Positions 1-64,000 of a DNA stretch of 64,000 nucleotides are shown piece by piece. A program made the position numbers and the translations under genes. The notes under the pieces were generated by a model. The model saw only the letters and a program-made list of their open reading frames with translations. It did no database searches and was not told the DNA's origin. Numbering within the stretch: position 1 is the first letter of the stretch; every line of letters starts with the position of its first letter. Source of the stretch: Zancudomyces culisetae HAW-14-8 (taxonomy: Eukaryota; Fungi; Kickxellomycota); assembly GCA_052426225.1 (NCBI GenBank), contig JBNJNM010000015.1, positions 558,001 through 622,000 of the forward strand. Direction: 5' to 3'.

Positions 1-283
1 ATCCGATCCAAACAACCCGGCATACACTAAGAACGACCGGGTTGTAGCTTCGCGCGATCTTGTCGATCTTATAAAATCCTGCTTAGAGCGTGACCCCAAA
101 AAGCGCCCCACCATTCCAGAGCTACTAAACCACTCGTTTCTTAGCATGCAGTATGACTCTGTACATTCTATTTCTCGTTGTCTAACGATACTGAAAAAAA
201 GTCCTCAATTTTTTGAAATGATTGACCAGTCAGACCCCTCAAACAACGTCGCCTTGGCCAAAAAACTTCTAGATTTACTGTAA
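1..283 (+). CDS. 3' end of a Ser/Thr(/Tyr) protein kinase, Mps1/TTK-like (partial)
   Basis: Frame 2 is open from the window start to TAA at 281-283. It encodes DLIKSCLERDPKKRPTIPELLNHSFL, a kinase subdomain XI resembling Mps1-family C-lobe ends. Not in the ORF track. Confidence 0.7.
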   Translation, partial: SDPNNPAYTKNDRVVASRDLVDLIKSCLERDPKKRPTIPELLNHSFLSMQYDSVHSISRCLTILKKSPQFFEMIDQSDPSNNVALAKKLLDLL

Positions 284-968
284 TTTGTTTTGCGTGTTCT
301 AAAAATGCGTTGAGTTTTTTAGATATTTCATTACATGTGCAAAATTCGTCGCGATGTTCATGCTAATAGACTTTGTATTATATTATGTTCTATGTTATTT
401 CCCTCAAAAATAAGATTCTAGATCATTCACACTGAAAGGAAAAAAAGAGGGAATAAAAAGTTGTCCTATTTAAGAATACTACTCGTGACATGTTTCTGAT
501 ACTACAGACTATGTAAGAGTAGGTGTTTTTAACCCTCCCCCCCCCCTTTCCCAAGTTTGGTAAAATGTGTCGCTTTATATAACCAGCATATTGCACAGAA
601 TTTTGAATTATCTTTAGGATGACTTTTCTTGTTAAAATTTTCTGTCTTTTCTGGATCTGTTGATTCATCTGACAGTAATAATTTTTATTGAGCTGGATAC
701 ATCAATATTAAGTACACACAGTACATTGAAATAAAAGAAAACAAAAATAGAAACAAAAAAGATTCAGCTTTCGCTAAATGCCCTATATTTACACTTAAAG
801 AAAAAAGAAAATTAAAAAACCTGGAACTCAATACTAATATATTGTTGATTGTGAGTTCCTACTAGAAACACTCTACAATATTCTCTACTTGTTTTTACAT
901 GGTGTATAACTAAAACTGATAAAGCTATATATCATCCAAATATTGGATTAAAAATACTAGTTCTTAGG

Positions 969-2582
969 TTATTGGTTTCTCGAGAACATATCCGATGTAA
1001 GAAAATACTCTGGCGGGCTTGAGCCTAAACTGATTAGCAAATCTCGGGCAAAGTCAAATTCACCTCGTTGAGGTTGTTGTTGTTGGGTTGGGTTGCTCTG
1101 TTGCTGCTGTAATAGTGCCAGTGCGATTTTATCAAGATCTAAAACCCTCTCATCATCCTTGTTGTTGTCAGGTTGTATATCAGCAACGTGACTGTATTGT
1201 GACTCGTACTTTTGTTTTTCATTATTTAGCGATTTGGCAAAGTCGAGTTTTGGGTAAAGTAGAATTTCTTTTCTTTTTCCACTTGTGATGACGGTTTCGG
1301 AACTATTTATTTTCATCTCAACACAGGTCTTCAGTATTTGGAGACAATAGTCGTAGTTGCAATTTTGAAGAGCCTCATTGAGCATGCTAGCAACATTTAT
1401 ACTTCCACTAGATGAATAGTTGTCAACCACTGCAACTTCGCTCTTGATTTTAAGTGCATAGTTCTTTGCTTTGGAATTCATTTCATTGATCTGCTCAATA
1501 CTGATGCATTTTTTGAGTTTGCAATTTCTTATGCATTCCAAAATATTTTTTGAAATAATAAACCCGCTGCACTCGATAAACTTTAGTATATCCCTAATTT
1601 TTTGGTTCTCCCTTCTGATAAATAGCTCTTTATACACATATCTCTTGTAATCTACCGACTCTGTGTTGGAAAAAAGATTGCGCGCCTTTCTATACACCCG
1701 ACACCGTAAGTCGTTGTTTTTGTTTTTTTGAGGATTTTTTTGCCTCCATGACTTCATCCTCTTTGTGGATGGTTTTGTAACATCTGGATCTGCATAAACA
1801 CTTGCTGATATGCCTTTACTTGCTTCCATATTTGTGTATGCAGCTGCAACTTTTTTTCTTTTTCTAGTTGGAATTATTGTGCTTATGAGATCAGACAACC
1901 TAGCTTGGTCACTGTTGTCATGTACATTCGTACCAATATCTGTTGTGTTAGGACCTGAGCTTGAAATAGTATTCTGTAAGATGGGAATAGCACTAGTGGT
2001 ACTGCTAGTGCTGAGACTGCTAATAAAGTCGTTACAACTGTCATTCCCAGAAGATATGAGTGAGTTTATATCAAATATTGCTTCCGGCAGTTCCCTGTGG
2101 CTGCTAGTTTTGTGAATACTTGCCTGATCATTAATAACTGATGAAAGAAACATGTCTGGATTTGATATTTGTTGTCTAAAAAGTGAGTTATAGCTATCCA
2201 TAGTGTTTATTAAATTGATATTGGACATCACGTGTTGTAAATCTGTGCAGGGTAGCTGTGTTGTAAAGTTGTTGGCAACGGATGTATTTTCATATCCACT
2301 TGCAATGTAGTTATATCTGGAAAGCCCGTCTAAGGCATCTACTGCAGCATTGTTTCCTGCTATTGTGGGACTCTTTAGATATTCAGCCGATGTAGCTCCT
2401 TCGTTTTTGGAGGATTTATTGTGATAATACCTTTCTAGAGGTATGAAACCATTTCTCGACTGAGTGGGTAGCGATTCCAAGCCAATGGGGTTGGCGATTT
2501 CATCCTGATAATTTATAATGCCACATCCTATGTACCCTCCGTTAAGATGTCCAAACTGGTTTGTGTTGTGATTATTTGACAT
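969..2582 (-). CDS. DUF3020-domain (Spp41-like) nuclear protein
   Basis: 537-aa intronless ORF. RMKSWRQKNPQKNKNNDLRCRVYRKARNLF matches the fungal DUF3020 signature (W.E.N..KNKDNDLRCRV..RA..LF). Basic NLS RKRKK and low-complexity S/N-rich N-terminus. Confidence 0.7.
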   Translation of the reverse strand: MSNNHNTNQFGHLNGGYIGCGIINYQDEIANPIGLESLPTQSRNGFIPLERYYHNKSSKNEGATSAEYLKSPTIAGNNAAVDALDGLSRYNYIASGYENTSVANNFTTQLPCTDLQHVMSNINLINTMDSYNSLFRQQISNPDMFLSSVINDQASIHKTSSHRELPEAIFDINSLISSGNDSCNDFISSLSTSSTTSAIPILQNTISSSGPNTTDIGTNVHDNSDQARLSDLISTIIPTRKRKKVAAAYTNMEASKGISASVYADPDVTKPSTKRMKSWRQKNPQKNKNNDLRCRVYRKARNLFSNTESVDYKRYVYKELFIRRENQKIRDILKFIECSGFIISKNILECIRNCKLKKCISIEQINEMNSKAKNYALKIKSEVAVVDNYSSSGSINVASMLNEALQNCNYDYCLQILKTCVEMKINSSETVITSGKRKEILLYPKLDFAKSLNNEKQKYESQYSHVADIQPDNNKDDERVLDLDKIALALLQQQQSNPTQQQQPQRGEFDFARDLLISLGSSPPEYFLTSDMFSRNQ

Positions 2583-4114
2583 GTTTTTTTTTTAAAAAAG
2601 CTATCTCATTCAATTTAATTTAGATGGCGCAGTTGAAAACTGACTATGGTATTTGATAATAGTAATAATATTCCTATTAGCTTAATATCTGATAAGCGCG
2701 GATAACTGACTGATTTATTGCTATACTCTTAATACCCTAACTATAGAATCTGTATAGTAGATACAATATGCACTGCGTTTAAGAAAGGGAAAAGGCTGGA
2801 AAAGTGGGATATCCAACATCTTTTTATATTTGCTGAATACGAGTGAGCCATGGTATCCATAAGCCGCAATATTAACACTAGAGGGATTTATTATACATCT
2901 AATGCGCTAAATATTTTTTCGGCTCATCTCTGTTCCTTTACCCTATTCTCATTCTGGAAGTAAAAAAAACGACAGTTAATTATTCCCAATATCTGTTTTT
3001 TTTACTGAATTAGATATTTTTACTGTTAAAGTTCAGTAAAAGTGTATGGCTATAATAATTGTGTAGTCCAGCTAGGAAAAGTAGTATAAACAAAATACAG
3101 TAATGCGTTTTGAAAATGTAAAAATACCACAGTGAGCGCAGGTAAAACCCTTTACAAGTGTGTTTGACTATTCACTACTATCATTTTTCTTTAAAAATAA
3201 TAAAAAATAGAACTGGTGGAACTATTAACAACTTTACTGCTTATCCATAGTTTTCATACACTGGAGGCCAAGCGAGCCTTTTCAACATTTTGAGGAGTAC
3301 ATACGTACATAACTAGGCAAAAATCGACTCTTATTTTCTCATCTGTCCTCAAGTTTCGAGATTATCTCTGTTTTTGCGGTTTGAGCAGTTACGACATTGT
3401 AAAGACCAACAGGTGGTTCCAGATAATATGATATTGCTGACTATAGCATACCCATGAATCCTTTCATCTGACATAACCTGTACGTATTTTGAATTTTCCA
3501 TGAACAACCAATAGTTTGCCGTCTATTCCACTTTTATATCTGCTCATCATTACTTTTATAAAAAGCGGAGTCAAATGCAAATGAAATGGCATGCAAGAAC
3601 AGGATAATGAATTGGCTTACTAGTAACCCCCCTTACAATAAGTAATACCACACAAATCAGCTCAACATCTATTACACTATTTTTATCTTTTCAAGGTTGA
3701 TATGCTAGAATAACGTTCAGAATGAACAAATAATCCCCAATTGACATGATATAACAAAGAGGAAGACAGAACCTAATAATAAGCGCAGAGACACATCCTG
3801 TTTTCTTTCTATCATTCAAAAAAGTGCAAGTGATACAAGTAATTTGGCTTTTCCACTTTCGGTGCATAACAAAGGCTAGAATTATTTTTGTATATTTTAT
3901 GTTCTTGGATATTGAAATCAGTAGCAAACAAACGGCGAATAAAATTGGATTAATTTTCAAAAAAAAAACTACAGAGATGAGCGCGTAAATGTGTGGATTT
4001 TGGGATTTCATATTTTTTAATTTCAATTCTTATACTCCTACAAACTATCCTTGAATAAAAAATCCACCTTGTATAAAATTTATATATCTAATTATACTGA
4101 AGAAAAATAGCACG

Positions 4115-5353
4115 ATGGAGAAAGCGATTCAATTCCCCAATTTAATTATTCCTCTCGATCAACCATCGTCCTACAAGGACCGCCAATTTAAGGTAATCCC
4201 ACTTTGGATTTATATTTTGTAATGCATATAAGAACAAAAAAATGTCTAGCAGGGATGAAAAATAAATCAAAAAGAAATCCTACAGAATATTTATTCCTTG
4301 GAATTACACGTAGGGCACCACCGAAGAATGGGTAGATGGACTACTGAAAACCACGACACTTTACGTTGGAAATCTTTCATTCTATACAACTGAGGAGCAG
4401 ATCCACGAACTTTTTTCTAGATGCGGAGAGATCAAGAGAATAGTAATGGGGCTGGATAGTCTCAAAAAGACTCCTTGTGGATTCTGTTTTGTAGAGTAAG
4501 TCACACTTTTTTATTTTTGGTAGGGTAGGCATTTGGCGGATGCATAAACTAACGAGTTTAACTATTATTAGATATTACACAAGAAAGGCAACATCAGATT
4601 GCATGAGGTTTATAAATGGAACTAAGCTTGATAACAGAGTAATAAGAACAGATTTAGATCCAGGATTTAAAGAGGGCAGGCAATTTGGACGAGGAAAAAG
4701 TGGTGGTCAGGTATGAAATATTTATTTCTTGTTAACGCCTTTTTTTTCTTGAAAAAATAAAAGTCCTAGTTGGGTATAAACTTGATGAGAAGTCGAGAGA
4801 CGTATATGAATAGATAAAAAAACAAAGCCTAGATTCTTTGGTGAGATTATTTCAATGCGCAAACTGTTATGGTATCTTTTTTTAGATAAGAGACGAGCAT
4901 AGAAATACATATGACGAAGGAAGAGGAGGGTGGGGTCATGCAAGGGCAAGACAGGCCGAAATGCAGCAAAAAAGCTTTATGCATGCCTATGGCTCAATTT
5001 CCACTATGGCTGGTGGGCAAGACCTGAGCATAAACTCGCGACTCGGCGGTCCAGTAGTGGATAGAAAACGAAATAAACGTGGCGCTGACTCGCTTGAGGA
5101 TGATGGCCGCTATGATGATGGCTACAGCAAAAGGATGCGCTCCGATCGATTCTCCGATAACTCAAATAGGACACTTGGTGACGAATCCGCCAAAAACTAT
5201 GAAAATGTAAGTGTTATTTAGTATTTAGGTTTAGGTTTGCTGTAAATACATGATATCTTTGATTCAAGTGTCCCTACATTACGTGGTTTAAATCTTTGCT
5301 TTTCAATGTTTTTTCGTTAGGAAAACCGAGATGGTGATAATGCTGACGAGTAA
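4115..5353 (+). CDS. CBC2: Nuclear cap-binding protein subunit 2 (CBP20), 5 exons: 4115-4192, 4314-4495, 4572-4710, 4886-5206, 5321-5353
   Basis: Spliced translation gives YKDRQFK|GT...[36 protein letters not shown]...TPCGFCFVE|YY...[33 protein letters not shown]|IRDE. All introns are GT-AG and preserve frame. Confidence 0.95.
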
Positions 5354-5722
5354 CAACAACATATAGTTTTTACGATTCGAGCGAGGCTTATAGCTCGTTT
5401 TAGCTTTTCTGCGTTTTATAACGATTTATTCATCGATTTTGATTATACTGTACTTGTCTATGAAAATAAACACACTGTTGATAGTTCTCTTAATTTACTT
5501 TGGATCACTAACATATGAGAGATAGATTGATAAATGGTGTGTTGATGATACAAAAAAAACGAGATCGTAAAGTGGAATATTCCATGAGAGTCGATTTAAC
5601 TCCCTAGCTTAAAATCATGTTCTGTACAAATGATATTGTGGTAACAGGTATCCAATTAACTAACCCAAAAATAAAAAACACGTTCCCACTTCAATTCAAG
5701 TGAGCAAAACACAAAAGTAATG

Positions 5723-5804
5723 CGTCAGCAGCAGGATTTGAACCTGCGCGGGCAGAGCCCAACAGATTTCGAGTCTGTCTCCTTAACCACTCGGACATAC
5801 TGAC
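5723..5804 (-). tRNA. tRNA-Ser (anticodon CGA), intronless, long variable arm
   Basis: Reverse complement is GTCAGTATGTCCGAGTGGTTAAGGAGACAGA-CT-CGA-AA-TCTGTTGGGCTCTGCCCGCGCAGGTTCAAATCCTGCTGCTGACG (82 nt). A and B boxes present, with T-runs downstream. Confidence 0.97.
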
Positions 5805-7252
5805 TTATTTTTGTCAAACAAGTTATAATATTATAATTCTTATTTTTAGTTTTTAGTTTTTTATCAATAGGTTTTTGTTAGTAATTAAAGATTCTCTTAT
5901 GAATGAAGTAAAAATCATCTTTTTGAAAATTTCTAAACTAAGTATAAATTTATCAATTTTATATTGTACAACTGAGTAGAGCTATTAAATAGTTTTTAAC
6001 TACTTTGTCGACAAAAGTAAAATCCACTCGACATTTTTTTAAAAAAGTTAGAAAGTTAATATAGTAAATTATATTTTATTCAATTGACTTGAGGTTGACA
6101 TTTGTATATTTATTTACTACTAAACATATATCAGTTTATTAAAAGAAATAAAATTTAACTTATCTAAATAAGTTAACAAAATTAATAAGAATTGATAAAG
6201 ATCTAGTACTTGTAGCATGTAAACACCATATAGTAACATTCGAGTAATATTTTAACTTTATTGTTTCGACTACAATGGTGGTATCACCAATACGAGATTG
6301 ACACTATTAGTTCAGTATCGAAACAGTTGATTCGTACTTGACTATCTTTATACACATTTTAGGATCAAAGTCTTATTGTCAATACTAAAATTTGCATACA
6401 AAATAAACCAGTGATGTGTAGTTACTATAACCCAGATACAGCACTTTTTGAAACACCATATTTATATCTCGATTTACATATTTAGATTGCGCAGTATAAT
6501 ATCTCGATTATTTATAGTTTATACTAGTGATATTTATCCTATAATCTAGTAAATATTTAGTTGTCGGAACTTGATTGTTTATTCTTTATATCTTTTAATA
6601 CCCAGGTTTTATCAAATATCCCTTAACATAGATTTGTTCAGGAATGTGGTAAAAGATCTCCGCAGCAACAAAGATCAGCATCCTTAGAATAAGTAATTAT
6701 ATATTTGCTGCGGATTAGGATTAAGATTTTTGGTTATTATTTTCATTTGCCTAGTTTATTTATTTTAGATCAATGTACTCAATTCCCAATGATTAATAAT
6801 TCTTTTATTTATTGGATTGTTTTAACATTTGTAAACTGATTTATACTTATTGGGTGTTCAAATATTCAACTTAATGTATAGCCATACACAAATAATTAAA
6901 ACTTCGTAACTCATCAATTTCTGATGAACAATCGAACTAATTACTGTTAGTAGAACTGGATAAAAACGCAATTGATAGAGAGAAATGAAATTTGCCTAAC
7001 CCAACAAACCTCTTTATATTATTTTGATTTCAGCTTTGAAGAGACTATTTAAACTCCAACTTTGCTACAAAAAGGAAAGCAATATCTCGGACTCTAATAA
7101 CTATTTTAGTAGTACTTATTTTATTTTGGTTAACTGATAGCAATCACAATTTCACTACAATACTAAGTGAAGGGCAATATTGTTTCCTAAAAACGAATAT
7201 AGGAAAATTTGTTCATTTAATACAAGCAACATAAATATACTAACACAAAAAG

Positions 7253-8215
7253 ATGACAACTAACTATCTATTCAGGTGCGAAAACGATAATGTTTTTCCA
7301 AATGTTAAATTTATTGTAACTGGGCAATATAAAAATTTACAACTAAACGATAACGAGTTTAGTTTGAGCGATGGGCATACTTATTATTCTACGCAATTCC
7401 ACCTGGAAGAAGAATACTCTGAATCATCCTATGATCCATTTGTATATTTCATACATAATAATAAGTATCTATCATGCGTGGAGAATAGATTATCATTATC
7501 AAGTGATAAAAATAATTCAATATATATTGAAGGGTCAACTTGTTCCGATTTATCGCAAGACAAAACAGGCGATATATTGGTGAGTAGAGAAGAAAAATAT
7601 CTTCAAATATTCAATATAAAGCATGGGGACCTGTACATGGATATCAATTTAAATTTTACCTCTGATAAAGAAAATGCTGTTAGTTTACAACTATATACCG
7701 AATCGGACTATACCCATGAAATGAGAGATACCGAACCAGTACCTACCAAAGCTGATGATAAATATATTACGGCTAATGGTGTAAACATGTTAAACGAGAA
7801 TTTGTACTTTATTCTACCAAAGTTGCACTCAGGCACCAGTTTCAATCCAGATTACTTTGATTACGATATTCCATTCACAGCAACCGAGAGGGATGCTAAA
7901 GATTTTGTTATTAGCGACGAAATATATGCTAATGGGGAATCCTACAAATTTGAACTGATAGATGGTATATATTATATATCAACTAGTGGACATTATCTTG
8001 GTACTAATGAAGAAAAAAATGTTCTTGCGTTATACCCTTATATTCCGGAAAATAAAATAAAATTAATACCCACAGGTATTAAATGCATGTACTATATAAT
8101 GGATTATGATGAAGAATACTACTATCAATACTTTTTCGCAAAAGGATGCTATAGTACTTTTGGTAGCACTAAAGATAAAAACAGTGCATCTATGTTCCAA
8201 TTTATTTCTATTTAA
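7253..8215 (+). CDS. Orphan 320-aa acidic, Tyr-rich protein, possibly two tandem beta-trefoil-like domains
   Basis: Long intronless ORF in very AT-rich DNA, no signal peptide. Internal echoes: YFIHNNKYLSC / YYISTSGHYLGT and FTSDKENAVSLQL / STKDKNSASMFQF. The fold call is pattern-based only. Confidence 0.75.
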   Translation: MTTNYLFRCENDNVFPNVKFIVTGQYKNLQLNDNEFSLSDGHTYYSTQFHLEEEYSESSYDPFVYFIHNNKYLSCVENRLSLSSDKNNSIYIEGSTCSDLSQDKTGDILVSREEKYLQIFNIKHGDLYMDINLNFTSDKENAVSLQLYTESDYTHEMRDTEPVPTKADDKYITANGVNMLNENLYFILPKLHSGTSFNPDYFDYDIPFTATERDAKDFVISDEIYANGESYKFELIDGIYYISTSGHYLGTNEEKNVLALYPYIPENKIKLIPTGIKCMYYIMDYDEEYYYQYFFAKGCYSTFGSTKDKNSASMFQFISI

Positions 8216-8621
8216 ATGCATTTTTATGGTTATTCTTTTAAAATTAAATCACACATTCTAATAAAAGTAAAAAGTTGTTATATCTATCACAACGATGTAT
8301 AAATGGCCTAAAATATTGTGTCCAGTTGTAAAAACAAACTAAAAAAGTAAGAATAAAACCACAAATATACTGGAACCTACTGTTAATTCGTGATCGCCAT
8401 TGTTTAAATAAATACTTTAAGTGTCATATTTCAATTGAAATCAGACCTCTGTAAAAATTCAAGTGATTTGATTTATTAGTGCAAATATGCGCTACTCACG
8501 AAACTGCAAATGGAATGTATAAACCAATTGCATTCACAGCTATTAAGGAGGGTAAATAAAAAGAACGATATATATATATGGGAAAAAACGAGCGCGCTTA
8601 AAAAGGGGGCACTACAACTAA

Positions 8622-10122
<1,501 letters not shown>

Positions 10123-10948
10123 TTTCTCTTTGTTAGTGTACTTGTTTTACCAAACTTGAAGTATATTAAAGTTCAAGATATTTTCGATAAAATTTTTCGA
10201 TAAAATATTTTAGCAAGATTTTTTATACAAGTTCCGCAAAATTGGAGAAAAATTGATATCGCAAAAATTGCTAAATTGGGCATGATGACAAATCAGATCG
10301 ATTTTAATATAATTGTTTCACTTTCATATCTTTTGCTGCGGTTTATACAATCCCAAAAACAATCTGGATGAAATTCTGGCATTGAGCCCAGGCTCCCCAA
10401 AAAATGATAAAAGTATGGTAAAAAAATAAGCTGAATAACTATGTAGCTACATATTAAATCCAAATGCATAGGTCAGTCGATCATCCAAATTAATAACATT
10501 CGTTGTTAATGTACACCACTGCTTTCGCTCTCAATGATATACCAGCATCAATATCAAATGCCAGTATTTGCAGGAAAGAATCTTAGTATTACATTTTCAA
10601 ATAGTGCATAAAAACTCAATAATTCACTACTAACCCAAAGCGCATAGCAGGAGTGCAGCTAACATAATTGTCCGCTGTATGTTCCCTTCACCACTTTAAT
10701 CGCTTTCTTTATACTCGATGGGAACCATTAGCCCACAATAAATAATTAAAATACTTTCTTCCCTTATATTAACTTGCCAACAAAAACAAAAAAAAAGATA
10801 CGATCAAAAAAATAACAGGCTTAAGGTAAATACAAGAAAATGAAAATAATATCCCCTCAATTAAGTACAAAAACAAAACACACAAGAAAGAAAAGAACAG
10901 AAATGACATTAAAAGAAGAAAAACCACTAGTTCTTATATTGTCGTAAT

Positions 10949-11335
10949 TTATTCGGTAATCAAATCTTGTACTCTCCAGTCCTCATACGATCCATCGGGC
11001 AAATATCGTCTGATAATCAAAGGAATTTTCTTTTCACGCAATTCTTTGGCTGCGATTTCCAGTGGATCGCTCTCACCTTCCAATTCAACCATAACAGGCG
11101 CACTCAAACTGAGCTGAAGGGCTCGTGTTCCCAGAATTCTGGCTCGTTCGTACTTTGTCATGTATGGGGTGGTTACGCGCTCTTTGCTTGCCTTTGGATC
11201 ATCGTTTTGGAGCTCTGAATCGACAATCTGAGTGTTAAATTCTTGCTCTTCTGGATTGTCTAAATCGTATTCATGTTCGTCGATTTCTTCATAGTCGTTA
11301 TATCCGTCGGAACGTTCTCCAAAATCATCATCCAT
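10949..11335 (-). CDS. RPB6: RNA polymerase I/II/III shared subunit RPABC2
   Basis: [20 protein letters not shown]...[29 protein letters not shown]...TAACAG just upstream of the ATG suggests a 5' UTR intron. Confidence 0.97.
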
Positions 11336-11918
11336 TTTTGAATATCCTGTTAATTATGTTAGTTTTTGGTTGATTTAAACACAGTGAATGGCAAAAAAAA
11401 ACAAAGTATGTGATTTTTCTCTAGATGGTCTATAATTACAAACTCTAAAATATGAAAGAAAAACGCAGAAAGAAAACTAGTCTCAGTAAGATTATAATTT
11501 TCTACTATGTGTTTCTCATAAACTAAAAAACTGTGGGTGTATATAACATTTATTCAACTATGGTATTAGCAGAATTTTCGCAAATCGAGTCAAAAAAAAA
11601 ATTTTTTTTTTCAGCTAGATAATTGGTGAGGTGTGCGTTTTAGTAAGAGCGAAAAAATCGAGAGAATAAGAACGGAAACACGAAAATTATCATAGGCCAA
11701 TTTGATGGTTGCCAATAGCTTTTCGTTTGATATTTACTTGGTTTTTAAGCCTACAATTAAATGCCCGTAAAGCTTGGTAATGTATGATTATATATTTTGT
11801 TTATTTCTTTGTTTACGAAAAGTGAGGATACAAGTTTGTAAAAAATAGCAGTAGCTAGAGAAACAAAACCAGATAGAGGGATTCTCGCCCAGGATTTCAA
11901 CACAGATTTGTTTTAAAA

Positions 11919-12659
11919 ATGATTAAAAAGGTAAACAAGTCCGAGTTTACTATTGGAATTCAAAAAAACCTACATGTTAAAACACTTGATTTGGAACCAT
12001 TCTTACTTATCTTATGAATAAAACCACAATATACAAATAGGACACTGTAATATATTCCGTTCTCGGCGGAATTTTTGCTTCTTCCTCGTCGTTGTTTGCT
12101 AAAATTGCGGTATCAAGCACCGAAAAAGTATCGATACTCAACAATGCGCTAAAGTATTTTGAGCTTGAAAGTGGGATAAAGGTAAAACTCCTCACTTCCC
12201 TCTGCCTCCCTCCCTAAATAAATATCATTTTTCAAAATTTCAGTGTTAATGAAAGGGGATTTAAAAATATATTTTATATTCCAGTGTAAAAAAAGAAACA
12301 TATAAACAAAACGACTATTGGTATAAAGAGATAAATGATAATTGTTATGATAGGTAGAGGTGGTTTTAAGAGCGATTATGATAGCGGGGATAACAATAAG
12401 CAATAGTTTGATGTGGCTATATTTTTCAAAAGCATTGGCAAGTAGTAGTTCAAGTGTTCATGTAACATTGCTGCAAAACCTTTCAAATTTTATCCTCACA
12501 GCAATATTTGGGATTTTTCTGTTTGAGCATAAGGTGAATACAGGATGGTACCTCGGAATATTGTTGATAGGTGGTGGATTGGCGCTTATGACAAAGGATC
12601 AGGATCAAAGTAAGGATAGTGGTAAAGATTCTAAAAAAGATAAACAAAAATCAGAGTGA
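11919..12659 (+). CDS. TMEM42-like small DMT/EamA-type membrane protein; exons 11919-11930, 12041-12181, 12354-12659
   Basis: MIKK|DTVIYSVLGGIFASSSSLFAKIAV...|...NSLMWLYFSKALASSSSSVHVTLLQNLSNFILTAIFGIFLFEHKVNTGWYLGILLI. GT-AG introns in frame. Confidence 0.8.
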
Positions 12660-14434
12660 TTGGATTTCCGAAAAGAGACGCATAATAGTCTCGGACAAAT
12701 ACGAAATACCACGCGTGTTTTTGTCAAGAACTTCAAACAACTCGGATGTATCATGGGTTTCTAAGCTTGGATTCTGAATGCTGATAAACTGAGCTCTTGA
12801 CTCAAACTCAGCCCTGACTTTTTTCTCATTGGCAATCACATCAGCTAGCCTTGCTTTCAGATCCTTGCTGAGTTTCTCGCACATGTCGTTTACTCTTATT
12901 CTGAATACTTCCTCCTCGGGCCTTAACACCTGATTTCGAAGTCTTAATAGCTGGACGTTCTTCATTAATCGTATTAGCTTTTGGTTGATTTCCGATTGTT
13001 TTCGCTGAAAATCGAGAATCCGTAGTAGTGTAGAGTCGTGTCTCTTTTGGGCCAGTGTTTTTACTTTTCCTTGTAGTTGCTATTTTAAATAAAATCCAGT
13101 CAGTAAAGTTAAAGGTTGGAGGTCCAAGATAAAAAAAATGCATAAAACATAAGATCAATAAAATGCAAATCCAACAAAAATGCTGTAAAAACTCACCTCC
13201 AAAAGCTTCTCAATGCCGTTTATAAGACCCAGTTGAAGGTCTACTCGCGCTCTGAGTCCTTCATACCCAACAACCACAACTGGAATCAGCGATTTTCGGT
13301 CTGGATTGTTCTCTTGTGCCAGTGTCCACATCGCAAGGTTGTCGCCAGGAGGACACTGGTATCGAGAAGTTTCAAATGGCTCAACCGAATTGTAAAAGTA
13401 GTGCCTGAACTGGCAATATGGAGATGCTGGATCCCAGCACTCCCTTATGGCCATTATTTGTTGCTCCAGTGCTATCATTTCCTCCTGACCGGCTGTTACT
13501 TGAGCAACTATATGGTATTTTCAAAACATTATATATGTTTGCCAAAAAATATAAAGATAAACTAGAACTCACCTGCTGGATAAAAGTTGGTGTTGACTGG
13601 TTGTGTTGCAAAGAGGGAGTTGCCAATTGTTTGTGTCGCTGGCTGGGTTGTCTGTAGCTTAAAAAGACCTGTACCTGTAGCCGTGTTTGTTGCTTGTTGA
13701 GCTCCAAAGAGGCCGCCTCCAATAGCACCGCTTGGTTGTGTACCAAATAATCCAGTCGTTGCTGCAGGCTGCTGTGTACCAAATAGACTAGACCCTGTTG
13801 TCAATGTGCTTGGTTGCTGCGCCCCAAACAAACCTGTAGTTTGCGCTGTGGTTGCAGGCTGTTGTGTGCCAAAGAGGCTTGTTCCCGCTGGTTTTGATTG
13901 TTGCGTGCCAAATAAACCAGTTGTTGGAGCAGCAGTTGCAGGTTTTTGTGTACCAAATAAACCGGTAGTTGCTGTAGCCGCAGGTTGTTGAGCTCCAAAC
14001 AGACCCGTTCCCGTCGACAGTGTACTCGGTTGTTGCGCACCAAACAAACCTGTATTTGAAGCCGTTCCTGCAGGCTGTTGTGTGCCGAAAAGACCACCTC
14101 CTGTATTACCCCCAGCCCCTACAGCTGTATTTTGTTGTCCTCCGAATAAACCCGTAGATGCAGGCGCTGTTGTTTGCTGCCCTCCGAACAAACTAGTTGT
14201 TGGTGCTGTTGTTTGCTGCCCTCCAAATAAGCCAGTTGTTTGTGCTGTTTTTTGCTGTCCTCCGAACAAACTATTTGTTGGTGCTGCTGTTTGTTGTCCT
14301 CCGAACAAGCTATTTGTTGATGCTGCTGTTTGCTGCCCTCCGAATAGACTGGTTGTTTGTGCCGCACCTGGTTGTTGTGCACCAAATAAACCTGTCCCTC
14401 CACCCGCAGTATTCCCCTGTTGTGCACCAAACAT
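12651..14434 (-). CDS. NUP57: FG-repeat nucleoporin Nup54/Nup57; exons 14434-13573, 13507 (or 13492)-13197, 13079-12651
   Basis: Many GLFG/SLFG repeats, then WDPASPYCQFRHYFYN and NPD...LIPVVVVGYEGL..R, then a coiled coil (VQLLRLRNQVLRPEEE) characteristic of Nup54/Nup57/Nup44. Confidence 0.9.
13620..14430 (-). repeat. Coding FG (GLFG/SLFG) repeat array
   Basis: About 20 imperfect 12-17 codon units of the form [GS]LFG(G/T/A)QQ. Confidence 0.9.
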
Positions 14435-15069
14435 ATTTTTAGTTTATTTTTATTTCGATTTTTGGTTCTGATCTTGACTCTTGATTCTTGATTCTTAATT
14501 TTTGTTTTCGAAAGTATCGTTGTGTGCGTTGGCGCTCGATTATAAATGTATTACAGTAAACTCTCCGAGTGTGCTATAGTCGTATAAATTTCGAATTGTC
14601 GCTTTGGGGATCGCCGTTTTCTCTATTTTGAAGTGATTTTCTACAAAATCCTATTCATTAACTCTCTTTAATCTTACAAAGTGCACAAATATTTACTCAG
14701 CGGGTTTCAAAACAGTCTTTGTTTTTTTTTTTGAACATTTTAATTGCTACATCACAACTCATTTGACGATTAATTTCAATATTGCAGCCTAAAAAAAAAA
14801 TTTTCTGCAATTCGCGTAACTTGGGGATTCTCAGATGTTCTGGGTGGAATTCTCCCCACAAATCTGACAAAAAAAAAGATGTTCTTGGGTTTATTTGCAC
14901 GATGTTTACTCTACATAATACAAACGCTAGTAATCATCAACAATTATTCTTAACTACAGTGGGTATATTAATACTAGAGTATACCTAAGGAAATAATCAA
15001 AATACAAACACATGTCTACAGAAATCTACCACCCGTTGAGATATAAAGCCGCATTTTTTCCCTAGAAAA

Positions 15070-16696
15070 CTAGCGACTTTTACGGTCATCCCTGCGCGAA
15101 TAACGATTGTTGTCATAATCATCATACCTTCTTTTGTATTTGTCATTTCTTTCGTTTTTGTCTCTACCACTCCTTTCACCACTCCGATCTCTATCTCTAA
15201 CCCTACCCCTACCGATATCTCTGTCTCTGCTTCGATCTTTATCCCTACCCCTATCTCTATCCCTGTCCCTATTTCTATCCCTGTCCCTATTTCTATCTCT
15301 ATCCCTGCTTCGATCTCTATCTCTATCGCCCTCTCTATCCCTGTCTCTGCCCCTTTCTCTATCCCTATCTCGTCCTCTGTCTCTATATCTCGCTCCATCA
15401 CTTTCCTCCCCTCTTCTAGCTTCTCTTACTCTATCACTCTTGCTTTCATCCGATTCTATATCGTTAATTCATTAATTAATCCGTCAGTGACCACACTATA
15501 TACAATAGCACCAAAGAATAAAATGTAATAAAAAAAGAAAAATATAATATGTAGTACTTATTCTTACTTTTTAATGTGGATTTATCGAATACCATTGAGT
15601 ATTTATCGCCCTTCTCATCATACTTTCTGTATTGCCGTCTAGGTTCCAGTTTTTGATCTCCTCCAACCGAAACTTGATTAGCGCGTTCTCTCATGTATCC
15701 CATATGCAGTTTCTGAACACTCTGAGAAAAGTCAACATGGATTCGTCGATCATCAATCAGCACGTTTTCCATTTTGAAATACGCTTCCTCACAGAATTCC
15801 TTGGATGCGAATTCAATAAATGCGTAGCACAAAGAGTCACCGGTTTTTTTGTCCCGGACTATTTCACAGTTTTTGATTTCCCCAAATCGAGAAAATATCA
15901 GCTCCAAATCCTCGTCTCTGGTCACTGGATTTAATTTGCATACAAATAAGATGTTTTCGGGTGGCGCTACTTCCGCAAATGGGAGGTCACCAATCATTTC
16001 CAATGTCAGTGCCTGCGCCTGCGCCTCTTTTTCTTTGGTAAGCCGTTCAAGTTGTTCGGGATCCACTTGATTTTCTTGCTCTAAATCTTCATCTTCGCCT
16101 ATTCGTATCGAAGCAAGTATCTCCTTGCTAGGCAAGGGGGATTTGTCGGGTTCCTGTAGCCCATCAGGATCGGGAAATGGATCTTCCAATATTACTGTGT
16201 GTTTGATGCGGATGTCGCGGTATGGTCTTCCCTTTTCGTCACATATAGCTTCGTTGATTTTGTCGATTACATCCAGACCTTCGACTACCTGGCCAAAAAC
16301 AGGGAAATCACCGTCCAAGTACTCGAGTTCATCCTGAAGTGTGATAAAAAATTGGCTGCCCACGACATTTACTTTGTTTCCTTCAGTATCCTGAGTCTTG
16401 GATACGACCATTGATACTGTTCCTTTGATTTTGTGCTTTAATTTATTGTTCGTTTCGACTCGTAAAAATTGTTGGGCTTGGGGGTCTATTACGCGATAAA
16501 TGCACTCGCCACCCTTTCCCGAGCATGTTGGATCGCCAGTTTGGGCTATAAAGTTCTTTTTGACGAGATTGAAAACACAGTAATTGTAGTATTTTACTTT
16601 ACATAGCTTTAGAAAGTTTAGACTCAATTTGGCCGCCTCATCTACGTATAGATCTATTACTATTTCGCCAACGCTCGTTTCAATCAACACACTCAT
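15070..16696 (-). CDS. PPIL4: Cyclophilin-RRM protein PPIL4 (Cyp59/Rct1-like); exons 16696-15568, 15455-15070
   Basis: [17 protein letters not shown] cyclophilin domain, [40 protein letters not shown] donor at 15567 joins in frame to an RD/RE-rich tail ending at TAG 15072-15070. Confidence 0.93.
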
Positions 16697-17609
16697 TCTT
16701 TTCTAAGTATATATATATTGTTTTCAGTCGAGGAAGGATGAAGGAGGAGAGTTGTGAAACTTTTTTAGAAATATTTTGTTATTATATTTTTATATCAATG
16801 CGAAAATATGTAAAATTTAACTGGTGATATATTTTTATGGTTGTACGAAAAAATAATATCGGAAATTGGTGCAAGATTGAAGGTATTTTTATGAATGGTT
16901 GATGAGATGATCATCATTTAGTGAACCGAATACACAAGTAATGATGAAAAGATAACTGCAAAGACCTAGTACTCAATAAGTGTCAAGCAAGTAAAGGTTA
17001 AGAATGTGCATATCTATGGCAATGATAATTGAAAAAGGTTGCAATATAAGTTTGTGCTAACTGTTTTTTTTATAGGTATTCACAATTGTTTTAATGCAAG
17101 AAATAAATAAAAAGTAACCATTCTAATGTTAAATGTTGATATTCTATAAAAGTCTATAAAATCTAATGGATATACATTCCTATATATCATAAAAATGTCG
17201 AAATAAGTGGAAAAGTCAATTGCCACCATAATAAAAAAAAGTATCCGTTTACTGTAGAGCCAAGTCTTAACAAAACTGATATAATTCAATTTTTTAGTCA
17301 GCAGTAAAAACCACCGAGTTAGTAATAATTCTAGAAACGATATTCTAGTGCATTCCGACTTTTCAAGTCTAAAAGCTACTTTTTTGGCAATTTTCTTTTG
17401 TGATATTCCAAGTAGTGTTGTTTTGGAATACCCATGATCCAAGAAAATGGTTGTGTACGTGTTCTAAAGAGTTCAATAGTGTCAAGTGAAACAATACCAG
17501 CAATGTATGAGACAGTTGATGATGTTCTCATGCAACTTTGACTATGCCATCCCTGCAAAATAATAAATGAACAAGGAGATTAAGGGGGTATATACACAGG
17601 AAAAAATAC

Positions 17610-18131
17610 TTAAAACTTGAGTAATTGGTCAAATCCAGCTTTGAATGACGGTTTGATATTGTTAATTTCATCAAAAGTGATATTGTCCATCTGTAGATAT
17701 GCTTTGTTCAAGATTCCAAGGCCCTTCAAAATCTTGTTTTCCCGCAATTGATAAATCATAAACACCAGGTTATGTATACTCTGGCTATTCTGAATTTCGG
17801 TGGTTTGGTGTTTGAGTATCAGATACGAAAGTGTGAAAAAATTGTTGTTGGGCAGCCGCTGGAAATAATTTACTTGAGTCTTTTCAGCAATATAGATATG
17901 TTCGAGATTTTCGGCTGTTAACCATTGCGGTATCACAAAACGACATAGGTCGAGTTTTTTCAGTTGGATTGCTAGCCATAAAGGTACTTCGATTTGCTTT
18001 AGAGGATTGAAGGGACCGATGGTTCCTGTTATCAATTCGAGTTTTTCTTTGTTGAATAGAGGCATTATGCTGACAATGATGTTTTCGCAGAAATATTGCA
18101 TTTGCTGCATTGTCAAATTTATCCTGTCCAT
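17610..18131 (-). CDS. PSF2: GINS complex subunit Psf2
   Basis: FCENIIVSIMP...GPFNPLKQIEVPLWLAIQLKK...C...PQWL, LRENKI, DNITFDEINNIKP. Confidence 0.9.
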   Translation of the reverse strand: MDRINLTMQQMQYFCENIIVSIMPLFNKEKLELITGTIGPFNPLKQIEVPLWLAIQLKKLDLCRFVIPQWLTAENLEHIYIAEKTQVNYFQRLPNNNFFTLSYLILKHQTTEIQNSQSIHNLVFMIYQLRENKILKGLGILNKAYLQMDNITFDEINNIKPSFKAGFDQLLKF

Positions 18132-19399
18132 TTTGATACTATACTGCCTCCCGTTTTTTTTAATATTTCTGTTGTGTATATTTAACTTTGTGTTGTAATA
18201 GAGTGTAAAATGATATTGATGGTTTTGGTGTTGAAAATCAAGAATTTTTTTTTAGTAGAATCGTTGATAAACCACATCATAAAGATATTTCAAGAAATAA
18301 CAACAAGAAATAACAACAATTAAATAACAATAAAAAACAAAACAAATCTAGCAAATTGAATTTACAATGTGCTACAATCACATTACTGGTTAGTGCATTT
18401 TTGTTTACATTTTGGTTCGGATAAAAAAGAGATGCAAACTCAACAATGGAATCACATGGAATCACATGGAATCATTTTTTTATGATATGAGATGGAATGA
18501 TATGAGGGGAATTGAAAGGAATAAGATATTTGCGCAAAAGTAATATATGCAAATTGGTAGATGAAAAGGATATGCAAGGCAGGACTGAGTCAAGGAAAAG
18601 AAAAGTGGCTTTACTTCAAGTATTCTTATTTTATGATTGATTTAGATTAGACTCGGTCACCTTTTACCAATTCTGGGGAGTTCAAAGTAAAAGTCATCTA
18701 ATTAAACAGATAATTAAACTAAAAACACGCAAATAGAGATAGGTAGACATAACGTGAGACAGAGAGTGAGAGTGAGAGTAAGAGAAAAGAAATGTGGTGT
18801 TAAGAGAGGTATTAATGTATTAATTTTGTATCTATTCTTGAAATTAAATGAATGAGGATCAACATCAAATTGCAAATAGTGCAAATCACACAAATAATAT
18901 TGATGGGGCTTAATGGGCATACACAGTAATATATATTAGCGTTGATTGGTAATAAAACAAGTAGATCATAACAAAAACAAAAACAAAAGCAAAAATATAA
19001 ATTAAAATAATAATAGAGTATAAAAACGAAAACCATCCAAAAACGAACAATCCAATGGCACAGCTGGGGGTAAAATGAATACTTGCAAGATTAATCGATT
19101 GAGCATCTTACACATTTGAAAATGCAGTTTACTGGAAAACTCGCGTCCAAAAAATCCGAGTAAAAAAGAAAAAAAGAAAAAAAAAAGGTTGATAAATCTT
19201 TGAAAAAATGTTGATATTCTTCCTATCGTATTGATAAAAATGTTACAGGGAAAAAAATGTATTTGAGGTGAAGACAGCATGGGGAGTGAGGGGAGGGAAT
19301 TTGAAATATAAAAAGATAAACGGCCAACATCACAAAATTAAACATTTGGTAAAAACTTGGACTTTTAAAAGGTAAAGAACAAGGTTATGCAAGAAGATT

Positions 19400-19500
19400 G
19401 GGAAAAGGGGGGAGAAAAGGGGGAGATGATAGGAAGAAGGGTGAGAATGAAGGAGGAGGAGGAGGAGGGAAGGAGGAGGAGGGAAGGAGGGGAGGGGAGC
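19400..19500 (+). repeat. Intergenic purine-rich (GGA/GA) low-complexity tract
   Basis: About 100 nt almost devoid of pyrimidines, including (GGA)n. Confidence 0.7.
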
Positions 19501-21436
19501 AATTCAATGAAACCTCCAAAAATTCTTGTGATTTGCTTTTTCCAAGTTTTAAATTTCAAAATCCATTATTAAAAAATGTTCATAAAACAATAAACAATTC
19601 TCACTACAGTGTAAAAATAATTATATATTAAAATAATAAAGCAAAAAAAAATAATATCGGGATAAATTATGGAAAACGCGAAAACATTAAAAAAAAATTA
19701 TCCCGTTAAAAAAAAATAAAAAACAAAAATTATGGGAAATACAAATTGCAACATATAATATAAACGAAAATAGAAACTACAACTAAATTGCTTTTCCGGT
19801 TTTGGTAAAACAAGAGGAAAAAAAAAAAAGTAAAGAATAAAAACTACAGGTCGGTAATTGACAAACAAAAGCGAATCACATGATAGACAATATTTGGCTG
19901 AGATTCGGCAGTTTTTTTAGTGAATTACCAAATTGTCAATAAATAATAAGAACCAATAAAAACACAAAGCTCAAACTGCAAGCATTTGGAAGGTTTTTTG
20001 TAATTTTTAATGTACAAGATAAATCTACAAAATACAATGAGGCAAGCGAAAATAATCAAAAGATGTAAGAAAAAAAAATTTTTTTTTATATACTTTGTTT
20101 TATTTTATTTAATTTTATTTTGACAAGGAATAGAATAGAAATAATGATATTGTAACAAAGAAATGGAAATAATGATGGAAAAAAAAGGGGGGGAAAAGAA
20201 AAAGGGAGAAGTGCAGCAATTGTGTGTTAAATAATGGAATATTGAATCAATACCAAAACCAACACCAAAATTGAAATTAAGAATTGAAATATGAAAAATA
20301 AATAGTTTCTGGAAAATAAAGGGTTGAAAACAATGATTCTATATTTAACAAAATGGAAATGTGGAATATTGAATTAAAAGTATTGGGGACTCGGTTATTA
20401 GAATATTACTATTATTATTACAATTATAATTTATATTTTTGCTATTTTCTGAATTGGTAAAAAAAAAATTTTTTTTTTCGAGTTTGACTGAAAAGAAGTG
20501 CAGGAAAATTAAAGTTATAATAGTATCAAGGGAATAGAACATGAGCAAATAGAAATTAAACGATGAAAAAAATGTAGGAAAAAAAAACACTTTATATTAC
20601 AGGGGAATTGAATAGTGGAACTTGTGTAAATTGAAAATATAAAACTGTAGCAACAAAGGGCAAAATAATTTTATATTGTAAGATTAAAAATAAATGAATA
20701 AACTTGAAAAACTGGTTGAAAAAAAAATTAAAAATTAAAAATAAACTAATATTTATCATTATTGCTTTTGTAGTTAAAAGTAGTTATAATATAGGAATTT
20801 AAAAAAAAATAGTAGACTAGTTTGGTTGGGTGGGTTAGTACTTGATATCAATTTTTACAATTACAAGCTAAAAACGAAAAAAAAAATGTACTAGAAAATT
20901 AACAGCCTTGAGATATAATAGCGAAAAAAAAAAATTTAAAGCCTGAATTCAAATAGTAAGGGAAATCAGAGAATTCAGATGAGAACAAGCATTACGCCAA
21001 AAAGAGTATTTATGAACAAAGCCTAGCAAAAAAAAGCCATAAGGAGGCAGAAGAAAGGATTGAGATATCTAGATAAATAACAGCTGTAAATTTATTCATT
21101 GTTTTATTTTTTCAAGGAAAAGAATAGTGATTGAAAGTAGGAATTTGAACTACAGAGAATTTGGATGGAATACTAGGAGTATACAAGAGTAAGAAATCAA
21201 GAGTGAGAAAGCAAAGAAGAATAGTTACGGATCCAATGTGTTAAGCAAGAATCACGAAAAAGAAGTCTAGAAAAATAGAAAGGAAAAGAAAAGAAAGGCA
21301 AGGTTTGCTAGTAGAGTAAAACAAATTCAAAGGTTGAAAATAGAAACAAAACTTTGAAAAAGAGGGGGAGGAGAAATTTAAAAAAAAAGAAATAAAGGAA
21401 AAGTGAAAAGTGAAAAGGGACAAGAAGCAAGGGTAG

Positions 21437-24400
21437 ATGATAGAAAGAAAAAGTATAGAAAAAGCGGGGTATAAAGCTAAAACTCAACGAGCTGGAGGGG
21501 AAATAGAGGTGGATGTAGAAGAAGACCAAGGGGTGATAAGATGTATATGTGGGATAGATGAGGATGATGGGTTTACAATTCAGTGTGAGAATTGTTTGGT
21601 GTGGCAACATGCAGTGTGTGTGAATATAGACCAGGATAACGTTCCAGATGAGTATTTATGCGAACAGTGCAACCCTAGAAAACTAAATGTGAAAAGGGCG
21701 TATGAGTACCAACGACAGAGGATAGAGAAAGAGTATAGGCAAGCCAAGGAGCATCGAAAGAGAGTAAAGGTGTTGGCAGGCAAGAATAGGAAGGGTTCGC
21801 AGGTAGGAGAGGAGGGAGGACAACTCGAGAGGAGGAAAAGAGGGCAGGAAGGTAAGAGTGGGCGGAAGATGAGTTCTAGATTTTCAGATGGGGGGATGGG
21901 AATGGGACAGCTGAGTTCACCGGTTAAGGCAGAAGGGTATACGGACAGCAGTTATATGAGCTCGCCGAATCGAGTGCGGAAGGTAGAGAATAGTATAGCG
22001 GATTCGGAGGAGGTGATAGAGTATATTCAAGGGCTTTTGAAGACGGAGGAGATAGAGGCGAAGAAAAAGGGAGGAGAGGGAAAGGAGATGGAGGTGAGAA
22101 CAGTTGAAGGGAGAGTAGTAGGGGTATTTTGTAAGACAAAGATGGAGAAACAGGAATATCTTGGGGAGTATAAAGGGCGAATAGTGCTGAAAAGCCGATA
22201 TAAAGAGGACCCGAAAAACCATTATGATTTGTTGCGGCAACCACGACCATATGTAGTATTTCACGAGACAATAAATCTAGCAGTGGATGCACGGGTGGAA
22301 GGAGACGTGAGTCGGTATATTCGACGCAGTTGTCGGAGTAATGTAGGGGTGCGGAGTTTGAGGGAGGTAGGAGGACAAAAGATAATGTTGGGGATGTTTG
22401 CATCGCGAGAGATCGAGGCAGGAGAGGAGTTGACGCTTGGATGGGAATGGGAAGATGGAGAGATGCCAGGGTTAGCTAGAAAAGAGGAAGGAGAGGCAGA
22501 GGAGTATTTGGGGACACCAGAGGGACGTCGGGTGAACAAAGTGTGGAGACAGGCGTTTGGAGGATGGAAGTGTGGGTGTCAGCGCGAGAAGTGTCGAGTG
22601 CAGCGGTTTTTTGATGTGCTTGGATTGGAGTTGGTGAGTAGTCGTCGAGGGAGTTTTATAGGAGAGAATAACAAGGTAAGGAGTGAAAGCAGAGGGAATG
22701 GAATAAATGGAACAGAGCGAGAAAGAGGAGGCGAAAGTAGTGAAGATATGGATAAGAAGAATCGAAAGGTAGGTAAATGGAGCGAGTCATTGAAGAGACG
22801 ATGGATTAAAATGTATTTAGAAAACAGCAAACAGGAAGAAAAGCAAAAAAGCACTGTGGAAAACAACAGCAGCAGTAACAGCATCAGCAGCAGTAATAGT
22901 AACAGTAACAGCAACAGCAACAGTAACAAGAGAACCAAGTTGTCACTAGAAGAATACACAAAGCAGCGCAAATCAGTAGCAAATGACGAGGAAGAAGAAA
23001 AGGCAGCAGCCAAAGTCAAGTTTTCATTGGAAGAATATACACGCAGACGACTCAGTTCTCAACCTCAAGCCCAACCTCAACTTCAACTTCAACTTTTAGC
23101 TGAAAACGAAGGAGAAAAAGAAAAGGAGAAGCAAAAAGAAAAGGAAAAAGAAAGAGAAAAGGAAAGTGAAAAAGAAAAAGAAATTTCAAATCTGTTGAAA
23201 AAGGAGTTGGGAGGAATAGTCGCCGAAGCTGTTTTAGCCACTACAGATTCTTTACCTCTAAATCCTTCTTTTGAAAAAGAAAAAGAACAAGAAAACGAAA
23301 AAGAAAAAGAAAAGGAAAAGGAAAAAGAGAAAGAAACTACAATTACAACTTCACTACTCAATTCACCAGCAGTAATCACTTCTTCCTCTGCCATCTTGGC
23401 AAACGTAATGTCGTTAACTTCTCTTCCTTCTGCTGCAACCAGCTTTACTTTTGCCCAATCCGATTGGCAAAAGTCTCTACCACCACCGCCTCCTCCACCA
23501 CCTCCTCCACCTCCACCATCAACACTACCTTCTTCTTCTTCTTCTTCAACATTTACTAGTTCTATTTCTTTGGATCCTTTAGCAACTACAACAACAAATA
23601 CAACTACAAATACAACAACTATTAATACTAATATTAATACTACAAATACAAATACAATAACTGACTCGACTCAACCTGTAAATCCCATTTCTACCTCAAA
23701 CAACACTGACTCTTTGCCTCTTACAAATCCTGTTTCCTCTCCCCCTTCTCCTTCTCCTTCTTCTTCTTCCTCCTCCTCTCCACCACCTTCTTCTTCCTCT
23801 TCTCCAACCCAAACCTCTTCTTCAGCCACTGCTGCTGTCACTCCGTCCCTTCCGCAACATCCGCGCCACGACAACTATCCTCCCCGCTACGACCGCCGCT
23901 ACGATCGCGACCGCGTTCCCACATCTTACTCCTACGATCGAGACAGACCCCGTGATCGCTCCTGGGACGACCGCGACCGAGCCTGGGACCGCCGTGATGC
24001 CCGCCCGTCCAAGCCGTACTTCCGCGATCGAGCATATGCATACGCCAATTCTTCTTACTCTAATCCTGCTTACAGACGTTCTCTCTATCCTCATTCGCGT
24101 GAATCTGATAAGGACTATCTTGATAGACGACTTCCTTATGACAGAGATAGAGAACGGGAACGGGAAAGGGAAAGAGAAAGGGATCGTGATAGAGACGAAA
24201 GAGGTTTAGGAAGAGACAGAGATCGTGATAGAGACCGTGATAGAGAGCGGGATCGTTATTGGGATCGCGACCATTCGTTTTCCCGTGACCGTTTCACTCC
24301 CTTTTCTTCAACTTCCAGACCTTACTCCTCCTCCAAATTCGGCTTACATTCTACCGATTCCAGCTCTACTCCTCCTTCTATTCCTCCCCCACCACCACCG

Positions 24401-24796
24401 CCTCCTCCCCCTCCTCCTCCACCTTCTCTTTCTTCTTCTGCATCGACTGCAACTACCAATGCTACACCACCAACAACAACAACACCAAACACTATCAATA
24501 ACTCCAACACCGAATCTATATCTACTCCTCCAATCTCTACAAATTCAAATCTACCTCCAAACTCAACTACATCCTCCCTATCTCCTGCCCGTGATTGGCG
24601 TTCTACCTCCCCTGTATCACGTGTGCCAAAACTTGTTGATCGAGAACCCATTCATAATGATAAATTCAAGAATAGAGAAACTTTACATTCTTCTCCAAAG
24701 TCTGAGTCTGGTGTACTGCTATCTTCTAATTTTGATCTTGTTCACTCTACCAATTCAAATGTATCTAATTTTTCCAAATCCAACTATACTCCATAA
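21437..24796 (+). CDS. SET3: Set3/Set4/MLL5-like PHD finger plus catalytically degenerate SET domain protein
   Basis: PHD: [29 protein letters not shown]...YLCEQC. SET domain has [12 protein letters not shown] (RRSC in place of NHSC, as in Set3/MLL5) and [10 protein letters not shown]. Long low-complexity EK, P, S/T and RD tail. Confidence 0.85.
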
Positions 24797-25843
24797 TTCA
24801 AATCTTTCAACTACATCAACAATATTGACAATGATACGCAAAAAAAAAATAAAAAAGGCTTTTGTATTTTGATTTTATTTATCTACTTTTTTTATATTTA
24901 TATTTTGTATTTGCAGAAAATAAAGTATATAATGTTATTTAATTAATATGTAAAAAAAGAAAAGAAGGTAAATAGTGGTTAGTAAAAAGAGGAAAACTGG
25001 GAGGGGGAGGATGGTGGGGATGGTGGGGGAGGACAGGGTGATAAAATACGTAACTGTAACATGTGGTATATGCTTTCCCCTTTCCTCCACCCCATTCTTT
25101 TATCATCTCTTTCCTTTATTAATTCCACTTTGGTATCAATAGGTTTATAAAATATAACCCAACTTTTTTTTTTAACCATTCTTGTGCTTTTTTGTATGCT
25201 AAATTTTCTAAAAATACAACTTTTTTATCTATTTATTTATTTATCTATTTATTTATTTATTCATTTATTTTCCATTCATTCCATTCCCAGGCTTTTAGTT
25301 TTAGTTTTTTTTTTTATTTTAGTTTTTTTGTTTTGTTACTTTAATAACAAAAACTCATTAATATTCACAAACCTTAATTAAACACCCCCCCCTCCCCCAA
25401 CCCCATTGTTCATTTACTTAAATTCACTCTGTATTTAATAAACAACGGTATTTGTTTCTCTCTTTTTGTTTTATAACCTTTTCTTTTAGCTCTTTTTATA
25501 TATTATATATTATATATTATATATATCATACCTACATACATACGTATATTGTTACGGAAAGAGTCAAAGGAAATAGAGATCAGAAAGAAAAGAAAAGAAA
25601 AGAAAAGAAAAGCAAGACGATCAAATAATATTATACACACAAGGGATTCCTTTTTAAATCCCACAACAACACTTCTTCTTAAGCCTCTCTTTAAATAAAT
25701 ATTTAACAAAGGCGATAGCAACAAGAATATCGTTTTTGTTAAATCTTTTAAATTCATTAATACAATTACAGACTTTTGTACATTGTATATGCACAAAAAT
25801 ATCCTTTTTTCAAAATAAAAATAAAAAAGGCTAGTATATTAAA

Positions 25844-25910
25844 ATGAAGAGACGATCAACCTCTAGAAGCTCACGATTTGACGAATACCCTTTTCAAGAA
25901 ATCGGAACTA
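25844..25910 (+). CDS. Predicted upstream coding exon of the M1 aminopeptidase (membrane-anchored isoform)
   Basis: AAAATG start, 22 codons plus 1 nt (MKRRSTSRSSRFDEYPFQEIGT), then a perfect GTAAGT donor at 25911. Phase matches the TAG acceptor at 27046. Confidence 0.65.
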
Positions 25911-27046
25911 GTAAGTCACTTTTTTCTTTTTCTTGTTTGGTTTGTCGTGTTATACATATATATATATATACATTTGGATGTCTTTTTTTTATAAAAAGAA
26001 AAACCAACAACAATGAATAAAAACACCTGTTATAAATATAATGACAGTACTGTTATTTTTACCTTGTCATTTTTTTTTCGGGTTGCTTTGTATATATTCG
26101 ATTTTAGTTCCCTTTTAAAATATATGAAGAAAGAAAAAGGAAGAGTGATAGTGAGAGTTAGAGTGAGAGTGAGAGTAACAAGAACAAAAAAATCGAACGA
26201 TGATACTTTAAATTGAATATGCTTAAAAAAAAAAAATTAAAAAAAGCTTTTGTTGGTATATTTTTCAAAGTGCACTTGCTCATTTTGACAAGGAATTGCA
26301 TGGGCGAGGTGCTTTTTTTTTAAACACTTTTTTAGTACGTGAGTGTATGTGTCAATGTGTGGATGTGTGGATGTGTGTGATTATCCATTGATTTTTTTCT
26401 GGGAATTACTGGTTTAAAGAATGGATTAACTTGCGAAATAATCAATATGCTTGGTATTTCTAAATCCCCAAGAGTTAAAAAAGTACATCAAACCAAAAAA
26501 AACAAAAAAACATCCTTTAAAACCCCAAGTTGTCCTTGAGAAATGACAGGAGAGTGTGAGTGTGAGAGAGTGAGAAAAAGAGACAAAAAGTTGATTGAGT
26601 TTGTGTGTGGATCCATGAAAGCCGAGTGTTTTGGTATTGCAGGTTTAATTAATTTAGAGATGAAAATTGGTATTGACACGTCCTTTGCTTTTTTATTTTT
26701 ATATTCATTTTTGGATAATTTGGTGGTTATTGGTAAACTCAGTTATTCCAAAAACCTATACCGTATCTAAAAAAAAACATAAAAAAAAAATCCCCCCGCT
26801 AATTAAAAAGAGTGATAATCACGGATAAAAGTTTTGAAACTCAATTTTGTTAGCTTTAAAAGTTTGGAATTACGTTAAATTTCGTAATACCAATTGAAAA
26901 TACGAGTTTTACAGCGTCTAATCCCGCCTTTATAAACTAAAACTAAAACTAAAACAAAAACAAAAACAAAAGCTAAAACGAAAACGTAAACATAGTATAA
27001 AAGTGGAAATAAAAAGTAAAATAATAATAATAATAATAATATATAG

Positions 27047-29889
27047 GTTTGGAGTTTGAAGAGGATATAATTAGTCAAGTAATTGAAAAAAAGAAAAAGT
27101 CAAATCGGTTGAAATATATTGTAGGCCTATTGGTGGTAATTCTGGTACTAGGAGTATTTATAAACACAACAAACAAACAAAAGATGACTAGCCACAAAAG
27201 TCAAACTGCAAGCAGAGTTGAGGAGGTAGAGGACAGAGAAATCCTTCCAGCATCTGTCAAGCCCGTTCATTATGATTTGAGTTTGACACCACATCTTGAA
27301 AAACTGGAATTTGAGGGACAAGTAGCCATTGACCTTGAGGTTAAGGAAGCCACCGACAAAATAGTGTTGAATTCCAATGAGTTGACAATCAAACAGGTCG
27401 TAGTGGAATCAAGCAGTGAAGGACAACAGACCAAAACACAGGAAGTAGCAAAGGGTAAGTACGATGTGGATCCCGAAATGGAAAGACTCACCATCCAGCT
27501 CGATGAAAAGTTGCAAGTAGGAAGCAAAACCGTGTTGAAACTCAAGTTTTCAGGTGTACTAAACGACTTGATGGTCGGGTTCTACCGAAGCAAGTACACC
27601 GATGGCCAGGGTAATGAAAAAAACATGGCAACAACACAGTTTGAACCAACTGATGCACGACGAGCATTCCCATGTTGGGACGAGCCAGCTTTAAAGGCCA
27701 CATTTACAGTCACACTGCATGTGCCAAAGGGACTCACTGCCTTATCCAACATGGAGGTGGAAAGTGATCAGGAAGGTAGTAACGGATTGCGAGAAGTTCG
27801 GTTCGAAAAGACACCAATAATGTCAACCTATTTACTAGCATTTGTGGTAGGAGAATTGGAATATATCGAGGCATATACCAGTGGAAAATTCAACGAGAAA
27901 CCAATCCGATGCCGAATTTACACACCGCCAGGACAGAGTGAGCGAGGACAGTTTGCATTGGATGTAACAGTTAAAGTATTGGAGTACTTTGCAGAGATCT
28001 TTGGAATAGCATACCCACTTCCCAAGATGGACCAGGTAGCAGTACCAGATTTTGAAGCCGGTGCCATGGAGAACTGGGGATTGGTGACATACCGCACAAT
28101 AGCGCTATTGGTAGACGAGAAAAACAGTGGATCACGAGCCAAACAGCAAGTAGCAGCAACAGTTAGTCACGAGTTGGCACATCAGTGGTTTGGAAACCTG
28201 GTAACTATGGAGTGGTGGAGCGAGTTGTGGCTTAACGAAGGGTTTGCAACATGGGTTGGAAACTTGGCTGTGGATTATGTATTCCCAGAGTGGCAAACAT
28301 GGACTCAATTCTTGGTTGATGATTACTCGCGTGCACTGACTATGGATTCAATGCGATCTTCGCATGCCATCCAAGTGCCTGTCAAACGACCAGCCGACAT
28401 TAGTCAGATTTTTGATATTATCTCGTACTCCAAGGGTGCCAGTACAATTCGTATGTTGAGCGCGTATTTGGGACTGGATACGTTTTTGCAAGGTATTCGC
28501 TTATATTTAAGCAGACACAAATATGGTAATGCCTCAACTGATGATTTGTGGGCTGCACTTTCAGAGACTTCAGGCCGTGATGTCGCCAAGTTTATGAAAT
28601 TGTGGACCAAAACAGTTGGATATCCTCTGCTGACTGTCTCAGCTTCAGAAAACAGCACCACCAACAACAACAGCATTACAGTTACACAATCTCGGTTCCT
28701 TTCTAGTGGCCATGCCACCCCAGAAGAAGATACTACTGTCTGGTGGGTTCCATTGTTGATGAGCACTGGTGTTGATGGAAATAGCGGTGGCCAAATTGCA
28801 GACGCTGTTTTGTCTACCCGTTCCGCTGAAATCCCACTTCCTGCAAACTTTACAAACGAATGGTACAAGCTAAACACAGGAACCGTCAGTTTGGTGCGAG
28901 TCAAATACCCTGATGCCGCAATCAGCCGACTATCTGCAGCCATTGAACAAGGCAAATTGGCATTGAACGACCGTATTGGTCTAGTGGCAGATGCTGGTGC
29001 TCTAGCTTATTCAGGCCATAGCAAGACCAGCCATTTCCTGACCCTGTTGCTATCATTTAAGGATGAAGACAATCTAGTTGTATGGCAAGAAATCGCTATC
29101 CGTCTCGAAGCACTCATGAGCGCTTGGAATGAAGAACCCGATTCCACCATCGACAAACTCAAGAATCTGCAACGCTCGTTGTTTGCTGGTCTAGTTGCTC
29201 GTGTCGGCTGGGAACCAACTCCTGGCGAAGACTCGCTGACTTCTCGACTTCGATCGCTAGCTATCCGCGCTGCTGGAATGGCTGGCGACCAAGCCATCAT
29301 TGACGAAGCAAAACGCCGCTTCAACCGATTCTTGGTTGACGACGACTCCTCAGCTTTGCATTCCGATCTGCGTGCCCCTGTCTTTGCTCTAGCTATTTAT
29401 TACGGCGGACTTGACCAATACAACCTGGTCAAAAACTACTACCTCAACACTTCTTTGCCAATGGACCAACGCATCATTGCTCTCAACAGTCTGGGCTCTA
29501 CCAACAACCCCGACATTGCCAAACTTACCCTTGACTTTGTCTTGTCTGACCATGTCCGCAGCCAAGATCTGTACAACGGTCTCCTCTATCTTTCTACCCA
29601 CAAAAATACCCGCTCCCTACTATGGAACTGGTATACTTCCAATTACGAAATGTTGCTTGATCGTTACCGCGCATCCATGGCCAGCTTGGGTATTATGGTC
29701 AAAATCTGTGCTGGTGAGTTCAGCTCAACTGCCCAAGCCGATCTTGTCTCTGCTTTCTTTGACGATAAAGATACTTCCAAGTTCTCTAGAGCTTTGGATC
29801 AGACTCTAGAACGCATTAGAGCTAAAGCTGCTTGGGTATCTCGTGATCGTTCTGATGTTGACTCTTGGTTGGCCTCCCATAACTATTAA
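27047..29889 (+). CDS. APE2: M1 family (puromycin-sensitive/Ape2-like) zinc aminopeptidase; first in-frame ATG at 27184
   Basis: TQFEPTDARRAFPCWDEP, GAMENWGL, HELAHQWFGNLVT...WLNEGFA (HExxH-x18-E), and an ERAP1-like C-terminal domain. Confidence 0.93.
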
Positions 29890-30090
29890 TTTACTTTATT
29901 TTTTCTCTCTTTGATTCTATTTTATTTTATTCTATTCTATTCTATTCTATTCTATCATATCCTATCCTAATTTACCCCTTTTTAAAAATAAATATTCTCA
30001 AAATCCCTCTCGTTTCTCCTTTCTCTCTCTTTCCCTCACAATCTCCTCCTTTCGCTTTTATTTTCGCTTTTATTTTTAAATTTTATTTTT

Positions 30091-30450
30091 TTATTGTTCG
30101 TTTTCTTTTCCTTTTTGTTCTCCACTACCATGTTGCTGGTAATAGTATCCTGCTGGAACCTTTAAATCCAATTCTTTAACCTTTTGTCTTCCTGCGCCTC
30201 CACCGATACCACTGTTTCCATCTGTAGGAAGAACTTGTTGTAGATAGTCACTGAATTTCAATCCGCCATATCCAATTCCCATCATTACCAATCCAAGCAT
30301 AATCCGATATTTGGGTTGAACCGCCTTGTATGTTTTCCAAAATCCAATTCCTCCTTCGCTTACATTTACTTTACTCTCCCCGGGAATCGGTTTGGATTTT
30401 ATATTTTCGTTTTGGTATTTGCCATTACCTTTTGCCTTGTATTGTTTCAT
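30091..30450 (-). CDS. Small single-pass membrane protein of unknown function
   Basis: 119 aa. FWKTYKAVQPKYRIMLGLVMMGIGYGGLKFSDYLQQVLP has one TM helix and resembles small conserved fungal proteins. Confidence 0.6.
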   Translation of the reverse strand: MKQYKAKGNGKYQNENIKSKPIPGESKVNVSEGGIGFWKTYKAVQPKYRIMLGLVMMGIGYGGLKFSDYLQQVLPTDGNSGIGGGAGRQKVKELDLKVPAGYYYQQHGSGEQKGKENEQ

Positions 30451-30759
30451 TTTTCTTGTATGTTTATGTTTATGTTTATGTTTATATTTTTCACTTTTTC
30501 ACTTTAGAACTGATTTGTATTAGAGATTTTATTTATAAATACAATCAAGTTGACAAGTAAAAAAAAAATATTTTAATATCACAAGATTCTAATTATCTAA
30601 ATCTATTAATTATCTACTACCCAGATTAAAATATTTTCTCTCCCGATTTCTCACCCTACATTACCTTGCTCAAAAAATCGTTAAACATTAAACAAGAAAT
30701 AACAGATATTAGCCTTTATAAGGTTTCAAGTTCTCTTTATTATTTTGATTTTGATTTTT

Positions 30760-33030
30760 TAAAAGATCTACTTTAGATATAATTCAACTCATTGATATTG
30801 ACTTGAAATTATTTGCTTAGTTTTATGGCAATAAGGCAATTCATATAAACTATTATTTAAGAAATGCTTTTGACTAAGAATTAATATTGGTCAAATGTTT
30901 GTATACGGATAAGCGGAGATGACAGTTTTATTAAATGGTAAAATGCATCATAAAATAAATACAAAAAACCCTAAAGAAAATACATCTCCAAAATAATGTA
31001 AACAGTTAAATCGTGTCTCCGATAGTACTTTGCAGGCTGGGATTGCTCGTAAAATGTCTGTTCAATCCTTTGTTATGCAAACTATTGACATTTTCATCCT
31101 TTAACTCTTATTTCTCGAATTTTTCCTGGACATGATTATTGCAGTCAGCTAATATATCCGCATCTAAATCTTGCCAACTGGTTGAACTTTCTTTATCGTG
31201 CCTAGCCTTAATTTCGAGTAGCTTTAATTTCGACTCGATTCTGATCTGTTTATCCATTCTCTCACTTTTCATTTTCTCAATAGCGTAGTCTTTGTAATAG
31301 GATGCGAGGAACAGGAGTATCACAGGAACCTCGATTATTAATACTTCGCTATAAGTGAAAAAAAACTTGATAGTATTGAATAAAAAGTCAAATATATATA
31401 ATACACTAGGTCTTATAAATATTATAAAAAATATGATGTTTGTTAGCCTCTTTATCGTGGTTGACGATGATCTTTTTATACTTGAAGAGGTTGCCATATT
31501 CAGTACCGGTGAAGTTTTTATTCCAGTTGTAGATATATTCTATACTTGTTAATTTCTTTTAATAAACAGATCTGAAAGGTGTTTTATCAAATATAGTGGT
31601 CTTTATTATCATCTATACAAAGATTAACAATTTTTAAAAATGGATAGTGCGTTGAATGAGCAAATTTATTGGATTTGGTAAGAAATTATAAGATGGAAAT
31701 ACTTGTTAAATGTGATACTACAAAGGCAGTATAATTGTTTATATTGTTTTTTTTGTGGTGCTAGCATTGCAGTGAAAGTTTAGCATTAGTAAATTCTTCA
31801 TCAAAGTCAGTTTTATTTATTTTGCCAGTGTTGAAAAAAGGAATTGAAAGTAAAACAACTTGAAAACTAGCTATATTTTTCAAACAACGGTCTTACATTT
31901 GGTAGATTATTATTACAGTTTGATGTAATTTATCCTGAATGCCAAGTATTTTTATTTATAGTTTCTTTTTGTTGAAATGTAAATAAGTCTTTGGGTATAG
32001 TTTTAAATTAGTAATATGCTGTGGTTTTGATCTCTTGAAACCCAAACAAACAGTTTAGTTGTAAAAATAAAGAATATTGATGTTTAAATATTAACAAATA
32101 AATACCAAAAATACTAAATAATTGAGCTTCATTTTAAATACAAGACCTAAATCTGGTTTTAAGAGATAATAGATGGTTGTAACTCTACACACTGATTTTC
32201 TTGTACGAGTTTTTTTCACTTTTCTTTACAAGTGTTATTTAATAAAGATCATTTACTTTGTATATAAACAATATAATTTCTGTATCAAGATTCAGCTTTT
32301 TATGTCAGATATCTAAAAGAAAACACATAACCTAGTTATTGATCTTAGAGTTCATGTATAAACATCCAATTACCAATATGAGTAACTCTAAACCAAAACA
32401 TAATTGGATTTTTGGTTTTATAATAGAAGCTTAATTTATGCTTATACTCAGGTTCTGTTACACACTTTTTGCATCAATTTATTTATTATTAAATTCAACA
32501 AGGTTTAGCTCACTATATCAGTCATTTAAGCTCTACAAAAATTATAAACTCACCATCTAGTTCTTTGTTCGATATACTTTCTAGGAATTCTAAATATGTT
32601 GTTGACTATAATGAATCTAATTATGGTATATATATTTACCGAATTTAAACCCCAAACACACTAGAATTTCGGTAGTCGTAATATCATTTTTTTTCTTTCT
32701 TTATATTTACCTTTTTCGTTAAATTCCCTCGTCCAACAAAACTCGATTTATCTTTTATAAGGTACCATTTCAACTAGGCCTTAACTTAAAAATTATATTT
32801 TTCGAAAATATCAGGAATTTGTCTAGAAACATTAATATCTTCCCACTACAACATATTAATGTTGTTCTTGTCAGTATTTTTCATGGAAATTATCAAAAGT
32901 ATGTATTTGTTATCACCGAATGCATATTTACTTGCAACTATTACATTTGAGGACGGAAGGAGTAAGGTAGAGGAAACAATTATATCAACACTTTTTTATT
33001 TTCTTTATAGAAGGTCACTGTTAAATAACT
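30760..33030. repeat. Module A, copy 1 (diverged direct repeat of ~40175-42790)
   Basis: Collinear matches: 30761 aaaagatctactttagat / 40177 aaaagatttactttgagat; identical 54-mer 31753-31806 / 41416-41469; gcttaatttatgct.atactcaggttctgt; aaactcaccatctag; 32800 / 42462. Confidence 0.9.
31108..31497 (-). CDS. Orphan small membrane protein, family A copy 1
   Basis: 129 aa, two hydrophobic segments then a charged helix (RIESKLKLLEIK). Paralog at 40722-41126. Confidence 0.7.
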   Translation of the reverse strand: MATSSSIKRSSSTTIKRLTNIIFFIIFIRPSVLYIFDFLFNTIKFFFTYSEVLIIEVPVILLFLASYYKDYAIEKMKSERMDKQIRIESKLKLLEIKARHDKESSTSWQDLDADILADCNNHVQEKFEK

Positions 33031-33399
33031 GTATCTGACCTTGATATTTCATCTTGCAATTTATTCTAGATGGTTTGTTTTTGAGTATTTATAACATCAG
33101 ACATATAAAATATTTAATTTTTTACAATAGTAAACGCCTAAATATACGAAACTATGAATATCTAAAAACAAATTAGCCGTGCGAGTCGTGCGAGTTTTGA
33201 TTATGTTAGCTGGTAAGTATGAAACTTTATGTCCAGCAATACACACATAAACTAAATTTTAAAGCTGCAATAACTAGACTATAAAAGTATTACTATTTAC
33301 TAATACAATACTACACTTATTATACATAGTACTCTGATAACATAAAAAAAGTATAAATACTTATAAATTCCTTGTAGAATTCTTTTTTCAAAGCTTCAA

Positions 33400-34225
33400 A
33401 AACCTTGAGAAAATTATCTTTGAGAAAAGTGTCGGACGTGGCTGGACTGGCCACGCTCCTTAGTCGGGTTTCTCATGGAATCCATCTCTCTTTGAACCAC
33501 TCCTTCAAGAAAAGAGAATGGATCACGTGACGCTTCCGGTTCTATTTCCATAGAAGTAGCTTCGGAACGATCACTATCCGAGGAGTACCGCCCCTCATCC
33601 TTGAATCTCTGGATGATGGCAGCGCGCAGATGACCCATAAGACCTGACATGAGATTTTAGTAATTTTAAACTTTTAGCCGTAGCACTATTATATGATTAT
33701 ATTAATTTTCAATAAACTTGTATTAAACAGAATCCTTCTTGTTCAATGTCTTTATTTCTTACTGTTATGAATATGTTTTAAACTACTAAAAGAGCTAAAG
33801 AGACTCCTAATGAGATCTCTTTGGCTTTTATATATGTTAATTGCTAATTTTAAAACTATTACTAATCTTATCCTATTAATATTTAATATATCCGCTATCT
33901 CTTCATATTATGCTTTGTGGTCGTCCTCATAGTTTGACTCATTTTTCATAGTTGATTATATACTCTTTAATTTAATTAAATATACTAATAATAATAAATT
34001 CTTTTTATGTCCTTATTTCATTTTGTAATTTTTCTCTTGGATTTTTGATCTGACTATTTCCTTCATTTTATGATCAGTAATAATCTTCATATTTTTGATT
34101 GTTAATGGTTAAATAAAATTCATTTCATTTTTAGATAATTGAATAATTTCCTTTGAATATTTATATATTCCCAAGAAATCGGATTAAGTTGGAATTCAAC
34201 CCAGAACACACGACAAAAGGAAACG
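33400..34225. repeat. Module B, copy 1 (diverged direct repeat of ~39340-40150)
   Basis: Shared ORF start plus upstream matches: cgtagcactatt, and aaactactaaaagagctaaagagactcc / aaactattaaagagctaaggaatcc. Confidence 0.8.
33414..33650 (-). CDS. Orphan 78-aa hydrophilic protein, family B (intact copy)
   Basis: GC-richer than its flanks. MSGLMGHLRAA...SDSDRSEATSMEIEPE; decayed paralog at 39367-39610. Confidence 0.6.
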   Translation of the reverse strand: MSGLMGHLRAAIIQRFKDEGRYSSDSDRSEATSMEIEPEASRDPFSFLEGVVQREMDSMRNPTKERGQSSHVRHFSQR

Positions 34226-34257
34226 TTTCTTGAAATTATAAAATAGAAAAAAAAAAG

Positions 34258-34725
34258 GTAGCAAGCGCACTCTGCGTTACTTCAAGATTTGCAGCCGGAA
34301 CTGCGATTTCATACACTCAGATAACCGATGCAAAAGAAGAACCTGGCTACAGCACCAGTATCTGTTATAAAGGTCATCATCACGGACTTCAACTTAATGA
34401 GCTTCATCTTGAGAATCTCTACAAATATACTAGGAAATTCAAATATTTAAAACGAGTTTTTATAGAAATCAAATAAAGAAAAAGTAACAAAACCAAATCG
34501 TTACTACAATTTACCAAGTATTTGTTTTGCGCGCCTTGATGGCACTAAGCCTGGTGCTGGTTCAGTCACGTTTTATGCTGTAATCAAATTTCTAGAAAAG
34601 GCTGTATACAAACGAAGAACTTTGCTCCCACAGCAAACGCGCAGTCTGAGCTAGATGAACAAGCAATGTCAGTATATTGGTTCAATCCAAGATTTCTTAG
34701 TTATTTAAAACTTACCAGCCTTTAA
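34258..34725 (+). pseudogene. Decayed secreted crystallin-like family C gene (5' truncated, frameshifted)
   Basis: Three frames join as VASALCVTSRFAAGTAI... / KPNRYYNLPSICFARLDGTKPGAGSVT / LCCNQISRKGCIQTKNF...MSVYWFNP. These align with PNRCY, GSGVMLLCRQRNCQGVC and SMKW of the neighbouring paralogs. Confidence 0.6.
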
Positions 34726-35438
34726 CATGTTTCATATTTATTCTCATAGACAATATTATTTAATTAAATATGATTTGGTAGTATCTATGTTATTCTATTC
34801 ATTAATACTGTGTACTTTTAGCCACTTTTATTAATATGGCTTTTTTTAAGTTTTTTATAGTATTTCATCAATCTAAATAAATAAACGAGATCAATATACC
34901 TACTTTTGTAACCGAATGATATTGGGATGATTTATTATGAACGATTATACTTTCATGTATGACTAAGATACAACCAATGTAAACCAGTTGTGCTAAAATT
35001 ATTGACAGTTCTTATTAAGCCTACCTTACCAAGGGTGAAACTAGTGTAACAGTTGATGTATTATTGAATATAAATGTTTTAATTAAATCATAGCAATCAT
35101 AATATCTTATATACTTATATTAATTCATAGAATTGGAGATCTTATACAGAGTCTAGTTGTGTGCATAAAATTAAATAAGAAAAATCGATATTTGTGCTGC
35201 CTGATTTATATAGAATAGAACTTTCACTAATGTGGTAATAGTAATCCAATGCTCAAATTTTTGTTACATCCAGGGCCAGAGATGTTTTTACAACCATCTA
35301 ATCAACCTACGAGTATGGCATGTTTGATTTTTACATTTTTTGATAACTTTATTCAAAGCAGTTTATTTAAAGATTCACTAAATATCTAAATAAGCAAAAT
35401 AAATTAAACTAATTGTTTCAATTTCTAGGATATGTTAG

Positions 35439-35870
35439 TTAAACAATCCAAGCATAGGATTTTGAATAGCCTTTATTAACATACCACCATACATCATCAA
35501 TCTGGATTCCTGGGTTTATAAAGGTATAACAGTCAGTTGAACAATTTTTATCTCTGCAAGCCATAAAGGCAACCCTTTTGACACCTGTTGCACTAATTCT
35601 TACTGATGTAAAATCGGGTGCTGCGTAACATCTATTTGGTTCGGGAGTGAAACTACCTTGATAGCCTCGATAGTAGCTGTAATGCCATAAGTTGATCTTC
35701 ATACTACCATATTTGAATATCGCCGGGCTAGCACCAAGTCCTGGAAATCCTCTTTCACTTGTTGTGTCTAGGGTTTGGTTCTGTCCGCTCTGTGGCAAAG
35801 CCGAACTAACTACCAGAGTGGTGAAAATGCTGAAAATACTGAGGATGCTGAGAATTGTTGACTTGATCAT
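35439..35870 (-). CDS. Small secreted Cys-containing protein, beta/gamma-crystallin-like (family C, intact)
   Basis: Signal peptide MIKSTILSILSIFSIFTTLVVSSALP, pro-region ending SER, and mature INLWHYSYYRG...PNRCY...S...CRDKNCSTDC...SYAW with 4 Cys. Confidence 0.8.
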   Translation of the reverse strand: MIKSTILSILSIFSIFTTLVVSSALPQSGQNQTLDTTSERGFPGLGASPAIFKYGSMKINLWHYSYYRGYQGSFTPEPNRCYAAPDFTSVRISATGVKRVAFMACRDKNCSTDCYTFINPGIQIDDVWWYVNKGYSKSYAWIV

Positions 35871-37398
35871 TTTCGGTTTTTGTATTCCTTTTTCAATGAG
35901 GTTTGGATTGCTGAAATTCAGTTGAATGTGGTGTAATGTCTTTCAATATCGAAAAAATAGTTCCTTTTATACTTTTCACCTACAATGAATATGCCACTAA
36001 CCATTTTAGTAGAAGTTAGGCTTAAATAATTGTATTGACATGTTATTATGTCCATCATCCTGAATATAATATGTGTGTATACTTCTCCCTTAGTTAATCT
36101 GATATTATTAATAGATACTTGACTTCATTGATTTACCCAATATAATGAAACTAGTATAGCTAACATCAGTATGACGAGTTTATATTTAGTAAACTTTTGT
36201 ATAATAATCTGTGTAGCGATCGATAACTAATTATAGATTTTTATAAAAATATAGTAAACTAGGACTATCTGCGAGTAACATCAACATATGAATATCACAT
36301 TGTGTGATATATTACACTGTGATTTGATAATGATTCTATTACAACTTTGCTTATTATACCAAAATGCTTTTGAATAATTCATTAGTGTAAGTGCTGCCTT
36401 CCTACAGGCTAGAAACTTAAATTTGCTACTCGTCTTTTACAATGCTCTTTGACCTTGTTAGTTAAGTGGTGTATTCTTAGGGGAGAGGTCTAAAAACGTA
36501 ATTTTAGGTAAACAACAAATTTGTAATTATTACCAATCTAATTATTAAACTCAATGACTGCCTCTTGTCGGGAAGAATGGAAATAAGGAGTAATATTCCT
36601 TGAAATTGCAGGAGCCGATCACTTTGTCGGTTTTACAACGTTTCCAAGACACCTAATGGTATGTGGGTCTGTTTTCTCTTTTTAATTGGAAGTTTGTGGA
36701 ATAGTGTTATTTTTAGACGAACTTAAAATGTCGCTCTAAATCAATCTTCTCAAGTAGTAAATCGATTTTGAATGTGATATTTATTTATTTTGATTACATA
36801 ACCTTATTACTTGTTGGGGTTAAGTGCTTTTAAGGTTCATAGTTGAGAAATCAAATAATAAAAACAGAATGTAATATTATGTAATAATTACAAATGAATT
36901 TGTATGTTAGTTTGATAAGATTATGTCAATTCAGAAAAAATTGCTTAACTATCTTATAAAGTACACTTGTTCTAGTAAACCACCACAATTTGTCTAAAAG
37001 ACGTAAAAAAGTTGTCAAAGGTTAAAATTAGAAGCTATATATTACATACTTGCAAAAATATATCACATCCTAGTACATTGACTTTCAATTCGATACTCTT
37101 GATTGTCGAACTGCTCTTCACCTCTCTAAAATTAGAATGCTGTTACAAAGTAGTTAAAAATAACACAGTTAGATATCATTAATACAAGCTAAAGATAGTT
37201 ATAGAAAAAAATTTATGATGAGGAAAAGTATGAAAGGTTCAAAGTATCACTGGAATAAAAAAATATCAACTTTGGTATTCCATCAAGCATCACAATAAGA
37301 CATACTCATACTATTATTCATCTTCATAGTCATCGTCATTTCCACACTGCATCAGTGCATTAGCCTCTCACAATTTTCTTTAAAGTCGAGTAACAAAT

Positions 37399-37758
37399 AT
37401 GGTAAAGTCAACGCTAGCACTTCTTGCGTCCGCAGTTGCCGCATTTCCAGTAAACGCCTCATTCCAAACCCTACACGCCATAATATTCTAAGACTATCGT
37501 TTTTCAGGTGCTGTCGTGAACGAATTCCAAATGGTAAAACACCAATGTTATAGCATTAACCAGGGTACCTCAGCACAATTTCTTGACCCCACAGATGGAT
37601 CAGGAGTAATGTTGTTATGTAGGCAAAGGAACTGTCAGGGTGTATGTACAGCTAACGAAAATTTTATAAGTACAGGTCTGTGGAATTTCCCAGAAGATCT
37701 CAAATCAGGCCCTCTCTCAATGAAATGGATAGCATTTGGTCAGGCTGCTAATGAATAA
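37399..37758 (+). pseudogene. Family C secreted protein with a single in-frame TAA at codon 31 (37489-37491)
   Basis: MVKSTLALLASAVAAFPVNASFQTLHAIIF*DYRFSG...HQCY...S...LLCRQRNCQGVC...SMKW. Same 4-Cys spacing as 35439-35870. Confidence 0.75.
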
Positions 37759-39339
37759 GATTTCTAACTCTTTAAATTGAAATAATCTATTACTTTAGAA
37801 CCAAGTTTAGTTGGTAGTAAAATTGTTTTTATTTATCTAGAACTTGTGCTTGAATAAAGTGTCAATCACATCACCAAAGCTGGTAAACATATCCTGCTTT
37901 GAAATGATTATAACTGCGATCTACTCACACTAAGGTAAATATATTTTAGTTTGAACAAGAATGTTTTCATACTGCAACGAGTCTACTGAGCACCATTATG
38001 TCTGGTAGGTAAAGAATATCAAATAGTATATATCAAACCTATTCCTTTCTGCCCCATTAGAAACTCCATACCCACAGGTTATTGGTTTGAAATGTTTATT
38101 TCTACTCTGAGTCAATCTAAGATAATAACACTCGCTCGACAGACACCATTCTAAAATTTTACTGTGCTCTGCTTGACCAAGGATAGTATTTTGTCTTGTC
38201 TCTTGTTTATAGGTAGAGTAACCAGCCCTTGCGACTCCTCTCCAAGGATTCCACCCACAATAAATTATTCTACGCTTGTCTCCCCCTACTCTCATTACAT
38301 TTCCCTTTTTCAGTTTTTTGATAACTTTGTGATGTATTGTTCCAAATACGCTTTCTTAACTGAAACTCATCTATTTCTGCCAAAAATTATGATCTATCCG
38401 GTTTTTTTACACCAAAAAACGACCAAGTACTGATAGTTTACTTATTACTGGTGTAGTTGAGTATCTTTTTAGAGCTTCATCCATTTAGTCAAACACCCTG
38501 AATTTAATTTTAATTTACTCAACATTGATAATATTTACTAGTTTGTTATGATTTACGCTACCCTCAATTTTGATTTTCCCTCCCTTTATATAATATACTG
38601 CAAATCTTATTCTCCTTTACAATCAAACATGTATCTCTCAACTAAAATAACAGTAATTTAAACCATTATCATCACGTACTCTCGCCTAATCAAACCATAT
38701 TAACTCAGTTCTCACTCCTATTCTGCGATTTTTTTTACTTTTTTTATTAAACAAAGACACTTAAATTAATATATTTTAGCAAACATATTACATAACAATA
38801 ATTTTTTAGGCACCAAGAATATTTATCCATGAGCAAGTGCCTAATTGTTTGTTTTCGTCTAATTCATTCCATATCTTTTCGTTATTTGTTTTTATATATT
38901 CTATCTCGTGTTAAATAATTTAAAACCCATCAAAAACTTATTAAATACGTTCTATAAACGTGTAGCGAGCAAGTGTCGTATACTGCTGCGATCAATATCT
39001 TTTGATTTTTTATGTATTCGTTCGTATCTGAGGAAACTTAATTTTATTGAAAAAGAGTATGGTTATAGTCCAGATAACTGAACGGCTTTTTAACTAAGCT
39101 TAACGAAGGTAGCTGAATATCAATTAACAATTGTGTATTATCATTCAACGGTTGTAGCAATGAATGGTAGTTCAACCCCGTTCTTTTTACAAAATCTAAA
39201 AAATGAATCCAAAATGCTATCTTATAACCAGTTCCTATAACTGGATTGATTATCCTTGTCTCACCCTTCAGATAGCATAAGAGCATTAACACCTTTTTTC
39301 TATTATTGAGTTTTCGCTTTCTTCAATTTAAAATAAACA

Positions 39340-40150
39340 GCTAGTATTTTATATCTTATACTTACTATTTGAGGTTAGTCGGGTCTACTGAGAATCACTG
39401 TCAAATGGGGTTGGGCGTAACTCCATCTTCTGTCGGTTTCTTCATTTGTAAAATGATTTGATCCACAATGTCAGCAAATGAATCATGTGATTCTTCGGAA
39501 TCTACTTTCATAGAAGTTGCTCCCGAGCAATCACTATCAGATTAATATTAGTACTCACATTTAGCTGTCTGGGTCAATGCGGTTCTTAGTTTACCCATCA
39601 AGTCTGACATGTTTGTGTGAGATTTTAATAGTTTTCTTCTTTATCTTTACACTTGATATTTATTAATTAGTCGTAGCACTATTCCAAATAAACTTCTTAA
39701 TTATTCTAAACCTGGATTTCTGTTCACAATTTTTAGTTATTTATTTTCGTATTTTTCTGATCAAAACTATTAAAGAGCTAAGGAATCCTCATCGAGTCTT
39801 CCTTTGCTTATATATATACTATTTCATTAAACCCACTAAAAACTAATTTAATTAACCTATGTTTCATATTGTTGTACTGGGTTGTTGCCTGTGGTTTCGC
39901 TCTTATATTCGTTTTCGTATCATTATTGTTCATATATTTGAATGTTGATTTACTTTAATCTTTTTAATTGCATTTTTCATTTTCTAATTTTTTTTTATTA
40001 TATAATTTTTTTTCAATTGATATAATTATCGTTGTATTTTCAGTGATCAACTTTTAATATAATTTTAGTTGATTGATTATGAGTAAATAAAATATTTATT
40101 TCAAATCGTTTAATCCCTAACTACATCGGGATACACACAACAGGACATTA
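39340..40150. repeat. Module B, copy 2
   Basis: Homologous to 33400-34225 and abuts module A copy 2. Confidence 0.8.
39367..39610 (-). pseudogene. Family B paralog with premature stops
   Basis: MSDLMGKLRTALTQTAKCEY*Y*SDSDCSGATSMKVDSEESHDSF aligns without gaps to MSGLMGHLRAAIIQRFKDEGRYSSDSDRSEATSMEIEPEASRDPF. Confidence 0.8.
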
Positions 40151-40174
40151 GTTTATATAGTTGGATTTAATATT

Positions 40175-42790
40175 TAAAAAGATTTACTTTGAGATAATTT
40201 AACCCAATTTATGTAAACTTGAATTGTTTGACTAGTTTTATGGTAATGGTTTAATAAAGAAAATAATACTACATTTAGGAAAGACTATTTGATTGATAAT
40301 GAATTCTGGTACACAAATTTTTGTACCTGGATTACTGATGATAGTTTTTATTAAAAGATGATTTGAGCTTTAAAACAATTACGAGAAATCCTAAAGAAAT
40401 TATATTTCCGAAATGTATACACTCTACGTTGTGCCTATTTTCTACTACCAAGCTTACAGAAGTGTAGTTGAACTAATTGCTAATATCACGATTATTATTT
40501 TTGCTTTAGTACTAGGTTTATTTAAAAAATAAATTCGTATTAATACTAAAATCTAAATAACGAAAAAGTAAAGTAAAAATTAACACCCGTTCCTTCTTCT
40601 CCGGTTCCTTACCCTCCTACATGTGTAAAACGTACATTATGATTGTTGTATAAAAACCACATAAGGTTGGCCGAAAATGGAAATTCATGAAATCAAGGGG
40701 TCCTTAGCGAATGTGTAAAAATTACACATTCAAATCGCCTTCGAGTTTCTCCATCTTTTGACCATCGGGATCGAGATTATCCAATAGGTTCCTTTCCAGA
40801 GCTAATGTTCTGGAATCGTTCTTATTATATTTAAGATGTAGTTCAATTAGCTTTAATTTGATCTCTTGTTTAATCCGGGATTGTTCTTGTTTACTCCGGG
40901 ATAAATATCTTCGGTATTCTAAATAAAAATACCCCAACGAAATCATCACCAGTAAAATTGGATATTCTACCGCAATTAATCCTAGTAAAAATTTCATATC
41001 CATGGTTATTAATATAAAATTGAAGATAAAAATCAACTTTAGATTTAAAAATATTACTAGTGTAAAGTTTATTAGCCACTTTATCGTGGTTGAAGATGGC
41101 CTTTTTATACTTATGATGGTTGTCATATTCTGTACCGGTGAAGTTTTTATTCCAGTTATAGTTATATTCTATCTTGTTATTTTCTATATAATAAACAAAC
41201 TTTAGATATATGCAAAATATAATGAACTTTATTGTTATATATTCAAAGTCCGATAATTTTTAAAAATGGATAAGCATTTATTCAACATCAATAAATATTT
41301 CAATGAACTCTTTGTGAACTGAATGAGCAAATGTATTGTATATGTAGAAAAAAAAGATGGAATTTATGATTCCAGTGATGTTCCAAACTTAGAATAGTTG
41401 TTTAGATTGATTTTATTGTGGTGCTAGCATTGCAGTGAAAGTTTAGCATTAGTAAATTCTTCATCAAAGACAATTTCATCTTTTTTGCAAGTGTTGAAAA
41501 AAGGAATTGAAAGTAAAAGAATTTGGTAACCAACACTATTTTTTAAACAGTGGTCTTAATTTCATATACCAATACTCAATTGTAAAATGTTTCTTTTTGT
41601 TAAAAGAAAATCATCATAGTAATTGACTATATCACTAAATTAATCAATAAATTGTGATTCTGTTTTCTTGAAAGCCAAAACAGTTTAGTTGTAAAATCCA
41701 GCGGATTGTTTATGTATTAAACAGCTATTAATAAATACCAAATAATGCTATGTGTTCAGCTCTATTGTAGCTACAAATCCCAAAGCCTAGTTGAACAGTT
41801 ACTACAGATGGTTATACCCCTAAAAGCATATTTGATCTTACGACTTTTTTTTGTTCCCCTTTACAATTGCTATTATTTTGAAGAACCATTTACTTTGTAT
41901 AAAAACAAATAGTTTATGTTTTGAAATACAGTTCTTTATGGTAAATACCCCCCAAAAAACATATAACCTAGTTACTGCTCTAGAGTTAATGCAAACATCC
42001 AGTTACCGATAATAGTAATTCTAAACCAAAACATAATCGACTTTTCGGTATGATTCTATATGCTTAATTTATGCTGATACTCAGGTTCTGTCATGCTTTT
42101 TTTACAATACCAATTTATTCATTATTACATTCAACAGGGTTTAGCTCACTATAGAGATTGTTATTAAGCACTACTGGAAAGAGAAAACTCACCATCTAGC
42201 GCTCTATGTACCATCGATTCAAATAGTCTTTAAAAAAAGTACTTTATGCTTCATTTGAAGATCACAAAAATTTCTATACCTCTTTTCTAGGTTCAGATCT
42301 CGAAACTATTACTTCTCTTTTGATCCGAGTAGGACATAACTTTTCTTTATATCCCACTAATATTTAGCTGTTTATTTTGTCAAGTTATTTTGTTGAACAA
42401 AATTAGATCAGCATTCTCAAATATAGTCATTCATTCAACTGTTATATACAAAATATTGATTTTCCGAAAATACCAGAAGTTGGTCTAGTCAACATTATAT
42501 TGAATTATCGCGTTATATACTGTAGTTCTTGAGTAGTGATTTTGTTTCTGCAAAATTGGATGTGTGAATATTCAATGTAACTTTCATCACTAATATATGA
42601 ACAACTACAGTATTTATGGATGGGAGAATGGAGTGGGATAGTTTGAAGGAGATGGTCGTATATGAAGGCAGTTATTTTTAAATTTGAACAGCGAATATGC
42701 CTATTAAATAGTTTCATAACTTTGTTAATAATCATTTTTTTCTTTCTTTTTCTTTTATGATGTATTTTTTCGGCTACTGTTAAAAATAAT
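40175..42790. repeat. Module A, copy 2
   Basis: Direct-orientation homolog of 30760-33030 with extra sequence at about 40420-40700. Confidence 0.9.
40722..41126 (-). CDS. Orphan small membrane protein, family A copy 2
   Basis: MTTIISIKRPSSTTIKWL vs MATSSSIKRSSSTTIKRL; VEYPILL vs IEVPVIL; RIKQEIKLKLIEL vs RIESKLKLLEI. Confidence 0.7.
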   Translation of the reverse strand: MTTIISIKRPSSTTIKWLINFTLVIFLNLKLIFIFNFILITMDMKFLLGLIAVEYPILLVMISLGYFYLEYRRYLSRSKQEQSRIKQEIKLKLIELHLKYNKNDSRTLALERNLLDNLDPDGQKMEKLEGDLNV

Positions 42791-43244
42791 CCCCCCAAAA
42801 ATAATAAAGCTCACTTTACTTGGAAGCAATAAAACGGAAATATATCTACTCGTTAGTATTTGTATCAAATCCGAAATAAGGAGCATCGTGTTAAAATGAA
42901 AATAACATACTTTTAATTATTAATTATTAACACTGGTGTTGTAGTTGGTGTTGGTATAGCAAATATTCAGATTTTTCGTATGTCTAAAATAAAACTAGTA
43001 TTGTTTTAGCCATATTGAACAAATAGACGAAAATGCAATCACAAATAATATTAATACTGATGTTGCATAATGCCCATCCGCTCTAAATCTCCAAATCACA
43101 ACACTTCATAAATTATACTAATTGGAAAAAAGATAACAAAGTATAATTGCATCTAGGTGGCGAATCACTTTTCATTTATTTCACAACACTCAACTCAGGC
43201 TTTAAATAAAAGTAAAGTGATAAATTAATTGAAAAGTAGAAATA

Positions 43245-44633
43245 TCAAAAGCAATATGTTACTACAGTCGACGATATCGCTAGTAGCACTATCCCCGCAA
43301 CCGCATCCAAAATGTAATGGTTTCCAGTAATTACAATACAATACACTGTCGCAATAGGGTATAAATACACTAGTGCAATAGCCACTATTCGGAGTCTAAG
43401 CATCCCACCGATAACTGTCGCCATATACTTACTGATACTACCGCCATTCCGATTAAAACCTAACATTCTAGTTGAAAAGGATTTAGATTGGGCGCGGAAT
43501 ATCGCATCCACTAGTGAATGACACACCATTGCTACCCATAAAGCTACCATGGTGTGTTGGCTGGGCATTGCTGCATAAGGATTGTTGAGTGCCTGCACTG
43601 TTTGATCCTTCCACGAAAAGAATCTGGATCCATATTTATCAATTGTATCTATAAACCCAAACATCGGAACATTCCCGGAAATCTCCATCATCCCCTCGCC
43701 GTCTCCAATGACCATTTTTCCTAATGTGTAGATACATCCACCCAGTCCAATCCCATCAAGATTCATTGCATCACATTCCGACAATAGTCTTGGCGGCATT
43801 GTTGGAATCAATATGAATCCCAGCACTGAAAGAAATTCAGCCAGTACAAACACCGACACGTAGTAACGGTATCTATTTAGGGCATTTTTGACGCTAAACA
43901 ACTTGCCAATCTCTATATCTTTGAAATTTTCCACTCGCTGATTCCTATTTCCATACAAAGACCCACGCTCCAACTCTGGTGATGTTGGTTCATCCAATTG
44001 TCGGTATCGATATGTATTTTGGTTGCCATTTAATATATTTATTCCATTGAAAAGCTGGCCTTCCTCTTTCTCCTGGTGGTCATCATAAAACTCTTCTTGC
44101 TCCAACAATTTGCTGTTTGTCATGCCGCTATCATTTCTGCGGCTTCTAGGGCTCTTAATCACAAAGGCATCATTCCCTTCCTCAACCATTTCCATAACCT
44201 GAACATTGTCTACCTCCATCTCAATCCCAATCTGTGTTTCGATTCGGCCTTGCTCCCATATTTTCTGTCTAATCCGTTGTTGCTGTCGATAATACGCCAC
44301 TCCGAATGCAAATCCCAAAAATAATAATGTAGTAATGCAAACTGCGGGATGTGCAAATGCATAATAATCGTTCCAAAACTTGATTCGCGATGTTACTTTC
44401 TCCGGGTTCTCACCACTCAATGCCCACTGCTGGATGCTTTCCTCAACAAACATTCCTAGGGCCTTTTCGATCTCTGTTATCCGTACTCCGTTTCGTATCG
44501 CCCTCGCCTTCATATTGGTAAACTCTGTTGTTTTTCCCAGCAGTATTGACGTTAGGAAGTTTGTCATAAATGCTGCGGCTATCACCAATATGTTTAGTAT
44601 TACCAGTATTATGCCTCTAGTTGTCATCTTCAT
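43245..44633 (-). CDS. PAP2_3 family integral membrane phosphotransferase (Aur1/Ipt1-related)
   Basis: PTMPPRLL, NPYAAMPSQH and VITGNHYILDAVAG motifs, with multiple TM helices. Confidence 0.8.
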   Translation of the reverse strand: MKMTTRGIILVILNILVIAAAFMTNFLTSILLGKTTEFTNMKARAIRNGVRITEIEKALGMFVEESIQQWALSGENPEKVTSRIKFWNDYYAFAHPAVCITTLLFLGFAFGVAYYRQQQRIRQKIWEQGRIETQIGIEMEVDNVQVMEMVEEGNDAFVIKSPRSRRNDSGMTNSKLLEQEEFYDDHQEKEEGQLFNGINILNGNQNTYRYRQLDEPTSPELERGSLYGNRNQRVENFKDIEIGKLFSVKNALNRYRYYVSVFVLAEFLSVLGFILIPTMPPRLLSECDAMNLDGIGLGGCIYTLGKMVIGDGEGMMEISGNVPMFGFIDTIDKYGSRFFSWKDQTVQALNNPYAAMPSQHTMVALWVAMVCHSLVDAIFRAQSKSFSTRMLGFNRNGGSISKYMATVIGGMLRLRIVAIALVYLYPIATVYCIVITGNHYILDAVAGIVLLAISSTVVTYCF

Positions 44634-47565
44634 GTTGCTATTACTCTTATTTTGTTTTTCTTTTCTTTTTCTGTTTGCTTATGCAGCTTTTACCAGTAAT
44701 AAATTATTAGAGCTCTTTCGCTTCACTCCTTCGTCTTGGTTTTATTATCATGTACAAGACTTCTGCTTTGTTTGTTTTCTTTCCTCTTTTTTCACTGATT
44801 ATAAACCCCTAGCGCCCAGTTCCACCCACAGATCCGCTACAATTACTATTTTTCCCGTTCAAAAGTGTCAAGCAAAAGTTGACAAGTCGCCAAGATATAT
44901 GACTCAACTAGAAGGGTGTATAAATATATGGCGAGAAAGGCTATCACAAAACTATGTTAAAACACACGGCTGCACCTATAACTACTATCCTTTTCTGAAG
45001 CAAGTAGTTCTTGTAATTTCTTTGCAATATGTTACTGTCTTCCAAATTAAATTTATATTACCAATACCAATTATCCTTATCTTTTTTTTTCACGAACCTG
45101 AATATATATGTTTTTATTATTCTAAACACAAATTATACCCAAAAATTTTTGAACATTTCTTGGTATTCATGTTTACTACAAAAATTTTTATTAAGGGTTC
45201 CATAAAAAAAAAGATCACGGATTTATTTGCCTAGAAAAATAAGCATTTTATTCGCCTGATTATTGTTTTTTGTCTGTATTTTCCTAGCTTTTGTTGACAT
45301 GATAGCAATATTTAAAACAATGTGCTTATTAATTAAAAAATTTAATGGCATAACTACTCTCGTTTTTTTTAGCTTTTATTTTTTATTGATAACTGTATCC
45401 AATTTATTATAAATATTTTGCCTCACTAGCCTATGGTTTATTGGATTAATTTTTTTACGTAAAATTACCGTTTCAATTACGCAGTTTATCGAGTATTTGC
45501 AAATCCATTTATCCCACCCTAAACTTATTACTATTGCTCTAACTTAAAGAGCAAACCGGAAAATTCTAAACCAGAAAAACTTACTAAACACGATTTTAAA
45601 GGCGCAGCTTTTAGCGGACTAGCCTTTCTCTTATGACTCTCAATCCCGGGTATATACCTTGAGATATTAGATCACCCACCCCACTCTGTCTTGTAAATAT
45701 ATTTTTATTTGTAATCTTTTTAAACTTCTAGTACAAGTTGCAAATTCATTTGCCGTACTTTCCGAGATCACCCCCGTATTGATTCATGTTATTTCCTCAC
45801 TTCTCAGCAAATTACACTCTTTTTGCTTGATTAATAATCCATTAATCGTTGCAATTGTGCTTGCTATTCTAATTTTTAAAATACCATGACCCTTCTATAC
45901 AGTATTTTTCTAAATATTATCCCCCCCCTGGTTTTGGACTATTCTGGAAAAGTGTTATTTTATCTTCAAACTCTATTTTACCAACAGCAACTTGCATTCA
46001 TAAACAATAACGTAAATAGGAACATTTCATAAGACTTTGTTTATTTAAAAATATACGTGTGGTATCTTATTACCCCCTCCCCACATCAACTTCCTTTGCC
46101 ATCTTAGATTTGTACCAATTAATACCAATCTTGGTTTTTAATTTAAACAAAGTGTATTTATTACTCTTTGAAGATGAAGGGAAGGATATGATTATGGTAA
46201 CAGGAGAAGCAAAAGTCTAAATAACTACCACCTGATTATCCACACCAATTACCTCCAACTCAACACTTGTTCTATTTTTTTTCATTTTGATTTATTTTTT
46301 ATAACACAAATCTATTTTCCCTCCAACCCCACTCGCTAAAAGGGAATTGCTTTCCTATTGTGTTCTCCATATTTTTTTTCCGTGTTGTGTTGCGTTAACA
46401 ATGGTTTGAAATTGTGTTGAGTTGTCGTTTCCTTATCCACGTCCATTCACAATTTATAGCCACCAATCCCTCACTTTCTATCCACTTTCACCAACTGTAA
46501 CCATTATTACCTCATAACCACTAAAATAAATTAAACTGGCGAATAATCATGTGTCTATAATTGCAACCCAAACGTTTTAAATACTACAACACTTTGAAAA
46601 AACAGTTAAATTATCCAATTAAAAACAATATTGCCCATTAAAATTCTGTTTTAGTTTTAGTTTTAGTTTTAGTTTTTTTTCGCTCCATTAAATACACTTA
46701 TACCTGAATTAAAAAAGCAACTGTTCAAACCTAAAACATTCTAATTACTCTTAGCGTGCCCATCACTATTGTCAAAATAAAAGTCTCAAATTTGCGTGAA
46801 TGGATTGCACCGAATAAAAAATATACATTACATTGGCTGCAATGTATGAAAAGGTGTTGGTAATTCCGATATATATCCTGTGACCTAAACATTGTTCTCA
46901 TCTCCCCCCCCATTCCATTCCCAGCCATTTTGCCCACGATTTTTTTGTCATATCGATTTTCTAATGATTTCACATGCTAGTTAGTTGCTGTTGCCAAGAA
47001 ATAAGCTAAAAAAATTTTGGGAGAAAGTACGAGATAGTGTGGTGTTTAAGCTGGATGGTCTAAAAATAATACAAAGAAAAATAAGACTTACAAAATAAAT
47101 CATCTTTTTGAAACTCGCTTAAAAAAAAGTACACGCTTGGGTGCTAATTATGAATTATGTGAACAAGCACCTACATTTCTCCATTGTTATGGCTACGCAG
47201 TATTTAGCATGGTGGTATTGCTATCTACAATCAAGAGAATCCATCTCTTTAAAGAGGTATCTTTTTTTGAAAAAAAACAACAATAGAGCTATTAACAGCG
47301 ACATATTGTCCGGAAACCTTGGTCCGTTCAAATATACCATTGCTTTCTCGAGTTGACAACGGCATATCGTTCGTTACTAAAAGTATAATATCTTATCTCT
47401 GACGACACCATTGTTAGTAAACTGCTAACCAAGCAGCAACGCAAAAATATGTGAACTGAACAACTCATTAACAAATAAAACCACTCTTAATACACCTCCT
47501 AAAAATAAAAACATCACAAAGGACAATTAGAACAATTAGATAAGCAAGTATAAAAATAATACAAC

Positions 47566-48681
47566 TCAAAACGACAAACTAGATGATGGGCAAAGTTTTC
47601 CAACAGGACAAACATCACATTGAGGTTTCTTTGCAGTACAAACAGTCTGGCCCAAACCAACAAGCAGCTTGTTGATTACTGGCCACTCATCTTTGGGTAG
47701 CCATGACTCCAGATCAGTTCTAACAAGCTCTGGTGTATTAGAACGTGTGTTTGCCCATCCAAGTCTATGTGCTATTCTAAACACATGTGTATCTACGCCA
47801 ATTCCTGAGTTCGAATTCCAAGCAGCTTGTAGGGCTAAATATGCCATCTTTGGTCCAACTCCTGGCAAATCTAATAGGCCCTTCAGAGTATCAGGAATAT
47901 CAGAATCAAATTTCTCAATACAAATCTTTGATGCTTGAATCAGATACTGGGCCTTTCGATTCCAAAATCCTACCATTCTGATCGATTTCTTGATGTCTTC
48001 TATATCTGCTTTTGCTAAATTCTCGGGTGTTAACCCTCCAAGATCATTATCTAGTGCATTTACTGCGTTGGAGGTCAATTCATCCCTAGTTTGAGAAGAT
48101 AACATTAGCGATACCAATGTCCGAAACCGCCTTTCCTTTGCGGAAAGCCCTTTGTCACCTATTGCCTCACATCCGACAACATCAACTGGAGCGACATTCT
48201 TTGCTCTGTAGTTCTTGATTTTTTCTAGTATTTCCTCCCAGCCATCTAATATACGAACATAAATTTATTCACTTTGTACACTTTTCGCAGTGAAATTCAC
48301 TAAACACCTTTTTTACATATATTCTTAGTTTTTAAAAGGTATTTACTCACCAGTATTCATTTCTGCACCTTCTGTTTTGGTTGTTTGTTTCTGCCTTCTT
48401 CCTCCTGCTTTAGGTTCGAGCTTAACCTTTTTAGACACAAGATCCTCGTTAGGCTCAGATCTAATGTTTTTTTCGTCACCACTTCCATCACCGCCTTTGT
48501 AATTATTATCACTCTTATTATTGCTCAAACTCGTAGTACCATTCGATGCAACATGCTCCCTCTCTTGTTTGATTTTCACTCGTTTTTTTCTGGAGCTTGT
48601 GCTCGGAATCGAATTTGTATTTCCCACGCTACTTTGCCCAATCAGGGATGAAGCTATTTTATTTGAAGATCGGAGCTTCAT
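47566..48681 (-). CDS. NTH1: Endonuclease III-like DNA glycosylase/AP lyase; exons 48681-48351, 48245-47566
   Basis: APVDVVGCE, LMLSSQTRDE, HhH LPGVGPKMA, GIGVDTHVFRI, and 4Fe-4S motif C-x6-C-x2-C-x5-C. Confidence 0.93.
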
Positions 48682-49034
48682 ACTGTTATTCCTCCTCTTT
48701 CTTGTACAAACGCTTTTAATTCCTGACTGCGTTTTTAATGCATAAATAATACAATCTGAGCATTCAATACCTGAAACGGAAAATGGGGCATAAAGTCAGG
48801 AAATATATAGAACAAGAAAATTGATTTTAAAGGACAGGCCTTCCCTCATTCGTTCAAATTTTCTATAAAAAAGAAATACCTTGAAACCATGAGGCTTTGA
48901 TCAATTCTTTAAACCCAAATTACATTCTAATCATCCATTCAATATAGATACGAGTGATATTATTATGTGTTAAAAAAATTGTACTAAATATGATAGCAAA
49001 AATAAATAAATCCATAGGTATAAAGGTAAACAAA

Positions 49035-50641
49035 TCAAGAAGATATGGCTGCTACATTTGCCCAAGTGCCACTGTTTGTTTTGGACCATAATACAGTGCT
49101 TCCATCATCGCCACAGCTTACAAGAACCGAGCCCACAATGTTCCATTTGAGTTTACGGATGGGTAGCCTATTGTGGCCATTTAGCTCGGCAAGCAACTGA
49201 ATCTTTATATTCTCTTGTGGCTTAAACAGCGAATTTTGAGTGGTATCAGGAGGCTGCTCGTCAAGCGCAACACCAATAGGAACACCGGAGACTGAGTTTA
49301 CCTCCAATGCTGCCGCTTTTGTAGTTCCGTCGACTATAGTCATAGGTTCCTGTGTTTGAACATCGAGAGCACGTGTCTTATCTGCAGGAGTAGCATCTTT
49401 ACTGGTTAGTTGCAACACAGAAACATCGTTGGAATCAAAAACTTTTGGAATTGGCGGTTCAATGCTGTTGGTACTCTGATCAAAAAGCGAATCTAGATCA
49501 AATTTGACAGGATCGATTGAAGAACTGGTATTGATCCTGTAAATACGTACAATACCATCAGCACACCCTGTAGCTATCAAATGAAAAGACCTTCCCATTT
49601 GAGGTGCCCAACTCACGCATAAAATATCCGAACGATATTTCGCAACGTCGAAATAATGCACCCAGTTATTTCGAATATACCTGAATACACGAACTTGACG
49701 AATTCTGTTACAACCAACCAACATCATTGTGGCTGGTTGTAGTCTCTCTTCGCACCAGGAGATACACAGCGGCCCATCCGAATCTTTGAGTGTTATCCCG
49801 TCTGCTGCATCAAGCTGTGCTGAAACTCGCCAGTTCTGCATATTCGGTGCTTCTTCGGGTGAGTAGACTCTAACCTGTCCGTCTGAGCTTGCGGCTGCCT
49901 GTATTTTATAAGGATCCGTTAGTAAAAGCAGCTGGTAGTGCCAGTACACTATTGTTTCCGATACAGTAATAAAAGATGTATAAACAGTACTTACCAACTT
50001 TAACCCTAAAAATACAGGTGAAAAACATACATTGTGAACTGCCGCGGGACTATCAATTAGTTTGGCAGCACATATCCATCGTTGCCCACTATTTTTCCTG
50101 TCTATTCAAATATAGATACGTTTCTGATTTACTTTGTTTGAAAACACCATCATGTAAACAAAAAGATTCAATTCCATTTTCATTTTTTTGAAGGAAAAAC
50201 AAACAGCAGTACCAATAACAATCATCGTTTAGGAATTTACACTTACTGTTTTCTTGTTCAACCCAGATTTTAACTGTGCGATCCCAGGAGCTGGAGGCAA
50301 TAATACTACCAAACTCAGGATGACACCATGCTATCGATAGCACCGAACCATTATGAGCCTACTTTAATATATCCAAGAAAGACATTGTCAATCTACGCCT
50401 TCGTTGCATTTCTAAAATAAAGACCCTCTCCCCACATTTTAAATCCCACAAGTTTAACCTCATTACACGGAAAACTGACCTTCCAAAAATCATTTATGAC
50501 CCAACCATCTGTACTCTCGTCCAAGTCCCAAACCGCAATCCTCTTGTCCGAGCTACAGGTCGCCAATCTAGTTCCATTAAAATTATATTGAATGTCGTGA
50601 ATGACTTCGTCGTGAATGGTCTGCAAGTTTTTTAGACTCAT
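49035..50641 (-). CDS. SEH1: WD40 nucleoporin/SEA complex subunit Seh1; exons 50641-50480, 50358-50247, 50101-49995, 49898-49035
   Basis: HDEVIHDIQYNFNGTRLATCSSD, WK|AH..SV..IAWCHPEFGSIIASSSWDRTVKIW.EQ, SWAPQMGRSFHLIATG, WNIVGSVLVSCGDDG. Confidence 0.9.
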
Positions 50642-51105
50642 TTATTATACATTTGTTTAGAGTTTACTGTCAGTCTATTTCGTTTTCTGATTTATTGCGT
50701 ATAATTTCTAGGTCCAGAAGAATAAAGGTATGCATATACTGTTATGTGGCCCTGAAATTGGCAATTTTTTAGAGCTTAAATGAAATCAGCAAAACAGCCA
50801 ACAACAAACTCGGATTTTACAAGGATATTTTCCAATGATTTATTTTTTCCATATTTTCATTTCTCCGGCCACTAGGAAACGAGCCAAAGATAATTAATAT
50901 TTGAAAAAACTACTGGTGTTTTTATAGGCCCGCTGTTTGAATTATTCGCTTTATTTTTTTTTACATGGTTATAATAAATTCAGAGCTAGCATTATATAAA
51001 CAACAGATTCGAGATTGCGGTTTTACTGCCGAGTCACCGAAATAGCCAGCATCTCATACCCCATCTAGTGTATACTCAAACGAAAAATATCAGCATTAAA
51101 GCACA

Positions 51106-53459
51106 ATGGATATGCTAGAACTAAAACAGGATTTACGCCTCAAACTGATCGATGCCATAGATTCTGTAAGTTCACCCAAACTCCTCCGGAATCCATATAC
51201 TACATTGTTTATTAGTTTCGGTCTATGAACTGATAATGATTGTACTACAATTGGATTAACAAACCTAATTCTCCATTAATTTGTATATTATAGGTCAGGG
51301 GAAAAAAAACTCTTATTATAGATCCGGATCTTTCTAGCTCGTTAAATCTGATAATAGACTATAACACACTCAAAGAGCATGGAGTGGAAAAGACGTGCTA
51401 TATAAATGAAGATACAGAAATTGGTGAACAAGAAACCAATTTGCTGTTTATAATGCAGCCCAACATCAACAAAGCAGTTTTACTGGCAGGACTTGTTAAA
51501 AGCGCGATAAAAAAAAACTTTAAACGAAATATCAGTATAAAGCTCGTGCCGAGGAAAACAATACTTTTTGAAAAAATACTAGAGGAAGAAGGTATACTTG
51601 GTGAGGTCTTTGTGAAAGAGTTGAAAATCAACTTTATTCCACTAGAGAAGGACATGATTACGATGAACTTTGAATCTACTTTTAAAGAGCTGTATTTAGA
51701 TGGAGACTTTTCAAAAGTATACCATTCAACAAGAGCGCTAATGGAGTTTCAAACAAAGTACGGATTATTTCCCAAAATTTACGGAAAAGGCGACTACGCA
51801 AATGTAAGTATAGAGTTATACTATTTTAATCGAGTAGATAATTAAGAAAAAAAGTGCCTAAATTAGATGCTTGCAGACAATCTGGTAAAAATGCGAACTG
51901 AACTTACGGTCAAAGAGGATGAAGAATATAAATGGAGGCAAAGAAATCTCTCACCAGAGTTTGACGCACTGGTTATAATAGATAGGGCTGTGGATTTGGT
52001 CACACCTCTTCTAACACAGCTTACATACGCAGGAATAGTGGATGAGTATTATGGAATTCAAAATGAGGCTATTCAGATAGATGAAGTTACCAATCGATCG
52101 ACTGGCGGAGAAAGTGCGTTTCAGCGGGGACAAAAAAAGAGAAAGATTAAATTGAATTCCAATGACAAAGTATATACGATACTACGTGACAAAAGCTTTG
52201 CTGAAGTGGGGGAGATACTATCACAAAAAGCGAAGGGGCTACAGGTTCAATACGAGGATAGACACAAGGCAAATACGATTTCAGAGGTGCGAGAGTATGT
52301 AAAAGGTGTTGGAGCGATGCAGGCTGAGCAGCATTCCCTTCAAACACATGTTGTTCTTGCTAAACAGTTGGTAGAATTTACACAAAGTGAAGAGTTTATC
52401 AAGATTAATGAAATTGAGGCGAGCTTGATAGAGTTTAGTGATTTGACAAAAGAGCAGCTTCAGTACATCGAGGAGCTGATTACCAAATGCGATCCATTTT
52501 TTATGGACGAAGAAAGTCATCGTAACCACAACAAATTGGCAATAGTTTTGCGGATAGTTTGCCTATATTCGCTAATTAAAGGTCCAAAGGTCAAGCGCAA
52601 ATACTTTGAAAAGTTTCATTCGCTCATAATTGGTGCAATGGGATTTCAGCATGCCATTACCTTGAAGAGATTGTCAAGGTTGGAAATATTTGAACCGCCG
52701 GCGCCCTCGACGTCCTTTGCTTCGACATTGTTTTTTTCACGTTCTTTTACCAATCCAAGCGCTCAGTCTAGCACACCCAGTAGTGGTTCTGGCTACAACA
52801 GCACAACAAAAAATGTTGGCGGTGGCAGTGGTACTAAGGGTAATGGCGACCTTCTAGATGACGAGGGACTTTCAGCCTTACCATCAACAAAACCCTCAAA
52901 TCCTTCAACCTCAGACACGTTCTCATTTCTTAGAACCAGCCTAAAGCTATACCCGAATGCACATCCTCATTCTGCCGATGATGTTGGCAAGTTTTACAAT
53001 GGGTATGTTCCTATTTCGATCAGATTAATTCAATGTTTAACACGCGACAACAAGATCCTGTCTGATTACAACTCAAATGCAAAGTCAAGTTATGTAGGGA
53101 TAAATGTAGGTTTCAATTCCAATATTAACAGAGATTCTGATTCTGGATTGAATGTACCAGGCGGTGTAGTGTTTGGATGGAAGGGGTTTGAGGACATTTT
53201 ACAAAACATACCAGGAAAAACAGTGGAATTGATCCAATACTCATCCAGCACATCACTGCTACAACCCGCATATTCAGATCCACCCAGCAGCAATACGACC
53301 CCCGTGAAGTCCACCCTGTTATTTTTCTTGGGTGGAATAACACTTGCTGAAATCAGTGCAATTAGATATCTGAGCCAAAAGCAAAACCACAATTACATTA
53401 TTGCCACAACTGATATTATTAATGGAAACTCTTTGATTAATTCTATAATGGATGTTTGA
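51106..53459 (+). CDS. VPS33: Sec1/Munc18 family HOPS/CORVET subunit Vps33; exons 51106-51165, 51294-51803, 51867-53459
   Basis: DS|VRGKKTLIIDP, LVPRKT...LEEEG, LYLDGD, IIDRAVDLVTPLLTQLTYAGIVDE, Y.GY.P.SIRL, FFLGGITLAEISAIR. Confidence 0.92.
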
Positions 53460-55241
53460 ATACGATTGGCTTTGCTTTGCTTTCTTTTTTTTCTTTTTTT
53501 TCCTGGTTATTATTATCATCTTTAGCCATCGATTTTACAGTGATGTTACATGTTCTCTTACTCTGCAATAACATGTATTTTATTTATTGGACACGATATA
53601 TCAATTTTTTTCTTTGGAGAATTGTTTCAACCTTCCCAAACCCACCTCTGTTATTTTTTTTTGCTTGAGTATTTAAATTGATATGAGAATTTCGGCAATG
53701 AAAAGAGAGCATCATGTTATAAGAAAAAATGTGGAAGAAAATGAAAGTGGGGAAGCGTTCCACCCAATAAGAGATCAAGACAAGGGATAACAGCCTATGA
53801 GTAGAATTGAGTAGTTTCAGTTTTCCATTTCACTAGTTCTTGTGCTTACTCTCTGTTTTGGAATGAGGGGAGAGGAAGAGAGGGGGTGGGGGATATTGGA
53901 ATGGTTGTAAGTTAATATATGGGGTGGGAGATGGTAGTTGCAGAATATCAAGAAAGAAAAAGTTAGTAGGAAAAAAAGTGGTATTTACATGATGCAATTT
54001 ATAATTTATTATTGGTATACGTTGTATTGTTTAATTATATTTGCATTTGTGCAGGTGTATTTGCGCGCATATAGCACCAAAAAAAAAACAAAAGTAATGT
54101 GACCTATATTCGATGTTTGTTTTTACTATTTTGGGAGACCAAAACCCAAGATTAGAATTGGAATGTGCATGTTATACATCTTTTCTTTTTTACGAACCAC
54201 AATATCATATGTTGCAGATTATGTTTTTACTTGGTATGCTAGAAAACAAGCGTCACACCAAGATGGTGAGTCTAGAATAAATGTACTTGATCAGCAATAA
54301 AAAAAAAGTAATGAGGTGTATTTGAATTATCGAATTCAGTGTATATTCTACAACGATATTCAAATAGTAATTTACACACATTGATGCTTTCTCTGCATAC
54401 ATTTCTGTATTTTCTTAACACGCTTAACTTTAAGAATACTGATGATGAGATTTCAGCTAAAAGAAAAGTAAAGTAAAAAAAGTAGCAATGATGACAACAA
54501 TTGGCCTTATTCTTTCCTTTTTATGAACATTCCAAGTAAACACTTTGCTCTTAAACGCTACTCTCAAACGACGTAGTTTCATAGCAGTTAATTGCAAATA
54601 AACACCCTACATCGTTTACAAAACAGTATTAAAAAAAAGCCATCATTAAATTAAGGTTTTAGCTGAATGCATTACAATTTGTCCCTTTACATATGGACCC
54701 AACAATTTGATTCATCCAGCGGCCTAAAAACTTGGTCCATCTCCAAGTATTATTAGCCAATTTTTTGAAAAATACACTAGCACACGACGACTTTTTTTCA
54801 TTACCACTTTAATTGCATATCATACACCACCTCTGCCACTTTATTATTATTGTTATTGTTATTATTTAATTATTTTATTTCTCGCCATATTGAAACTATG
54901 ATCAAGATAATTGGGTTTACAAGAGAGTTTAGAAATTGTAGTATCCCACCATTTGAGATGGACTTGCTCGTTTACCAAATGGTTACAATGATTCAAAACA
55001 AATAATATAACGTTCTTGTTAGTTTATGCATTACCGTTGAATATTGCTTTTCAACCCTCAAAAAAAAAAATTTACGTTATTTTATAATTTTGTTATTGGC
55101 ATTTCATTTGCTATTTTCTAACAAAAACACGTTGCAAGATTTAATAAGAGAGAAAAATAATAGAGAGGAGGTTCGAATTGTAATTATACCCATAATAACA
55201 ATAGGAATTGCAATAGTGAAGCGGCATTTGTTATCATAAGG

Positions 55242-58200
55242 ATGACCAAAGAAACAAATGATGAAAGTGATATAGGTAATATGGAAGGACAGCAAAAACC
55301 AACTATAAAACAGCAAAAACAGCAACAAGCACAAAAGCAGAATGAAGGCAAAAATGATGAAACTGTTGCTTTGTTTGCGGTAGGTACATCCGATCCAACC
55401 ATCCCAGCACAGGTATCAGACATCGTTGGGAGTACCAGTAGTCATAATAAACAGCAAGATGAAATTCCATTTCAATTTGATGATCCGATTGGGACTGGCG
55501 ACACTGCCGGCCAAGAGATTTATCTGAATGGAAGTGAAAACGACCAAGAGGTAGAAGTGAGGGGACAGGCGGATGCTATACCATACTTTCAGGCAGATTC
55601 GATAGAGAATAATTTTACTGTAACTCATGATAAAAGCATACAAGAGAATCCGAGTACAGAGGCTGTACTAGAGAGTAATCAAAACCATGCTGATAGCCAA
55701 AATGGTATAGTTGATAGCAGTGGCACTGTACAACCGCTAAATACACACTCTTCATATTCGTTGCTGTCTGGAGATAGTAGCCAATCTAGTGGTATTCCAT
55801 TTTCACAAATAAGTTATAGCGAACTTGAAAACCCAACTACAGAAGCTGAGGCGGAAGTACAAGTGGCAACTACAACGGAAACAAACCAGGCTGCGATTGG
55901 TATGGGCAGCATAAGCAGAATGACGTATGAACCAAATGTGGAAGAGCCGTACTTGGAATTTAACGAAGCTGATGAAGAATCAATACCATTTGGAAATGAG
56001 AATAATAATCCGATCGATGAACATAATATGAGTGGTGGTAATGGTATTATGGCAGCAGCACAACCAGTAGATGAACCTATTCCATTTGATGGGGATGGCG
56101 ATTTGGTACTAGAACAGCCAGCTGGTGAGTCGGAAATTCCGTTTAACACAAAGAGCGATAGTAGTTCAAACACCGCACAGAGTGTACCGGTTGCACAACC
56201 AGTGGATGAACCTATTCCGTTTGGTGGAGATGAGGAGATGGTGCTAGAACAGCCGGTTATTGAGTCGAAGATTCCATTTGTCATGGAGAATAATGGTAAT
56301 GCAAACACCACCCAGAGTGTACCGGCTGCACAACCAGTGGATGAGCCTATTCCGTTTGGTGGAGATGAGGAGATGGTGCTAGAACAGCCGGTTGGTGAGT
56401 CGAAAATTCCATTTATCATGGAGAATAATGGTAATGCAAACACCGCCCAGAGTGTACCGGCTGCACAACCAGTGGATGAACCTATTCCGTTTGGTGGAGA
56501 TGAGGAGATGGTGCTAGAACAGCCGGTTGGAGAAACGGTAACGTTTGATAATGTGGCGAGTAACACAGATGGAGTACTTGTTGAAAATGCGCCGATAAGC
56601 GAGCCAATTCCATTTGACAGTGGTGATGGTTTGGTAACAGAACAAGTATCTACTGAATCTATTCCATTTGGTGGACAAGGGAACTACCAGGAGCCTGCTG
56701 TTGAGCAAAACTCTCCAATTAACGAATCAGTTCCAGTTGGGCAAGAAGCCAGTGATATTTTGGCTGAAGAGCAGCCAATGTTGGAGAGTCAACAACCAGT
56801 TCAGTTTGGTATTAGTCATGGTGATAGCGGCCCATCGATTGAAGGTGGAGCGACAGTACCGGTAAAAGTAGAGGAAAAAGAGGAAGAGATTCCATTTGGG
56901 GAAAATACTGGAGGTGTGGATGAGTACTGTAATGGATGGGAGATTGAAGAATTACAAGAAGTGGAAATGGAAGCGGGAACGGGAATGGAGATGCAAGTGG
57001 AGGCAGAAACAGGACTAGGAATAAAGCAGAGTGAGACGTCTGAGGTTGAAGTTGTACAGCAACAACAGCAAGAGCAACAACAACAACAGCAGCAACAGAA
57101 TGACGAGTTTAACCCTTTTGGACATGAAGCGAGCATGCAGCAGGAATTCTGGAAGACGAGTGATGAAAGTATTCCATTTGTGACAGAAACACAGGTAGAG
57201 GGTGATTTCTTTTCAATGCTGGGTAGTCAGGATACTCAAGGGGCTGGGATGGTACAGTCTCAAACACAAGCGCAGACACAGCCTATTCAGCAAGAGCAGT
57301 ATCAACAGGAACAATATCAGCAGGAACAATATCAACAGGAACAGTATCAACAGGAACAATATCAACAGGAACAGTATCAAGAAGAACAAGCGGATCAGGT
57401 TGGATATGGCGAACTTGCGTATGATGAACAAAGTGGGCAATATTACGACACAGTGACGGGTGACTATTATGATTTAGATTATCAACAATACTACAATGCA
57501 GCAAGCGATTCTTGGTATTATATCGATGAGCTTGGAAATAAAATAGTGACTGCAGTTGCAGGAAAAGCGGTTGAGATGATACAGCCGCAACAGCAGCTTG
57601 AACCAGGGCAGTTTGAGCAACAACAGTTTGAACCAGGGCAGTTTGAGCAACAACAACAGTTTGAGCAACAGGAGCAGTATGTACAGCAGCAATTTCAACC
57701 AGGGCAGTTTGAACCACAACAGTTTAACCAACAGCTATTTGAGCCACTGCAGGAACAGGGAGAATTCCAAATGCAAAATTACTATCAAGAAGAGCAACTA
57801 AACGGACCAGAGAATGCATATAGTTATCAGATGCAGCAGGAACAAAAAATCCAACAAGAACAAAGAGAGGGGCCAACTCAACATATTCAAAACGACCAGC
57901 TAACGTTCGAGAGCACAGGTGCTGAATATGATTACAATGAAGACTATAGCTATGGATATAATTATGAATATGAGGCGGGAGAGAGTCAGCCACTTGAACA
58001 AAATTATGAAGAAAAGGGACTACATCAAGACTACAACTATGAGCAACTAGACGAGTACAGTAGTACACATTATACACAGGATACTAGTAGTGTTTACCAG
58101 CCACTGATGGAAGGGGAGATTGTAGAAGGGCAGATATTAGAAGAGGAGATATTAGAAGAAGAGGTGCAAGCAATTCCCCAGAAAACAGGGTGCAGGCCGC

Positions 58201-61076
58201 TGATTACGTTTGGATTTGGCGGACAGGTTGTAATGTATTTCCAGACAGCAGGCCAGGTGGAAATAACAAGTCTTGGAAGAATTGTGGGGGCTGAACACAC
58301 AGCACAAGTTGAGGATAAGCCGTTTGTGTTTGAAGGGAGTGTGAGTCGTGCAGAAGATCTTTTGGGCGCAATGACGCAGGCTGGTGAACGGTGTCAAGAC
58401 GAGATGAAGCAGACGTGGCAGCCATATGTCAAGGACAATCGGCAAGTAGCGATGGAAAAGGCTATGTGGGCAGGGCTGAATGTGTTGGTTAGCAGCCGAG
58501 GGTTTTTGGAAAAGATGGACAAGGTTCGATTAACACAATTGTGCGATGAGCTGAGTCGTATTATGGAGCTCAACCAAGTTGGTAGCAATGAAAATACCAG
58601 TGATTACAATAACCCAGAGACAGTAACAGGCGGTTATGGTACTCAACGTCAACTCAGCCAAATAGAACAGTTACTGGTGAAAGGAGAGAAGAAACAGGCA
58701 GTTGACTACGCGATCGAACAGAAATTGTGGGCTCAGGCTCTGATTATTGCTAGTTGTACAGCGCGCGAAGTGTGGAAAAGCACAGTCGAAAAGTATGTAA
58801 ACAGTTTTCAGCAGACAAAGTCGGCGCAACATCAAGTGCTGGGTATACAATACTTGATGTTTGCAGGCGTAGATGACGCAACCATCTTTCCATCTCCATC
58901 TTCCACAGCGACGTTTGGCAGCAGCAACGACAATGTCACTGCAAATATCAAGCAGCGATGGCCGCGGATGTTGCGATTGATGCTGGCAAACTATGCAACT
59001 GGACAGTCTAAGGCAATAGTTGCGCTGGGCGATCAGCTGATGCAATGTGGCGAAACTGCAGCTGCACATTTGTGTTATGCGCTGACGCTATCCAGCTCAA
59101 TTCTGTTTAGAAAGAAGAGCACGGATAAATGCGCGGGAATTCAGACGGCATTGTTGGCAGGGAAAGGTTCTGGAAATGTCGATTCGGCTCTGTTGGTTTG
59201 GAATCGTGAAACTGAATTGGCTCTAAAATGGACACAGATTTATGAAGTTGCTCAAGTTGTCAATGCAGCATCTAAAGCCAATGCCAACATCAACACCAAC
59301 ACCAACACTAATCCGAATACTAATTCCAATACTAATCCGAATACCAATCCCAATGCTAATGTCAATGTCAATGCCAATGCCAATAATGCTGGTCTAAACA
59401 CCAGCACTCTTGTCTGCCTACCTCATTTCCAAGCCTACAAGCTATCCTATGCAATCTGGCTTGCTGACTGTGGCCATTTGGATTTGGCTCTTTTGCACTG
59501 CAACTGTTTGCTCAATATAGTTGAATCTGCCAAGAAACAAAAGTCTCAGGCTGCTTATCTTCATCCTCGCTATATGGCTGCGCTCAATGACTGGAGAGAC
59601 CGGCTGGTTAATTCGGGTGTAAAACCTCTGTACCACGACACGAAAAAGAACCTGTCTTCAATGCCCGCTGCTGCATCCAACGAAAAGGCCTGGCTGAATC
59701 TCTCAGTTCCTCGTCCGTCCTTGTCTTCAATTCTAAATGTTGTGGATTCGGGAATCGACAAACTTATTTCTGGTTCTACTTCCACCAGCAATGCTCCTTC
59801 TCCTGTTTATCCCATCCCTGCCTCTGACCATCACCAACCATCAGCTTCATCTCATCCTACAAAACAAACTTCAAAGGATCCTAATGCTCAACCAGTTTGG
59901 GAATTGGGTCCTGATAAATACGCCATCCCTGCTGACTATTCTGCTACCAAACGCAGCCTCAACTTCAATCCCAATCCTCCTTGTGAGTTCATGGCCAAAA
60001 CTCGTTCCACTCCTACGTTTATCGACTCGAAACTTTCTTCGTTCAATAACCCCAATCTAAACGACCCTATAACTAATAACTCTCTTATGCGTCCACCATC
60101 CTTTGATAGAACAAGCAACCGAGGACTACATTCAAACAACAGTAGCACAAGTAACTTTTCTAGTATCCTACAACAACAACAACAACAACAACAACAACCC
60201 TCTTTGTACAATCCTTCTTCGGCCAACACGACTCCAAAAACTAGCTTGGATTATGGTCACGGTGCAAGATTTGAGCAGAAACATCAACCACCTGTCAACG
60301 ACGATGATGATTTGCTTCTGATGGCTGGGTTTGGAAACAAAGCTCTAAAACCACCCAAAAAACCTGCTTCTTCATCACTCGATTCCGACTCTGCCTCCAA
60401 AGACATCTCTACCCAAAAACAGGACCAACAAGGTCAACGTCAGAGTCAAGAAAAAGACCAAGAACAAGAACAAGAACAAGCACAGCAGCAAACTGCTACT
60501 GGCGGAAGATTCGGTTTTGGTTTACTCAAAAACTTTCTTTGGGCTGGAACTCCCAACAATGCTGGCAGCTCAAGTGCCAATAATGATCCAAAACGCAAAC
60601 AAAAAAAGGCGGATTTGGGTGAGGAAAACTCGTTTGTTTTTGATCCAGTATTGAAGCGATGGGTTAATAAAGCCGCCAAAGGTGCTGGTGGTCAAGAACC
60701 CAGCCAGCCCACTCCTCCTCCCCCTCCTCCAATGATGCCAATGATGCAAATGGCACCACCACCGCCACAACAACAACAACAACAACAACAACAACATCCT
60801 CCTCCTCCTTCTCTTCCTTCACTATCTAATACTCATCCTTCCTCTCCACATTCCACCCCAAGACCATCTTTACAGGGATTGGTTAATGGTGGCACACCTG
60901 TCACCAATACTTCCTTCAGCAGTGTTCATTCCTCTCCATCATTGTCTTCTATACCAGCTGGTGCAAACACACCAACCATGCCACCCGGTCCCACAATGGG
61001 TTCCGCAGTTGGTGGTGGTGGTGGTAGGAGGAAAAACGTCCGTAGTAGATATGTTGACGTTTTTAATCCATCATGA
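55242..61076 (+). CDS. SEC16: COPII scaffold Sec16
   Basis: PLITFGFGG, LWAQALIIAS, LGDQL...AAAHLCY, LPHFQAYKL.YA.WLAD.G (ACE1 central domain), and C-terminal ADLGEENSFVFDPVLKRWVNK and RSRYVDVFN. Confidence 0.9.
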   Translation: MTKETNDESDIGNMEGQQKPTIKQQKQQQAQKQNEGKNDETVALFAVGTSDPTIPAQVSDIVGSTSSHNKQQDEIPFQFDDPIGTGDTAGQEIYLNGSENDQEVEVRGQADAIPYFQADSIENNFTVTHDKSIQENPSTEAVLESNQNHADSQNGIVDSSGTVQPLNTHSSYSLLSGDSSQSSGIPFSQISYSELENPTTEAEAEVQVATTTETNQAAIGMGSISRMTYEPNVEEPYLEFNEADEESIPFGNENNNPIDEHNMSGGNGIMAAAQPVDEPIPFDGDGDLVLEQPAGESEIPFNTKSDSSSNTAQSVPVAQPVDEPIPFGGDEEMVLEQPVIESKIPFVMENNGNANTTQSVPAAQPVDEPIPFGGDEEMVLEQPVGESKIPFIMENNGNANTAQSVPAAQPVDEPIPFGGDEEMVLEQPVGETVTFDNVASNTDGVLVENAPISEPIPFDSGDGLVTEQVSTESIPFGGQGNYQEPAVEQNSPINESVPVGQEASDILAEEQPMLESQQPVQFGISHGDSGPSIEGGATVPVKVEEKEEEIPFGENTGGVDEYCNGWEIEELQEVEMEAGTGMEMQVEAETGLGIKQSETSEVEVVQQQQQEQQQQQQQQNDEFNPFGHEASMQQEFWKTSDESIPFVTETQVEGDFFSMLGSQDTQGAGMVQSQTQAQTQPIQQEQYQQEQYQQEQYQQEQYQQEQYQQEQYQEEQADQVGYGELAYDEQSGQYYDTVTGDYYDLDYQQYYNAASDSWYYIDELGNKIVTAVAGKAVEMIQPQQQLEPGQFEQQQFEPGQFEQQQQFEQQEQYVQQQFQPGQFEPQQFNQQLFEPLQEQGEFQMQNYYQEEQLNGPENAYSYQMQQEQKIQQEQREGPTQHIQNDQLTFESTGAEYDYNEDYSYGYNYEYEAGESQPLEQNYEEKGLHQDYNYEQLDEYSSTHYTQDTSSVYQPLMEGEIVEGQILEEEILEEEVQAIPQKTGCRPLITFGFGGQVVMYFQTAGQVEITSLGRIVGAEHTAQVEDKPFVFEGSVSRAEDLLGAMTQAGERCQDEMKQTWQPYVKDNRQVAMEKAMWAGLNVLVSSRGFLEKMDKVRLTQLCDELSRIMELNQVGSNENTSDYNNPETVTGGYGTQRQLSQIEQLLVKGEKKQAVDYAIEQKLWAQALIIASCTAREVWKSTVEKYVNSFQQTKSAQHQVLGIQYLMFAGVDDATIFPSPSSTATFGSSNDNVTANIKQRWPRMLRLMLANYATGQSKAIVALGDQLMQCGETAAAHLCYALTLSSSILFRKKSTDKCAGIQTALLAGKGSGNVDSALLVWNRETELALKWTQIYEVAQVVNAASKANANINTNTNTNPNTNSNTNPNTNPNANVNVNANANNAGLNTSTLVCLPHFQAYKLSYAIWLADCGHLDLALLHCNCLLNIVESAKKQKSQAAYLHPRYMAALNDWRDRLVNSGVKPLYHDTKKNLSSMPAAASNEKAWLNLSVPRPSLSSILNVVDSGIDKLISGSTSTSNAPSPVYPIPASDHHQPSASSHPTKQTSKDPNAQPVWELGPDKYAIPADYSATKRSLNFNPNPPCEFMAKTRSTPTFIDSKLSSFNNPNLNDPITNNSLMRPPSFDRTSNRGLHSNNSSTSNFSSILQQQQQQQQQPSLYNPSSANTTPKTSLDYGHGARFEQKHQPPVNDDDDLLLMAGFGNKALKPPKKPASSSLDSDSASKDISTQKQDQQGQRQSQEKDQEQEQEQAQQQTATGGRFGFGLLKNFLWAGTPNNAGSSSANNDPKRKQKKADLGEENSFVFDPVLKRWVNKAAKGAGGQEPSQPTPPPPPPMMPMMQMAPPPPQQQQQQQQQHPPPPSLPSLSNTHPSSPHSTPRPSLQGLVNGGTPVTNTSFSSVHSSPSLSSIPAGANTPTMPPGPTMGSAVGGGGGRRKNVRSRYVDVFNPS
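56056..56595 (+). repeat. Coding 135-bp (45-aa) tandem repeat, about 4 copies
   Basis: GCACAACCAGT(A/G)GATGA(A/G)CCTATTCC recurs at about 56058, 56193, 56328 and 56463. Confidence 0.92.
57288..57386 (+). repeat. Coding 15-bp tandem repeat (QQEQY)x6
   Basis: CA(A/G)CAGGAACA(A/G)TAT units. Confidence 0.9.
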
Positions 61077-63915
61077 TTGGTTGTTTTTTTTGTGCTACCT
61101 CTTGTAATTAATTCGTTTAATATATCTATACATCTATCTATCTATCTGTCTATCTATTTCCTATCTATTTGCCTATACTTTTTCTTTTCTGCCTAGTTTT
61201 GAATGGGCGAATGGTTAATGTAATTACGTTATAATTCTCAACTAAAGAAAAAAAAAAGAACGGCTAATATTAGCGTATCTATAACAATACACATTACGGT
61301 ATTATGCTATACCTTACTGTGCTATATTATATTCATCTTTAACATTTGGTTCCAAACACTAATTAAAAAAAAAGAGTAATGATAACACATGCAATGTATA
61401 GTGTTATTAATACAAGAGAGAATAATCAACAGATTTACCAAAAAAAATAAAGAGCAATAATAATTAATTGGTTGGTATGGTTGGTTTGGTTGGTTGAAGG
61501 GAATGTGCGAATAAAATAGTGTGAGTAATAAAGCTATTATGTCATGTGAACATTGAAACTGCATCTTTTATTTTACTTTATTTTTAATTGGCAAGGGTAT
61601 TTTTAGTGTAGTTAACAAAAAAATAAAAAAAATAAAAAAAAATAAAGATTGATAAAATCAACTATTTGCAATTATATAATAGAGTATGGTTATTGGATTA
61701 AAAATATAAAATGTTAATAATGTTAACTGAAGGAAGAAGGTGGAATGTTCAAATTTGTTGTAGTATTTCAGCTCTAATATATCGACTTTTATTTTGTGAA
61801 TTTGTGGTGAGGGGACTGGGAGAGAGGAGGGTTCAAATGGTTTGAGTTAATTTGAATGGCTTATGTAAAAATAAAAGGTGAGGAAAAGAGAAGGGATGGG
61901 AAGGAAATGACGTGCTTTGAAAAGTTTTATTTTATTTTACTTTACTCTTTTTTACTCTTTTATTTTATTTAATGTGGTTCTATTATGGATTTTGGTTTGG
62001 ATCATATACTAATATTTCCTCAATTATGTAATATTTATAAAGTTTGACCTTATATACAACCTCATTGATCAAATTCATCATGAGAAAAAAAAAGTGCGTA
62101 AATAACCAAGACCTGTGATTATGCTAAAAAATAGAAAATAAAAAATGAAAAATAAATAAAAAACTATTACATTCCTTTTTTTATTTGCAGAACCATTAAC
62201 AGTATAAAAAAATCATCCTTTCTGTGAGAGAGAAAGTGAGAGGGAAAGAGAAAGAGAATAGGAGGTGGGAAAAGTGGGGTTGCTATAGTACTTTACAATA
62301 CCAAGTCTTTGTATATACCCGAGGTGCAATACTCTTTAAAATCACATTTACTTGTATGATCTTTAATCAATAGTTATAAACTCCATAATAGAGGTCAGGG
62401 TACATTCTCTTTTTCTTTTCTTTTTAGAAAAAAATTATGGTGCATTGTATATGTACATGTACATAGTATTGACTTGATACTAGTTTATTTATTTATTTTT
62501 TGTAATATATTATGTTGGTTTTGGCTGTATAAAAGCTTAAAACAGTTGAATCTCTTTATATTTGTATTAATGATCATATTTATATTTTTGGTACATAAAT
62601 GTTTTATTATATTAGTCTCTAACCAGCTCATCAAGGCCATTAATTACTTGTAATGTATATAATTACTTTGGAGGAATATCCAAATCTAATAATGATTTTA
62701 TATTTCCTTTTTTTTTTGTATTTATCCGTTAAAGTACATATTTGTTTGTTCTTTATACTATACTGGTCAAGTATGCATATAAAGCTAATGATATATAATA
62801 TTCAAAATTCACATTGGAAATTATAAATCACCTTTGCAAAAAAATAAAAGATATTGCATCATCTAACAACCAAAGTAAATAGGCGAATTAACAATAGTTT
62901 AAATTAAAGCTGATTAGATAATACAAACTCACTATGATTTCCTTTATTATCATTTTCTCTGTTTTTTTTTTAAGCTTTTTGTATTCATACACACGTTTTT
63001 TATTTATTTTTCAAATTAATTAATTTCTCGTTGATTGTTAAAACCAAACCAACCTGGTACAAGATGAATCAGGGAAACAGGTAAAAAAAAAATCGTATAT
63101 TGGTCATGTTCCTTGAAATCCAAATTGTCTACATAGTTAATCACTCACCAAAAAAAAAAAAAAAAGAATTAATAATTAAAAAGAATTAAAAAAAAATAAG
63201 ACCCAACGAATAAAATATTTTGTTTCCCAAGTTTTTAAAAGTAATTTTTGATAGCAAACAGAATAAAATATAATAAAATAAAATAAAATAAAATATAATG
63301 AAATAAAAAGAGTGGCAGGGACGGTTTATATAAATCAAGTACTATATTTTTTCATGCTACTATTAAAAAAAAAAATTGGAAAAAATTAAAAAAAACCAAT
63401 CGTTTTTATATTATAAATGTACTAAGCTACTCATTTTTAGACCGGAGTAAAGTAAAGCATAGTAAAGTAAAGAGAAGAAAAGAAGAGAAGAATAGAATAA
63501 ACCAGAAAAAAATTATAGTATTTTAAATCCAAGTTCCAAAAAAGAAAAAAAAAAAGCCCAATACTATTCAATAAAACGATCTTTTAACAATTTTACAACT
63601 TACAACGACAATAGGAACGAAACGGGAATCAGAGACCAACAATACAATAACAAAATAACAGTCGAACCTACCCTTTCTCCTACCCCTCCATACAAATATA
63701 TATATAGCATTTTACACACAACAAAGAGATCAACACACTCTTTCCTTACCTTATCTTTTCACATCCTTGTAATACTTGTTTTTTTTTTCATCGTTAATTC
63801 TTGTTGTATTAGGAAAAAAAGAAAAAAAAGAGGATAAGGAATATTAAATAACTAGTGGGAAACGATATCGAAAAAAGTAATAGAAAAAGAAAAAGAAAAA
63901 GAACAGAAAGAAAAT

Positions 63916-64000
63916 ATGGCACCAATCATATTACGGATCAAGGGACCCAAATTGTTTTCACCCTTCAACGACGTTAACAGTGCAAATGATCTATCGGCGA
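63916..64000 (+). CDS. 5' start of a DUF1752/AreA-Gat1-type GATA regulator (partial)
   Basis: MAPIILRIKGPKLFSPFNDVNSANDLSA resembles, from memory, the MAPIVLKIKG...FSPF N-terminus preceding DUF1752 in zygomycete GATA factors. The long AT-rich upstream region fits a regulatory gene. The domain itself lies beyond the window. Confidence 0.6.
   Translation, partial: MAPIILRIKGPKLFSPFNDVNSANDLSA

What the first reader, a model, noticed from the sequence alone, without database searches (positions are those of the whole stretch)
30700..42800. 12-kb accessory island: secreted crystallin-like gene cluster embedded in a relic array of two orphan modules (candidate effector/toxin plus partner system)
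Seen: there are no conserved genes between 30.5 and 43.2 kb. The order is A(-) B(-) Cpsi(+) C(-) Cstop(+) Bpsi(-) A'(-). A encodes a ~130-aa two-TM protein, B a 78-aa hydrophilic protein, and C a secreted 4-Cys protein. Gene order is mirror-like, but the A and B copies are direct repeats. The right end of B copy 1 (~34200 acacacgacaaaagga) matches the B-A junction of copy 2 (~40132 acacacaacagga). Inference: this is a remnant (B-A)n tandem array interrupted by the C cluster, under birth-and-death turnover (3 of 7 genes disabled). Small secreted crystallin-fold proteins include the Williopsis killer toxin, Streptomyces SKLP and plant MiAMP1 (established). A secreted antimicrobial/effector linked to a small membrane immunity or driver protein is therefore a testable hypothesis, not a demonstrated function.
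Basis: partly seen in the sequence, partly recalled or inferred. Interest (0 to 1): 0.8.

Follow-up and report, generated by a model that had tools for sequence, protein, structure and literature searches.

The report
Secreted crystallin genes among retrotransposon debris
This 12-kb stretch of a mosquito-gut fungus (Zancudomyces culisetae) holds one working and two broken genes of a large, lineage-specific family of small secreted crystallin-fold proteins, flanked by retrotransposon end-pieces and a dispersed repeat rather than by a toxin-plus-partner system.

Summary

- **B and Bpsi** are solo LTRs of Ty3/gypsy retrotransposons. The gag start codon lies inside the LTR, which explains the 78-aa "ORF". 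B (33430-34211) has TG..CA ends and a 4-bp target duplication. A 98%-identical paralogous segment and the published Z. culisetae assembly both show the empty site.
- **A and A'** are two old copies (about 70% identical) of a dispersed 2-2.7 kb repeat found at 22 loci. It carries a fast-evolving, unannotated ORF for a two-TM plus coiled-coil protein. Only 5 of the 22 copies lie near a C gene, and all 5 sit in paralogous copies of this same block.
- **C** is intact. Residues 55-143 are predicted with pLDDT above 90 as a single beta-gamma-crystallin domain (Z 9.6; WmKT 6.8, MiAMP1 6.7).
- **Cpsi and Cstop** are broken members of two sister subfamilies.
- **The C family** has at least 71 loci, more than half within 100 kb of a contig end and often next to LTRs. 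Outside this species it was found only in Smittium.

The crystallin fold and birth-and-death turnover are supported. The (B-A)n array and the toxin/immunity pairing are not. First readers of this scan noted the same family on other pieces of this genome.

The parts
30659..32560 (-). A-module copy 1: dispersed ~2 kb repeat with ORF A (31108-31497, 129 aa) and about 1 kb of conserved non-coding DNA upstream of it
   Evidence: 77% identical to C15:276476-278426 and about 70% to copy 2. The upstream part has stops in all frames. The ORF family has 22 loci.
31108..31497 (-). ORF A: conserved N-terminal Ser/Thr-basic motif, two hydrophobic segments and a coiled-coil tail. Unannotated, fast evolving.
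   Evidence: Family alignment A2 has invariant positions and in-frame indels. dN/dS is 0.4-0.8. KD hydropathy. No database protein matched. A 270-nt hypervariable tract separates the two strains.
32468..39473 (.). Segment duplicated at C12:1748991-1755179 (98-99% identical). The C12 copy lacks the B LTR.
33430..34211 (-). 'B': solo LTR (782 bp) of a Ty3/gypsy element. The gag ATG at 33650 lies inside the LTR, and the ORF runs 16 nt into flanking DNA.
   Evidence: TGTCG...CGACA termini, AAAG target duplication and an empty site in the C12 paralogue. Empty site also in the published assembly. At least 17 copies at 93-99% share the same boundaries. Gag N-terminus homology.
34234..34722 (+). Cpsi: decayed member of the His-rich 'C2' subfamily, with no ATG, several frameshifts and a lost Cys
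   Evidence: Four colinear HMM matches in three frames, E 9e-10 to 3e-3. Intact counterparts sit at the same position in the blocks C15:279515 and C11:712879.
35439..35870 (-). C: intact 143-aa secreted protein with a signal peptide, a ~30-aa disordered linker and one beta-gamma-crystallin domain (residues 55-143) with 4 invariant Cys
   Evidence: AF2 pLDDT above 90 for residues 55-143. Z 9.6, rmsd 2.1 A over 78 residues to gamma-D crystallin. An unbiased search gives crystallins in nearly all of the top 29 rows. Identical in the published strain. It is the only gene annotated in the island.
37399..37758 (+). Cstop: 'C3' subfamily member with one in-frame TAA at codon 31, otherwise intact, with a canonical F-x4-F-x-G Greek-key signature
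   Evidence: The same stop is present in the C12 copy and the published strain. An intact paralogue is at C11:717610-717969 (L042).
37996..38295 (.). Copy of a ~255-bp dispersed repeat; the 99-aa ORF is fortuitous
   Evidence: 39 genomic hits. Apart from this locus and its C11 duplicate (98% identical), all but one weak partial hit carry stops. No Pfam, Rfam or tRNA match.
39400..40143 (-). 'Bpsi': degenerate solo LTR of a second Ty3/gypsy subfamily, with TG..CA ends and no visible target duplication
   Evidence: 79% identical to both LTRs of a full-length element at C10:1466562-1472610, which encodes PR-RT-RNaseH-INT
40152..42881 (-). A-module copy 2 with ORF A' (40722-41126, 134 aa)
   Evidence: 76% identical to C5:4003-6353.

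Best explanation
The interval is an internal, repeat-rich accessory block of the Zancudomyces culisetae genome. Its only functional cargo recognisable here is one member (C) of a Harpellales-restricted family of small secreted single-domain beta-gamma-crystallin-fold proteins. That family has at least 71 loci and is enriched near contig ends.

The ancestral block was A-module, then C2(+) C1(-) C3(+), then an A-module. It has been copied as a whole or in part to at least four other places. In this copy C2 has decayed, C3 carries a stop, and C1 is intact.

C1 is mosaic. Its promoter and signal peptide belong to the block lineage. Its mature domain is closest to a gene at another locus.

'B' and 'Bpsi' are solo LTRs of Ty3/gypsy retrotransposons that landed in or beside the block. 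A and A' are copies of an independent dispersed repeat carrying a small membrane/coiled-coil ORF. They are not a dedicated partner of C.

Inferred mechanism for C: it enters the ER through its signal peptide. In many paralogues, though not in C itself, a dibasic site just before the first strand suggests Kex2-type removal of a pro-region. The product is released as a compact disulfide-stapled Greek-key domain that acts outside the cell, in the larval hindgut lumen. The most likely action is binding a microbial or host surface component, as an antimicrobial or interaction factor. Activity is not shown.
For: - **Organism:** 97.6-99.2% identical to GCA_001969505.1 contig LSSK01000175.1.
- **B:** gag N-terminus of a 1576-aa PR-RT-RH-INT polyprotein whose ATG lies inside the LTR. 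At least 17 copies at 93-99% share the same ends. TG..CA ends, target duplication and two independent empty sites.
- **Blocks:** window 32468-39473 matches C12 at 98%; 35773-39822 matches C11 at 90%. The A-modules match C15:276k, C5 and C11 at 75-80%. The C2-C1-C3 triad is repeated at C11:712-718k, and C2-C1 at C15:279-283k.
- **C fold:**
- **Family size and position:** 71 hits, at least 37 within 100 kb of a contig end (plus contig lengths).
- **LTR association:** a gag-N-terminus/LTR hit lies within 5 kb of 25 of the 45 best C hits, against about 2.5 expected (counted by eye).
- **Taxonomic range:** a profile search of 1.84 billion representatives gave 31 hits. The ten clusters whose source was looked up were Z. 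culisetae (8), Smittium mucronatum (1) and S. culicis (1).
- **Selection on C:** dN/dS 0.3-0.5.
- **Mosaic C:**
- **Dibasic sites:** present before strand 1 in roughly a third of the sequences examined.
- **A and C independence:**
Against: - No expression or activity data exist for any element.
- The signal peptide is judged by eye only.
- C itself lacks the dibasic site.
- A-modules do flank the triad in two blocks (this window and C11) and adjoin C2 in three. A functional or mechanistic link between the A-module and the triad is therefore not excluded.
- The LTR-C association is inflated by duplicated blocks.
Confidence: 0.75

Rival explanations
1. A secreted crystallin-like toxin or effector (C) is genetically linked to a small membrane immunity or driver protein (A) and a hydrophilic partner (B), within a relic (B-A)n tandem array.
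For: A-modules flank the C triad here and at C11:710-724k. An A-module adjoins C2 at C15:276-280k. A is a two-TM protein.
Against: - B is an LTR with an empty site.
- 17 of 22 A loci have no C nearby, and the 5 that do are copies of one block.
- Most C loci have no A.
- No significant A-like match (best E 0.017) in the two Smittium loci that hold C relatives.
- A is absent from all protein databases searched.
Confidence: 0.05
2. The C family is structural or developmental rather than antagonistic, for example a spore-wall, holdfast or stress-stage component. Protein S, spherulin 3a and the Neurospora abundant perithecial protein are microbial beta-gamma-crystallins of this kind.
For: The best structural matches are canonical lens and microbial beta-gamma-crystallins (Z 8-9.6). 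Protein S scores 8.0, APP 7.9 and spherulin 7.9, all above the killer toxin at 6.8.
Against: - About 70 rapidly diverging copies near contig ends, with many pseudogenes, is unusual for structural proteins.
- No N/D-N/D-x-x-S/T-S calcium motif is seen in C (read directly from the sequence).
- About a third of the sequences examined have pro-region dibasic sites, as in secreted toxins or effectors.
Confidence: 0.25
3. The A-modules are the functional ends of a composite duplicative unit. Long direct repeats would mobilise or amplify the C2-C1-C3 triad by recombination, which would explain why whole blocks recur.
For: Direct A-modules bracket the triad in two blocks. The block recurs at four or more places.
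Against: - The two modules are only about 70% identical.
- No terminal repeats or target duplications were found.
- The C12 copy starts inside a module and ends inside an LTR, with retroelement sequence on both sides. This fits TE-mediated ectopic recombination better.
- Most A-modules carry no triad.
Confidence: 0.12
4. ORF A is not a gene at all but a fortuitous frame in a non-coding repeat.
For: It is not called in the published annotation or in any database. dN/dS is near 1 for several close pairs. The non-coding DNA upstream is better conserved than the ORF body.
Against: - 18 of 22 copies keep an open frame at 30-60% amino-acid identity.
- Indels are in frame.
- The architecture is conserved, including an invariant Glu in the second hydrophobic segment.
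- dN/dS is 0.37-0.64 for the diverged pairs.
Confidence: 0.3

Closest known systems
Beta-gamma-crystallin superfamily, single-domain members (lens gamma/beta domains, Ciona crystallin, Protein S, spherulin 3a, Neurospora APP)
   Same: Predicted two-Greek-key domain: Z 9.6-7.9, rmsd 2.1-2.7 A over 76-81 residues, covering the whole mature domain. Motif 1 has the W-x4-Y-x-G signature and each motif has its Ser (sequence).
   Different: No sequence-level match to any Pfam crystallin model or PDB chain. In motif 2 the two signature aromatics are replaced by an invariant Cys pair (C105, C110). There is no canonical calcium motif. The protein is secreted with a pro-region and belongs to a family of about 70 copies.
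Williopsis mrakii killer toxin WmKT/HM-1 (1wkt), MiAMP1 (1c01) and Streptomyces SKLP (1f53)
   Same: Small secreted single-domain crystallin-fold proteins. Z 6.8, 6.7 and 4.0 respectively. From my own knowledge, HM-1 is made as a prepro-protein.
   Different: The structural match is weaker than to ordinary crystallins. C has 4 Cys, not the 10 or 6 of those proteins. There is no sequence similarity. No activity is known.
Cladosporium fulvum apoplastic effectors Ecp4/Ecp7/CfCE44/CfCE72-CTR (predicted beta-gamma-crystallin fold; bioRxiv 10.1101/127746)
   Same: Fungal small secreted Cys-containing proteins with a predicted crystallin fold, no calcium motif, a kexin site in one member, and lineage-specific genes prone to pseudogenisation.
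   Different: These come from an ascomycete plant pathogen and share the MiAMP1 Cys spacing. Their copy number is small. No sequence relation was detected.
IPSE/alpha-1 of Schistosoma mansoni eggs (4el6)
   Same: Top Foldseek hit (E 6.8e-4, 22% identity; Z 7.5). A secreted crystallin-fold protein of an animal-associated eukaryote.
   Different: A different Cys pattern, a dimeric glycoprotein that binds IgE. The similarity is shared fold only.
Solo LTRs of Ty3/gypsy (Metaviridae) retrotransposons
   Same: B and Bpsi have TG..CA termini. B also has a target duplication, many copies with identical ends and an empty site. Bpsi is related to the LTRs that flank a PR-RT-RH-INT polyprotein.
   Different: The gag start codon and about 68-75 codons lie inside the LTR. 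From my own knowledge this arrangement is known from Ty1. As a result every solo LTR displays a short ORF.

Membership tests
Beta-gamma-crystallin superfamily | Domain of two Greek-key motifs forming a beta-sandwich | tested here: met
   AF2 model has pLDDT above 90 for residues 55-143. Z 9.6, rmsd 2.1 A over 78 residues. Of 48,161 chains, nearly all of the top 29 are crystallin-fold proteins.
Beta-gamma-crystallin superfamily | [YFW]-x4-[YF]-x-G signature and downstream Ser in each motif | tested here: inconclusive
   Motif 1 has W62..Y67.G69 and S89. Motif 2 has C105..C110.(G/T)112 and invariant S138, so the aromatics are replaced by Cys (alignment A1).
Beta-gamma-crystallin superfamily | Match to a curated sequence model (Pfam Crystall and relatives, MiAMP1) | tested here: not met
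   No crystallin family at E up to 10 for 14 members. No crystallin chain in the PDB profile search.
Yeast/Streptomyces killer-toxin-like crystallins (WmKT, SKLP) | Sequence relation or shared disulfide pattern, and killing activity | tested here: not met
   Shared fold only (Z 6.8 and 4.0). 4 Cys rather than 10. Activity cannot be tested with these tools.
Ty3/gypsy solo LTR (for B) | TG..CA termini, target-site duplication, multicopy with fixed ends, empty site | tested here: met
Ty3/gypsy solo LTR (for B and Bpsi) | Homology to LTRs that flank a PR-RT-RNaseH-INT polyprotein | tested here: met
   Bpsi is 79% identical to both LTRs of the C10 element. B's ORF is 50% identical to that element's gag N-terminus. 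Domain order from Pfam.
Toxin/effector plus immunity-partner gene pair | Partner gene consistently adjacent to the toxin gene across independent loci | tested here: not met
   5 of 22 A loci lie near C, all in one block family. Most of the 71 C loci have no A.
Toxin/effector plus immunity-partner gene pair | Physical or functional interaction of the two products | not tested
   No binding is claimed, so no complex prediction was run. This needs experiments.

The most novel reading that the evidence does not exclude
The crystallin-fold family is the main diversifying secreted arsenal of a mosquito-gut commensal. On this reading it comprises about 70 genes near contig ends, Kex2-processed and disulfide-stapled. 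The proteins would antagonise competing gut microbes or engage the larval hindgut surface. The family would be diversified by LTR-mediated ectopic recombination and domain swapping between paralogues. It would be an early-diverging-fungus counterpart of effector or killer-toxin repertoires.
Probability: 0.3. Interest if true: 0.65.

Novelty: new member of a known kind. Interest (0 to 1): 0.4.

Why it matters
Harpellales live in the guts of disease-vector larvae, and almost nothing is known about the molecules they secrete there. A family of about 70 secreted crystallin-fold proteins is a concrete candidate set for symbiont-microbe or symbiont-host interaction. The family is restricted to this lineage, concentrated near contig ends and annotated only as hypothetical proteins. 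It was not mentioned in the Harpellales comparative-genomics paper I checked, and no held paper combines 'Zancudomyces' with 'crystallin'.

The specific claim of a toxin-immunity island does not hold, so this particular locus is ordinary: a gene-family fragment in repeat-rich DNA.

Tried and rejected
- **Pfam:** nothing for A, A', B, C or Cstop, and nothing useful for 14 family members at E up to 10.
- **PDB sequence profile search:** no crystallin chain.
- **Word-based protein search with A:** no protein at all.
- **ESM Atlas look-up for A:** not available.
- **AF2 of A:** low-confidence all-helical model (pLDDT 67, pTM 0.29), so no fold search was run on it.
- **Coding potential of the conserved DNA upstream of A:** stops in all frames.
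- **An intron as the explanation for the Cstop stop:** the only GT..AG candidate shifts the frame (read). The stop is shared by three copies.
- **A-modules as LTRs of a giant element:** no pol remnants between them, and the paired A ORFs in the 7.8-kb repeats at L046, L047 and L052 are different subfamilies.
- **Rfam and tRNA scans of the island:** nothing.
- **Donor of the hypervariable A tract:** not found among the fetched paralogues.
- **Synteny with Smittium:** could not be tested.
- **Complex prediction:** not run, because I do not claim that A binds C.


Full report
**Organism and setting.** The window is C15:558001-622000 of a 27.1-Mb, 25-contig eukaryotic assembly. The region aligns at 97.6-99.2% to contig LSSK01000175.1 of the published Zancudomyces culisetae assembly GCA_001969505.1. 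It is therefore another strain or assembly of this mosquito-gut fungus (Harpellales).

**Checking the layout.** Self-comparison shows a direct duplication, 30736-32560 against 40152-42199 at about 70% with stretches at 77-93%, plus a short B/Bpsi match. Bpsi is found by tblastn at 39425-39610 with two stops. Cstop (37399-37758) is a complete frame with one in-frame TAA at codon 31. Cpsi is real but badly decayed. A profile of its subfamily matches four colinear pieces in three frames across 34234-34722 (E 9e-10, 1.6e-6, 1e-3, 3e-3). It has no ATG, and a family-invariant Cys is lost.

**What B is.** The B ORF has at least 150 tblastn matches in the genome. About 16 are 93-100% identical but only over residues 1-74 to 1-76. 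One hit lies inside a 1576-aa open frame. That frame is a Ty3/gypsy polyprotein with zinc knuckle, aspartic protease, RT, RNase H and integrase.

The two LTRs of that element are at C10:1466562-1467309 and 1471866-1472610. The gag ATG (1472070) lies inside the 5' LTR. Every solo LTR of such elements therefore carries a short 'ORF' that runs into whatever lies beyond.

In the window, the repeat with fixed ends is 33430-34211, with at least 17 copies at 93-99%. It starts TGTCG and ends CGACA, and is flanked by a duplicated AAAG. The 98-99% identical paralogous segment on C12 has the uninterrupted target. So does the orthologous site in the published strain. B is thus a young, strain-polymorphic solo-LTR insertion.

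Bpsi (39400-40143) is a second solo LTR. It is 79% identical to the C10 element's LTRs, has TG..CA ends and shows no target duplication.

**What A is.** A has 22 genomic matches, 18 with open frames. The proteins share four features:
- a conserved N-terminal Ser/Thr-basic motif;
- two hydrophobic segments;
- an invariant Glu in the second segment;
- a variable coiled-coil tail.

dN/dS is 0.37-0.64 for the diverged pairs and near 1 for close pairs. Each ORF travels with 1-1.5 kb of conserved but non-coding upstream DNA. No protein like A exists in the 5.8-billion-sequence collection, and the published annotation has no model for it. AF2 gives only a low-confidence helical model.

Only five A loci lie within 8 kb of a C-family hit: this window twice, C15:277k, C11:723k and C5:4k. 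All five are copies of the same block. The other 17, including a 7.8-kb repeat with two A-type ORFs present at five places, have none.

**Block history.** Several matches define the block:
- Window 32468-39473, minus the B LTR, matches C12:1748991-1755179 at 98-99%.
- Window 35773-39822 matches C11:715970-720034 at 90%.
- Window 35773-37304 matches C15:282496-284049 at 79%.
- The A-modules match C15:276k, C5:4k and C11:710k/722k at 75-80%.
- The same three subfamilies recur in the same order at C11 (C2 at 712879, C1 at 715604, intact C3 at 717610) and partly at C15:279-283k.
- The C12 copy begins inside an A-module, ends 74 nt inside LTR2, and is bordered by retroelement sequence on both sides.

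The 'mirror' order is therefore an old block (A-module, C2, C1, C3, A-module) plus later LTR insertions. It is not a B-A array.

**C is mosaic.** Its upstream region and signal peptide (36542-35773) follow the block lineage. Its mature domain (35705-35445) is closest to a gene at C11:1136862, at 76% nucleotide and 54% amino-acid identity.

**What C is.** C has a hydrophobic N-terminus with small residues before a likely cleavage site (judged by eye). A linker of about 30 residues follows, predicted disordered. Then comes a domain predicted with pLDDT above 90.
- Foldseek's top 48 listed PDB matches are all beta-gamma-crystallins; the best is IPSE/alpha-1 at E 6.8e-4.
- VIA-align gives Z 9.6, rmsd 2.1 A over 78 residues to gamma-D crystallin.
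- In a search of 48,161 representative chains that does not rely on Foldseek, nearly all of the top 29 are crystallin-fold proteins. WmKT scores Z 6.8, MiAMP1 6.7 and SKLP 4.0.
- In the family alignment, C81, C105, C110, C114, S138 and W141 are invariant.
- Motif 1 keeps the aromatic signature (W62..Y67.G69). In motif 2 the two aromatics are replaced by C105 and C110.
- No Pfam or PDB sequence match exists.

**The family.**
- tblastn finds 71 loci. Thirty lie in the first 100 kb of a contig. At least seven more lie within 100 kb of a known far end (lengths).
- By my count, 25 of the 45 best hits have an LTR/gag-start hit within 5 kb, against about 2.5 expected. Duplicated blocks inflate this number.
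- A profile search of 1.84 billion representatives found only 31 proteins. The ten clusters whose source was looked up were Z. culisetae (8), one three-domain protein of Smittium mucronatum and one weak hit in S. culicis.
- Two Smittium loci with C relatives show no significant A-like match (best E 0.017) and no gag sequence.
- Roughly a third of the sequences examined have KR/RR just before the first strand; C does not.
- dN/dS is 0.3-0.5.
- The library holds no paper that mentions Zancudomyces together with crystallin, and the 2018 Harpellales comparative-genomics paper does not mention crystallin. A precedent for fungal secreted crystallin-fold effectors is C. fulvum Ecp4/Ecp7.

**Verdict.** Of the interpretation, the crystallin fold and the turnover hold, but the module array and the partner system do not. 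The locus is a fragment of an undescribed but structurally familiar secreted-protein family, set in retrotransposon-rich DNA. The function of C remains inferred.

First readers of this scan flagged the same family near the ends of other pieces of this genome. I confirmed that distribution only through.

Noticed in passing
window 31032-31304: Between this genome and the published strain, about 45 differences (17%) are packed into a 270-nt tract. The tract covers the 3' half of ORF A plus about 75 nt downstream. More than 900 nt on either side are identical. Both alleles keep an open frame (129 and 118 aa). It looks like a gene-conversion tract or an old polymorphism, and the donor was not found.
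   Followed up: partly
window 37489-37491; L040 (C12 copy); L026 (C11:5205k): The in-frame TAA of Cstop sits at the same codon as a TAA in a paralogue that is only 78% identical and has also lost its ATG. An intact paralogue (L042) has a sense codon there. This is either a recurrent hit or spread by conversion.
   Followed up: partly
window 35705-36542: The C gene is mosaic. Its promoter and signal peptide are homologous to the C1 genes of the paralogous blocks. Its mature domain is closest to a gene at C11:1136862.
   Followed up: partly
L046, L047, L052 (C8:1088-1098k, C7:966-976k, C20:26-36k): A repeat of about 7.8 kb is present at five or more places at 90-93% identity. It contains two different A-type ORFs 4.8 kb apart, which bracket two ORFs of 170-340 aa without any Pfam match. 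In L047 a DIRS-like RNase H/tyrosine-recombinase remnant lies next to it.
   Followed up: partly
window 37996-38295: The 99-aa ORF belongs to a dispersed repeat of about 255 bp (39 hits). Only this locus and its C11 duplicate keep the full frame open; all but one of the other hits carry stops. The nature of the repeat is unknown.
   Followed up: partly
genome-wide: All of the roughly 17 near-identical copies of the B-type LTR appear to be solo. No pair 5-6 kb apart was seen, although one insertion is polymorphic between strains. An active full-length source was not identified.
   Followed up: no
L054 7858-8748 (Smittium mucronatum): This C-family relative has three tandem crystallin-like domains in one 296-aa protein. 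The Z. culisetae members seen here have a single domain.
   Followed up: no
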